Shown here piece by piece: positions 1 through 40,843 of a stretch of 40,843 nucleotides of DNA. Position 1 is the stretch's first letter. Every line of letters begins with the position of its first letter. Under the pieces are notes generated by a model. That model ran no database searches and was not told the DNA's origin. It saw only the letters and a list, made by a program, of their open reading frames with translations. The stretch covers positions 77,393 through 118,235 of the forward strand of contig CADCLZ010000001.1 in assembly GCA_902802365.1 (NCBI GenBank). Direction: 5' to 3'. The position numbers and the translations under genes are program-made. The stretch is from an uncultured Erysipelotrichaceae bacterium (GTDB taxonomy: Bacteria > Bacillota_I > Bacilli_A > RFN20 > CAG-826).

Positions 1-777
1 TTTTGGTTTCACGAAGAACAATTTTTCGAAGTTCTTCTCCACTTGTTCAGCCATCGCAATTTCCTCAACTTCCTTTAAGGAAGCCATTTGGGCGAGGATA
101 AACGGAATATAGCTGGGTTCATTACGCTTCCCGCGGTTAGGAACCGGGGTGAGGTATGGCGAGTCGGTTTCGGTGAGGATCTTATCGATCGGGCAGGCCT
201 TCACGGATTCCTTTGGTTCCACCGCGTTTTTATAGGTGATCGGCCCGTCAAAGCCGAAATAGAAGCCGAGTTTGGCGAATTCTTTTAACGATTCCGGGGA
301 CCCTGAATAGCAATGGAGGACGCCGGAGCGATTCACACGATGGGCTTTGAGAAGTTCCAAAAGATCGCCAATCGCGTCTCTGGCGTGGATGGAGATCGGC
401 AAATCGAGTTTATTGGCCAACTCGATCTGCTTGATGAACCAAACTTTCTGATTTTCGTGGTCTTTGGGGTCCTTGAACCAATGGTAGTCGAGTCCGATTT
501 CGCCAATCGCGAGAACCTTTTCGTCATGCGCGAGTTCTTCAATCTCTTTTAGAGATTGTTCATCTACGCCTTCGAGGTTTTCCGGATGGATGCCGACCGC
601 GGCATAGACATCTTCGAATTCGTGGGCGATTTCCACCGCCTTTTTCGAGCTTTCAACATCCCAGCCAATCACGAGTATGTAGCCGATGCCCGCTTCGCGG
701 GCACGCTCAAGAAGCTCTTCCCGATATGGATAGAGTTCGTCGTCATTAATATGGCAATGGGAATCGAGGTATCTCAT
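1..777 (-). CDS. tatD: TatD family metallo-hydrolase/DNase (3' end runs off the window; absent from the ORF track)
   Basis: Manual translation from ATG 777 (ATGA overlap with the mnmE stop): MRYLDSHCHIND...VYAAVGIHPEN...ETDSPYLTPVPNRGKRNEP; the last codons down to base 1 are still in frame with no stop. Confidence 0.9.
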   Translation of the reverse strand, partial: MRYLDSHCHINDDELYPYREELLERAREAGIGYILVIGWDVESSKKAVEIAHEFEDVYAAVGIHPENLEGVDEQSLKEIEELAHDEKVLAIGEIGLDYHWFKDPKDHENQKVWFIKQIELANKLDLPISIHARDAIGDLLELLKAHRVNRSGVLHCYSGSPESLKEFAKLGFYFGFDGPITYKNAVEPKESVKACPIDKILTETDSPYLTPVPNRGKRNEPSYIPFILAQMASLKEVEEIAMAEQVEKNFEKLFFVKPK

Positions 778-2108
778 TTTCCGACGCAGAAACGCGAGAA
801 GATCTCATCGCCGATGTCGGCGGTCTCTCCTTCGCCTAATAAATCCTTCGCCGCGCGATAGGCGGCTTCCAAACTGACGGAGATCAAATCGATCGGGAGA
901 TGATTCTCCGCATCTTGTCCGGCCTGGATGAGATTTTCTTTGATCGCAAGCAAAAGGCCCATCTGTCTGGGGTTCGACAAACTCGGCTTGGTGAAGGCGT
1001 CTTCCGAAAGCGACAAGGCTTTGAAGATCGCTTCTTTCAACGGCTCGATATTCCCCCTAAGCGCGGAGACATAGAGTTTGCCGTCTTCTTTCTTCTTGGC
1101 GAGATCTTCTTTGTTGTAGCAGATGATCAAAGGTTTCCCATCCACTTTGTGGATGATCTCTTCTTCTTGGGGGCTGAGCCTTTCTTCGCGGCCATCGACC
1201 ACCAAAATCACGACATCGGCTTTCTCGATGCTCTTCTGGCTGCGTTTGACCCCCGCTTCCTCGATGAGGTCGCCGGTTTCATGGATCCCCGCGGTATCGA
1301 GGAGGTGGAGGGCGATGCCGTGGACATTCAAATCGCCTTCCACGACATCTCTGGTCGTGCCGGGGATCGCGGATACGATCGCTTTTTCTTCTTGGAGCAA
1401 GGCGTTTAACAAAGAGGATTTCCCGACATTGGGTTCCCCGACTAAAGCGATGTTGACGCCTTCTTTGACGATCTTGCCTTCCCTTCCGCCTTGGATTAAC
1501 TCCTCAACGTCTTTGACGATTTCTTTCGTTGAGGCGGCGATCTTGGCCTCCGAGGCTTCTTCGATGTCCGTATATTCGGGAAAATCGACCCCGACTTCGA
1601 TTAAGGCATATAGTTCGGCGATTTTTTCTTGAATCGGCCGGAACAGCTTACTGGCTTCGCCCATCAAGGATTTAAAGGCCAGGTCTTTGGCTTCTACGGT
1701 GGTTGCATTGATGAGATCGTTGACCGCTTCGGCCTCAATAAGGTCCATCTTGCCATGGTAAAACGCCCGGGAGCTAAATTCCCCACGGGAGGCATAAGAG
1801 GCGCCTTTCCCAAGGAAGGCTTCGACGATTTCGTTCACGATCAGCATCGAGCCGTGGGGGATGATCTCCACCACGTCTTCCCCGGTCATCGTCTTCGGGC
1901 CGGGATAGGCCAAAAGGACGACCGTATCGATCGGTTTTCCCTCGAGGTTTTTGACGGTTCCGTAGAAAATCGTCTTTTCTTTGATGTCGCTTATTCTTTT
2001 TGAGAACAAACCGTCGGTCATCTCAAAAACCCCATCCCCGGACAAGCGGATGATGGCGAGCGCCCCTTTCAGCGGCGGCGTAGCTAATGCGATGATGACG
2101 TTGGACAT
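774..2108 (-). CDS. mnmE: tRNA uridine-34 modification GTPase MnmE
   Basis: TGEDVVEI, GEFSSRAF, GEPNVGKSS, PGTTRD, DTAG, C-terminal FSRFCVGK. Confidence 0.97.
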   Translation of the reverse strand: MSNVIIALATPPLKGALAIIRLSGDGVFEMTDGLFSKRISDIKEKTIFYGTVKNLEGKPIDTVVLLAYPGPKTMTGEDVVEIIPHGSMLIVNEIVEAFLGKGASYASRGEFSSRAFYHGKMDLIEAEAVNDLINATTVEAKDLAFKSLMGEASKLFRPIQEKIAELYALIEVGVDFPEYTDIEEASEAKIAASTKEIVKDVEELIQGGREGKIVKEGVNIALVGEPNVGKSSLLNALLQEEKAIVSAIPGTTRDVVEGDLNVHGIALHLLDTAGIHETGDLIEEAGVKRSQKSIEKADVVILVVDGREERLSPQEEEIIHKVDGKPLIICYNKEDLAKKKEDGKLYVSALRGNIEPLKEAIFKALSLSEDAFTKPSLSNPRQMGLLLAIKENLIQAGQDAENHLPIDLISVSLEAAYRAAKDLLGEGETADIGDEIFSRFCVGK

Positions 2109-2125
2109 AACTTAATCATTATACG

Positions 2126-2162
2126 AAGAAAAAGAAAACGGGTGAATATCACCCGTTGTTCT
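2126..2162 (-). terminator. Intrinsic terminator after jag
   Basis: AACGGGTGA/TCACCCGTT 9-bp stem (2137-2157) followed by a T-rich tract on the minus strand. Confidence 0.7.
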
Positions 2163-2166
2163 TCGT

Positions 2167-2766
2167 TTAGTCGATGAATTTGATCGTGACGGCGCGTTCT
2201 TTGCCTTCGCCGCTGGATTCGGTCTTGATGTGCTCCCAGCCAGAGAGGGCGTTGTGGACGACTCTCCTCTCATCCGGGGTCATCGGGTCGAGCTGCGCAT
2301 CGACGCGGGAACGCTGCACCTCTTTGGCCGCCCTACGGGCGATATGGGTGATGCGGTCGTACTTGTCTTCCTTATAGCCATTGACGTCAAGGAGGATCCG
2401 ATAACGATGACGGAACTTGTTGCTGACCGCGAGTTTCACGAGCTCGTTGAGGGCTTGGAGGGTGCGGCCGCCTTTGCCGATAAGGACCGGGTTACGTTCG
2501 GAATCGATCGTCATCTTGATGATGTCGTCCTCGGTGATGGAGGAGATGCTCACCTCAATGCCGAGGGCGCCGAGCGCCTTCTTGAGGTAGTCTTCGCCAT
2601 AGGTCGCGGCGTCTTCTTTCTCGTAGACGCAGATCGTGGCGGTCTTCTTGAAGAGACCCTTCTTTTCTTCTTTGACTTCAAAGACGAGCTCTTTGGGTTG
2701 GATGCCGAGTTCTTCGGCGGCGCTGGCGATCGCTTCGTCAACGGTTTTTCCGCTGTATTCTTTCAT
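2167..2766 (-). CDS. jag: RNA-binding protein Jag/EloR/KhpB (Jag-N, KH, R3H)
   Basis: GKTVDEAI N-terminus, LIGKGGRTLQAL (KH), ERRVVH (R3H); position after yidC. Confidence 0.93.
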   Translation of the reverse strand: MKEYSGKTVDEAIASAAEELGIQPKELVFEVKEEKKGLFKKTATICVYEKEDAATYGEDYLKKALGALGIEVSISSITEDDIIKMTIDSERNPVLIGKGGRTLQALNELVKLAVSNKFRHRYRILLDVNGYKEDKYDRITHIARRAAKEVQRSRVDAQLDPMTPDERRVVHNALSGWEHIKTESSGEGKERAVTIKFID

Positions 2767-2769
2767 TGT

Positions 2770-4449
2770 TTATTTTCCTTTCCGTTTCTTGGCTTGTTTG
2801 GCCAAAACCGCCTGGGTGATCAGGGTCTGAGCCATGCTGATGATCGCGCCGATGAACCAATAGACGCCCATGGCGGAGGGGAGGAAGAAGCCCATGATCG
2901 CGGTGAAGATAACCATGCCGTACATCATGTATTTGCCGGTTTTGGCTTGCTGGTCTTCGTTGGGGTTACGCCCCATCTTCGCCACGTTCTTCTGCGCGCG
3001 TTTTTGGATCAAACGCGGGGTGAGGACGGACATAAACTGCGAGCCGGCCATCAAGATATAGAGGACCAAAGCCGTCCACCAGCCGTGGGCGTTGGTCCAC
3101 CAAGCTCCGCTCACATTGAACAAAGCGGACTGGATGGTATCCGACAAAGATAGACCTAAGAATGCGCCGGTCGATAAGGAGGAGGCGCCATTCATCGCGT
3201 CCCAGACGCAGATGAAGACCGGGAATTGGACGATCAAAAGCAAGAAGGGAGCGAACATCGAAACGCCATTCCGCTTATATAAGCTCTGGGTTTCTTGGCT
3301 GAGCCGCATCTTTTCGGCTTGGTTGGTGTTCGCGTTCGGATATTTGGCCTGGATCTTGGCGATCTGCGGCTGCAAGGCTTGCATCTTCTGCTGAGAGATC
3401 GTGCCTTTCAAGCCGACGAGGGCCAGGATGAGACGGACGATGACCGCGACGATGATGATCGCGACGATCTGCGCGCCGCCGGAAAGTCCGGGGTCGATGC
3501 CAAAGCTGATCTTATCGAGCAGCCAGGCGATCGGATAGACGAGCAAGCCTTCGAAGAGGCCCTTGCTCCAGGCATAAGCCCAATCCTTGGTTTCGATGGC
3601 GACTTCCCAGTTGGCGGAGGCGCCATAATGGCCGAAGACGCCTTGCTGGGTGGCGATGCAGCTCTTCTTGTTCGCGACGTTATTGAGCACATTGGTGCGG
3701 TATAAAGTCACGAAGTCATCGTTCGGACAGCCATCGATTCCTAAGCCCGCTTCGCTAGAAGCGCGGAATTCTTTGACCCAGCCGATGAGGGTGGAGTCTT
3801 CCAAATAAGAGGTTTGATCGAAGTTCAGGAACTTCTTGCCGCCGTAATAACGGAGCAACGAGTTTCCGGCCCCTTCGGAAAGATCGAGGGGGATTTCGGT
3901 CGCGTTCACGCCATCGGTGTCGCTTTCCTGGAACGGATTGACGCACCAGACGCCGTTAGAGACGGTGTTGAGGGTAATGGCCGAAGCCGCGATGCCTTTG
4001 TCCGCGACCGCGCTTTCAATGGCGAGGTCCAAAACCTTCTGGTCGATCCCCGCCCAATATTGGACGCTGGGGAGGTAATAACCGCTGGTGAAAGCGGAGG
4101 ATAAGACCGAATTGACCTGCGCCGCTTTCTTGGCGCGGTATTCGATCAAGCCGCTTTCTTGGCGGACAAACGGGACGTAGCGATAGACATTGGTGTTTCC
4201 GGCGATTGCTGGTCCGGAAAGGGAGTCAAAGACCGCTTTGTCGGCAACCGAAAGCGTGGTATATGCCTCGGTGGCTTTATAAGCATTCAATTCCTCTAAG
4301 CTGCCATAGACCGTGACGCCCTGTTCGTAGGGATAAAGCATCTCCGCTTTGTCCGCGGGGGAACAGAAGTTCTGGGTGCAGCCTGAAAGAAGTAGAACGC
4401 CTAGGCCGATAGCGGCGGCTCCGACGAGTTTCTTCTTAGTGTTTTTCAA
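2770..4449 (-). CDS. yidC: Membrane protein insertase YidC, lipoprotein with a long extracytoplasmic domain
   Basis: Lipobox LLSGC; QQKMQALQPQIAKIQAKY, QFPVF, PSAMGVYW; lies between rnpA and jag. Confidence 0.92.
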   Translation of the reverse strand: MKNTKKKLVGAAAIGLGVLLLSGCTQNFCSPADKAEMLYPYEQGVTVYGSLEELNAYKATEAYTTLSVADKAVFDSLSGPAIAGNTNVYRYVPFVRQESGLIEYRAKKAAQVNSVLSSAFTSGYYLPSVQYWAGIDQKVLDLAIESAVADKGIAASAITLNTVSNGVWCVNPFQESDTDGVNATEIPLDLSEGAGNSLLRYYGGKKFLNFDQTSYLEDSTLIGWVKEFRASSEAGLGIDGCPNDDFVTLYRTNVLNNVANKKSCIATQQGVFGHYGASANWEVAIETKDWAYAWSKGLFEGLLVYPIAWLLDKISFGIDPGLSGGAQIVAIIIVAVIVRLILALVGLKGTISQQKMQALQPQIAKIQAKYPNANTNQAEKMRLSQETQSLYKRNGVSMFAPFLLLIVQFPVFICVWDAMNGASSLSTGAFLGLSLSDTIQSALFNVSGAWWTNAHGWWTALVLYILMAGSQFMSVLTPRLIQKRAQKNVAKMGRNPNEDQQAKTGKYMMYGMVIFTAIMGFFLPSAMGVYWFIGAIISMAQTLITQAVLAKQAKKRKGK

Positions 4450-4784
4450 TGCTGGCTTTCCTTTATTGTTTCGAGAAGCCCAATTAGCTCCTCCTTGCTC
4501 GCGGCGAATTCCGAACGATCATAGCTCGGGCGCACGACGATGACGAGGTTCAAGGGCAACCCGTAATCCTTCCAGCTTTCGGCGATGATGGCGCGGATCT
4601 GGCGCTTGGTCTTGACTCTGGCAACCGCTCCGCCGTTTCGTTTCCCGACGGCGATGCCAATGTGGGTCTCCTCCACGTCGGTCCTCTCGTAATAAAGCGA
4701 GAACCGGCGACCTTTGACGGCAACTCCTTTTTGGATGATCCGGTCAAAATCCGAATGTTTCTTGACGCGGTTTTCCCTTTTCAT
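4446..4784 (-). CDS. rnpA: Ribonuclease P protein component
   Basis: RVKKHSDF, GIAVGKRNGGAVARVKTKRQIR (RNR-like motif); follows rpmH. Confidence 0.92.
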   Translation of the reverse strand: MKRENRVKKHSDFDRIIQKGVAVKGRRFSLYYERTDVEETHIGIAVGKRNGGAVARVKTKRQIRAIIAESWKDYGLPLNLVIVVRPSYDRSEFAASKEELIGLLETIKESQH

Positions 4785-4797
4785 GCAAGAAAAAGCC

Positions 4798-4938
4798 TCA
4801 GGCGGTGAGGGTCTTGCGGCCGTGCTTCCGGCGGGCGGCCAAAACCTTGCGGCCGTTGTGGGTTTTCATTCTCGCACGGAAACCAGCGCGGCGCTGGTGC
4901 TGTAATTTCGAGGGTTGATAAGTCTTTTTGCTTGCCAT
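4798..4938 (-). CDS. rpmH: 50S ribosomal protein L34 (absent from the ORF track)
   Basis: Manual translation [46 protein letters not shown]; AGGAG SD upstream. Confidence 0.95.
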
Positions 4939-5089
4939 ACGTGTTTCTCCTAGCTGCTTGTTAGCGAGGCTCATTATAGAGTTCAGCCTCGTGCAAGTCT
5001 AACAAAATCGCGCGTATGGGGGCCTGTATGTGCGATTTTTTACCTTAAATTAAGGGTGGTTTTGTCTCTTTTGAAGACCTTTGGAATGG

Positions 5090-5360
5090 CGTATGTCCAC
5101 TTTTGCGGATTCCGAATGTGGATTTTGCGGGAAAAGGGCTTACAAATCCGCATTCATCGAAAGAAAACGCCTGTTGAGAAAAAGCGGGCTCATCGAAGGT
5201 ATTCTTCTTTTTCCACATCGAGCAATCCACAGGGTTTTTATCCACAAGTTTTCCACAATCGGAAAGTTGTGAACGGGGGCAAAAGTACCCTGTTTTCGCT
5301 ATTTTCGGCCCCTTTCGTTGTGGATAAATCAATTTTAGCTAAAAAACGCTGGTGAATAAC
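5090..5360. other. oriC part 1: DnaA-box cluster upstream of dnaA
   Basis: TTATCCACA 5238-5246, TGTGGATAA 5319-5327, TTTTCCACA 5209-5217 and 5249-5257, plus degenerate boxes (5117-5125, 5223-5231). Confidence 0.85.
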
Positions 5361-5389
5361 TCTGATTCGTGTGCTTAAATTATGCCGTT

Positions 5390-6754
5390 ATGGAACGTGT
5401 CGGAACCGTGTCGGAAATCGCTTCCCTCTGGGCCAGGGTCCTGGAAAAAGCGAAACTCATGCTGAACGATCAGAATGTCTATGAGGCCTTCTTCGCCAGC
5501 AGCTATATCGATCATTTCGAGGGCGGAACCGCCTTCGTCGTCGTCAATTCGGGGTTGGCCGCCAATCTTTTGGACGCCAAATACAAGAATCTCCTCGAAC
5601 AGGCGATGCTCGAAGCCAGCGGCACCAACTTCGAACTCAGATTCATCACCGAAGATGAGGTCAAAGAAGAGCCTGCCCCGCAGGAAAAGAAGGCGGTTTT
5701 CTTCAAAGACGCGGTTTTGAACCCGAATTTCAATTTCCAGAACTTCGTCGTCGGCCCCTCAAACCGCGAGGCATATCAAGCATCCCTGATGGTCGCGCGC
5801 TCGCCAGGCAAACTTTATAACCCATTATTGATCTATGGGGGCTCTGGTTTGGGCAAAACCCATCTTCTTCAGGCGATCGGAAACTCCTTAAGGGGATCCT
5901 TCTCGAACTTGCGGGTCCTCTATATCACCGCGGCGGACTTCGTGGATGAATACGTCAACTATGTCCGCGGCCAAAAAGACGGGGAATCCCTTTCCTCCTT
6001 CTTCAAAAACTCGATCGATGTCTTCTTGGTGGACGACATTCAGTTCTTGGTCGGCAAATCCGGGACGATGGAGATGTTCTTCGTCATCTTCTCGGCTTTA
6101 TACGCCCAAGGAAAGCAGATCGTCATCACCTCCGATCAGCATCCGAATCAGCTCGATGGCTTAGATGAACGTCTGAAGACCAGGTTCATCGCCGGCTTGA
6201 CTCTAGACGTCAAGGCCCCGGACCTTTTGACCAGCGAGGAGATCTTAAGAAGCCGGATCGCCGCGGATGGCTTGGATGTGAATGATTTCGAACCGGAAGT
6301 CATCACTTTCTTAGCCAAACGCTTCTCCAGTTCGATCCGTGAGCTAGAGGAAGCCTTAAACCGTTTGCTCTTCTACACGATCAACATCAAGCCGAGCAAA
6401 CACATCGATCTGGCGTTGGCCTCCGAAGCGATCCAAGGCCTGATCCAGGTCCAGGAGGATGAATCGAAGCTATCGGATAGCAAGATCATCTCCACCGTGG
6501 CCGATTACTATAGCCTCACCCCGTCGCAGATCACCGGGAAGATCAGAACCTCGCAAATCGCGATGGCTAGGCATATCGCCATGTATTTGATGCGGTCGTT
6601 GCTGGACGATCCGTTCCAGAAAATCGGCAAGGCGCTTGGCGGCAAAGACCACGCGACGGTCATGAATGGTGTGCAAAAAGTGGAGAAAGCGTTGAAAAGC
6701 GATCCAGAAATGCAGGCCGCGATCCGTGAGTTGACCGCGAAGCTGAAGAAGTGA
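5390..6754 (+). CDS. dnaA: Chromosomal replication initiator DnaA
   Basis: FQNFVVGPSN, YNPLLIYGGSGLGKTHL, VDDIQF, GGKDHATV; ATG 5390 preferred over the track start at 5369. Confidence 0.98.
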   Translation: MERVGTVSEIASLWARVLEKAKLMLNDQNVYEAFFASSYIDHFEGGTAFVVVNSGLAANLLDAKYKNLLEQAMLEASGTNFELRFITEDEVKEEPAPQEKKAVFFKDAVLNPNFNFQNFVVGPSNREAYQASLMVARSPGKLYNPLLIYGGSGLGKTHLLQAIGNSLRGSFSNLRVLYITAADFVDEYVNYVRGQKDGESLSSFFKNSIDVFLVDDIQFLVGKSGTMEMFFVIFSALYAQGKQIVITSDQHPNQLDGLDERLKTRFIAGLTLDVKAPDLLTSEEILRSRIAADGLDVNDFEPEVITFLAKRFSSSIRELEEALNRLLFYTINIKPSKHIDLALASEAIQGLIQVQEDESKLSDSKIISTVADYYSLTPSQITGKIRTSQIAMARHIAMYLMRSLLDDPFQKIGKALGGKDHATVMNGVQKVEKALKSDPEMQAAIRELTAKLKK

Positions 6755-6900
6755 GGTTTATTTATTAAATAAAAAGGTGTTAAGAAAACACCTCTATGGT
6801 AAACTAAACCTTAGCAAAGAAAGTCGAGTTATCCACCGAATTCACAACCCTTATTGTCGTTAATAAATAATTCTTAAGAAAAAACTAAAAATTAAGGAGA
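6755..6900. other. oriC part 2: DnaA boxes and AT-rich unwinding element between dnaA and dnaN
   Basis: TTATCCACC 6829-6837, adjacent degenerate GAATTCACA, then an AT-rich tract at 6860-6895; same layout as the bipartite Bacillus origin. Confidence 0.65.
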
Positions 6901-6908
6901 GCGTACCC

Positions 6909-8030
6909 ATGCGATTCACCATTGATAAAGAGCAGTTCCAAAAAGGCCTTGCCGCCGCGGCAAGAGCGGTCCCGTCCAAATCGACGCTTCCGATCCTCGC
7001 CAATTTAATGCTGGACCTCAACGAAAAAGGACTGGAGGTCACCGGATCCAATTCCGAAATTACCATCCGCTGCACCGTTCCTTATCGCAAAGACGACAAA
7101 GAGATCATCCGCAACGTCGGCTTGGGTTCCACTTTGGTCAACGCCAAAAAGCTCGTCGACATCATCCGGGCGATGGAAGGCGAAGAAGTCTCCATCGAAG
7201 TCATCGACGACGCGATCATGAAGATCGACGACGACCGTTCCTCCTTCCGCCTCAACTGCATCAAAGCAGAAGAATACCCCGATATCGACCTCGAACCCTC
7301 GGGCACTCTCCTTGATATCTCCTGCGCCACGCTCACCGGTTTGGTCGAGCAAAGCGCCTTCGCCGCTTCTCTCCGTGAGCAGCGTCAGATCCTCACCGCC
7401 CTCCACTTAGAGGCGGAAAACGGCAAACTGATCGCCACCGCGACCGACTCCGCCCGCTTGGCCCGCAAAGAAGTCGCCATCGATAGCGAGGTCCGTTTCA
7501 CCGCGAATATCCCTGCCAGGCTCATCTCCGATATCGTCAAGATGTTCGATAACGCCCAAACCGTCACTCTTTCGGTCTCCGACCGCAAGATGCTCTTCGA
7601 CTTCGACCGCACGGTCGTGAGTTCCCGCTTGATCCCTGGCGACTATCCATTGACCCGCTCGATCATCCCCCAGAACTTCAACGACACCCTCGAAGCCAAC
7701 GCCGGCGAGCTCCTCTCGGCGATGAACCGCGTGCGGATCGTTTCCAATGAATCGGAAGCCGTCGTCACCCTTTCGATGCGCGAAGAGGAAGTCGAAGTCT
7801 CGGCCAAAAGCGATGCCTCCGGCTCCGCTTTGGAGAAGATCTCGACCTTCCAATACACCGGCGACCGCCTCGAAGTCAGCTTCAATTCCCAGTTCGTCAT
7901 CGATGCGATCCGCGCCTTAAGAAGCGAGGATGTCGTGATCTGCTTCTTAGGCGAAATGAAGCCCTTCGTCGTCAAGAACCCCAAAGATGACTCTGTGGTC
8001 GAACTAATCACGCCAATGCGCACCTTCTAA
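6909..8030 (+). CDS. dnaN: DNA polymerase III beta sliding clamp
   Basis: PILAN, ATDSARLA, SRLIPGDYP, FNSQFVIDA, LITPMR; follows dnaA. Confidence 0.97.
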   Translation: MRFTIDKEQFQKGLAAAARAVPSKSTLPILANLMLDLNEKGLEVTGSNSEITIRCTVPYRKDDKEIIRNVGLGSTLVNAKKLVDIIRAMEGEEVSIEVIDDAIMKIDDDRSSFRLNCIKAEEYPDIDLEPSGTLLDISCATLTGLVEQSAFAASLREQRQILTALHLEAENGKLIATATDSARLARKEVAIDSEVRFTANIPARLISDIVKMFDNAQTVTLSVSDRKMLFDFDRTVVSSRLIPGDYPLTRSIIPQNFNDTLEANAGELLSAMNRVRIVSNESEAVVTLSMREEEVEVSAKSDASGSALEKISTFQYTGDRLEVSFNSQFVIDAIRALRSEDVVICFLGEMKPFVVKNPKDDSVVELITPMRTF

Positions 8031-8062
8031 GCGAAATAAAGGCATTCTGAAAATTGATCGAG

Positions 8063-8091
8063 AAAGTGGTAGAAAACCTCTACCACTTTTT
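8063..8091 (+). terminator. Intrinsic terminator after dnaN
   Basis: AAAGTGGTAGA/TCTACCACTTT stem ending in a T tract. Confidence 0.7.
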
Positions 8092-8142
8092 ACTACGTAG
8101 TAGTAAACTATGTTTGTGGGAAATTTGCCCGATTTTCTTGAT

Positions 8143-8361
8143 ATGGAAAACTGCGAAATCGTCAAAATCTCGACCCCCTACATCACGTTGGGCCAGCTTT
8201 TGAAGTTCAAGAAGATCGTCGGCCAAGGCGGCGAGGAGAAAGCCTATCTCGCCACCCACAAAGTCCTCGTGAACGACGAAGAGGAAAACCGCAGAGGCAA
8301 AAAGCTCTATCCCGGCGACCGCATCGTCCTCGATGAGGGAAAGTTCGAGATCGGGCGATGA
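8143..8361 (+). CDS. yaaA: S4-domain RNA-binding protein YaaA
   Basis: YITLGQLLK, GGEEK, ENRRGKKLYPGD; between dnaN and recF (start 8143 or 8110). Confidence 0.9.
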   Translation: MENCEIVKISTPYITLGQLLKFKKIVGQGGEEKAYLATHKVLVNDEEENRRGKKLYPGDRIVLDEGKFEIGR

Positions 8362-9428
8362 TCCTCACCCATTTAGAACTGAGGAACTTCCGGAACCACG
8401 AATTCCTCTCGCTTGATTTTGCGAAAGGCTTGACGTTGCTCCTAGGTCCCAACGGGGTTGGCAAATCCAACCTCGCCGAAGCGATCTACTATCTCTCCTT
8501 GGCCAGGAGCTGGCGGACCAACGAAGACCGCCTGCTCATCCAGGAAGGGAAAGAAGAAGCCTCGATCCTCGCCAAGATCGAAGAAGGGTCGCTTCGAAGA
8601 ACGATCGCGATCACGATCGGCAAATCCGACAAGAAGATCGAGATCAACGGCAAGAAGGTTCGAAAGCTCTCGGAGCTCTCCGCCCTCGTCAACGTCACGA
8701 GCTTCTCGCCCTCCGATGTCCCCCTCTTCATGGGGAGCCCCGGAGAACGGCGCGGATTCCTCGATATGACGATCGCTAAGCAAAGCCAGGAATACCTCGC
8801 CTTGCTCAATCGGTATGGGAAACTCCTGAAGGAACGGAACGCCGCCCTGAAGGAGGATTACCCAAACATCGAGCTCATCGACGTCTTGGCCCATCAGAGG
8901 GCCGCCCTCGTCGAGCCGATCCTCAACTACCGCCTCCAGGCGATCGCCTCCCTCAACCGCGTCTTGCCCGGAATCCTCCAGGATCTCCGCGGCGAAGACA
9001 GCCACGCCAAGCTCGTCTATCGCCCCTGCATCGCGATCGGCGGGAATTATGAAGAGGAAGCCCACGCCCTCTTCGAAAACGCGAAGGAGAACGATTTAAG
9101 AAGAAAATCGACCTCCGTCGGGCCGCACCGCGAAGACTTCTCGTTCCTCTTGGACGATAAAGATCTCGCGAACTATGGCTCTCAAGGCGAAAACCGCATG
9201 GCGGTCCTCGCCCTGAAATTGGCCCCTTGCCTCTTGATCGAGGAGCCCGACAAAAAACCAATCCTCGTCCTCGATGACGTGGCGAGCGAATTGGACCAGA
9301 ACCGGACCGAGCGCCTGCTGACCCTTATAAAGGCCCTCCCGCAGACGTTCGTGACCGCCACTGAATTAAATACTGCCGGCGCGGACATCATCGATGTACG
9401 CCCCGGAATAGCCACTAGGAGGAGTTAA
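8358..9428 (+). CDS. recF: DNA replication/repair protein RecF
   Basis: [35 protein letters not shown]. Confidence 0.96.
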
Positions 9429-9429
9429 C

Positions 9430-10878
9430 ATGGCTGAAGAAGATACCAACGTTTACGTCAAAGAAGACATCTCCAATGAGCGCGAGCTGGAAATTGCCGA
9501 CGCCCATTACGATGCTTCGAACCTGCAGGTCCTTGAAGGCCTTCAGGCGGTCAGGAAGCGCCCGGGCATGTACATCGCGACCACCGCGAGCCCCGGTCTT
9601 CACCACCTCGTCTGGGAAATCGTCGACAACTCGATCGACGAAGCCCTTGCGGGTTATTGCAAGAACATCGAAGTGACCATCAATCCGGGCAACTCGATCA
9701 CCGTCGTCGATGACGGCCGTGGTGTTCCGGTCGATATCGTCGCCAAAAGCGGCCTTTCCGGCGTCGAGACGGTTTATACCATCCTCCATGCTGGCGGCAA
9801 ATTCGGCGAAGGCGGCGGCTATAAGGTTTCCGGCGGCTTACACGGCGTCGGCGCCTCGGTCGTCAACGCCCTTTCGACCTGGATGGAAGTCACCGTCTGG
9901 CGCGATGGCGGGGAATATTTCATCCGCTTCGAAAACGGCGGACACCCCGTGGACCGCTTGAAGAGAGTGGGCGATAGCAGCAAGCGCGGCACCAAGGTCA
10001 CCTTCCAACCGGACCCGACGATTTTCACCGAAACCATCGAGTACGATTACGACGTGATCAAAAACCACATGCGGCAGATGGCGTTTTTGAACAAAGGCAT
10101 CCGCATCACGTTGAAAGACAACCGTTTGGACGTCCCGATGACCGACACTTTCTACTATGAAGGCGGCATCAAGGAATACGTCAAATACATCAATCAGAAC
10201 AAGCTTCCGGTCAATGAAGACGTCATGTACTTCGAGGGCGCGGAAGACGTCACCTTCGGCGACGGCAAGAGCATCCGCATCTACGCCGAGATCGCTTTGC
10301 AGTGGACCGATTCCTACTCCTCGGATGGTGTCTATTCCTTCTGCAACAACATCTCGACCAAAGAAGGCGGCACCCACGTCGAGGGCCTTAACCTCGCGCT
10401 CAACCGCGTCATCAACGCTTACGCCCGCTTCAAGAAACTCCTCAAAGAGGGCGAAGACAACTACTCCACCGACGACTGCCGCGAAGGGTTGACCGCTGTT
10501 GTTTCGGTCAAGCATCCCGACCCGCAGTATGAAGGACAGACCAAGACCAAACTCGGCAACTCCGAAGTCCGTAAGATCGTCTCCTCGATCGTCGGCGATG
10601 GCCTCCGTCAATATCTCGACGAGAATCCTGGCGTCGCCAGCACGATCGTCGACAAGATCGCGCTGGCCAGAAAAGCGCGCGATGCGGCGAAAATCGCCCG
10701 TGAGAAAATCCGGAAAAGTTCCCTTGAAATCACGACTTTGCCGGGAAAACTCGCCGACTGCTCCAGCCGCGATCCCAAGATCTGCGAACTCTATATCGTC
10801 GAGGGTAATTCCGCAGGCGGATCCGCTAAGCAGGGTAGAGAGCGTAAAAAGCTATCTGGACGTGCCGGAGGATACTGA
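9430..10878 (+). CDS. gyrB: DNA gyrase subunit B, N-terminal part (interrupted near 10845)
   Basis: [53 protein letters not shown]; similarity is lost immediately afterwards. Confidence 0.93.
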
Positions 10879-11075
10879 CTGGATTGATGTGCTGAGCTTC
10901 CGCTTTCAGCAGGACGAATCCGGCTTGCGCTTCCGGGGCAAAGCGGCCAACAGCCCGGTGGAGCTTTACCGGCAGGGAGATACGCTCTGCCTCTTTGACG
11001 GGCTTCGCATTTATTCTCTGCCTCTGGAAGGGGCCTCGCTGCATGTGCTGAAGCTGGGCGTGCCGGTGGACGAGG
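10849..11075 (+). other. Foreign ~230-bp segment replacing the GyrB TOPRIM core
   Basis: Open in another frame ([19 protein letters not shown]...GVPVDE) with CTG/GTG-rich codons unlike host genes; GyrB PLRGK and DxDxDG motifs are absent. Confidence 0.75.
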
Positions 11076-11082
11076 CTCTCCT

Positions 11083-11361
11083 TACTACGCCTATAACGAC
11101 GCCCAGCTCGAGGTTTTGAAGAAACAGCTCAACCTCAAAGAAGGCTATCCGTTCCAGCGTTATAAAGGCTTGGGCGAAATGGATGCCCAGCAGCTTTGGG
11201 AGACCACCATGGACCCGAAAGTCCGCAAGATGATCCGCATCACCGTGGAAGACGCCGCGGAAGCTGAACAACTCTTCACTCAGCTGATGGGTGACGAGGT
11301 CGCTCCGCGCCGTGAGTTCATTCAGAAAAACGCCCAGTTCGTCAAGAACCTTGATATCTGA
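11083..11361 (+). CDS. gyrB: DNA gyrase subunit B, C-terminal fragment
   Basis: YYAYND...QRYKGLGEMDAQQLWETTMDP...LMGDEVAPRREFI...NLDI. Confidence 0.9.
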   Translation, partial: YYAYNDAQLEVLKKQLNLKEGYPFQRYKGLGEMDAQQLWETTMDPKVRKMIRITVEDAAEAEQLFTQLMGDEVAPRREFIQKNAQFVKNLDI

Positions 11362-11375
11362 TAGGAGGCAAGAAT

Positions 11376-14084
11376 ATGTCCGAAGAAGAAAAGAAAGTCA
11401 TTGACGGCGAAGAAGTCGCCGAAGACGAAGAAGAACAAAAAGAACCCTCCAAGAAGACGATCATCGCCTCGAATGAGGGCCATCAATCCGCCGACGCGAT
11501 GTTCGGCGAGGAAGCCGCGATCAGCGGCATCATCCCCGGTCTCACCGACCGCGATGTCGCCAGCGAAGTCCGCACCGCCTTCCTCGATTACTCGATGTCG
11601 GTCATCGTGAGCCGCGCCATCCCCGATGTGCGCGACGGCTTCAAGCCGGTTCAGCGCCGCATCATCTACGGCATGGACGAAGAGGGCATGCTCCCGAACA
11701 AGCCCTATAAGAAGTGCGCGCGTATCGTCGGTGACGTCATGGGTAAATATCACCCGCATGGCGACGCCGCCCTCTATGGCACTTTGGTCCGCTTGGCCCA
11801 GCCCTTCTCCCTCCGTTACCCGTTGGTCGATGGCCACGGCAACTTCGGCTCGATCGATGGCGACGAACCCGCCGCCTACCGTTATACCGAAGCGAGGATG
11901 AACCGCCTTTCCCTCGAAATGGTCCGCGATCTTGATTGCGATACCGTCGATTTCGTCGGGAACTATGACGGCACCGAACTCGAACCTTCCGTCTTGCCCT
12001 GCCGCTTCCCGAACCTTTTGGTCAACGGCTCCCAGGGCATCGCCGTCGGTATGGCCACCAACATGCCGCCGCATAACCTCTGCGAAGCGATCGACGCCTG
12101 CGTCGCCGTCGCCAAGAACCCCGACCTCACCCCGGAAGAGATCATGCAGCAATATCTCTCCGGCCCCGATTTCCCGTCCGGCGGCACCATTTTGGGCCGT
12201 CAAGGCATCTTGGATGCCTACCGGACCGGCCAAGGCTCGATCACCATCCGTTCGAAATATCACATCGAAGAGATGGAAAACGGCAAATCGCGCATCATCG
12301 TCGACGAGATCCCCTACCAGGTCAACAAGTCCGCGATGATCGAAAACATCGCCAACCTCGTTCGCGAGAAGGTGATCGACGGCATCTCCGATGTCCGCGA
12401 TGAGTCGAACAAAGAAGGCATCCGCGTCGTCATCGAGATCAAGAAAGATTCAATCCCCGAAGTCGTCGCGAACAACCTCTTGAAGCACACCCAGCTCCAG
12501 ACCAGCTTTGGCATCATCAACCTCTGCTTGGTCGAAGGCGCGCCGAAAGTGCTCCCGATCAACGAGATCATCCGCAACTACGACGAATTCCAGATCCAAG
12601 TCATCACCCGGAGGACTAAATACCTCCTTAAGAAGGACACCGATCGCCTCCACATCGTCCAAGGCTTGATCCTTGCCCACGATAACATCGACGAAGTCAT
12701 CCACATCATCCGCGATTCGAAGAATGACGAAGAATCCACCCAGCGTTTGTTCGATTCCTTCGGGCTCAGCAAGCCGCAGTGCGAAGCGATCCTCGCGATG
12801 ACCCTCCGTAGATTGCAAGGCATGGAGCAAGATAAGCTCAACGCCGAACGCGAGGGCTTAGAAGCTAATATCGCGGAATATAACCGTTTGCTTTCCTCGC
12901 GCGACAACATCGTCGAACTCTTCGTCGAAGAGCTCCTCGAAATCAAAAAGCGCTTCGGCGACAAACGGTTGACCGAAATCACCGACGAAGCCAGCGATAT
13001 CGATAACGAAGACCTCATCCCGCAGAAGAACATCTTGGTTCTTTTGACCAATAACGGTTATCTGAAGCGCATGGATGACGATACCTTCTCCGCCCAGCAT
13101 CGCGGCGGACGCGGGATCATCGGCATCAAGACCACTTCCGGCGACGCGGTCAAGCTCATGAAGCACATGAAGACCCACACCGACATCCTCTTCTTCACCT
13201 CGATCGGCAAAGTCTACAGGATGCGTGGCTATCAGATCCCCGATTCCGGGAGAACCGGCAAGGGTCTCCCCGTCGTCAATTTCCTGAATCTCGATAAAGA
13301 CGAGAAAGTCGTCTCAATCCTCGCTTGCGATGATTATCCCGAAGGAGATTACCTCTTCTTCGTCAGCAAGAAGGGCATCGTGAAACGTACCCACCTCACC
13401 GAATTCGCTTCCATCCACACCAACGGCAAAATCGCCGCTGGTTTGAAGGAAGACGACGAACTCTTAGACGTCAAACGCACCAACGGCGAAGCCTTCATCT
13501 CCTTGGCTTCCAGCGAAGGCAAAGTCTGCGACTTCAAAGAAGAAGAAGTCCGCGCGATGGGTCGCACCGCCGCCGGCGTCAAGGGCATCGAACTCGAAGA
13601 AGGCGCCGAAGTCGTCGGCGTCACCACCTCGATGGAGGGCGAATTGATCTTGGTCCTCACCTCGAAGGGCTTCGGCAAGATGAGCTATGCCATCGACAAG
13701 GACATCCTCCAAGAGGATGGCACCACCCGTCATTATGATGGCTACCGCCTCACCCACCGCGGCACCAAAGGCGTCATGACCCTCAAGGTCACCCCGAAAA
13801 ACGGCAAATTGGTCGCCCTCCGCGCCGTGAACGGCGACGAAGACCTAATGGTCATCACCTCCGCCGGCATCGTGATCCGCACCCCGCTTTCCGAAGTCAA
13901 GATCGCGGGCCGCAACACCCAAGGCGTGAAGATCATCAACCTCGAAGAACGGCAGAAGGTCGCTTCGATCTCGATCGTCCCGCACGAAGATCCTTCCGAA
14001 GAAGGCGAAGAATTCGTCGAGGAGGAAGAAGCCCAGGAAGAGGCGCCCGTCGAAGCGCCGGTCAATCCTGACGACGTCATCTGA
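11376..14084 (+). CDS. gyrA: DNA gyrase subunit A
   Basis: DVRDGFKPVQRR, KYHPHGD, YRYTE, GyrA-box QHRGGRG, acidic tail. Confidence 0.97.
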   Translation: MSEEEKKVIDGEEVAEDEEEQKEPSKKTIIASNEGHQSADAMFGEEAAISGIIPGLTDRDVASEVRTAFLDYSMSVIVSRAIPDVRDGFKPVQRRIIYGMDEEGMLPNKPYKKCARIVGDVMGKYHPHGDAALYGTLVRLAQPFSLRYPLVDGHGNFGSIDGDEPAAYRYTEARMNRLSLEMVRDLDCDTVDFVGNYDGTELEPSVLPCRFPNLLVNGSQGIAVGMATNMPPHNLCEAIDACVAVAKNPDLTPEEIMQQYLSGPDFPSGGTILGRQGILDAYRTGQGSITIRSKYHIEEMENGKSRIIVDEIPYQVNKSAMIENIANLVREKVIDGISDVRDESNKEGIRVVIEIKKDSIPEVVANNLLKHTQLQTSFGIINLCLVEGAPKVLPINEIIRNYDEFQIQVITRRTKYLLKKDTDRLHIVQGLILAHDNIDEVIHIIRDSKNDEESTQRLFDSFGLSKPQCEAILAMTLRRLQGMEQDKLNAEREGLEANIAEYNRLLSSRDNIVELFVEELLEIKKRFGDKRLTEITDEASDIDNEDLIPQKNILVLLTNNGYLKRMDDDTFSAQHRGGRGIIGIKTTSGDAVKLMKHMKTHTDILFFTSIGKVYRMRGYQIPDSGRTGKGLPVVNFLNLDKDEKVVSILACDDYPEGDYLFFVSKKGIVKRTHLTEFASIHTNGKIAAGLKEDDELLDVKRTNGEAFISLASSEGKVCDFKEEEVRAMGRTAAGVKGIELEEGAEVVGVTTSMEGELILVLTSKGFGKMSYAIDKDILQEDGTTRHYDGYRLTHRGTKGVMTLKVTPKNGKLVALRAVNGDEDLMVITSAGIVIRTPLSEVKIAGRNTQGVKIINLEERQKVASISIVPHEDPSEEGEEFVEEEEAQEEAPVEAPVNPDDVI

Positions 14085-14089
14085 TCTCT

Positions 14090-15115
14090 ATGAAAGTCCT
14101 CGTCCATTTCGAACCCCCCAAGAGTGATTTTGGCTTTGAGGGGACGAGGTTAAGGAAAACGCTCAAGGGTGCCTGCGAAGCCGCAGACATCACTTGGGTG
14201 GACACCTTATTGGCCCGTCCTGACATCGCTCATTTTCTCTCGGCCGAGGACTTGCCGCTTTTGGAAAAAGCCAAGAAGGAAGGGGTTAAAACCATCCTCT
14301 CCGCCGGCTATACCGAAACCGACCCCAAAGCGAGCTTCTACACCTATAGAAGAGGACGGAAACCGGTGTTGAAGGCGAAAGCCAAAAAGATGATCGGCAA
14401 AGCCGATCTCGTCTTGGTTCCAGATGAAAACACCAAGAAACGCTTCTTGGAAAACGGCGCGGTCGGGAACTTCCTCATCACCCCCGCCGCCGTCCACTTG
14501 GCGCGCTTCGAGGCCGCTTCCCCGATCGAGAAGAACATCTTCCGGCATTATGCCCGGGTGAAGAACGAGGACCGTTACGTCTTATCCACCGTCCATTTCG
14601 ACGATAAGGGGATGATCGATATCTATAAGAAGATCGCCGCCCTGCGTCCGGAATACAAATTCTTCGTCTTGATCGGAAAACCCCGGAGCTTCTTGGGGTG
14701 GATGGCGGTCCGCCGCTACCAAAGGAAGGCGACGAAGAACCTCATCTTCAGCCCACTGATCGAAGACGATGTCTTCCGCAGCGCCCTGATGAACGCTTCC
14801 TGCTTCCTGAAGATCGGAAGCTATTACTCTGGGGACATCCAGATTTTGGAGGCCTTCGCCGCCAAAACCCCGGTCATCGCCTATGGCGAGCAGGAAAATA
14901 GCCCCCTTCTCCAAGACGGGGTCAACTGCGACTTCGCCACCACCCCGAAAGAAGCCGCGGACAGCCTGATCGAGATTTGGAAAGAACCCGACAAAGACAT
15001 GCTCGCCGAAGCCTATCGCATCGCCAAGGCGAACTCGCTTCCCAATTTCGGGAAACGCCTAAAGCAAATTTACGAAGATCTATTGAATCCTAAGGAGGAA
15101 AATCAACATGCTTGA
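14090..15115 (+). CDS. Divergent GT4-fold glycosyltransferase
   Basis: Colinear with the GT4 at 28494 (DIAHF, ADLVLVP, ILEAFAAKTPVI); nucleotide-sugar motif is degenerate. Confidence 0.7.
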   Translation: MKVLVHFEPPKSDFGFEGTRLRKTLKGACEAADITWVDTLLARPDIAHFLSAEDLPLLEKAKKEGVKTILSAGYTETDPKASFYTYRRGRKPVLKAKAKKMIGKADLVLVPDENTKKRFLENGAVGNFLITPAAVHLARFEAASPIEKNIFRHYARVKNEDRYVLSTVHFDDKGMIDIYKKIAALRPEYKFFVLIGKPRSFLGWMAVRRYQRKATKNLIFSPLIEDDVFRSALMNASCFLKIGSYYSGDIQILEAFAAKTPVIAYGEQENSPLLQDGVNCDFATTPKEAADSLIEIWKEPDKDMLAEAYRIAKANSLPNFGKRLKQIYEDLLNPKEENQHA

Positions 15116-16388
15116 TGTGAAATTGATCGTCGAAAAACCAGAGTACGTCAAAAAGGCTTTGGCCAAAAAGGGCTGGGACTTCGATCCCCAGCCGGTCATC
15201 GACCTCTTTAACCAAAGGTTAGCCCTTTTAAAGGACGTCGAGGCCATCAAAGCGGAGCAGAACAAGCTCTCCGCCTCGGTCCCTCAGGTGAAGAAAGAAG
15301 GCGGCGACGTCGCCCCCATCTTCAAGAAGGTCAAAGAGCTCGGCGCGGCCAACAAAGAAAACGAAGCCAAGCTCGCCGAAGTCCAGAAGGCGTTAAAAGA
15401 AGCGATCGAAGTGCTTCCGAATATGCCCGATGATGATCTGGCGGCCGGTTACAAAGAGCACAACACCCCGATCTATCATTTCGGGGAGGAAAAGGATTTC
15501 GGCTTCAAGCCGAAAAACCACGTCGATCTCGCGGAATCGCTCGGTCTTATCGACTATAAGCGCGCGGCGAAGATCTCCGGCACCGGCACCTGGATTTATA
15601 CCAATCTCGGCGCGCGTCTAGAGTGGGCGCTTCTTAACTACTTCATCGAAACCCATCTCGCAGACGGCTATGAGATGATCCTCCCGCCCCACATCCTGAA
15701 CTATGAATCCGGTTATACCGCTGGCCAGTTCCCGAAGTTCAAAGAAGACGTCTTCTGGCTCGAAGGCATTGAACCCAAAAAGTTCATCCTCCCGACCGCG
15801 GAGACCGCTTTGGTCAACCTCCACCGCGACGAGATCCTCTCCGCCAACGAGCTCCCGAAGAAGTACTTCGCCTATACTCCTTGCTATCGCAAGGAAGCGG
15901 GCAGCTACCGCACGGAAGAACGCGGCATGATCCGTGGCTATCAATTCAACAAAGTCGAAATGGTCCAATACACCACCGAAGAAGGCAGCGATGCCGCCTT
16001 CGAGGAAATGGTGAAGAAAGCCCAGAAGCTTTTGGAAGGGCTCGGCCTTGTCTATCAGCTCGATAAGTTGGCGGCCGGCGATTGCTCGCACTCGATGGCC
16101 AGAACCTATGACATCGAAGTCTGGATCCCCTCGATGGGTATCTATAAGGAAGTCTCCTCGGTTTCCAACGCCAGAGACTATCAGGCGCGCCGCGGCATGA
16201 TCCGTTATAAGGGCGAAGATGGCAAAACCCATTATTGCCACACCTTAAACGGCTCGGGTTTGGCCACTTCCCGCGTCTTCCCTGCTCTTCTAGAGCAGAA
16301 TCAGCAGGCCGATGGCTCTGTCGTCATCCCGGAAGTCCTCCGGAAATGGATGGGCGGCTTGGAAGTCTTAAAGCCAATCAAAAAATAA
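15108..16388 (+). CDS. serS: Serine--tRNA ligase
   Basis: MLD N-terminus, LPTAETAL, YRKEAGS, QFNKVE, HTLNGSGLA. Confidence 0.97.
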   Translation: MLDVKLIVEKPEYVKKALAKKGWDFDPQPVIDLFNQRLALLKDVEAIKAEQNKLSASVPQVKKEGGDVAPIFKKVKELGAANKENEAKLAEVQKALKEAIEVLPNMPDDDLAAGYKEHNTPIYHFGEEKDFGFKPKNHVDLAESLGLIDYKRAAKISGTGTWIYTNLGARLEWALLNYFIETHLADGYEMILPPHILNYESGYTAGQFPKFKEDVFWLEGIEPKKFILPTAETALVNLHRDEILSANELPKKYFAYTPCYRKEAGSYRTEERGMIRGYQFNKVEMVQYTTEEGSDAAFEEMVKKAQKLLEGLGLVYQLDKLAAGDCSHSMARTYDIEVWIPSMGIYKEVSSVSNARDYQARRGMIRYKGEDGKTHYCHTLNGSGLATSRVFPALLEQNQQADGSVVIPEVLRKWMGGLEVLKPIKK

Positions 16389-16400
16389 GTAAGCCAACAG

Positions 16401-16428
16401 AAAGCGGCTCCTTCGCGGGCCGCTTTTT
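16401..16428. terminator. Bidirectional terminator between serS and the S66 peptidase
   Basis: AAAGCGGCTC...GGGCCGCTTTTT between convergent genes. Confidence 0.7.
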
Positions 16429-16443
16429 ATTTGATTTGCGAAG

Positions 16444-17472
16444 TCAGTCTTTATAGTCGATGAAGAGATTTCCTTCTTTAAAGGAAACGACGGCCTTCGC
16501 CCCGTTCTTCATCGGCATCGATGGCGAATAATGTCCAAGATCGACATCGAATAGCAGCGGCACATTCAAATCGGAAAGCATATCGGCGACCGCGTTGAAG
16601 CGGTTGACCCCCATTTCGTCCCTCTCCCAGCAAAGCGGGCGGCCAATCAAGAAGCCTTTCGCGGTTTTGAAATACCCGGCTTCCTTCAATTGGAATAAGG
16701 CTCTTCTAATCTGAAGCGGGCCGAGGTCACAAGATTCCAAATACCAAACAATTCCCTCAGGATGATCCAAAAGGAAGGGACCCATTGCATCGTATTTGGT
16801 TCCGCAGAGGAGGATTAAGATATCGAGGCAACCGCCCAAAAGCGTGCCTTCCATCGGCTTTTTGTAGCCAATCGGGGTGATGATTTTCGGCGTGCGGTAC
16901 AAAAAACGGTTCAAAGGCTTGATCGGCTTTGGGACAAGCGGCCTTTTCTTCCGGAAGTTGGGCTTGTTCCACTTTGGATAACCTGCAAAGCTTTTCTTCC
17001 CCTCCAACATCTCAATCGTGTCCAGTTGGTTCAGCCTCAAGGGCTTTTCAAAGAAGGCCGGGGCATTCGATCCATAAATGGTCATCACGCCGCATAACGT
17101 GGTGAGGGTGAAGGTCAGATTCGTGTTATCGGAAAAACCGACAAACCATTTTGGCGGAAGATTTTTGATTTCTTTGAAATCAATATAAGGGAGGATTTCA
17201 TCCATCAGCGCTCCGCCGCCGACCGAGATGATGGCCTTGGCTTCGGAGCGATAAGCGTCCATGAATTCTTTTGCCCTCTCTTCGGGGGAAGCGGAAGCGA
17301 CAACTCCTTCGGCTTTCCGCACGCAGGCGCCTTCCAAAATCCGATATCCGCGCCTCTTCAGATTCTTGATCGAAGCCTCATAACGGGTTAAATACGGCTC
17401 GGTGGTCACCCCGAAAGAGGGAGCGATGGTGGCGATTATATCGCCGGGACGCAAAAATTCTGGCTGTTTCAT
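16444..17472 (-). CDS. S66 family peptidase (LD-carboxypeptidase/MccF-like)
   Basis: LRPGDIIATIAPS, GFSDNT (catalytic Ser), GGCLD, YLE, DLGH. Confidence 0.9.
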   Translation of the reverse strand: MKQPEFLRPGDIIATIAPSFGVTTEPYLTRYEASIKNLKRRGYRILEGACVRKAEGVVASASPEERAKEFMDAYRSEAKAIISVGGGALMDEILPYIDFKEIKNLPPKWFVGFSDNTNLTFTLTTLCGVMTIYGSNAPAFFEKPLRLNQLDTIEMLEGKKSFAGYPKWNKPNFRKKRPLVPKPIKPLNRFLYRTPKIITPIGYKKPMEGTLLGGCLDILILLCGTKYDAMGPFLLDHPEGIVWYLESCDLGPLQIRRALFQLKEAGYFKTAKGFLIGRPLCWERDEMGVNRFNAVADMLSDLNVPLLFDVDLGHYSPSMPMKNGAKAVVSFKEGNLFIDYKD

Positions 17473-17530
17473 GATGAGATTATTATACGGGCGGATGGCT
17501 TTTTAATCCTTCTTTTCTTATAATGTTCCC

Positions 17531-17609
17531 GCCACCGCGAGGGAAGGCTTACGAACCAGGTCAGGTGGGGAACCAAGCAGCCTTAAGTTTGAATTCCTTG
17601 CGCGATGGT
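17531..17609 (+). ncRNA. ffs: Small bacterial SRP RNA (4.5S)
   Basis: Helix-8 signature GGTCAGGTGG-GGAA-CCAAGCAGCC; the ends pair (GCCACCGCG/CGCGATGGT); TATAAT at 17519-17524; T tract follows; next to tadA as in Bacilli. Confidence 0.9.
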
Positions 17610-17624
17610 TTTATTTTTTAAGCA

Positions 17625-18083
17625 ATGGAAGATCTTGATCTCAAATTCATGGAGGAGGCCCTCCTGGAAGCCGCGGAGGCTTTTCGTGAAGGCGAAGTCC
17701 CGGTCGGCGCGGTCATCGTGAAAGGCGGGAAAATCATCGGTCGCGGCCATAATCAGAAAGAGAAGAAGCACGATGTCAGCAGTCATGCCGAGGTCGAAGC
17801 GATCCGAAACGCGGAAAAAGAATTAGGTGACTGGGATCTTTCCGGCGCGACTCTTTATGTAACCCTTGAGCCTTGCCTGATGTGCGCAGGCGCGATTATT
17901 CAAAGCCGGATTTCCCGCCTGGTTTATGGCGCGGAAGACGCAGAACGCGGGGCGATCGTCCATACCGTCCAGGCTTTCGAACTTTATAAGAAGGATAGCG
18001 ACCCTTTGGTGTCCCGCGGCATCCTCCAAAAAGAATGCGAAACCCTTCTAAAACGCTTCTTTGCCGAACAAAGAAAAGCCTGA
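17625..18083 (+). CDS. tadA: tRNA-specific adenosine deaminase
   Basis: GEVPVGAVIV, HAE, TLEPCLMC. Confidence 0.93.
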   Translation: MEDLDLKFMEEALLEAAEAFREGEVPVGAVIVKGGKIIGRGHNQKEKKHDVSSHAEVEAIRNAEKELGDWDLSGATLYVTLEPCLMCAGAIIQSRISRLVYGAEDAERGAIVHTVQAFELYKKDSDPLVSRGILQKECETLLKRFFAEQRKA

Positions 18084-18208
18084 AAAGAAAGAAAATTTTT
18101 TCAGTGAAATTGAATAGTTTCGATGGGGACTATTCTTTTTTGTCGCTGTATAAATTTGATTAAAATCATTCGATACAGACTAATGTTTGTGTGATATATT
18201 ATTGTCCC

Positions 18209-21130
18209 ATGTTAGAGCTTCGTCACATTAAAAAAACCTATCCGGTCGATAAGACTGAATTCCTTGCCATCAAAAACCTGTCCTTGGTGTTCCCGGACAA
18301 AGGGTTTGTTGCCATTTTAGGGCCTTCTGGCTGCGGCAAAACCACCCTTTTGAATATCATCGGCGGCTTAGACCACTATACCAGCGGCGATCTTTTGATC
18401 GACGGCAAATCCACGAAGCGCTTCGAAGACAAAGACTGGGACGCTTACCGCAACAACCACTGCGGCTTCGTTTTCCAAAGCTATAACCTGATTCCCCACG
18501 AAACCGTTCTTTCCAACGTCGAAACCGGCCTTCGCTTAAGCGGCAAAGGAATGAGCGAGCGGAGAGAGAAAGCCCTCGCCGTTTTGAAGAGGGTTGGCCT
18601 CGAAGACGTCGCCAAGAAACGCCCGAGTCAGCTTTCCGGCGGCCAGATGCAGCGTGTTGCTATTGCCCGCGCCTTCGCAAACGACCCGAATATCATCCTC
18701 GCCGACGAACCGACCGGCGCTTTGGATTCCACGACATCCGTGCAGGTTTTGGATTTAATCAAAGAAGTCGGCAAAGACCGTTTGGTGATCATGGTCACCC
18801 ATAACGAAGAGCTTGCCGTGCAGTACGCGGACCGCATCATCCGGATGAAAGACGGCGAAATCGTCTCCGATTCCGCGGAAATCTCCAGCGAGAATGCGCC
18901 GAAACCCGCCGGGAACCTCACAAATAAGAAGAGTTCGATGTCGTTCTTAACCGCTTTGAAGAGTTCCTTCTCCAATGTTCGGACGAAAAAAGGCCGGACC
19001 GCGCTCACCGCGATCGCCTGCTCCATCGGCATCATCGGCGTTGCCCTCGTTTTGGCCACCAACAACGGCTTTACCAACTATATCGATAACGTCCAAGTCG
19101 CGATGGCTTCCGCGGTTCCGATCACGATCACCCCGACGGTTTATGACTATCTATCCGTTATCAAAGAGCTTCCGGAAGAATTCCCGGACGACGATGTTGT
19201 CCACGTCCAGGACGATTCGACGATGCAATATGTCTCTCACCGTAATGAATTCACCCCTGAACTGATTAGTTACTTGGATGAATTAGAGACCAACCCCAAA
19301 CTAAGCGGTCTTGCCCGCTCGGTCATGTATAACCACGATAACCTCGACTTCCATTTCATCACCGACTCCGGGATGAATGGCGACGGGACGATCGATGAGA
19401 CCTATTTCAAAGTCAATCAATATGGCAGTGCAGGCGGTATTTCAAGCGGCATCGAAAGCGTCACCGGCCTTCCCGCCACGAGGATGCACGAGCTTTATGG
19501 CACCCAAAAACAACTCGAAGGTCTTTATGAAGTCATCCATGGCCGCTTCCCGAAAGAGACCAATGACCCGAACCGCGCCGAGATGGTTTTGATCGTCGAC
19601 CGCTATAACCAGATTTCCCTCTCAACCCTGCAAAACCTCGGTATTTTGTCGGATTCCAATAAGAAAACCACGGAAATCAAGTTCTCCGACATCGTCTATG
19701 ACGGCCCAAGCGACACCGCTTATAAGCACTATAGATGCTACCTCAATAGCGATTTCTATCAGATCGGGACCGAGCGTGAGGATATCCGCGAAATCGGCCC
19801 CTACCAGCGTTATACCAAATTGAGGGTCGATCCGACCGTCATTCAGGTCCGTAACGAAGAAGGCGACCTCGTCGATCAGCAAAGCATCGAGATCCGCGGG
19901 ACCGAATGGGAAGACTTCAAACCGAAGTATTATGCCCAACCTGATGGATATAACTGGGAAAAGATTTATAACAACGTCGAAGGGCATTATCACCCAATTG
20001 AATGTGACATCGTCGGCGTCATCCGCCCGACCGAGAACTCCTTTATCTCCTTAATGCCGACTTCCATCGGTTATTTGACCTCGCTCAAAGACCAGATGGT
20101 CGCCGATACCGAAGGACCGGCAAAGGATTTGGCCGATCTGCAAACCGAGAACTGGATGATGGAACGGAAAGACCCCTCCGATTCGAACTATGCGGCGGTT
20201 GACGGTGTGTATCTGCTTAACCAAGGCATCCAAACCTTACTCAACGGCGCGGGCGTGAATGCCGCGAACGTCTCTTCGTCGCAGCTTTCCGGCATCTTCT
20301 TGAATGTCTTCCGTTATTTCAATGCCGGCGGAGGCAACGTTTCCTCCAGCTACAATACCTTGTTTGGCTGGGGCCGCGCCTATGGCTCGGTGTTCGATAA
20401 GCCGCGCTACACCGACCTAAGTCAATTCGGCGATATTTCGGGTGGCGCAGAAGCCATTCGCGCGATGACGAACTTCCTCAGCGATTTCGTCGCGCATGGC
20501 GTGAACTATCTCACCTACTATCTGGCCTATAACCCGATCTCTTCGATTTTGGTTTTCCCGGAGAACATGGAAACCAAAGCCGATTTGAAGGCATACCTTG
20601 ATAACTTTAATTACATCGATCACGATGCGAACAAAGGCGAAAAACCCGAAGCCGAGAAGATCATCTTCACCGATATCGCCGATACGATCACCGGTTCCAT
20701 CGGGACGATGATCAATGTCATCAGCATCGTCTTGATCGTCTTCGCGGCCATCTCCTTGGTGGTCAGCAGCGTCATGACCACGATCATCACTTATGTCTCG
20801 GTTGTGGAAAGAACGAAAGAAATCGGCGTCCTGCGTGCCTGCGGCGCTAGGAAGCGCGATGTTGGCCGCCTCTTTGAGGCGGAAAGCGTCATCGTCGGCG
20901 GGTTTGCCGGGGCGATCGGCATCCTTGTGAGCATTTTGCTCTGCATCCCGATCAACCTCATTTTGGATCATCAGTTCCCGGGCAATGGCCTTGACCATAT
21001 CGCCCAGCTCAATCCCTGGCACGCCTTGCTTTTATTTGGGGTCTCCGTCCTCCTCGCTTTCGTGAGCGGCTTCATCCCCTCGCGAATTGCCGCGCGCAAA
21101 GACCCTGTTGAATGTCTCCGGAGCGAATAA
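18209..21130 (+). CDS. Fused ABC ATPase-permease (MacB/FtsX-like)
   Basis: GPSGCGKT, LSGGQ, ADEPTGALD; one TM, a very large extracellular domain, then SVVERTKEIGVLRACGA and C-terminal TMs. Confidence 0.92.
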   Translation: MLELRHIKKTYPVDKTEFLAIKNLSLVFPDKGFVAILGPSGCGKTTLLNIIGGLDHYTSGDLLIDGKSTKRFEDKDWDAYRNNHCGFVFQSYNLIPHETVLSNVETGLRLSGKGMSERREKALAVLKRVGLEDVAKKRPSQLSGGQMQRVAIARAFANDPNIILADEPTGALDSTTSVQVLDLIKEVGKDRLVIMVTHNEELAVQYADRIIRMKDGEIVSDSAEISSENAPKPAGNLTNKKSSMSFLTALKSSFSNVRTKKGRTALTAIACSIGIIGVALVLATNNGFTNYIDNVQVAMASAVPITITPTVYDYLSVIKELPEEFPDDDVVHVQDDSTMQYVSHRNEFTPELISYLDELETNPKLSGLARSVMYNHDNLDFHFITDSGMNGDGTIDETYFKVNQYGSAGGISSGIESVTGLPATRMHELYGTQKQLEGLYEVIHGRFPKETNDPNRAEMVLIVDRYNQISLSTLQNLGILSDSNKKTTEIKFSDIVYDGPSDTAYKHYRCYLNSDFYQIGTEREDIREIGPYQRYTKLRVDPTVIQVRNEEGDLVDQQSIEIRGTEWEDFKPKYYAQPDGYNWEKIYNNVEGHYHPIECDIVGVIRPTENSFISLMPTSIGYLTSLKDQMVADTEGPAKDLADLQTENWMMERKDPSDSNYAAVDGVYLLNQGIQTLLNGAGVNAANVSSSQLSGIFLNVFRYFNAGGGNVSSSYNTLFGWGRAYGSVFDKPRYTDLSQFGDISGGAEAIRAMTNFLSDFVAHGVNYLTYYLAYNPISSILVFPENMETKADLKAYLDNFNYIDHDANKGEKPEAEKIIFTDIADTITGSIGTMINVISIVLIVFAAISLVVSSVMTTIITYVSVVERTKEIGVLRACGARKRDVGRLFEAESVIVGGFAGAIGILVSILLCIPINLILDHQFPGNGLDHIAQLNPWHALLLFGVSVLLAFVSGFIPSRIAARKDPVECLRSE

Positions 21131-21134
21131 GACT

Positions 21135-21695
21135 ATGACCACCGAAGCAAAATTCAAATACGCCATCAAAGATTTGATGAAAACCCTTTCGATCGACGAG
21201 ATTTCGGTCACGGTTTTGTGCAAGAAGTGCAACTGCCACCGCCAGACCTTCTATTACCACTCTCAAGACATCTACGATTTGATCGCCGACATCCTTTTGA
21301 GCGAGAACCTTGAGGCTTTTGACCGTGCCAAGACCATCGAAGAAGCCTGCAACCAGTTCCTCCTCTATCTCAAAGAAAACTTCGACTTCTATCGGGCGAC
21401 CTATCTTTCCTCGGCGAAAGATCTTCCCGATGACTTCATCCATGACAAACTCCGCGCCAAATTCCTCGCGATTCTTTCTAAAGAAAGAAAGAAGTACGAG
21501 TTGAAGAAGCTCGACGAATGCCGCACCGCCGCGCGCCGCTTCTCCCGCGTCGTAAGCGATGAGTTCGGCGATCGGCTAAAGGAAAACGGGACAAACGCCG
21601 AGAAGTTCCAAAAGAAAATGAAAATCTATCTCGGTCGGGCGGAAACGATTTTGCTGCCCGCCGTTCTCACGATGTCCAGGGAGGAAGGAAAATGA
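21135..21695 (+). CDS. TetR/AcrR family regulator
   Basis: ISVTVLCKKCNCHRQTFYYH helix-turn-helix; ATG 21135 just after the ABC stop. Confidence 0.85.
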   Translation: MTTEAKFKYAIKDLMKTLSIDEISVTVLCKKCNCHRQTFYYHSQDIYDLIADILLSENLEAFDRAKTIEEACNQFLLYLKENFDFYRATYLSSAKDLPDDFIHDKLRAKFLAILSKERKKYELKKLDECRTAARRFSRVVSDEFGDRLKENGTNAEKFQKKMKIYLGRAETILLPAVLTMSREEGK

Positions 21696-22870
21696 TCGAC
21701 TTCACCTTTCAAAGCCCGACCAAAATCGTATTCGGCCGCCACGCGGAAGACCAATTAGCCCAAACCTTGAAGGATTTCGGCTTCGGCAGAGTTCTTTTGA
21801 TCTATGGCAGCGGCTCGATCAAACGCAGCGGCCTTTATCAGAGGATCCTCAATCAGCTCGATGGGGGAAGCATCAGTTACCAAGAACTCTCCGGCATCCG
21901 CGCCAATCCGGCCGTCGAAGGAGTTTATGAAGGCCTCAAAATGGCGAGAGCCTTCAAACCCGACGCCCTTCTTGCCGTTGGCGGAGGTTCGGTTATCGAT
22001 ACCGCCAAATCAATCGCGGTCGGTTATTACTACGAGGGCGATCCTTTCGATTTCAACCTCCATAAGCTCGCCCCGAAGAAGGCGCTTCCGATCGGCGTCG
22101 TTTTAACGATTTCCTCCGCCGGCAGCGAACTTTCCGATTCCTGCGTGATCTCCAACGACGCGTTAAAGGTGAAGCAAGGCTTCAATAACGACGTGGTTCG
22201 CCCGGTCTTCGCGATCGAAAACCCCGAACTCACTTATTCGGTTCCGAGCTATCAAAAAGCCGCGGGCATCTCCGATATCATGATGCACTCTTTGGAACGT
22301 TATCATTCCGCCTCGGGCGAATATGAGCTTTCCGACGATTTTGCTTTGGCGGTGATCAAACGCACGATGGAAGCCGGTTTGGCCACGCTAAAAGATTCCA
22401 CCGACTATAACGCCCACGCGGCGATCATGCTCAACAGCTCCTTAAGCCATAACGGCATCACCAACATCGGCAAACCGAAAGCGATGGTCGTCCATGCCTT
22501 GGAACACGTCATCAGCGCGTATAACCCCGACATCACCCACGGTGCCGGCGTTGCCCTCATTTATCCGGCCTGGGCGGAGCACGTCTACAAAGAAGACGTG
22601 GGCAAATTCGCCCGCCTCGGCCGCGCGCTTTTTGAAATTAAGAGTGATAACGACGAAGAAGCGGCTATAATAGGCATACGGTCGATGAAAGAGTTCTTTC
22701 GTTCGATCGGGATGCCGACTTCGTTTGCCGAAGTTGGAATCCACAAAGAGGATCTGCCTAACTTAATCGCTCTAGCTACGGGGAACGGAACACGTACGGT
22801 TGGCCTATACCCCCGACCGCTTGAAACGAAGGATGTGGAGGAAATCTACGCATCGCTTCTCGATGATTAA
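21692..22870 (+). CDS. Iron-containing alcohol (NADH-butanol type) dehydrogenase
   Basis: PTKIVFG, GSGSIK, AVGGGSVID, AGSE, HALEH, HGAG. Confidence 0.92.
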   Translation: MIDFTFQSPTKIVFGRHAEDQLAQTLKDFGFGRVLLIYGSGSIKRSGLYQRILNQLDGGSISYQELSGIRANPAVEGVYEGLKMARAFKPDALLAVGGGSVIDTAKSIAVGYYYEGDPFDFNLHKLAPKKALPIGVVLTISSAGSELSDSCVISNDALKVKQGFNNDVVRPVFAIENPELTYSVPSYQKAAGISDIMMHSLERYHSASGEYELSDDFALAVIKRTMEAGLATLKDSTDYNAHAAIMLNSSLSHNGITNIGKPKAMVVHALEHVISAYNPDITHGAGVALIYPAWAEHVYKEDVGKFARLGRALFEIKSDNDEEAAIIGIRSMKEFFRSIGMPTSFAEVGIHKEDLPNLIALATGNGTRTVGLYPRPLETKDVEEIYASLLDD

Positions 22871-22881
22871 GAGGCTTTTTT

Positions 22882-24063
22882 ATGAAAAGAAACGAATTCG
22901 CAACGATCTTGGCATATGTCGGGATGCTGGCCATCGCCTTGTTGGTCGGCTTTCTCGTCATTCGACCGATCCTGATCGATTGGAGCTCCTCCAATAAAAT
23001 CCTTTCGGTGATCATCTCCCTGGTCGTTGGCATTTTGATCAACGCGCTCTTCATCGAACTTGGGCATCTTTTGGGCGCCAAAGTCGGCCGCTACGAGGTT
23101 TATTCCTTCTGCGTGCTCGGCCTTTGCTTCAAAAAGGGCAAAGAAGGCAAATGGAAATTTGCTTTGAGCAACTTCGATGGCCTGACCGGCGAGACCAAGA
23201 TCTCTCCCAAAGACGTCAAAAAGGCGACTTCTTCCGGCATTATCGCCTTCCCGCTGTTCTTTTATCTCCTCGAAGTCATCATCGGCGTCATCTTGATGGC
23301 GGTTTCCTCGCGCCTTGTCACCGGCGCGGGTGGAACGACCGCCGACCCAGACGCAGTCTGGCTCCGCGTCGCCTCCGTCATCGTCCTCGCCGTAGGCGGC
23401 ATTATCTATCTCTATGATTATTTCCCCGCCCACCTCGACTCGGAAACCGACGGCTACCGCATGGTCCTTCTTTCTAAGAAGATGAATAAGGAAGCCTATA
23501 ACCAATTGCTCCTCAACCGTTATAACGCGGCGATGGGTTTGCCTTTGGTCGCTTATCCAATTTATGAAGCGGTCACCGATTACACCGCCCAGGTCAACAT
23601 GGACCGCGTTTATAGCGAGCTCGCCCAAAACAATTTCGGCCCGGCGATCCTGATCATCCAGAAAACCCTGGATACCGAAGAAAGAATCTCCGCCTCCACC
23701 AGAAGCGAAGCGATGGCTTTGAAACTCTCCTTGGTATTGCTCACCACCAAGCGCGATGCCGGCTTAGAGTACTACGAAAACATCGAGAACGAAGATCGGC
23801 GTTACCTCGCCGAATTCTTCAACGCGCCCTCTTTGAGGGCGTACCTGCTTGTCTCCGGCGTTTTGGAAGGCAGTGAAACCGAAACCAACTATGCGCTTGA
23901 TAAAGCGGCGAAGGTTTTGAAGAGAGTCCCCGAAGGCCGCAAGGAAGTCGAAGAACGTTTGATGGAGTTGACCGTCAAGCGCATCCAAACCCTGCATCCG
24001 TCTTGGAAGCTCAATCCCTGGAAGGACGAGCCGAAACAGCCGCAGGAAAAAGAAGAGAAATAA
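22882..24063 (+). CDS. Membrane protein, M50/site-2-protease-like with a degenerate HEXXH
   Basis: About 4 TMs, IELGHLLG in the second TM, later TDGYR, helical C-terminus. Confidence 0.65.
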   Translation: MKRNEFATILAYVGMLAIALLVGFLVIRPILIDWSSSNKILSVIISLVVGILINALFIELGHLLGAKVGRYEVYSFCVLGLCFKKGKEGKWKFALSNFDGLTGETKISPKDVKKATSSGIIAFPLFFYLLEVIIGVILMAVSSRLVTGAGGTTADPDAVWLRVASVIVLAVGGIIYLYDYFPAHLDSETDGYRMVLLSKKMNKEAYNQLLLNRYNAAMGLPLVAYPIYEAVTDYTAQVNMDRVYSELAQNNFGPAILIIQKTLDTEERISASTRSEAMALKLSLVLLTTKRDAGLEYYENIENEDRRYLAEFFNAPSLRAYLLVSGVLEGSETETNYALDKAAKVLKRVPEGRKEVEERLMELTVKRIQTLHPSWKLNPWKDEPKQPQEKEEK

Positions 24064-24067
24064 AAGC

Positions 24068-24095
24068 AAAGCCCCCGGAAATCCGAGGGCTTTTT
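24068..24095. terminator. Bidirectional terminator
   Basis: AAAGCCCCCGGA...TCCGAGGGCTTTTT between convergent genes. Confidence 0.65.
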
Positions 24096-24118
24096 CTTAA
24101 AAGAGGAGGGACGTTGGC

Positions 24119-25441
24119 TTATTTTCCGCCGATCGACATCGATTTGATATAGGCGTCGGCGATCGAGACGGAGCTGGTTTTTAACTCAACCCGAGAGTCG
24201 AAGCCCTTCAAATCTTTGAGCATCTTCAGCAAGTTGCCGCTTAAGGTGATGAGATTTAAGGGTTCGGCGACTTTGCCATCGCGGATCATGAAGCCTTCAG
24301 CTTGGCAGGAGAAGTCGCCCGACTGCGAGTTCATGCCGGTGCCAAGCCCGGCAACATCGGTGATGTAAACGCCTTCTTTGATCGGGGAGATCATCTCTTC
24401 GAAGCTTTCTTTGCCTGGCTTCACGAAGATATTGCCGAAGCCGATTCCGATCTTGCTGCCCGCCCAAGAGCCGTTGCCAGTAGAGGAAACGCCGTCTTTC
24501 TTCGCGGTTTCAAGGTTGTAGAAATAGGTTTTGAGGACGCCGTTTTTGACGATCTGCTTATTTTGGGTGGCCACGCCTTCGTCGTCGAAATAAGAGAAGA
24601 AGACGTTTTTCTCCAAAGGCCGTTCCTCGATGGTCAATTTGCTTGAAGCAATCTTTTGCCCGAGCTTGCCGATTAAGAAGGAAGATTGACGTTGGACTTC
24701 ATCGCTAGAAGCCGATTCGAGGAAGTATTCAAGAAGATCGGCCATGACATCGCCATGGATGACGGTCGGGTATTTGCCCGAGACGCAGGGGGCGCCGCCG
24801 AACTTCGCCAAGGCGATATCGACCGCTTTTTTGACCAACTCTTCGGGGTTGATCTTCGAGAAATCGCTCTCGAGGAAGACGTTATAACCGGTTTTGACTT
24901 CGCCATTTTGCTCAGCCTTCACGCCGAGGACGATGAAGAAGTAATTGGATTTCTGCTTCAGCTTCAAACCGAACGAGTTATAGAACTCGGATTCGGAGGA
25001 AGATTCCGAATAACGGACCGTGGGAACATCGGTGATCCTCGGATCCGCGGCATAGGCAAGATCTTCGATCTTATGCATTAACGCGATCTTCTCTTCCGCG
25101 CTGACTTTCGCCAGCGCAGGATTGAAGACGTTCCTCTTATGGTATTTCGGGCTGCCGGGGAAGATTTCCTTTTGGCCTTCTTCTTCGACGAAGGAGGCGG
25201 AGGTGACGATTTGATCGGCCAAGAAATCGAAGGTGTCTTTGCCTAGCTTTTCGGTCCTTCCGCTGCCGAACTTGCCGTTATAGATGCCACAGCCGACGAC
25301 CAATTGGCTATGGGAGACTTTGTAATTCTCGATTTCCCGATGGAAAAGCGAGAACGAGAAAGAAGAAGACTTCCCGATTTGGATTTGGCTTTGCGCAACG
25401 CCTTTGGATTTGGCGATTTCAAAGAATTTGCCGACGTTCAT
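24119..25441 (-). CDS. pmbA: TldE/PmbA family protein
   Basis: FDDEGV, NSQSGDFS, ITLSGN, no HEXXGH; overlaps the tldD stop. Confidence 0.9.
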   Translation of the reverse strand: MNVGKFFEIAKSKGVAQSQIQIGKSSSFSFSLFHREIENYKVSHSQLVVGCGIYNGKFGSGRTEKLGKDTFDFLADQIVTSASFVEEEGQKEIFPGSPKYHKRNVFNPALAKVSAEEKIALMHKIEDLAYAADPRITDVPTVRYSESSSESEFYNSFGLKLKQKSNYFFIVLGVKAEQNGEVKTGYNVFLESDFSKINPEELVKKAVDIALAKFGGAPCVSGKYPTVIHGDVMADLLEYFLESASSDEVQRQSSFLIGKLGQKIASSKLTIEERPLEKNVFFSYFDDEGVATQNKQIVKNGVLKTYFYNLETAKKDGVSSTGNGSWAGSKIGIGFGNIFVKPGKESFEEMISPIKEGVYITDVAGLGTGMNSQSGDFSCQAEGFMIRDGKVAEPLNLITLSGNLLKMLKDLKGFDSRVELKTSSVSIADAYIKSMSIGGK

Positions 25442-26797
25442 TCTAGTTTTCCTCCTCTGCCACCAACGGTGATGCTGCTAAGACGGATCGTAGGCTGGCC
25501 AACGCAGACGGGGACCATGCCGCTGGCCGCGCCGCACATGCCAACGCCGAGGTCGAGGTCGTTGCCGACGCGGTCGATATTCATAAGAACATCCCGACCG
25601 TTTCCGATCAAGGTGCAGCCTTTGAGCATCTCGGCGATCTTTCCATCGCGGATGACATAAGCCTCCGAAGCCGAGAAGTTGAAGTCGCCGGTCGCCGGTT
25701 CGACGGAACCGCCGCCGAAGTTGGCGACATAGATGCCAAGCTTCGTGTCTTTGATGATCTGCTCGGGATCATCCTTGCCGGCGGCGATGTAGGTGTTGCT
25801 CATACGCGAGGTCGGCTCGAACTTATAGCTTTGCCTTCTCGAGGTGCCGTTTTCCGGCATCCCAAGCCGTCTGCCATTCAGCTTATCGACGAGGTAATTG
25901 ACGCAGATGCCGTTTTTGATGAGTTGGGTCTTATGGGTCGGGACTCCTTCGGAGTCGAGGTTGTTGGAACCCCAGGCATTTGGGATGGTGCCGTCATCAT
26001 ATCGAAAGCTTCTTCGAGGTGGAGCTGGCTTCTAGAGGATGCCCGCAGGCTTCGTGGAAGAGGACGCCGCCCCAACCGTTGGTGATGACGACCGGATATT
26101 GCCCGGACGGGCATTCCTTCGCCGAAAGGGCGGCAATCGCCTTCTCGCCGACTTCGCGCGCCGCCTTCTTATAATCGAGGACATCGGTGAAGTAGGAGAA
26201 ATCGACGAATTTGCCCGGTGCGCTATAAGCGGTTTCGATCTGGCCTTCTTGGCCCATCGCGACCGCGGCCATCGTCATCCTGCCGCGTTCTTCGGAGTTG
26301 ACGAAGTGGTTGCCGATCGTTCCTTCGGCGTTATAGATCTCGATTTGCTTGTAGTTGTCCGCAAACCCGGTGATGATGCGGACGATCCGCGGGTCCACCG
26401 CCTTAATCGCCGCATGGCATTCTTTGAGGAAATCGATCTTCTTTTCGACCGGGATCTCCGAATAATGGGTTTTGATCGGGTTGATGACCTTCACCCTTTG
26501 CTTACGGATATCCGCGACTTGCACGACGCGGTCTCCTTCAAAACGCCTCGCTAACGTAGAGGCCAACTCCAGCAAACTCTTTTGGCTGAGGTCGCTGGTA
26601 TAACCATAAACCGAATTCAATCCTTTGAGGACGCGGATGCCGCAGCCATAACTTTGCCCGGACCCGCAAGCATCGACCTTGCCGTTTTCCAGCGAGATCG
26701 ATTCGGAATCGTTCTGCTCCAGATAGATTTCGGCATAGTCCCCGCCGGTTTCTAAAGCCGCGTTAAGGACTTTGATTGCCAAAGCTTTTCCAATCAT
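25438..26797 (-). pseudogene. tldD: TldD metalloprotease, frameshifted near 26000 in this sequence
   Basis: LFHEACGHPLE then a frame change to DDGTIPNAWGS...RMSNTY...CGAASG...GQPT; roughly 17 expected residues missing at the junction. Confidence 0.88.
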
Positions 26798-26893
26798 GGG
26801 ATTCGCTCCTTTCACAACATTCCCGCATATTAACATGCAACCTTTTTTCTACAAGGAAATTCAATCAAAACCGCTTTTGGTTATACTTAAAGG

Positions 26894-27496
26894 GTGAATT
26901 TCGTAGAAAACCTCGAGAAAATCAACGCTTCCTACCAAAAGAGAAAGCCCTTTTTCACAAAGGAAGAAATCAGGCGGATTGCCGGGAAAGACACCCCGGA
27001 AGGACGGATGGTAGATCTCTTCTCCTTCAAATACGCCAAACGGACTTCCTTGATCCAGGCGGCGGAGATTTTATATGGCTATGTGGCGAAAAGCTATGGG
27101 GAAGAAGGAAATGAAGCCCAAAGCCATTATCCGACTTGGGTATTCTTCTCCCCGGCCAAAAACGTGAATGAGAACCCTTTGCTTCTAAAAGAAGCGGCCA
27201 AATCTTTCGCTTCCTTTGCCCAAGGCGAGCCAAAAGACGCCAAGGAGCGGAAAATTCAACGGTTTTGGAAGGAAAACTGGACCGAGCTAGATTACTTCGA
27301 ACTACCGAAAACGCATACACGGGGCACCTTAATTTATCTTTCGGTGGCCTATTTCAAGACCTCCGCCATTGAGAATTTCCATCTCGGCCTTAATCTGATC
27401 CTGGCCAATCGCGGGGTATCGAAGGAAATCCTTTACCTCCCCGAAGAGTATTGGAGCAAGGATTGGGCGGAATATTATAAGAACCCAGAGTTTTAG
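26894..27496 (+). CDS. Hypothetical protein
   Basis: 200-aa ORF filling the gap, GTG start 6 nt after TATACT; no recognised motif. Confidence 0.65.
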   Translation: MNFVENLEKINASYQKRKPFFTKEEIRRIAGKDTPEGRMVDLFSFKYAKRTSLIQAAEILYGYVAKSYGEEGNEAQSHYPTWVFFSPAKNVNENPLLLKEAAKSFASFAQGEPKDAKERKIQRFWKENWTELDYFELPKTHTRGTLIYLSVAYFKTSAIENFHLGLNLILANRGVSKEILYLPEEYWSKDWAEYYKNPEF

Positions 27497-27506
27497 GAGG
27501 GCGGTT

Positions 27507-28080
27507 ATGGCAAGGCTTCTTTATCAAGGACACGGTTCCTTGCGGTTTGTCTCCAACGAGGGCAAAGTTCTCTATCTCGACCCGTTCGCCGGCGGAGGAT
27601 ATGACCTCCCTGCGGATCTGGTTTTGATCACCCATGAGCATTATGACCACAACCAGATCAATCTGGTCCCTATGAAGCCGAGGACGATCATCATCCGCAG
27701 CAAAGACGCGTTGATCAACGGGGTGTATCACCACTTCGATTACTGCGGCTTTCATATCCAAGCGGTTCCGGCCTATAACGCGAACCACCCGCGCAACGAA
27801 TGCGTTGGCTACCTCTTAGAGGTACTGCGCACGCGACACCTCCACCACCGATTACATGCCGACTTTGGGCAAGATGGATATCGATTATGCCTTCCTGCCG
27901 ATTGATGGGATTTATAACATGGGCCCGAAGGAAGCAAGCGACTGCGCGCGTCTTATCAACCCTAAGCACCTGATCCCGATCCATTCGAAGCCCGGCATGC
28001 TCTTCGACATGCAGCAGACGATGAAAGTCGATTATGAGAAGGCGATGTTGGTTCGGCCGGGCGACATCGTCGAACTTTGA
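27507..28080 (+). pseudogene. MBL-fold metallo-hydrolase, frameshifted near 27823
   Basis: GHGS, DP, THEHYDH, PAYN...GYLLEV then a new frame YCARDT...FLPIDGIYNMGPKEA...IPIH; AGGAGG SD. Confidence 0.85.
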
Positions 28081-28159
28081 GGAAGAAAAGCCAGAAAAAG
28101 ACGATTTCCGCGATTTTTCCTTGCAACCCTAAAGGGTTTTCGGTATCGTACTAGGCGTA

Positions 28160-28195
28160 CTCTCTGTGCTTACCAAAAGCACGGCGAAAGGAGCT
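28160..28195 (+). promoter_or_regulatory. Probable L31 ribosomal leader hairpin
   Basis: CTGTGCTT-ACCAA-AAGCACGG hairpin abutting GAAAGGAG; TTGCAA-17-TATCGT candidate promoter upstream. Confidence 0.45.
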
Positions 28196-28201
28196 AAAGG
28201 A

Positions 28202-28423
28202 ATGAAAAAAGGAATCCACCCTGCTTACCATCACTGCGTGGTCACTTGCACCAGCTGCGGAAGCACCTTCGAGACCGGTTCCACTTTGAAGGAAATCAAA
28301 GTCGACACCTGCTCGAACTGCCACCCCTTCTACACCGGCAAGCAGCGTACGGTCAGAGCCGACGGCAGGATCGACCGCTTCAACAGGAAGTTGGCCAAAG
28401 TCCAAGAAAACCAAGGCAAATAA
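28202..28423 (+). CDS. rpmE: 50S ribosomal protein L31, zinc-binding type
   Basis: [13 protein letters not shown]...[17 protein letters not shown]. Confidence 0.96.
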
Positions 28424-28434
28424 ACCAAACGAAG

Positions 28435-28461
28435 AAGACCGCCGAATATCGGCGGTTTTTT
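28435..28461 (+). terminator. Intrinsic terminator after rpmE
   Basis: ACCGCCGA/TCGGCGGT stem plus T tract. Confidence 0.8.
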
Positions 28462-28493
28462 CTTTCCCCGCTTTGCACTAAACTTTACTTGAT

Positions 28494-29510
28494 ATGAAAA
28501 CCCTGATTTATTTCCAAGACGTCGACACCATCAAGAAAAGCGGGATCGGAAGGGCGATGAAGCATCAGCTTCAAGCCTGTGAAGATGCCGGGGTGGAGAC
28601 GACGATCGATAAAAAAGACACCTACGATTTGGCCCACATCAACACTTATTGGGGGAAATCGCAAAGGCTGCTGAAAAAACTTAAGAAACAAGGTGTGCCT
28701 GTGATCGCCCACGGCCACACCACCGTCGAAGATTTCCGCCGATCTTTCAAGATCTGGCAACTGATCGCACCGTTTGTGAAAAAAGGCATCTATTACATGT
28801 ACGGCCATGCAGACATGGTCATCACCCCCACCCCATATTCCAAGAGCCTGATCGAGGCCTATGGGGTTGCGAAGAAAGTCGTCGCCATCTCCAACGGCAT
28901 CGACATTCCGCTTTATGCCTCTGACCCCCAAGCGGTGAAAGATTTCCGCGAGAAATTTGGGCTTAAAGAAGACGAGAAATTCGTCATGTCGGTCGGCTTC
29001 CCCTTCGAAAAGAAAGGGCTGCTCGACTTCATAGAAGTCGCGAGGAAATTCCCAGATGTGAAATTCTTCTGGTTCGGCCAATTGGCGAGGATCCTCGAGA
29101 CCGAAAAGGTCGCTAGAGCAAAGCGGCGCGCCCCGAAGAACGTCATCTTCCCGGGCTATGTCGAAGGAAGATTGATCCGCGGCGCCTATCAAAGCGCGGT
29201 CTGCCTCTTCTTCGCCTCCTATGAGGAGAACGAGGGCATCGTGGTCTTGGAGGCTTTAGCCTCCCATTGCCCGTTGCTCCTGCGCGACATTGGGACCTAT
29301 CACCCGTGGTTGGAGGATGGCGTGAATGCCCACCTTAAGAAAAACAACGAAGAATTCGCCGAAGAGATCAAGAAACTGATCGAGAACGGCGAAGACGCGA
29401 AGATCCTCGAAGCCGGCTATCAAGTCGCCAAAGAACGCGACCTGCCGTTAGTCGGTCAGCAGCTAAAAGAAGCCTATGAAGGCTTATTGAAGGAAAAAGG
29501 ACGACTTTGA
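28494..29510 (+). CDS. GT4 glycosyltransferase, diglycosyl-diacylglycerol synthase-like (CpoA/Dgs)
   Basis: SGIGRA, HGHTTVEDF, ISNGID, SYEENEGIVVLEALA (EX7E). Confidence 0.88.
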   Translation: MKTLIYFQDVDTIKKSGIGRAMKHQLQACEDAGVETTIDKKDTYDLAHINTYWGKSQRLLKKLKKQGVPVIAHGHTTVEDFRRSFKIWQLIAPFVKKGIYYMYGHADMVITPTPYSKSLIEAYGVAKKVVAISNGIDIPLYASDPQAVKDFREKFGLKEDEKFVMSVGFPFEKKGLLDFIEVARKFPDVKFFWFGQLARILETEKVARAKRRAPKNVIFPGYVEGRLIRGAYQSAVCLFFASYEENEGIVVLEALASHCPLLLRDIGTYHPWLEDGVNAHLKKNNEEFAEEIKKLIENGEDAKILEAGYQVAKERDLPLVGQQLKEAYEGLLKEKGRL

Positions 29511-29526
29511 TTCGTCCTTTTCTTTT
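29494..29526 (+). terminator. Terminator overlapping the GT4 stop codon
   Basis: AAAAGGACGA/TCGTCCTTTT stem followed by CTTTT. Confidence 0.6.
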
Positions 29527-29602
29527 AAAAAAAGAAAGCAAGGACTACAATGACGAAGCAAAAAATACGCGGCAACGTGCCCATTTGCAGGAGGCCCCAC
29601 GG

Positions 29603-31219
29603 ATGAATCAAAACAAAAAGAAATTTTATATCAGCACGCCGATCTATTACCCGAGCGCCCAGCCACACCTTGGCCACGCCTATTGCACGACGTTAACCGA
29701 CGTCATCGCCAGAGGCAAAAGGCTCCGGGGATACGACGTGTTTTTCGTCACTGGTTTGGACGAGCACGGCGAGAAGATCCAGAAGAACGCCGAAGCCAAA
29801 GGCGAGACCCCGCAGGAATTCGTCGACCATGTCGCCGACACCTTCCTTTCCCTCTGGGATGCGATGAAGATCTCGAATGACGGCTGGATCCGGACCACCC
29901 AACAACGGCACTGGAAGACCGTGCAGAAGATCTTCTCCAGGATGCTGGAGCAAGACGACATCTATCTCTCTTCTTATGAAGGCTGGTACTGCGTCCACGA
30001 AGAAAGCTTCTGGACCGAGACCCAGGTCGGCCCCGAGCATCTTTGCCCCGAATGCGGCCGTCCGGTCGAAAAAGCCGAAGAACCTGCTTATTTCTATCGC
30101 TGCGGGAAGCATGTCGACTCGCTGCTTAAGTATTACGAAGAGCACCCCGATTTCATCACCCCGGTCTCCCGGAAGAACGAGATGGTCAATAACTTCATTA
30201 AACCCGGCCTCCAGGATCTCTGCGTCTCCCGCACCTCCTTCTCCTGGGGAATCCCGGTCGTCGAAGACCCAAAGCACGTCGTCTATGTTTGGCTTGATGC
30301 CTTGACCAACTACATCACCTGCCTTGGCTATCTCCAGGAAGACGATTCCAAGTTCCAGTATTTCTGGGATGACCCGAACACCGAAATCGTCCATGTCATC
30401 GGCGCGGATATCACCAGGTTCCACACCATCTATTGGCCGATGTTCCTTGAGTCCTTAGGACTCAGAGAACCCGACCGGGTGTTCGTCCACGGCCTTTTGA
30501 TGATGAAAGGCGGCAAGATGAGCAAATCCAGGGGCAACGCGATCTCCGCTTACCCCTTGATCGAACGTTACGGGGTCGACGCGGTCCGTTATTACCTCGT
30601 GAGCGAGGTGACCTTCGGGCAGAACGGCACCTTCACCCCCGAGCAGTTCGTCGAAAGAATCAATCAAGATCTCGCCAATAACTTCGGCAACCTTTTGAAT
30701 CGTTCGATCTCGATGATCGACAAATACTATCAAGGCGAGATCCCCGCTTATGAAGGCGAGGTCACCCCGCTGGATGAAGACCTCCATAAGGAGATGGAGA
30801 AGACTCTGGTTTCTTATGAAGCCCTCAATGACGATATGAAGGTCACCGAGGCTTATGAAGAAGTCATGAATCTCGTCTCCGCGGCCAACAAATACATCCA
30901 GGATTCCGCTCCGTGGGTGCTGGCAAAAGATCCGAGCAAGAGCAAAGAACTCGCTTCCTGCATGGCCCATTTGGCCCACGTGATCTATGAAGCCGGCATG
31001 CTTTTGTCCCCGATCATGGTCGAAAAGACCCCCGAGCTTTTGAAGCAGCTCGGCGTTCCGGAGGAACTTAGGACCTATGAGAACATCAAGAACTTCGGTT
31101 TCTTGAATGGCCTTAAGGTCGCGAAGGGCTCTCCGCTTTTCCCGCGCCTTGAAGAGGCCAAGGAAATCGAATACATCGCCTCTTTGATGGCGGCCCCGAA
31201 AGAAAAGGCGGCGGCCTGA
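29603..31219 (+). CDS. metG: Methionine--tRNA ligase (short form without the C-terminal OB domain)
   Basis: PIYYPS, HLGH, GLDEHG, YVWLDAL, KMSKS; AGGAGG before ATG 29603. Confidence 0.96.
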   Translation: MNQNKKKFYISTPIYYPSAQPHLGHAYCTTLTDVIARGKRLRGYDVFFVTGLDEHGEKIQKNAEAKGETPQEFVDHVADTFLSLWDAMKISNDGWIRTTQQRHWKTVQKIFSRMLEQDDIYLSSYEGWYCVHEESFWTETQVGPEHLCPECGRPVEKAEEPAYFYRCGKHVDSLLKYYEEHPDFITPVSRKNEMVNNFIKPGLQDLCVSRTSFSWGIPVVEDPKHVVYVWLDALTNYITCLGYLQEDDSKFQYFWDDPNTEIVHVIGADITRFHTIYWPMFLESLGLREPDRVFVHGLLMMKGGKMSKSRGNAISAYPLIERYGVDAVRYYLVSEVTFGQNGTFTPEQFVERINQDLANNFGNLLNRSISMIDKYYQGEIPAYEGEVTPLDEDLHKEMEKTLVSYEALNDDMKVTEAYEEVMNLVSAANKYIQDSAPWVLAKDPSKSKELASCMAHLAHVIYEAGMLLSPIMVEKTPELLKQLGVPEELRTYENIKNFGFLNGLKVAKGSPLFPRLEEAKEIEYIASLMAAPKEKAAA

Positions 31220-32601
31220 TGGCTAAATTCGCCTCTTTCCCCAAAGAACCCGTGCACGGCGTATGCCGCGACCTTACCTATGAAGGAAGAGGCGTGGTTG
31301 CTTTTGGCGAGGAGGTCATCTTCGTCCAAGGGATGTTCCCTGGCGAAGAAGGCGACGTCCAAATCCAGTACCGGAGAAACAGCAACCTGTTCGGGAAAGT
31401 CAAAAAACTCGATCAGGTTTCCCCGGACCGCGTCGAGCCTCGGTGCAAGATCTGCTCCAGTTGCGGCGGCTGCCAATTTCAGCAATATGCCTACCCTGCG
31501 CAGCTGCTTTTTAAGTCGAACAAAGTCAAAGAGCAATTCCGGAAGATCGGCCATATGGACGTTGATGTGCTGCCGACGATCGGGATGGACGATCCCTATT
31601 ACTATCGGAACAAGATCCAAATGCCGTTTGGCCGCGACATCAAGGGTCAGATCTACTGCGGCTTCTACAAAGAGAACTCGCACATCATCGTCCCGGTGAA
31701 CGAATGCTTTATCGAAGATAAACGCGCGGTCCATATCCTCGATGTCTTGAAGAAGCTCTTAAAAAGTTTTCGGATCGCCCCTTATGATGAGGACCGTCAT
31801 GAAGGCGTCCTCCGTCATGCGCTTATCCGCACTTCCTATTACGAAAAGCAGATCATGCTGGTTTTGGTGACCGCGGTCGATGTCTTCCCCTCGCGCGGCA
31901 ACTTCGTGAAAGCGTTATTGAAGGAATGCCCGGAGATCACCACGATTGTCCAAAATATCAATCCTCGGTCAACCAACGTCATTCTCGGACAGAAGCAATA
32001 TGTTCTCTTCGGCAAAGGCTATATTGAAGACTCCTTATGCGGGGTGAAGTTCCAGATCTCCGCGAAAAGCTTCTATCAGACGAACCCCGTGACGACCGAA
32101 AAGCTATACACGTATGCGATGGAATGCGCGAAGCTTAGCAAAGAAGACGTCGTTTTGGATGCCTATTCCGGCATCGGAACGATCGGATTGGTCGCCGCCA
32201 AATACTGCAAAGAAGTCCTTTCGGTCGAAATCGTCGAAGAGGCGGTGCGGGACGCGGAACGGAACGCGCGCCGAAACCATATCGAGAACTTCAAAGAAGT
32301 CGCCGACGACGCCTCGGCCTTCATGGTCCGGATGGCAAAGCAGAATATCCCCTTGGACGTTTTGTTCATGGACCCTCCGCGAAAGGGCTCAGATCAAAAG
32401 TTCTTGGACGCCGTCTTGAAACTGAAGCCGAAACGGATCGTCTATATTTCCTGCGACCCTTCCAGCCTAGCCAGGGACTGCAGCTACATCAATAAATCCT
32501 ATCAAATCGAATCGATTCAGCCTTTCGATATGTTCCCGCATACCACACACGTTGAAACAATTTGTTGCTTATCCTTAGCAAATAAAAAGGCTCAAAAATA
32601 G
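31219..32601 (+). CDS. rlmD: 23S rRNA (uracil1939-C5)-methyltransferase
   Basis: CGGC Fe-S motif, YRNK, SFYQTN, DPPRKG, YISC, DMFPHTTHVET. Confidence 0.95.
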   Translation: MAKFASFPKEPVHGVCRDLTYEGRGVVAFGEEVIFVQGMFPGEEGDVQIQYRRNSNLFGKVKKLDQVSPDRVEPRCKICSSCGGCQFQQYAYPAQLLFKSNKVKEQFRKIGHMDVDVLPTIGMDDPYYYRNKIQMPFGRDIKGQIYCGFYKENSHIIVPVNECFIEDKRAVHILDVLKKLLKSFRIAPYDEDRHEGVLRHALIRTSYYEKQIMLVLVTAVDVFPSRGNFVKALLKECPEITTIVQNINPRSTNVILGQKQYVLFGKGYIEDSLCGVKFQISAKSFYQTNPVTTEKLYTYAMECAKLSKEDVVLDAYSGIGTIGLVAAKYCKEVLSVEIVEEAVRDAERNARRNHIENFKEVADDASAFMVRMAKQNIPLDVLFMDPPRKGSDQKFLDAVLKLKPKRIVYISCDPSSLARDCSYINKSYQIESIQPFDMFPHTTHVETICCLSLANKKAQK

Positions 32602-32854
32602 TGAAAAAATAGTGAAATTTTTGTGAAACTTATCAAAGGAATATCTCGCCAGAATTAGCTAATAAGTCAACCGGCGTTTTTTTTCTATAAATAAAATAAA
32701 AGTATGATTGCGCGTAAACATATGCGATAGTCATAAACTTATTTACTTCGTAAATAGGCTGATAACTCGCTTTTTGCGCGAATCAACTCGTGAACTTGGT
32801 TATTTAAAAATTCGCCGATAAAGTGAATATTGTTAGGGAAGGAGATGTCCGTAT

Positions 32855-33766
32855 ATGACACTTGGTCAAAAAATTAAAAAGTTAAGAACCGAAAAAAGTT
32901 TAACTCAAAAAGATCTCGCGGATCAATTACACGTCACTTTCCAAACTGTCAGTAAATGGGAAAGTGGTACTAACGAACCTGACATAGCGACATTAAAGGA
33001 ATTATCTAAATTCTTTGGTTGTTCTTTTGATTATCTTTTAAATGATGATGAAGAAACACCAAAAGAAGAAGAAAAACCAGAACCAGAAGTTGTGGTAAAA
33101 GAAGTTCCTGTCATTAAAGAAACTATTATTGTCCATCAAAACGAGGCACACGTGTGTGCTAAATGTGGATTAGATATCCCCGAAGATGAATTAGTTTCTG
33201 AAGACGTTACTAAAAAAGAAAGACATGGACGACACACAAGAACCGTTTCTATTGGCCAAACCTATTATCACAAACATTGTTTAGAAGAAGTTAAGAAAGA
33301 AAGAGCGGAAGCTGCACGTAGAGCCAAGATTGCTAGAGCATCATCTAGTAAAAAGAAATGTTTTGGCTGGGGAATTGCTGCAGGTGTTACAGGTTTAGGC
33401 ATCGCTTTAGCAATATTTCTCACTCATACTGATGCTGTTAACCCAGCTCTGGGCGTCCTATTTAGTGTTTTAATTGCTTATGGAATGTTTGCAATGCTTT
33501 ATTGTATTCTTTCTGGCTCATATATCGGCGATGTATTTGTATGGTGTGCGGGCTTATCCATTAAATTCCCTGGACTCATATTTTCATGGGATTTAGAGGG
33601 TTTTGCGTGGTTAATTGCTATGAAAATATTATTTGCAATACTCGGATTCTTAATTGGTGTATTTGCATTATTATTCGCAATAGCGTTCTCTGCGGCTTTA
33701 GGGATGGTCTCGTTCCCATTTGTATTAATTCACAACGTTCGTACTGATTACGTAGATGCTTTTTAG
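32855..33766 (+). CDS. XRE-family HTH protein with a Cys/His motif and C-terminal TM helices
   Basis: LTQKDLADQLHVTFQTVSKWESG; CAKC...HKHC; hydrophobic C-terminal third; GGAG SD. Confidence 0.88.
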   Translation: MTLGQKIKKLRTEKSLTQKDLADQLHVTFQTVSKWESGTNEPDIATLKELSKFFGCSFDYLLNDDEETPKEEEKPEPEVVVKEVPVIKETIIVHQNEAHVCAKCGLDIPEDELVSEDVTKKERHGRHTRTVSIGQTYYHKHCLEEVKKERAEAARRAKIARASSSKKKCFGWGIAAGVTGLGIALAIFLTHTDAVNPALGVLFSVLIAYGMFAMLYCILSGSYIGDVFVWCAGLSIKFPGLIFSWDLEGFAWLIAMKILFAILGFLIGVFALLFAIAFSAALGMVSFPFVLIHNVRTDYVDAF

Positions 33767-33779
33767 GAGGGCGTGATAA

Positions 33780-36224
33780 ATGAAAAAGAAATTGTTATTC
33801 TTGGTTCCTGCATTATTAGGAATGTTCTTATCAGCTTGTAATACTGGAGGTGGCTCAACCACTCCACCAAGTGTTGATCCAGGTGGTGGAATTGAACCAG
33901 AAGGAGATCCAACAAAGACTGATTTTACTGGTGTTACTTTTGAAAGTGCTACATATACATATGATGGCCAACCCCACATTCTTGCTGAAGTGAATGGTGC
34001 ACCAGAAGACACTAACATTACTTACACCGGTAGAAATGAATATGTTGATGCCGGCACATATGAAGCAACCGCTAAATTGGTCAAAGATGGATATAACGAT
34101 AAAACATTAAATGCTACATTAACCATTAATAAAGCCACATTCACCGGTTATACCTACGAAAGCAAATCGGTTAAATATGATGGCGCTGAGCACATTAATG
34201 ACATTCAATTAGTTGGTATCCTTCCTCAAGGGACAACCACGAATGAAGTTGTAAAAGACTCTAATGGTGAAATTGTCACTAGTGCAATTGAAGTAGGAAC
34301 ATATGATTACACATGCACAATCACCAACAGCAATTTCGACACATTAACATTAACTGCTCAATTAACAATTAAGGCCGAAAAGAAAGACATGCCTGTATTT
34401 GTTGGCAGCGATGGAACCGTTTATTTTGCTAATGGATTACACAATGCATATTTATATTCTTTGACTGGCTCCGAACTAAATTTAATCGATTATTCTTCCC
34501 CAAAAGAATTCAATAAGTACAATTCTTCTTCAGCTTTATTTATTGCTGGTTCTACCTTATTAAATTCCGTTAAAGAAGTTAAAAGTGGAACATCAAGTGT
34601 TTTATATACCGATAGCAATATCGATGATTTTGTAAAACAAAGCGACACTGTTTATTACTATTCTTGCAACGCTTTAAAAGCTGCTAAATCTGGCATTTAT
34701 AAAGTTGATGCCACCGATTCTAATAATGAACCAGTAGTAACCAAAGTTTTTGAAGGCAAAACAGATAACCTAGCCATTTATGGTGGAAATCTCTACTTCA
34801 CAAACGGCAATGATCATAATTATTTATACAAAATGAATCTTTCTACCAATGCTACATCATTAGTGATGGAAGAAAAGGTTCATGAATTTACAATTAATAG
34901 CAATAAATTATATTGCACAGTTAACGGCTTAATTAATGATTATATTGGTTATTTAGATTTATCTAGTTCTTCGACAACGCCAACCAAATTAACAAATGCC
35001 GCTGGCGAATTCTTAACTGTAAAGAGCGGCTATTTATATTACAACTACACTGATTTATTCTCCGCTATTGATTCTTCAGTTAAAGGTATCTGGAGAATTA
35101 GCACAAGCGGTGGACAACCAGAACAATTATTAGCCAATGAAGGTGTTAATGGCTTTGATGTTGAATCATCTACATCATTAGTTTATGTTGATGCCACTAA
35201 TTTACATTTATATCGCTATAACACTTCAACAAAAGCAAGTACTGACCTATTAGATGGCTTTGTTGCTCCTGAATCCACTCCACTTAATACTGGTGGTCAA
35301 ACTATCTCTTTAGGCACAAAAACATACACTTTAAATATGTATGCTGGAAAAACTTTATATGTCTATGATGAATCCAGTAAGAGAAGTTCACAATTTACAA
35401 CTAATAAGGTTGAAGATTTCTACATTTACAATGGAATCATGTATTTCAACCAAGTCACAATGTTAACTAATAACGATTTATATGCAGTTAATTTAACAAT
35501 GGGTGGAGAAGCTGAAAAACTTAATTCCAACGATGTGAGAAATATGACAAGTGATGGCACATATTTATATGCTACTCATTACAATTGGGCTGGCACGGCT
35601 GGTGGTATGTCTAGAATGAGACTTGATGGCAGTGAATATGTTAAGTTCTCAGAAGTTAATGGTGCTAAGAATTTAACCGTCAAAGATAACAAACTTTATT
35701 ACATCAACTGTGGAACTGGTCAAGATAATGGATATATCGAATATGTTTCTACCAGTGACATCACAGCAACCACAGAAGATTTAGCTGGTACAAAATTGTC
35801 TAACAATATTAAGGAAGTTAAACAATTTGCTTTTGATGGAGATAATATCTTCTACATATATAACGGTATAACTGAAAACTCTGTTAGAAGAACCGATTTT
35901 GCTTCTTTAAGCGAAGGAACTAAATTAGCTTCTTCAAAAACTAATCCAAATGAGATTTTACTTAATGGAAATTATGTTTATTACTATTCTTATGCTGTGA
36001 CCGCTGCAAGTAGTGCCGGTTTCTATAGAGTAAGAAAAGACGCTACTGCTGATGGCGCTCAAGAATTATTGGTTGGATATGATTCCAAATATTACGGATC
36101 CAATTTATCAATTTCTGATTCAGGAAATCTTTACTTCTTGAATTACATTCCCAAATTAGTTTTAGGTGATGCCCATTTCTATCAAATCAATCTTTCTAAT
36201 AAGGCAGTAACTAAAATTAACTAA
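33780..36224 (+). CDS. Surface lipoprotein with two YDG/MBG-like repeats and beta-propeller (DUF5050-like) domains
   Basis: Lipobox LSAC; TYTYDG and VKYDG repeats; recurring YLYY/LYK blade-like motifs; AGGAGG SD. Confidence 0.8.
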   Translation: MKKKLLFLVPALLGMFLSACNTGGGSTTPPSVDPGGGIEPEGDPTKTDFTGVTFESATYTYDGQPHILAEVNGAPEDTNITYTGRNEYVDAGTYEATAKLVKDGYNDKTLNATLTINKATFTGYTYESKSVKYDGAEHINDIQLVGILPQGTTTNEVVKDSNGEIVTSAIEVGTYDYTCTITNSNFDTLTLTAQLTIKAEKKDMPVFVGSDGTVYFANGLHNAYLYSLTGSELNLIDYSSPKEFNKYNSSSALFIAGSTLLNSVKEVKSGTSSVLYTDSNIDDFVKQSDTVYYYSCNALKAAKSGIYKVDATDSNNEPVVTKVFEGKTDNLAIYGGNLYFTNGNDHNYLYKMNLSTNATSLVMEEKVHEFTINSNKLYCTVNGLINDYIGYLDLSSSSTTPTKLTNAAGEFLTVKSGYLYYNYTDLFSAIDSSVKGIWRISTSGGQPEQLLANEGVNGFDVESSTSLVYVDATNLHLYRYNTSTKASTDLLDGFVAPESTPLNTGGQTISLGTKTYTLNMYAGKTLYVYDESSKRSSQFTTNKVEDFYIYNGIMYFNQVTMLTNNDLYAVNLTMGGEAEKLNSNDVRNMTSDGTYLYATHYNWAGTAGGMSRMRLDGSEYVKFSEVNGAKNLTVKDNKLYYINCGTGQDNGYIEYVSTSDITATTEDLAGTKLSNNIKEVKQFAFDGDNIFYIYNGITENSVRRTDFASLSEGTKLASSKTNPNEILLNGNYVYYYSYAVTAASSAGFYRVRKDATADGAQELLVGYDSKYYGSNLSISDSGNLYFLNYIPKLVLGDAHFYQINLSNKAVTKIN

Positions 36225-36248
36225 TTAGAAATATTCGCAAAAGAAAAT

Positions 36249-36290
36249 AAGCCACATCTCCTCAAAATAACGAGGATTTGTGGCCTTTTT
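36249..36290 (+). terminator. Intrinsic terminator after the lipoprotein gene
   Basis: GCCACA-TCTCCTC...GAGGATT-TGTGGC plus T tract. Confidence 0.6.
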
Positions 36291-36532
36291 CTTAATAAGT
36301 GACAACTTTGTAATGCAGTTTTTCTGGTCTATAAGTTCTATCGTAAGTGACCAAGCCTTCTAATAAAGGAGCCTTATCAATTGCGTATGACCGTAAAGCA
36401 ATGAACGATATGACGATGACTATGAGGTAAATACAGAAATAGTAGATCATAGTGATTAAATTCAAAATCTTACGAAGAAAATAGCTACTTTAGACGGCCA
36501 AATTGGAAGCACTGTAACGGCAAAAGTGATAT

Positions 36533-36581
36533 TTGGATTTAGGGAACAAAATCTTTATAATGAAAGCGAAATGTTCCCTAA
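36533..36581 (+). promoter_or_regulatory. Sigma-A promoter of the fic gene with an operator-like inverted repeat
   Basis: TTGGAT-17-TATAAT (36533-36561); TTAGGGAACA 36539-36548 / TGTTCCCTAA 36572-36581. Confidence 0.65.
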
Positions 36582-36593
36582 GAAGGATATCAA

Positions 36594-37535
36594 ATGGAAA
36601 ACACAGTTATTCAAATTCAAGAACTATTAAATAGACGCGCTGAACTACAAGCCCGTTTAAACCTTTTGCCGTATGATGGCACTCCTGAAATTAAAACGAT
36701 TTCTAACAAGAAATATTTGTATATCCGCAAAAGAGAATTAGATAAAGTTAAATCCACCTATGTTGGTGAATATAGTGATGAACTCCATAACACCTTATTA
36801 AGAAATAATGTTGAAGCCAAAACCCTTCGCAAAGAAATTAGACAAATTGAAAAACAATTAGCGGTATTAGGCTATAAAGAAGAAGACTTATCGGAAAGAG
36901 TCGTTCTCAATCTAGATTTTGCTCGTTCTAATATGAAGAAGATCATTTATGATCAAGCCGTACTAGAAGGAGTGAGCACTACTTTTCCTGACACCGAGGC
37001 AATTATTGATAATGGCATTGTTAAAAATGTTAAAGCAGAAGACGTTCAAAAAATCATTAATCTAAAGCATGCCTGGCAGTTCATCTTGGACAAAGATGTT
37101 ATTCAAGCACCAAGCGATTATTATTTAGCCTCTTATATTGCTAGATTAGTTAACGAGGGATTATTAGCCATTCCTGATGGAGGAAGGATAAGAGGTGTAC
37201 CAGTGACTATTGGAGGTTCGTCATATATCCCTCCAATCCCTTTTGAAGATAAAGTTAAACAAGATATTAAAGACCTATTAGATTCTAATTTAGATGATAT
37301 TAATAAAGCCGTTGAACTCTGCCTGTATGTCATGAAGAGACAAATATATAACGACGGAAATAAAAGAACCGCAGTGGTGTACGCGAATCATTATCTTATT
37401 TCTAAAGGGCAGGGGTTATTAGTTATTGACTACAGTAAAGTTGATGATTTTAAAAAGCATTTAGTTAATTATTATGAAGATAAGGATTTAATTTCCATCA
37501 AGTCTTTCTTAAAAGATTGTTGGATGAAATTTTGA
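36594..37535 (+). CDS. Fic/DOC family protein with a non-canonical motif
   Basis: QAVLEG, GRIRGVPVTIGG, QIYNDGNKRTA. Confidence 0.88.
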   Translation: MENTVIQIQELLNRRAELQARLNLLPYDGTPEIKTISNKKYLYIRKRELDKVKSTYVGEYSDELHNTLLRNNVEAKTLRKEIRQIEKQLAVLGYKEEDLSERVVLNLDFARSNMKKIIYDQAVLEGVSTTFPDTEAIIDNGIVKNVKAEDVQKIINLKHAWQFILDKDVIQAPSDYYLASYIARLVNEGLLAIPDGGRIRGVPVTIGGSSYIPPIPFEDKVKQDIKDLLDSNLDDINKAVELCLYVMKRQIYNDGNKRTAVVYANHYLISKGQGLLVIDYSKVDDFKKHLVNYYEDKDLISIKSFLKDCWMKF

Positions 37536-37872
37536 TATATTGTCATCGCGGAGAAGCCTTATGATAAATGTCAAAATCGACAACGATATTTAGGCTTCAT
37601 AATCAATATCGAAAAAACAAAGAATCATTAAATTTGGTTGATGAGATTTCTTTGGTGGTCGCCCCTTACATCCAAAGGACTTCGAATTACAAGAACTTCG
37701 TCGATGTCGAGCGCCTTTTGACCATAAATACCGCTTCTTGGAAGCAAAGCCTTTGGGCGATGACGGGTCTGGCTACTTTTCAAAAGAAACAAAGGCTAAA
37801 AAGCGAGTTTCTACTTGTTAGGCGTCTTTAACATTTTGGGAGAAATAAGTATAGTTTTCATGGAGAAAAACC

Positions 37873-38508
37873 ATGAGCAAGAAATATGGCCCAAAGAAGA
37901 TGATGAACTCCTCAAGGTTCGTGGATCTTTTGGATGGCATGAGCCAAGAAGACCTTGATAAAGTCGCGGATAAAATCGGGGTTTATGTCAAAGAAAACCC
38001 CGAATATTGCGACAAAGGGAACTATCGGCACCTCTCTAACATTTTCACCTGCATGGCTATTTATCGGACTTTGATTGAAAAAGGGAAAAGTCCTCAGGAA
38101 GCCGAAGAAATCACCTTCAATGCGATGTATCAATATATGCAAAAGCAGCGGAAAACCTTCCAAAGGCTTTCCAAGAAAGGCTGGTTCTGGGGGCTTATCA
38201 AGAAGATCGTCCCGCTTGGCTTTAAAAAAGGAAGCGGCTATGGCTGGGAATACGCCTGGCATAAAGACGACCCGAAGAACCAGTTCAATTTCGAATGCAG
38301 GAGATGCATTTATCAGCAGCTTTTCAAGAAATATGACTTAGTCCGTTTTGGGCCGAAATTCTGCTATAACGACATCGTCGTTTATGGCGAATTGGATCGA
38401 ACCGATTTCAAGAGGACCAAAACCCTATGCCGCGGCGACGAGGAATGCGACTTCAAATTCGTGCGTTACAAAAAAGACGAGAAATTTGAAAGAAGCCAGA
38501 GCGTTTAA
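37873..38508 (+). CDS. L-2-amino-thiazoline-4-carboxylic acid hydrolase-family protein
   Basis: CIY...FCYND...RTKTLCRGDEECDF pattern; GGAG SD. Confidence 0.8.
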   Translation: MSKKYGPKKMMNSSRFVDLLDGMSQEDLDKVADKIGVYVKENPEYCDKGNYRHLSNIFTCMAIYRTLIEKGKSPQEAEEITFNAMYQYMQKQRKTFQRLSKKGWFWGLIKKIVPLGFKKGSGYGWEYAWHKDDPKNQFNFECRRCIYQQLFKKYDLVRFGPKFCYNDIVVYGELDRTDFKRTKTLCRGDEECDFKFVRYKKDEKFERSQSV

Positions 38509-38603
38509 ATCCGAAGAAACTTTTCATAACTTTTTATCGCACGCCAAAGAAAAACATCCTTTTAAGGATGCTTGTCTTTTTATAAAAGATTGATGGGCGA
38601 GGT

Positions 38604-39122
38604 TTAATCGCCGCTGGAGAAGGAAACGCTCGATCCTTCTTGGTTCCTGCGGTCCAAAATGCAATCAATCGCGATCACGAGGGCGCAGAAGAAGGCCTGG
38701 TCTTCGCTATCATCGATCGTCAAGACGAAGGAGTCGCGGAGCGAGACCCTGCGGGCGACGTGCCCAACATCGGCGCCGTTTTTCGTGACGCGGAAGTTGA
38801 AATCGAGGATGTTGCCGTCGAGGACGATCTCTTCGGGATAGCGATCCACGGTGAATTTGCTGCGAAGGGAGAGGAATTTCTTGGAGATGCGGCAGATGAT
38901 CTGCTTGTTCTCCGGATTGATGATGAAGGCGCGGCGGGTGAAGAGCCTCCAGAACTTGTTGCGGATGATGAAAAGCAGCTTGCCGTTTTTATCGTAGAAC
39001 CGCTTCTTGTGGGTGAAGGTGAAGATGTTGCCCTTCACTTCATAGATGTGGTTGTCCGCCATATCGGTGATGTAGGAGGATCCGCCGAGGGTGATCCATT
39101 TGTTTCTGATTTTGTATTCCAT
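38604..39122 (-). CDS. LURP-one-related / Tubby C-2 (scramblase-like) protein
   Basis: YEVKGNIFT, LDGNILDFNF, DSFVLTI, ALVIAID. Confidence 0.85.
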   Translation of the reverse strand: MEYKIRNKWITLGGSSYITDMADNHIYEVKGNIFTFTHKKRFYDKNGKLLFIIRNKFWRLFTRRAFIINPENKQIICRISKKFLSLRSKFTVDRYPEEIVLDGNILDFNFRVTKNGADVGHVARRVSLRDSFVLTIDDSEDQAFFCALVIAIDCILDRRNQEGSSVSFSSGD

Positions 39123-39394
39123 AAAGAACCTCTATAAGATTTTGCCACAGCCCCTTTTTCTAAAAAAAGAGTTTTTTATCATACACGTACGCCCGCGTAC
39201 ATATTTTCTTTTCTTATATATGCGATCGCCCGCAGATGTTCATTTCCAAGGCGTTTTAGAAAAGAAAATGAGGGAAAACAATATTTTCGGAGGGAGAAAA
39301 AACCAGAGAAAAGAAGAAATTTTCAAGAAAATAAATATATTTTAAAAAATCTTTTGAAGAAATTACTCCGATCACAAGCCACTTTTTAGGTTTT

Positions 39395-39454
39395 TCGAAA
39401 AAAATTTTAAAAAAATGTATTGACACACTCATATATAGGTGTAAACTAATCGAA
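39395..39454 (+). promoter_or_regulatory. Strong stable-RNA-type sigma-A promoter with UP element
   Basis: TTGACA 39420-39425, 16-bp spacer, TAAACT 39442-39447, preceded by AAAAAAATTTTAAAAAAAT. Confidence 0.8.
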
Positions 39455-40843
39455 CCCGCAAGGGAAACGGGGATGCGAATCTCCGACACTGCGGGAAGGA
39501 TCCAAGAGCTTGCTCTTGGATGCTAAAAGGAAAGCTGGACGCCCACGGTTCACTAAGAACCGGAAAGGCCCAACTCCTTCGAAAGAAGGGACCCAACGCC
39601 GCTTGAACGACGTTGGAGCAGGAATCTCCGCCCGCGGTAAACCGCAAAAGAGAGAGGCCTCCGGAAACCGGCGCAAGCCGGGAGGAAGGAAGGTCAAGGG
39701 CCCTGGCATTGAGCCAGGAAGCCACCGCCGAAATGACCCTGGCGGTCCGTGATCGGAAAAGAAAGGGAATTCCGAAAAGCCTTGGAAAAGGAACATTCGG
39801 AAGCAGGGAACAAGCGACTTCACGCTTCAGACCCTCGCGGGAACGGAAACGCCCGCCCAGTGCACTGGAAAAACGTTGCGTGCCGACAAAACCTCTCTCC
39901 CTGAGGCACAATGCGGCAAAGGGTAATACCCGCTAGGAATCCTCCCCAGCCTGGTAAACCAGAAAAACGAAGGAAGACGGGAAGAAACGGCCCCAAAACC
40001 GTGAAACCGCCAAATCGAGGAAGGCAACTTCCTCCAAAGGCATAGCCACCCATCAGGTAGACCTGAGAATCTGGCAGAAAGGAATGACCCCTCCGCAAGG
40101 GAGGCCATCCTGGAGAAGGGCTGCATCGAAAGATGATGTCCGCAACGGAATTCCTACCGTTGCCTAGTAGAACTAGGAATTCAAATCTGGAATGTGGAGC
40201 GATCCACAAAGGAGCTCAAAACTCCAAGCCCCGAAGAAAGGCTCAGGTAAACCGAAAAATCTCTTCTCCCTCCATCTCCTCCCATCGTGAAATCCCTTGG
40301 TGAGATGTCTGGGTAGCCACCTTAACTGGTGCGGCGGGAGCCTCTCCGCCAAGTGAAACTTGAAGATGAGGTTGCGAATCACAATCTGGCTTCGGCCTCG
40401 GGGTGATCCGTGAACGCCTGGAAATTCATAACCAGGTCGGTGCCAATAGAGGCTCGGCGCGCGGTAAACCGCTGGAAAAGCCTCGACCCTAGGCTACGGT
40501 CTAGGCGAGATCGAAGACGCAAGTCCTCGAAGGAAGTCGTTCCACCCTGCAATTCGTGAAGTCGGAACGTGGCAAAGATACTTAGGCGAACGAAGACGTA
40601 CCCTAAGATCGATGTCGAGACCTGCTAGAAGCAATTCAATACAGGCCTAGGAAGATAAGAGATCTTCTCGCCGGTAAACCGGAGAAACAAAAACTTGATC
40701 CTGAATGCGATTCCCTTTCAAGAAGGAACCGAGGTAAGGACCGATTCCCTCGGGAAGTGGCTGGTTGGAATCTCCCACACGGTAAACCGTAAACATGAAA
40801 TCCCCCGTCAACTTCGGAGTCTTGAAGACGTTAACTCGAAAGA
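39453..40843 (+). ncRNA. Putative very large (>=1.35 kb) highly structured noncoding RNA, family unassigned; 3' end may lie beyond the window
   Basis: No credible ORF; near-continuous hairpins with GNRA, UUCG, UACG and CUUG loops on the + strand; long-range helices; A-rich linkers; begins directly at the promoter. Confidence 0.8.
39634..40790 (+). repeat. Seven dispersed GG-TA(A/G)A-CC hairpins
   Basis: GGTAAACC at 39636, 39953, 40246, 40463, 40673, 40781 and GGTAGACC at 40056, with differing but complementary flanks. Confidence 0.85.

What the first reader, a model, noticed from the sequence alone, without database searches (positions are those of the whole stretch)
39453..40843. Candidate giant ornate noncoding RNA (>=1.35 kb) of unassigned class
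Seen on the + strand from the predicted TSS: CCC-GCAA-GGG 39455, GGGGAU-GCGA-AUCUCC 39469, AUCCAAGAG-CUUG-CUCUUGGAU 39500, CCUUC-GAAA-GAAGG 39576, CCGGC-GCAA-GCCGG 39668, GAGGAAG-GCAA-CUUCCUC 40017, CAUC-GAAA-GAUG 40124, UGGA-GCGA-UCCA 40195, GGC-UUCG-GCC 40388, CCUAGGC-UACG-GUCUAGG 40488 and GAC-GCAA-GUC 40516. GNRA, cUNCGg and gCUUGc are the canonical stable RNA tetraloops, and they and the G-U pairs work on this strand. Linkers are A-rich, and I see no SD-led ORF or terminator. It lacks rRNA, RNase P, tmRNA and group II signatures, and it is longer than OLE, ROOL or typical GOLLD RNAs. Inference: a chromosomal, highly expressed large structured RNA, either a new class or a greatly expanded relative of the GOLLD/ROOL-type RNAs.
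Basis: partly seen in the sequence, partly recalled or inferred. Interest (0 to 1): 0.92.

Follow-up and report, generated by a model that had tools for sequence, protein, structure and literature searches.

The report
Giant new structured RNA, rumen bacteria
This is a gene for a roughly 1,460-base folded RNA that makes no protein, matches no known RNA family, and is found in several copies in one group of rumen bacteria, which would make it the longest such bacterial RNA apart from ribosomal RNA.

Summary
Window 39454-40843 (+) is all but the last 45-70 nt of a stand-alone RNA gene of about 1,460 nt. Complete relatives show a strong sigma-70 promoter and a conserved intrinsic terminator.

- **Structure:** A structure of 360 pairs is 91.2% paired in 28 copies, against 34-46% when slid, and 231 pairs carry compensatory changes. 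In 37 held-out sequences it is 90.1% paired.
- **Not coding:** There is no coding signal.
- **No known family:** No Rfam 15 family matches three copies at E<=10.
- **Distribution:** It occurs in 20 of 58 genomes of one genus of ruminant-gut Bacilli, usually 1-3 diverged copies each. It was found in 0 of 150 other genomes of the order and in no phage, plasmid or viral collection.
- **Expression:** It is likely but not proven. Fifteen RNA-library runs hold it, and 48 of 80 metagenome-collection contigs are RNA-only with transcript-like ends.

Function is unknown. My best guess is a trans-acting folded RNA particle. The window copy itself is a mosaic and may be a chimeric contig end.

The parts
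39395..39419 (+). A/T-rich tract just upstream of the -35 box, resembling an UP element
   Evidence: Sequence read. In 44 distinct upstream regions of the family, the 22 nt upstream of the -35 box average 86% A+T. That it works as an UP element is inference.
39420..39447 (+). Sigma-70-type promoter: -35 TTGACA (39420-39425), 16-nt spacer, -10 TAAACT (39442-39447)
   Evidence: The promoter scan gave 10 of 12 consensus matches. Across the family the -10 box is TATAGT in 41 of 44 distinct upstream regions. A TTGNNN -35 box is present in 44 of 44, at a 16-nt (42) or 17-nt (2) spacing.
39454..40843 (+). Body of the giant structured RNA gene. The start is inferred at about 7 nt after the -10 box. 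The 3' end is cut by the contig end, so the last 45-70 nt including the terminator are missing.
   Evidence: nhmmer aligns the window to positions 41-1451 of a 1498-position model built from two complete copies. The alignments are A1 and A2. Covariation is shown. Complete copies measure 1,398-1,479 nt from the -10 box to the U-run.
40405..40704 (+). Most conserved core. Column identity is 0.81-0.85, and 40-58% of columns are at least 95% conserved. Long near-invariant stretches include loops and junctions.
   Evidence: Conservation profile over 65 sequences. Sub-alignment A3 with 39 pairs, 20 of them with compensatory changes. Covariance model R1 was built from it.
39636..39643 (+). Copy 1 of 7 of the recurrent GGU(A/G)NACC hairpin top, a U-R-N-A tetraloop closed by G-C
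   Evidence: Motif positions and loop classification over 65 sequences. The helix at this site is 100% paired with 2 covarying pairs.
39953..39960 (+). Copy 2 of the GGU(A/G)NACC hairpin top
   Evidence: helix 39951-39954 with 39959-39962, 99% paired, 3 covarying pairs.
40056..40063 (+). Copy 3 of the motif. In the consensus fold it lies in a 5-pair hairpin with a 3-nt loop.
   Evidence: helix 40054-40058 with 40061-40065, 93% paired, 3 covarying pairs.
40246..40253 (+). Copy 4 of the GGU(A/G)NACC hairpin top
   Evidence: helix 40245-40247 with 40252-40254.
40463..40470 (+). Copy 5 of the motif, inside a 23-nt stretch at least 95% conserved in all 65 sequences
40673..40680 (+). Copy 6 of the GGU(A/G)NACC hairpin top
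   Evidence: helix 40671-40674 with 40679-40682, 99% paired.
40781..40788 (+). Copy 7 of the GGU(A/G)NACC hairpin top
   Evidence: helix 40779-40782 with 40787-40790, 100% paired.

Best explanation
Window 39454-40843 (+) is a gene for a stand-alone, trans-acting, non-coding RNA of about 1,460 nt. It belongs to a family that matches no described RNA family.

**Shown**
- It has its own strong sigma-70 promoter. Relatives also show its own intrinsic terminator.
- It folds into some 50 mostly short hairpins. At least 43 helices are backed by compensatory changes.
- It does not encode a protein.
- It is kept as 1-3 or more diverged copies (62-76% identical) per genome, in about a third of the species of one genus of ruminant-gut Bacilli.

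**Likely**
- It is abundantly transcribed as a discrete molecule of about 1.42-1.45 kb.

**Inferred (mechanism)**
- It works as a compact folded RNA particle, not as a leader, antisense RNA or mRNA.
- The near-invariant 3' core (40405-40704) would be the functional site.
- The more variable 5' 1,000 nt would be an architectural scaffold held together by GNRA loops, seven G-C-closed U-R-N-A loops and A-rich linkers.

Within that picture my odds are roughly 35% for a ribonucleoprotein scaffold, 30% for an RNA-only and possibly multimeric assembly like ROOL, GOLLD or OLE, 15% for a sponge that ties up a protein through the repeated hairpins, 10% for a ribozyme, and 10% for something else.
For: **Gene anatomy**
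- The promoter was found in the window and is conserved in 44 of 44 distinct upstream regions.
- The terminator stem-loop plus U-run is seen in full-length relatives and covaries.

**Structure**
- 360 predicted pairs in 73 helices are 91.2% paired in 28 copies, against 34.5-45.7% for slid controls.
- 231 of 360 pairs carry a change on both sides. The covariation score is 0.405 against 0.07-0.11 when slid, and 0 of 500 shuffles reach it.
- The same structure in 37 sequences not used to derive it is 90.1% paired, against 35-47% when slid. 246 of 360 pairs show double changes, and 119 show a compensatory pair type absent from the training set.
- On 65 sequences, 43 of 75 helices are at least 85% paired with 2 or more covarying pairs.

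**Non-coding**
- The period-3 peak ranks 340 of 726.
- Only 1,112 of 6,257 gap runs are multiples of three.
- The antisense open frames are not kept in frame.

**No known family**
- The Rfam gathering scan of the window and of 8 homologous loci gave nothing on the element.
- Sensitive scans at E<=10 of three copies gave only chance-level hits.

**Distribution**
- 20 of 58 genus genomes carry it.
- 0 of 150 other genomes of the order match the core model.
- An exact core pattern hit 28 stretches in the 185,579-species collection, all in ruminant-gut MAGs. It hit 84 stretches among metagenome contigs.

**Expression**
- 20 runs hold at least half of the sampled words. 15 of them are on record as RNA, from 7 studies.
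- 48 of 80 metagenome-collection contigs lie wholly inside the transcribed span.
- 36 of those 48 start at model positions 13-30, that is 7-24 nt after the -10 box. 31 end at 1415-1450, and 25 do both.
- 39 of the 48 are in sense orientation (binomial p = 1.5e-5).

**Not a stand-in for an essential RNA**
- Carrier genomes have ordinary 16S rRNA (3 of 5 searched) and RNase P RNA (5 of 5) at other loci.
Against: - **Function:** No function is shown, and every step of the mechanism is inference.
- **Architecture:** Long-range helices and pseudoknots could not be established, so 'compact particle' is not demonstrated. No palindromic loop switches between palindromes, so there is no covariation evidence for symmetric multimer contacts.
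- **Partners:** No neighbouring gene is constant. The best candidate appears in 9 of 38 contexts, so no partner protein is indicated.
- **Expression:** The evidence is indirect. All runs that I laid are contigs, RNA libraries can hold DNA, and the one 'DNA?' run also covered only the RNA part, so it was no control. I cannot confirm that the RNA-only contigs come from RNA samples. Conserved ends could also break DNA assemblies.
- **Dispensability:** It is absent from 38 of 58 genus genomes, including 27 of the 32 high-quality ones, so it is dispensable.
- **The window copy:** Its 3' 715 nt are 99-100% identical to copies in distantly related genomes, so this copy may be an assembly chimera.
- **Novelty:** The claim rests on Rfam 15 and six full-text searches. 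Paper supplements were closed.
Confidence: 0.85

Rival explanations
1. It is a protein sponge or regulatory decoy in the manner of CsrB/RsmZ or 6S RNA. The seven repeated G-C-closed U-R-N-A hairpins would be reiterated binding sites that titrate an RNA-binding protein.
For: There are seven GGU(A/G)NACC motifs in 1,391 nt, against 1 on the + strand and 4 on the - strand in the other 39,452 nt of the window. The loops are kept in 60-64 of 65 sequences. The promoter is strong, and RNA libraries hold the RNA.
Against: A sponge needs only the repeated sites. Here at least 43 other helices covary, and a 300-nt core is near-invariant in loops and junctions. No candidate binding protein is encoded nearby.
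Confidence: 0.15
2. It is a large ribozyme, with the near-invariant 3' core as the active site.
For: The size, the complexity, and long stretches of conserved unpaired nucleotides in 40405-40704. Weinberg et al. 2017 argue that large, complex-folded bacterial RNAs are especially likely to have unusual biochemical functions such as catalysis (passages read).
Against: No substrate, reaction or processing site is evident. There is no similarity to any ribozyme family in Rfam. ROOL, GOLLD and OLE, which prompted the same argument, have so far been solved as assemblies with no catalysis reported (passages of PMC12286853 read).
Confidence: 0.1
3. It is the RNA of a selfish or mobile element, such as a non-autonomous element, a satellite, or a defence or counter-defence RNA. 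It would spread by duplication and horizontal exchange rather than serve the cell.
For: It is multi-copy with diverged paralogs, and contexts differ between copies. The window copy is a mosaic, sharing 99-100% identity over 715 nt with genomes whose GyrA is only 73% identical. Solo copies of the 3' end occur, and in one locus a RelB-PIN cassette sits between two copies of the terminator.
Against: No transposase, integrase, reverse transcriptase or phage gene recurs beside it. There are no hits in viral contigs, phage records or plasmids. On a GyrA tree the carriers form clades, including one of 12 genomes that all carry it, which fits mainly vertical descent. The mosaic could be an assembly artefact at a contig end.
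Confidence: 0.07
4. It is a very divergent or expanded member of a known large RNA family (GOLLD, ROOL, OLE, group II intron, rRNA, RNase P).
For: It shares the general look of those RNAs: many GNRA-capped hairpins, A-rich linkers, a Bacillota host and a rumen habitat like ROOL. At about 1.46 kb its length is close to that of 16S rRNA.
Against: Scans of three copies against all 4,227 Rfam models at E<=10 gave no hit to any of these families. The gene has its own promoter and terminator, so it is not an intron or an operon spacer. Carriers have normal 16S and RNase P RNA elsewhere. No tRNA lies in or next to it.
Confidence: 0.03
5. It is not a real RNA gene: protein-coding under some genetic code, a pseudogene, or an assembly artefact.
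For: Open frames of up to 363 aa (table 11) or 491 aa (table 4) exist on the - strand. The window copy lies at a contig end and is a mosaic.
Against: Those frames are not kept in register among homologs. One stretch is open in 8 of 63 sequences and the other in 33 of 65, with lengths spread over all three residues modulo 3. There is no period-3 signal in any region. The family is present inside long contigs of many independent assemblies with intact flanks, and it covaries as RNA.
Confidence: 0.01

Closest known systems
ROOL (Rumen-Originating, Ornate, Large) RNA
   Same: A large, ornate, non-coding RNA of unknown function in Bacillota. It was first seen in cow rumen data and has many covarying helices (passages of PMC5737381 read). 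Both are stand-alone genes.
   Different: [quoted passage not shown] It forms a homo-octameric cage. This RNA is about 1,460 nt and is confined to one genus as far as searched. It has no tRNA or phage link, no covariance-model match, and no established junctions or pseudoknots.
[quoted passage not shown]
   Same: Until now the largest ornate bacterial RNA outside rRNA and group II introns. It is a stand-alone structured RNA of unknown function.
   Different: GOLLD is often found in prophages and near tRNAs and assembles into a multimeric nanocage. This RNA matches no model, is not in viral or phage collections, and is longer. The figure of about 800 nt for GOLLD is recalled, not from a call.
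OLE (Ornate Large Extremophilic) RNA
   Same: A large, abundant structured RNA of Bacillota that works as a particle. OLE dimerises and binds partner proteins such as OapA.
   Different: There is no model match. No conserved partner gene lies beside this RNA. Whether OLE's partner genes occur in these genomes was not tested.
CsrB/RsmZ-type sponge RNAs
   Same: Reiterated hairpin-loop motifs in one highly transcribed RNA. The properties of CsrB are recalled, not from a call.
   Different: Sponge RNAs are a few hundred nt and little more than repeated sites. This RNA has about 50 hairpins, a 300-nt near-invariant core, and a different loop motif.

Membership tests
ROOL / GOLLD / OLE (Rfam models; that Rfam holds them is recalled) | A match to the family covariance model | tested here: not met
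   cmscan against all 4,227 Rfam 15 models. The gathering-threshold scan of the window and of 8 homologous loci gave nothing on the element. Scans at E<=10 of three copies gave only 5 chance-level hits, none to these families.
ROOL / GOLLD | Frequent location near tRNA genes and in prophages (PMC5737381, passages read) | tested here: not met
   ARAGORN found no tRNA in 39000-40843. Among 8 loci of 12-19 kb there is one tRNA about 3.7 kb upstream and one tmRNA about 2.3 kb upstream. There were 0 matches in viral contigs, phage records or plasmids. No phage genes appear among the recurrent neighbours.
ROOL / GOLLD / OLE | Homo-oligomeric RNA-only assembly (PMC12286853, passages read) | not testable with these tools
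   Only an indirect look was possible. No loop palindrome switches between palindromes in 65 sequences. Settling this needs mass photometry or cryo-EM.
Bacterial SSU rRNA | A match to the SSU model, and location in an rRNA operon | tested here: not met
   There is no SSU hit at E<=10 in three copies. The gene ends in its own terminator. Full-length 16S genes lie elsewhere in carriers G007 and G022.
RNase P RNA / tmRNA / 6S / SRP RNA | A match to the family model | tested here: not met
   There is no such hit on the element. RNase P type B RNA is found elsewhere in 5 of 5 carriers. SRP RNA is elsewhere in this window, and a tmRNA lies beside one copy.
Group II intron | Matches to conserved intron domains, location within a host gene, often an RT ORF | tested here: not met
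   There is no Rfam intron hit. It has its own promoter and terminator. There is no conserved ORF.
Large ornate bacterial non-coding RNAs (a descriptive grouping, not a homologous family) | Longer than 500 nt, many conserved helices with covariation, non-coding, a stand-alone gene | tested here: met
   It is about 1,460 nt. 231 of 360 pairs carry compensatory changes, and the held-out test confirms the structure. There is no coding signal. It has a promoter and a terminator.

The most novel reading that the evidence does not exclude
This is the first member of an undescribed class of giant bacterial RNA. At about 1.46 kb it would be roughly twice the size of GOLLD and the longest structured bacterial non-coding RNA outside the ribosome. 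It appears to be abundantly made by uncultured rumen Bacilli and is kept as several diverged paralogs per cell. It would build a very large RNA-based particle, either a hetero- or homo-multimeric RNA assembly or a new ribonucleoprotein machine, with a catalytic or ligand-binding core in the invariant 3' domain.
Probability: 0.45. Interest if true: 0.95.

Novelty: categorically new. Interest (0 to 1): 0.88.

Why it matters
Weinberg et al. [quoted passage not shown] A stand-alone, covariation-supported RNA of about 1,460 nt would therefore be a new upper limit for bacterial non-coding RNA outside the ribosome.

It comes with at least 65 distinct natural sequences for modelling. Its boundaries are clear enough for in vitro transcription. 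It is also present in public rumen RNA libraries. That makes it a ready target for cryo-EM, chemical probing and pull-downs.

It bears on an open question stated in the ROOL/GOLLD/OLE structure paper: whether forming cages or other assemblies is common among large natural RNAs.

Several diverged paralogs in genomes of 1-2.4 Mb, each behind a strong promoter, argue for a real fitness role in a major livestock-associated habitat.

Tried and rejected
**Long-range structure.** An all-against-all covariation scan of 65 sequences for stacks of 4 or more pairs returned 38 stacks. All the long-range ones scored no better than noise and clashed with local helices. The five long-range helices from RNAalifold have little or no double-change support. 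I make no claim about junctions or pseudoknots.

**Multimer contacts.** Conserved palindromes exist: one 6-nt palindrome invariant in 65 of 65 sequences near 40646, one in 63 of 64 near 40457, and two 4-nt ones in 82-88%. None switches between palindromes, so they give no evidence for or against kissing contacts. A possible loop-loop pairing between 40423 and 40551 showed no covariation by eye.

**Folding energy.** The - strand folds to a lower energy than the + strand, and no shuffles are given above 1,000 nt. This was uninformative.

**Reads.** In the four runs laid (X2, X5, X8 as RNA, X1 as 'DNA?'), contigs covered only 39462-40843 and nothing in 38000-39424. The DNA-labelled run behaved the same, so this neither shows a transcript start nor serves as a control. 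Depths there are sums over family members and were not used.

**Neighbours.** Clustering the flanking ORFs of 38 distinct contexts found no constant partner. The best were an M18 aminopeptidase in 9 of 38 and ABC ATPases in 7 of 38.

**Own genome.** G000 gave no 16S, RNase P type B or 6S hit. At 86.78% completeness in 140 contigs, this says nothing.

**Literature.** Six full-text searches and passages of three papers showed no RNA of this size or lineage. Supplements were closed, so the full list of the 224 motifs in PMC5737381 was not seen and could bear on novelty.

**Tools.** A taxonomy look-up of one depositor's genus name found nothing.
Full report
**1. What is at the coordinates**

The window is G000:C1:77393-118235 and ends where the contig ends.

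On the + strand of 39453-40843 there are 16 hairpins with stems of 3 pairs or more capped by GNRA, UNCG or CUUG loops. In 500 dinucleotide shuffles the count was 4.2 +/- 2.0 (max 11). The - strand has 5.

A sigma-70-type promoter sits just upstream: TTGACA at 39420-39425, a 16-nt spacer, then TAAACT at 39442-39447. An A/T-rich tract precedes it.

The sense strand is A-rich and U-poor: A 30%, U 16%. Folding energy alone does not separate the strands.

**2. Full extent, from relatives**

blastn found related sequence in 8 of 24 same-genus genomes and in 0 of 16 genomes of other families of the order. With a complete copy as the query, it found 20 of 58 genus genomes including G000.

In loci that lie inside contigs, the element begins about 7 nt after a -10 box and ends in a conserved GC-rich stem-loop followed by a U-run. 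From the -10 box to the U-run, 28 near-full-length copies measure 1,398-1,479 nt.

The window copy aligns to positions 41-1451 of a 1,498-position model. It therefore lacks only the last 45-70 nt, including the terminator.

G000 has a second, different copy at the end of contig C2, 71% identical and carrying the terminator.

In 44 distinct upstream regions of the family:
- the -10 box is TATAGT in 41;
- a TTGNNN -35 box lies 16 nt (42) or 17 nt (2) upstream in all 44;
- the 22 nt before the -35 box average 86% A+T.

**3. It is a structured RNA**

It gave 360 pairs in 73 helices.

| Measure (count of structure pairs) | Structure as given | Controls |
|---|---|---|
| Cells paired | 91.2% | 34.5-45.7% (3' partners slid 1-3 columns) |
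| Pairs with a change on both sides | 231 of 360 | 102-134 (slid) |
| Covariation score | 0.405 | 0.070-0.110 (slid) |
| Column shuffles reaching the observed value | 0 of 500 | - |

That structure was derived from the same alignment, so I also tested it on 37 further sequences. These came from metagenome and genome contigs and are less than 96% identical to any other sequence used. The result:
- 90.1% of cells were paired, against 35-47% when slid;
- 246 of 360 pairs showed double changes;
- 119 of 360 pairs showed a compensatory pair type never seen in the 28.

Refolding all 65 sequences gave 75 helices. Of these, 43 are at least 85% paired with 2 or more covarying pairs.

The fold has 49 hairpin loops. 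Eight are predominantly GNRA. Eight are U-R-N-A tetraloops closed by G-C, the recurrent GGU(A/G)NACC motif. That motif occurs 7 times in the window's RNA. In the other 39 kb of the window it occurs once on the + strand and 4 times on the - strand.

G-U pairs, the loop identities, the promoter and the terminator all point to the + strand.

**4. It is not coding**

The longest stop-to-stop frames have a median of 187 aa under table 11, in 61 sequences. They lie on the - strand in 56 of the 61, which fits the base composition.

The two largest antisense frames of the window are open in only 8 of 63 and 33 of 65 aligned homologs. Their stretch lengths are spread over all three residues modulo 3.

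Only 1,112 of 6,257 internal gap runs are multiples of three. The period-3 peak of column variability ranks 340 of 726 overall, and between 45 and 156 of 251 in five sub-regions.

**5. It matches nothing known**

The Rfam 15 scan (4,227 models) at gathering threshold found only an SRP RNA elsewhere in the window. In 8 homologous loci it found only a tmRNA and a tRNA, both outside the element.

Sensitive scans at E<=10 of three copies gave 4, 0 and 1 chance-level hits. None was to a large RNA family, rRNA, an intron or RNase P.

ARAGORN found no tRNA-like gene. Carrier genomes have ordinary 16S rRNA (3 of 5 searched, two of them full length) and RNase P type B RNA (5 of 5) at other loci. The element is therefore not a divergent stand-in for either.

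Six literature searches and passages of three papers turned up no RNA of this size or lineage. Supplements were closed.

**6. Where it occurs**

An exact pattern from the invariant core hit 28 stretches in the 185,579-species genome collection. All are in MAGs that depositors label Bacilli, Bacillales, Erysipelotrichaceae or 'Candidatus Enteromonas'. Many of the isolate names point to ruminants: goat, roe deer and water deer rumen or abomasum, reindeer, and 'ruminal'.

The same pattern hit 0 viral contigs and 84 stretches of metagenome contigs. blastn found nothing in phage records or plasmids.

A covariance model of the 164-position core (A3 and R1) matched none of 150 other genomes of the order, spanning 47 genera. 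Only G000's two copies matched.

On a GyrA tree of 57 genus genomes the carriers fall into clades:
- one clade of 12 genomes, all carriers;
- G050, G059 and G067;
- G017 and G066;
- G022 alone;
- G000 and G010, beside the non-carriers G052 and G058.

This fits old, mainly vertical descent with losses, perhaps with some transfer.

Copies within one genome are 62-76% identical. Some are sisters on the RNA tree and others are distant.

Flanking genes are ordinary and differ between copies: LURP-one-related protein, nitroreductase, glycosyltransferase, M18 aminopeptidase and ABC transporters. The most frequent neighbour is seen in 9 of 38 contexts.

**7. Expression**

Twenty public runs hold at least half of the sampled 31-mers of the window's RNA. 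Fifteen of them are on record as RNA libraries, from 7 studies of bovine or sheep gut.

Laying four of these runs gave contigs over 39462-40843 only. The DNA-labelled run behaved the same, so there is no clean control.

The metagenome-collection contigs are more telling:
- 48 of 80 lie wholly inside the transcribed span;
- 36 of the 48 start at model positions 13-30, where positions 1-6 are the -10 box;
- 31 end at 1415-1450, just before or inside the terminator stem;
- 25 do both;
- 39 of the 48 are in sense orientation (p = 1.5e-5).

None of the 48 includes the conserved promoter or the U-run. This is what transcript assemblies of a discrete RNA of about 1.42-1.45 kb would look like. I cannot confirm the sample types, though, and assembly breaks at conserved ends remain an alternative.

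**8. How it most likely works**

Shown:
- It is a stand-alone gene.
- It has a heavily constrained secondary structure.
- Its core at 40405-40704 has column identity of 0.81-0.85, with 40-58% of columns at least 95% conserved, loops and junctions included. The 5' 1,000 nt score 0.60-0.77.

Inferred:
- It is a trans-acting folded particle.
- Its 3' core binds a conserved partner or substrate.
- Its 5' two-thirds form an architectural scaffold.

The seven identical hairpin tops could be docking modules or reiterated protein sites.

I could not establish long-range helices or multimer contacts. My odds among scaffold, RNA-only assembly, sponge and ribozyme are therefore soft.

**9. Caveat on the window copy**

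Positions 40130-40843 are 99-100% identical to the 'b' copies of G059 and G067, whose GyrA is only 73% identical to G000's. Positions 39868-39953 are 98% identical to a copy in G045. The rest is 29-80% identical to anything else.

Either copies recombine across species, or this contig end is an assembly chimera. The family-level conclusions do not depend on it.

**10. Verdict**

The reading 'new class of giant structured RNA' is supported, and 'expanded GOLLD/ROOL' is not.

By family it is new. By concept it sits with the large ornate bacterial RNAs of unknown function, at about 2.5 times the length of ROOL (581 nt).

Noticed in passing
window 39433-40843 compared with copies in G059, G067 and G045: The window's RNA copy is a sharp mosaic. 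Positions 40130-40843 are 99-100% identical to copies in two genomes whose GyrA is only 73% identical to G000's. Positions 39868-39953 are 98% identical to a third genome's copy. The rest is far more diverged. This is either recombination between copies or a chimeric contig end.
   Followed up: partly
relatives' loci, about 20 nt upstream of the -35 box (for example L030, L051, L100, L111); not in the window copy: About 28 of 41 distinct upstream regions carry a perfect palindrome of 7-8 nt half-sites around a 3-5 nt centre. The half-sites change together between copies. It looks like an operator for a dimeric regulator at an activator-like distance. The window and the G059/G067 type-b copies share a different upstream motif instead.
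   Followed up: no
L024 10300-11059 (G007:C7): A RelB antitoxin gene and a PIN-domain gene lie directly after the RNA's terminator. A second 43-nt copy of that terminator follows them, as if the cassette had been inserted at or duplicated the terminator.
   Followed up: partly
window 17529-17614 (+): Bacterial small SRP RNA, 48.5 bits against a gathering score of 40.
   Followed up: no
window 9430-14084 (+) and 38604-39122 (-): gyrB-like and gyrA genes lie in the same window, so the locus is chromosomal. The gene next to the RNA's promoter encodes a LURP-one-related (PF04525) protein and is transcribed divergently.
   Followed up: partly
G046:C95:13-144, G046:C205:7064-7189, G065:C136:2989-3036, G007:C7:33016-33058: Isolated copies of only the last 45-130 nt of the RNA (the 3' end and terminator), 87-95% identical. 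Some sit at contig ends.
   Followed up: no
genus-level tallies: The RNA is found in 5 of 32 high-quality genomes but in 15 of 26 lower-quality ones. This may reflect clade structure, or the repeated conserved core may break assemblies. Both G000 copies sit at contig ends.
   Followed up: no
window 40646-40651 and 40457-40462: Two 6-nt palindromes are invariant in 65 of 65 and in 63 of 64 sequences. They lie partly outside predicted helices.
   Followed up: partly

What the first reader, a model, noticed from the sequence alone, without database searches (positions are those of the whole stretch)
39621..40795. Repeated GG-UARA-CC hairpin module with internal covariation
Seen: GCGG-UAAA-CCGC (39634, 40461), CUGG-UAAA-CCAG (39951), UCAGG-UAGA-CCUGA (40053), UCAGG-UAAA-CCGA (40243, one bulge), CCGG-UAAA-CCGG (40671) and ACGG-UAAA-CCGU (40779). 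Six exact 8-mers occur where about 0.02 are expected for a given 8-mer in 1.4 kb. Outer base pairs change while staying complementary, which is covariation within one molecule. Three copies follow GGAAUC plus an 8-11 nt C-rich strand, and most are followed by an A run. Spacings of 317, 103, 190, 217, 210 and 108 are near multiples of ~105. Inference: a reiterated protein-binding or tertiary-docking element (sponge, scaffold or self-assembling RNA), possibly built by ancient duplication of a unit, or an array processed into smaller RNAs.
Basis: partly seen in the sequence, partly recalled or inferred. Interest (0 to 1): 0.78.

Follow-up and report, generated by a model that had tools for sequence, protein, structure and literature searches.

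The report
Giant repeat-built structured RNA, rumen Bacilli

Summary
GGTARACC occurs 7 times in the window, all on the + strand within 39636-40788 (0.93 expected). The region is a promoter-to-terminator gene for a non-coding RNA of about 1.43-1.47 kb, cut about 40 nt short by the contig end. It matches no Rfam family. An alignment of 27 homologues supports 74 helices (91% of cells paired; 252 of 378 pairs change on both sides). The hairpins sit at homologous positions and their stems covary.

The motif belongs to a larger pattern. Eleven hairpins with U..A loops lie about 104 nt apart. Seven of them abut a second hairpin whose loop pairs with the strand after the A-run, forming a pseudoknot module. 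A model built from one module finds three others in the same RNA.

The RNA occurs in 20 of 58 species of one genus, in 1-3 copies, and was not found in 150 other genomes of the family, in phages or in plasmids. Transcript-sized contigs and metatranscriptome runs hold it.

Function is unknown. My reading is a repeat-built scaffold presenting identical loops for RNA docking or protein binding. Processing into small RNAs is not supported.

The parts
39420..39447 (+). Sigma-70-type promoter: TTGACA, 16-nt spacer, TAAACT. The start of transcription is predicted near 39453-39455.
   Evidence: 10 of 12 matches. The same promoter position is conserved in homologues. The 5'-most identical RNA-run contig starts at 39462.
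39453..40843 (+). Gene for the large structured non-coding RNA. It is cut by the contig end about 40 nt before its terminator; homologues are about 1.43-1.47 kb.
   Evidence: No conserved ORF and no Rfam match. The window ends at the contig end. 74 helices with covariation. A conserved terminator in homologues.
39634..39645 (+). Hairpin H12, GCGG-UAAA-CCGC, enclosed by outer helix H11 (39626-39655).
   Evidence: GGUARACC is kept in 70 of 83 homologues, with 48 distinct stem variants.
39725..39757 (+). Unit B module: c hairpin H16 (39725-39745) abutting d hairpin H17 (39746-39757, loop GUGAUC).
39737..39767 (+). Pseudoknot of unit B: CCCU (39737-39740) in the H16 loop pairs with AGGG (39764-39767) after H17.
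   Evidence: 96.3% of cells paired; 2 of 4 pairs change on both sides.
39837..39868 (+). Unit C module: c hairpin H23 (39837-39856) abutting d hairpin H24 (39857-39868, CCAG-UGCA-CUGG).
   Evidence: Model R2 hit 39836-39875, 18.4 bits, E 2.4e-6. G-UNNA-C is kept in 74 of 83 homologues.
39933..39962 (+). Unit D module: c hairpin H28 (39933-39949, loop GAAUCCU) and d hairpin H29 (39951-39962, CUGG-UAAA-CCAG).
   Evidence: GGUARACC in 63 of 83 homologues.
39941..39973 (+). Pseudoknot of unit D: CCU (39941-39943) in the H28 loop pairs with AGG (39971-39973).
   Evidence: 100% of cells paired; pair 598-628 shows UA, UG, CG and AU.
40037..40065 (+). Unit E module: c hairpin H33 (40037-40053) abutting d hairpin H34 (40054-40065, CAGG-UAGA-CCUG).
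   Evidence: Most homologues have the five-base loop form GAUAGGAUC here; GGUARACC is present in 6 of 83.
40143..40177 (+). Unit F module: c hairpin H38 (40143-40162) abutting d hairpin H39 (40163-40177, loop UAGAA).
40151..40192 (+). Pseudoknot of unit F: UUCC (40151-40154) in the H38 loop pairs with GGAA (40189-40192).
   Evidence: 3 of 4 pairs change on both sides.
40244..40254 (+). Hairpin H44 (C-A-GG-UAAA-CC-G, one unpaired A), enclosed by H43 (40233-40266).
   Evidence: GGUARACC in 65 of 83 homologues.
40351..40361 (+). Hairpin H51 (AAG-UGAAA-CUU), a five-base U..A loop inside H49 (40339-40373).
40413..40486 (+). Most conserved core (helices 53-55), including the invariant hairpin H55, GCGG-UAAA-CCGC, at 40461-40472.
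   Evidence: Alignment A2, model R1. GGUARACC in 82 of 83 homologues.
40651..40685 (+). Unit K module: c hairpin H63 (40651-40667) abutting d hairpin H64 (40668-40685, CCGG-UAAA-CCGG).
   Evidence: R2 hit 40648-40688, 24.7 bits, E 2.8e-9. Most homologues read GGUACACC here.
40757..40790 (+). Unit L module: c hairpin H68 (40757-40778, holds UUGGAAUC) abutting d hairpin H69 (40779-40790, ACGG-UAAA-CCGU).
   Evidence: R2 hit 40751-40797, 14.1 bits, E 2.4e-4. GGUARACC in 79 of 83 homologues.

Best explanation
Shown:
- Window 39453-40843 is most of a stand-alone gene, with its own promoter and (in homologues) its own terminator.
- It encodes a ~1.43-1.47-kb, A-rich and U-poor, non-coding, very highly structured RNA of a family not in Rfam.
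- The RNA is built of about twelve consecutive structural units of roughly 104 nt, each with 3-4 hairpins.
- Eleven units end in a short hairpin closed by G-C (A-U at H34 in most homologues) whose loop begins with U and ends with A (UARA, UGCA, UACA, or the five-base UAGAA, UGAAA, UAGGA). An A-rich run follows.
- The strict GG-UARA-CC form holds five positions family-wide and seven in this copy.
- In seven units this 'd' hairpin directly abuts a 'c' hairpin.
- In at least three units (four to five by per-sequence complementarity) the c loop, often GAAUCC-like, pairs with the strand after the A-run. This makes an H-type pseudoknot in which the d hairpin plus A-run form the third loop.

Inferred:
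- The A-run lies in the groove of the G+C-rich c stem.
- The d hairpin stacks on the c stem. Each unit is then a rigid block that holds an identical small loop outward at a regular interval.
- The RNA holds no UUUA, so these loops cannot form Watson-Crick kissing pairs with the same RNA. I read them as repeated non-Watson-Crick docking points that pack units against each other, within one chain or between chains. The result would be a large compact RNA body of the ROOL/GOLLD/OLE kind.
- The cellular role is unknown.
For: Gene and ends:
- Promoter. Conserved promoter and terminator in homologues with unrelated flanks.
- Of 80 metagenome contigs, 23 start and 26 end at the RNA's ends, and 14 do both at 1,358-1,453 nt.
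- Contigs identical to the window stand in three metatranscriptome runs from three studies.

Structure:
- 378 pairs in 74 helices; 91.1% of cells paired against 36-46% when slid.
- 252 pairs change on both sides (shuffle mean 160; 0 of 500 shuffles reach it).
- 106 of the top 150 mutual-information pairs fall in the predicted structure.

Motif.

Period:
- Eleven loop centres give a best period of 103 nt, R = 0.898, reached by 1 of 20,000 random placements.
- Spacings are conserved in 79 sequences, sd 2-10 nt.

Module:
- Model R2, built from one unit only, finds three other units in the window at E 2.8e-9 to 2.4e-4, with one hit elsewhere in 40.8 kb.
- In ten homologous loci, 25 of 28 hits lie inside the RNAs.

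Pseudoknots:
-.
- 95.3% of cells paired against at most 66% when slid; covariation score 0.439 against 0.178; 0 of 500 shuffles.
- Per-sequence complementarity exceeds shuffled loops in units B-F.

Composition: A 30%, U 16%, unpaired columns 41% A, no UUUA.
Against: - No three-dimensional data exist; stacking, groove contacts and docking are inference.
- The conserved GG/CC closing pairs go beyond what generic tetraloops need and fit sequence-specific protein readout equally well.
- No covariation-supported long-range helix was found. The four that RNAalifold proposed have no change on both sides. So the supported map is a string of local modules, and a compact fold is not shown.
- The pseudoknot helices were picked from the same sequences used to test them, so overstates their support. 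Units K and L show no covariation for one.
- The set of eleven 'U..A' hairpins was defined after seeing the data.
- The window copy may be an assembly mosaic.
Confidence: 0.5

Rival explanations
1. Multivalent protein scaffold or sponge. The same RNA and modules, but the periodic GG-UARA-CC tips are binding sites for many copies of one RNA-binding protein. The RNA would then titrate, store or organise that protein, as CsrB/RsmZ do for CsrA or as OLE organises its partner proteins.
For: - Eight conserved letters, including two closing G-C pairs, at five family-wide positions, while the stems below vary freely.
- Regular spacing.
- No complementary UUUA in the RNA.
- Metatranscriptome runs hold the RNA, including a small one of 11.1 million letters of contigs.
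Against: - No conserved neighbouring protein gene. Neighbours differ between loci: M18 aminopeptidase at 5 loci, an ABC ATPase at 4, others unique.
- In sponge RNAs only the binding hairpins are conserved. Here the whole 1.45 kb is conserved and covaries (68% mean column identity; 74 helices).
- No candidate protein was identified.
Confidence: 0.3
2. Packaging or encapsidation signals. The evenly spaced identical hairpins recruit subunits of a protein shell or filament around the RNA, as dispersed coat-protein-binding hairpins do in single-stranded RNA phages.
For: - Periodic identical hairpins.
- A discrete transcript of fixed length.
Against: - The RNA is encoded in bacterial chromosomal contigs with ordinary neighbours.
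- No match in phage, plasmid or viral collections.
- No capsid-like gene nearby.
Confidence: 0.05
3. Precursor array. The long transcript is cut at or near each hairpin into about 100-nt small RNAs.
For: Regular ~104-nt spacing of a conserved hairpin.
Against: - Fourteen of 80 contigs span the RNA end to end and 26 reach its 3' end.
- The units differ in sequence, and the conserved helices and pseudoknots between the d hairpins have no obvious role in a precursor made to be cut.
- Contigs cannot show minor cleavage products, so this is not excluded.
Confidence: 0.04
4. A divergent member of a known RNA family (ROOL, GOLLD, OLE, rRNA, group II intron, RNase P) or a DNA-level repeat or chance pattern.
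For: Same habitat and host phylum as ROOL (the name and habitat are stated in the abstract shown).
Against: - No Rfam family matches at the gathering score, at E up to 10 on the window region, or at E up to 0.1 on five full-length homologues.
- The motif is strand-specific with compensatory stem changes.
- 0 of 100 shuffles reach the observed count.
Confidence: 0.02

Closest known systems
ROOL, GOLLD and OLE (large ornate bacterial non-coding RNAs)
   Same: - Large, stand-alone, non-coding and densely structured, with covariation.
- Rich in unpaired adenines and pseudoknots.
- Function unknown; Bacillota hosts; ROOL was named for the rumen.
- Those RNAs use A-minor contacts and loop contacts to build RNA-only assemblies (bioRxiv 10.1101/2024.12.08.627333: abstract and passages seen).
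   Different: - No sequence or structure match to any of them.
- About 1.45 kb, against 'exceeding 800 nucleotides' for GOLLD, the largest of the three (passage).
- Not in phages or prophages and not beside tRNA islands.
- Built of about twelve ~104-nt repeat units with one recurring loop type, which I have not seen reported for those RNAs (recalled).
- Oligomerisation was not tested.
CsrB/RsmZ-type protein-sponge RNAs
   Same: One short motif is presented many times in hairpin loops along a single non-coding RNA.
   Different: From recall, those motifs are GGA in the loop, the RNAs are a few hundred nt, and little is conserved between hairpins. Here the loop is UARA with GG/CC closing pairs, the units are ~104 nt, and the whole RNA covaries. 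No partner protein is known.
H-type pseudoknots with an A-rich third loop (e.g. luteovirus frameshift and telomerase RNA pseudoknots; recalled)
   Same: The topology stem 1 / loop / stem 2, with an A-rich strand positioned to cross stem 1. Stem 2 is supported by covariation in three units.
   Different: A whole hairpin (the GG-UARA-CC one) is inserted at the start of loop 3. The module is reiterated up to seven times in one RNA. Triplex contacts were not tested.
UA-handle / T-loop-type motifs (recalled)
   Same: A U and an A flank 2-3 exposed bases and are stacked on a Watson-Crick closing pair (G-C, or A-U at H34 in most homologues). Four-base and five-base forms replace each other at one position: GAUAGGAUC versus GGUAGACC at H34.
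   Different: The geometry is unknown. T-loops usually carry extra bulged bases and an intercalating partner. This is a resemblance only.

Membership tests
ROOL / GOLLD / OLE (Rfam families) | Match to the family covariance model at or near its gathering score | tested here: not met
   All 4,227 Rfam 15 families were searched. The only window hit is SRP RNA at 17529-17614. Nothing relevant at E up to 10 on 39100-40843. Nothing at E up to 0.1 on five full-length homologues.
Large ornate bacterial ncRNA (informal kind) | Several hundred nt or more, non-coding, many covariation-supported helices, own promoter and terminator | tested here: met
   About 1.45 kb. 74 helices, 252 of 378 pairs changed on both sides. 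Promoter and terminator.
Large ornate bacterial ncRNA (informal kind) | Forms a defined tertiary or quaternary assembly | not testable with these tools
   No RNA 3-D prediction or experiment is available.
CsrB/RsmZ-type sponge | Repeated GGA-containing hairpin loops | tested here: not met
   The recurring loops are UAAA, UAGA, UACA, UGCA or U(R)3A.
CsrB/RsmZ-type sponge | Binds many copies of a partner protein | not testable with these tools
   No partner was identified, and neighbours are not conserved.
H-type pseudoknot module | The loop of stem 1 pairs with a strand 3' of stem 1, with compensatory changes | tested here: met
   Three units: 95.3% of cells paired, 39 cells changed on both sides against a shuffle mean of 13. 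Per-sequence complementarity is enriched in units B-F. Caveat: the pairs were chosen from overlapping data.
H-type pseudoknot module | A-rich loop 3 forms minor-groove triples with stem 1 | not testable with these tools
   Only the A-run and the G+C-rich c stem are seen.
Tandem sequence repeat (duplicated unit) | Detectable sequence similarity across whole units | tested here: inconclusive
   Block-profile self-search finds only 30-60-nt similarities, E about 1e-4 to 1e-5. The module model finds three other units. Period and hairpin count per unit are regular.

The most novel reading that the evidence does not exclude
A single-chain 'RNA solenoid'. About twelve tandem pseudoknot units of ~104 nt stack or curl into a regular rod, ring or cage, each unit contacting the next through its GG-UARA-CC tip and A-run. 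This would be an intramolecular counterpart of the homo-oligomeric ROOL/GOLLD cages, and the first repeat-fold architecture known for a natural RNA, possibly decorated by one protein per unit.
Probability: 0.2. Interest if true: 0.95.

Novelty: new variant of a known kind. Interest (0 to 1): 0.85.

Why it matters
To my knowledge this would be the largest structured bacterial non-coding RNA class apart from ribosomal RNA, nearly twice the size of GOLLD. It is carried in 1-3 copies by bacteria with genomes of only 1-2.4 Mb, and ruminant-gut metatranscriptome runs hold it.

Its regular, unit-by-unit build offers a natural test case for how very large RNAs are constructed and evolve, whether by duplication of a pseudoknot module or otherwise. 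Its recurring loop may define a new tertiary or protein-recognition motif.

The RNA is a ready target for cryo-EM, like ROOL, GOLLD and OLE. It also adds a marker for an uncultured rumen lineage.

Tried and rejected
- **Rfam.** Gathering and permissive thresholds gave no family.
- **Mobile elements.** Phage and plasmid BLAST and an IMG/VR pattern scan found nothing.
- **Gene neighbourhood.** No conserved neighbour. The recurrent ones (M18 aminopeptidase, ABC ATPase) are ordinary.
- **Other GGTAGACC pairs in the genome.** The pair on C42 was checked and lies in coding sequence; the pairs on C6 and C50 were not looked at. Other genome hits of the module model lie inside long ORFs.
- **Long-range helices.** RNAalifold's helices 6, 18, 30 and 42 have no change on both sides. 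Helices 18 and 30 clash with the pseudoknots, so I dropped all four.
- **Kissing-loop dimerisation.** I considered palindromic loops: GAAUUC in helix 53 and UGCA in helix 24. The palindromes are not conserved (GAAUAC, GAAUCC; UACA, UAGA).
- **Whole-unit sequence repeats.** Not detectable.
- **Read laying.** RNA-run contigs cover only 39462 onward and none of 37500-39403. The run guessed to be DNA shows the same, so this says nothing about transcription limits. No listed contig bridges 40138 with 31 or more letters on both sides.
- **Unit L.** Pseudoknot complementarity is not above shuffled.
- **Literature.** Searches for a description of this RNA found none. This does not prove it is unpublished. 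Supplementary files were not consulted.
Full report
**1. The observation**

The pattern GGTARACC occurs seven times in the 40,843-base window. All seven are on the + strand between 39636 and 40788. Dinucleotide-preserving shuffles gave a mean of 0.93 and never more than 4.

In the whole 1.16-Mb genome there are 39 sites on both strands, against 125 for the reversed control pattern. Eleven of the 39 lie in the 2,114 nt that belong to two copies of one RNA gene. Nine of those 11 have at least two further flanking base pairs, against 5 of 28 elsewhere. One other pair of sites, on C42, was checked and lies in coding sequence. The motif is therefore about 400-fold enriched here and is not a genome-wide word.

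**2. What the region is**

- No long conserved ORF covers 39450-40843.
- A sigma-70-type promoter, TTGACA-16-TAAACT, sits at 39420-39447.
- The window ends at the end of contig C1.
- A second, partial copy (71% identical) lies at the end of contig C2. It runs into a strong intrinsic terminator about 95 nt after its last GGTAGACC.

Homologues were found as follows:
- BLAST found them in 8 of 24 sampled genomes of the same genus and in 0 of 16 genomes from other families of the order.
- An exact 23-letter pattern scan of one genome per species (185,579 species) found 36 loci. All are in gut or rumen metagenome-assembled genomes labelled Bacilli, Erysipelotrichaceae, Bacillales, Firmicutes or Candidatus Enteromonas. 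Several genomes have two or three loci.

From these I extracted 28 distinct full-length copies. They share the promoter position, an A+T-rich upstream tract and the terminator CACCACGCAGCGAUGCGUGGCGUUUUCUUUU. Their flanks are unrelated. From predicted start to terminator the RNA is about 1.43-1.47 kb. The window copy lacks about 40 nt at its 3' end.

Rfam 15 (4,227 families) gives no match. This holds at gathering scores on the window, at E up to 10 on the region, and at E up to 0.1 on five full-length homologues.

**3. Structure**

I aligned 27 copies (alignment A1, 1,640 columns, 68% mean column identity). I folded the alignment with RNAalifold in a script, because the folding tool refuses more than 1,500 columns.

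Counting that structure on A1 gave:
- 378 pairs in 74 helices.
- 91.1% of cells form standard pairs, against 36-46% when partners are slid by 1-3 columns.
- 252 pairs have changes on both sides (shuffle mean 160; 0 of 500 shuffles reach it).
- Covariation score 0.413 against 0.173.

Of the top 150 corrected mutual-information pairs in an 83-sequence alignment, 106 are predicted pairs.

Four long-range helices proposed by RNAalifold have no change on both sides, and I dropped them. The firm map is thus a long series of local hairpins with 48 hairpin loops.

The RNA is 30% A and 16% U, while the genome has about 23.5% of each. Unpaired columns are 41% A.

**4. The hairpins in the family**

The window's seven copies are helices 12, 29, 34, 44, 55, 64 and 69. 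In 83 sequences (27 plus 56 from metagenome contigs), GGUARACC is kept as follows:

| Helix | GGUARACC kept | Note |
|---|---|---|
| H12 | 70 of 83 | 48 distinct stem variants |
| H29 | 63 of 83 | |
| H44 | 65 of 83 | |
| H55 | 82 of 83 | invariant hairpin |
| H69 | 79 of 83 | |
| H64 | 23 of 83 | mostly GGUACACC; G-UNNA-C in 79 of 83 |
| H34 | 6 of 83 | mostly the five-base loop form GAUAGGAUC |

Related loops close other hairpins:
- H24: GUGCAC, GUACAC (G-UNNA-C in 74 of 83).
- H17: variable.
- H39: UAGAA.
- H51: UGAAA.

The common denominator is a closing Watson-Crick pair (G-C; A-U at H34 in most homologues), a first loop U, a last loop A, and two or three exposed bases in between. The stems below vary with compensation. 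For example, H29 shows CG 14 and UA 13 at one pair, and H69 shows GC 14 and AU 11.

**5. Periodicity and the larger module**

The loop centres of the eleven U..A hairpins in the window are 39639, 39752, 39862, 39956, 40060, 40170, 40249, 40356, 40466, 40676 and 40784. The spacings are 113, 110, 94, 104, 110, 79, 107, 110, 210 and 108.
- The best period is 103 nt with R = 0.898. One of 20,000 random placements reaches it.
- The spacings are conserved in 79 sequences, sd 2-10 nt.
The best period is 104 nt, R = 0.937, reached by 43 of 20,000 placements.

Between successive U..A hairpins there are regularly two or three other hairpins.

In seven units the U..A hairpin ('d') abuts, with 0-2 nt between, a preceding hairpin ('c'). 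The pairs are H16-17, H23-24, H28-29, H33-34, H38-39, H63-64 and H68-69. GAAnAA-like runs follow them. The GGAAUC lies in or beside the c loop.

A covariance model built only from the H28-29 module of 27 sequences (A3, R2) was run over the whole window with filters off:

| Hit | Bits | E-value |
|---|---|---|
| Itself (39931-39969) | 51.7 | 6.1e-22 |
| 40648-40688 | 24.7 | 2.8e-9 |
| 39836-39875 | 18.4 | 2.4e-6 |
| 40751-40797 | 14.1 | 2.4e-4 |

There is a single comparable hit elsewhere, antisense inside a 979-aa ORF.
- Genome-wide, the non-RNA hits lie in long ORFs.
- In ten homologous loci, including the divergent subfamily, 25 of 28 hits at E up to 0.01 lie inside the RNAs, 2-4 per RNA.
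- Profile self-searches with 140-column blocks find only these 30-60-nt similarities and no whole-unit sequence repeat.

**6. Pseudoknots**

Mutual information pointed to pairs outside the nested structure. In units B, D and F, bases in the c loop pair with the strand just after the d hairpin and its A-run. The columns are 373-376/402-405, 596-598/628-630 and 836-839/878-881. In the window these are CCCU/AGGG, CCU/AGG and UUCC/GGAA.

Counted on A1:
- 95.3% of cells paired, against at most 66% when slid.
- 39 cells changed on both sides, against a shuffle mean of 13.
- Covariation score 0.439 against 0.178 (0 of 500 shuffles).

These pairs were selected from overlapping data, so the figures are generous.

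A per-sequence test does not rely on the alignment of variable loops. It shows helices of at least 5 bp between the c loop and the 3' flank in:
- Unit C: 47 of 76 sequences (shuffled loops 26%).
- Unit D: 44 of 82 (17%).
- Unit F: 60 of 83 (28%).
- Unit E: 21 of 83 (10%).

Many different sequences form these helices. Unit L is not enriched, and unit K is invariant.

The module is therefore an H-type pseudoknot. Stem 1 is the c stem, and stem 2 is the c loop with the 3' strand. The d hairpin plus A-run make up the third loop.

**7. Distribution and expression**

A covariance model of the most conserved 74 nt (R1) gave:
- No match in 150 other genomes of the family, from 48 genera.
- Matches in 20 of 58 genomes of the genus (G000 included), 1-3 per genome. 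Among genomes at least 90% complete, 5 of 32 match.

There is no match in phage or plasmid collections, nor in viral contigs.

The 23-letter pattern found 103 stretches in metagenome contigs, of which 80 were returned. Among these 80:
- 23 begin within model positions 46-52 with at most 2 nt beyond. That is 7-13 nt after the predicted start.
- 26 end at positions 1449-1467 with at most 3 nt beyond. That is at or just before the terminator stem.
- 14 do both, with lengths of 1,358-1,453 nt.
- 13 carry the whole RNA with at least 100 nt of flank on both sides.

Contigs that match the RNA end to end are what transcript assemblies would give. I did not check what kind of sample each record is.

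Fourteen runs on record as RNA, from bovine or sheep gut, hold 0.47-0.63 of the sampled words. Three of them, from three studies, were laid. They hold contigs identical to the window from 39462, 39473 and 39497 onward. A run guessed to be DNA shows the same coverage pattern. The lack of cover on the flanking genes is therefore not evidence.

**8. How it most likely works**

Shown:
- A discrete, conserved, multi-copy, very highly structured RNA.
- It is made of about twelve ~104-nt units.
- The GG-UARA-CC hairpin is the conserved cap of a pseudoknot module.

Inferred:
- The d hairpin stacks on the c stem.
- The A-run runs along a groove of the G+C-rich c stem.
- The small loop is held out at regular intervals.

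The RNA contains no UUUA, so the loops cannot pair by Watson-Crick rules with the same RNA or with another copy. They must be read by non-canonical RNA contacts or by protein.

I favour RNA docking that packs the units into a compact body (0.5). The grounds are the adenine-rich unpaired regions, the many GNRA loops, the conservation of the entire molecule and the lack of any conserved protein gene nearby. There is also the precedent of ROOL, GOLLD and OLE (abstract and passages of 10.1101/2024.12.08.627333).

A multivalent protein scaffold is the main rival (0.3). It is favoured by the sequence-specific GG/CC closing pairs and by the regular spacing.

Processing into small RNAs (0.04) is disfavoured by the full-length contigs. 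Packaging signals (0.05) are disfavoured by the chromosomal, non-viral context.

**9. Comparison and novelty**

The RFAM membership test for ROOL, GOLLD, OLE and every other family is negative. The RNA fits the informal kind 'large ornate bacterial non-coding RNA'. It differs in three ways:
- Size: about 1.45 kb, against more than 800 nt for GOLLD, the largest of the three in that paper.
- Genomic context.
- Periodic, repeat-unit architecture with one recurring loop type.

Six literature searches found no description of it. That does not prove it is unpublished, and supplementary files were not consulted.

I rate it a new variant of a known kind. The repeat-fold reading would be categorically new if true.

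**10. Caveats**

- The window copy is a mosaic. From about alignment column 840 (window about 40140) onward it is 99.5-100% identical to the copies in L069 and L066, from other genomes. Its 5' part is only 42-62% identical to them. A stretch around columns 440-639 is 85.8% identical to L045. This is either recombination between RNA genes or an assembly chimera.
- Both copies in this genome sit at contig ends.
- None of this affects the family-level conclusions, because every member shows the same architecture.

Noticed in passing
window 40140-40843 versus L069, L066; window ~39810-39990 versus L045: The window's RNA copy is a mosaic. Its 3' ~700 nt are 99.5-100% identical to copies in two other loci from other genomes, while its 5' part is 42-62% identical to them. 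A middle stretch is 85.8% identical to L045. This is either recombination or gene conversion between RNA genes, or a chimeric assembly. No laid contig bridges 40138.
   Followed up: partly
G000:C1 end (window 40843) and G000:C2:72796-73513: Both copies of the RNA in this genome are cut by contig ends, so the assembly breaks inside this gene. The true copy number may be higher than two.
   Followed up: partly
L031, L039, L043, L057, L063 and G000:C2 copy (L002): A divergent, longer subfamily shares the invariant core but reads GCGUGCGG there. It has the same promoter and terminator layout and 2-4 module hits. It coexists with the main type in one genome (for example G017 contigs C3 and C18).
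   Followed up: partly
L014, L015, L016, L017, L020, L028: about 45-60 nt upstream of the -35 box: A conserved palindrome, TAGATAC(n4)GTATCTA, sits inside an A+T-rich tract upstream of the RNA promoter in several copies with unrelated flanks. It may be an operator or part of an UP-like element. It is not obvious in the window copy.
   Followed up: no
L075-L154 (transcript-sized contigs): Contigs that match the RNA end to end stop at model positions 1449-1467. That is before or in the 5' arm of the terminator hairpin, 15-30 nt short of the U-tract. They start 7-13 nt after the predicted start. The cause could be end trimming in the cell or an edge effect of assembly.
   Followed up: no
window 17529-17614 (+): Bacterial small SRP RNA, 48.5 bits. 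This is the only Rfam match in the window.
   Followed up: no
window 38604-39122 (-); L015:2128-2837: The gene divergent from the RNA promoter in the window encodes a 172-aa LURP-one-related (LOR) family protein. One homologous locus has a RelB/PIN toxin-antitoxin pair just downstream of the RNA. Neither is conserved across loci.
   Followed up: partly
window 39921-39931: Helix 27 (GGG-UAAUA-CCC; GGGUAACNCCC in relatives) is another small U-first loop. It does not fall on the ~104-nt register.
   Followed up: no
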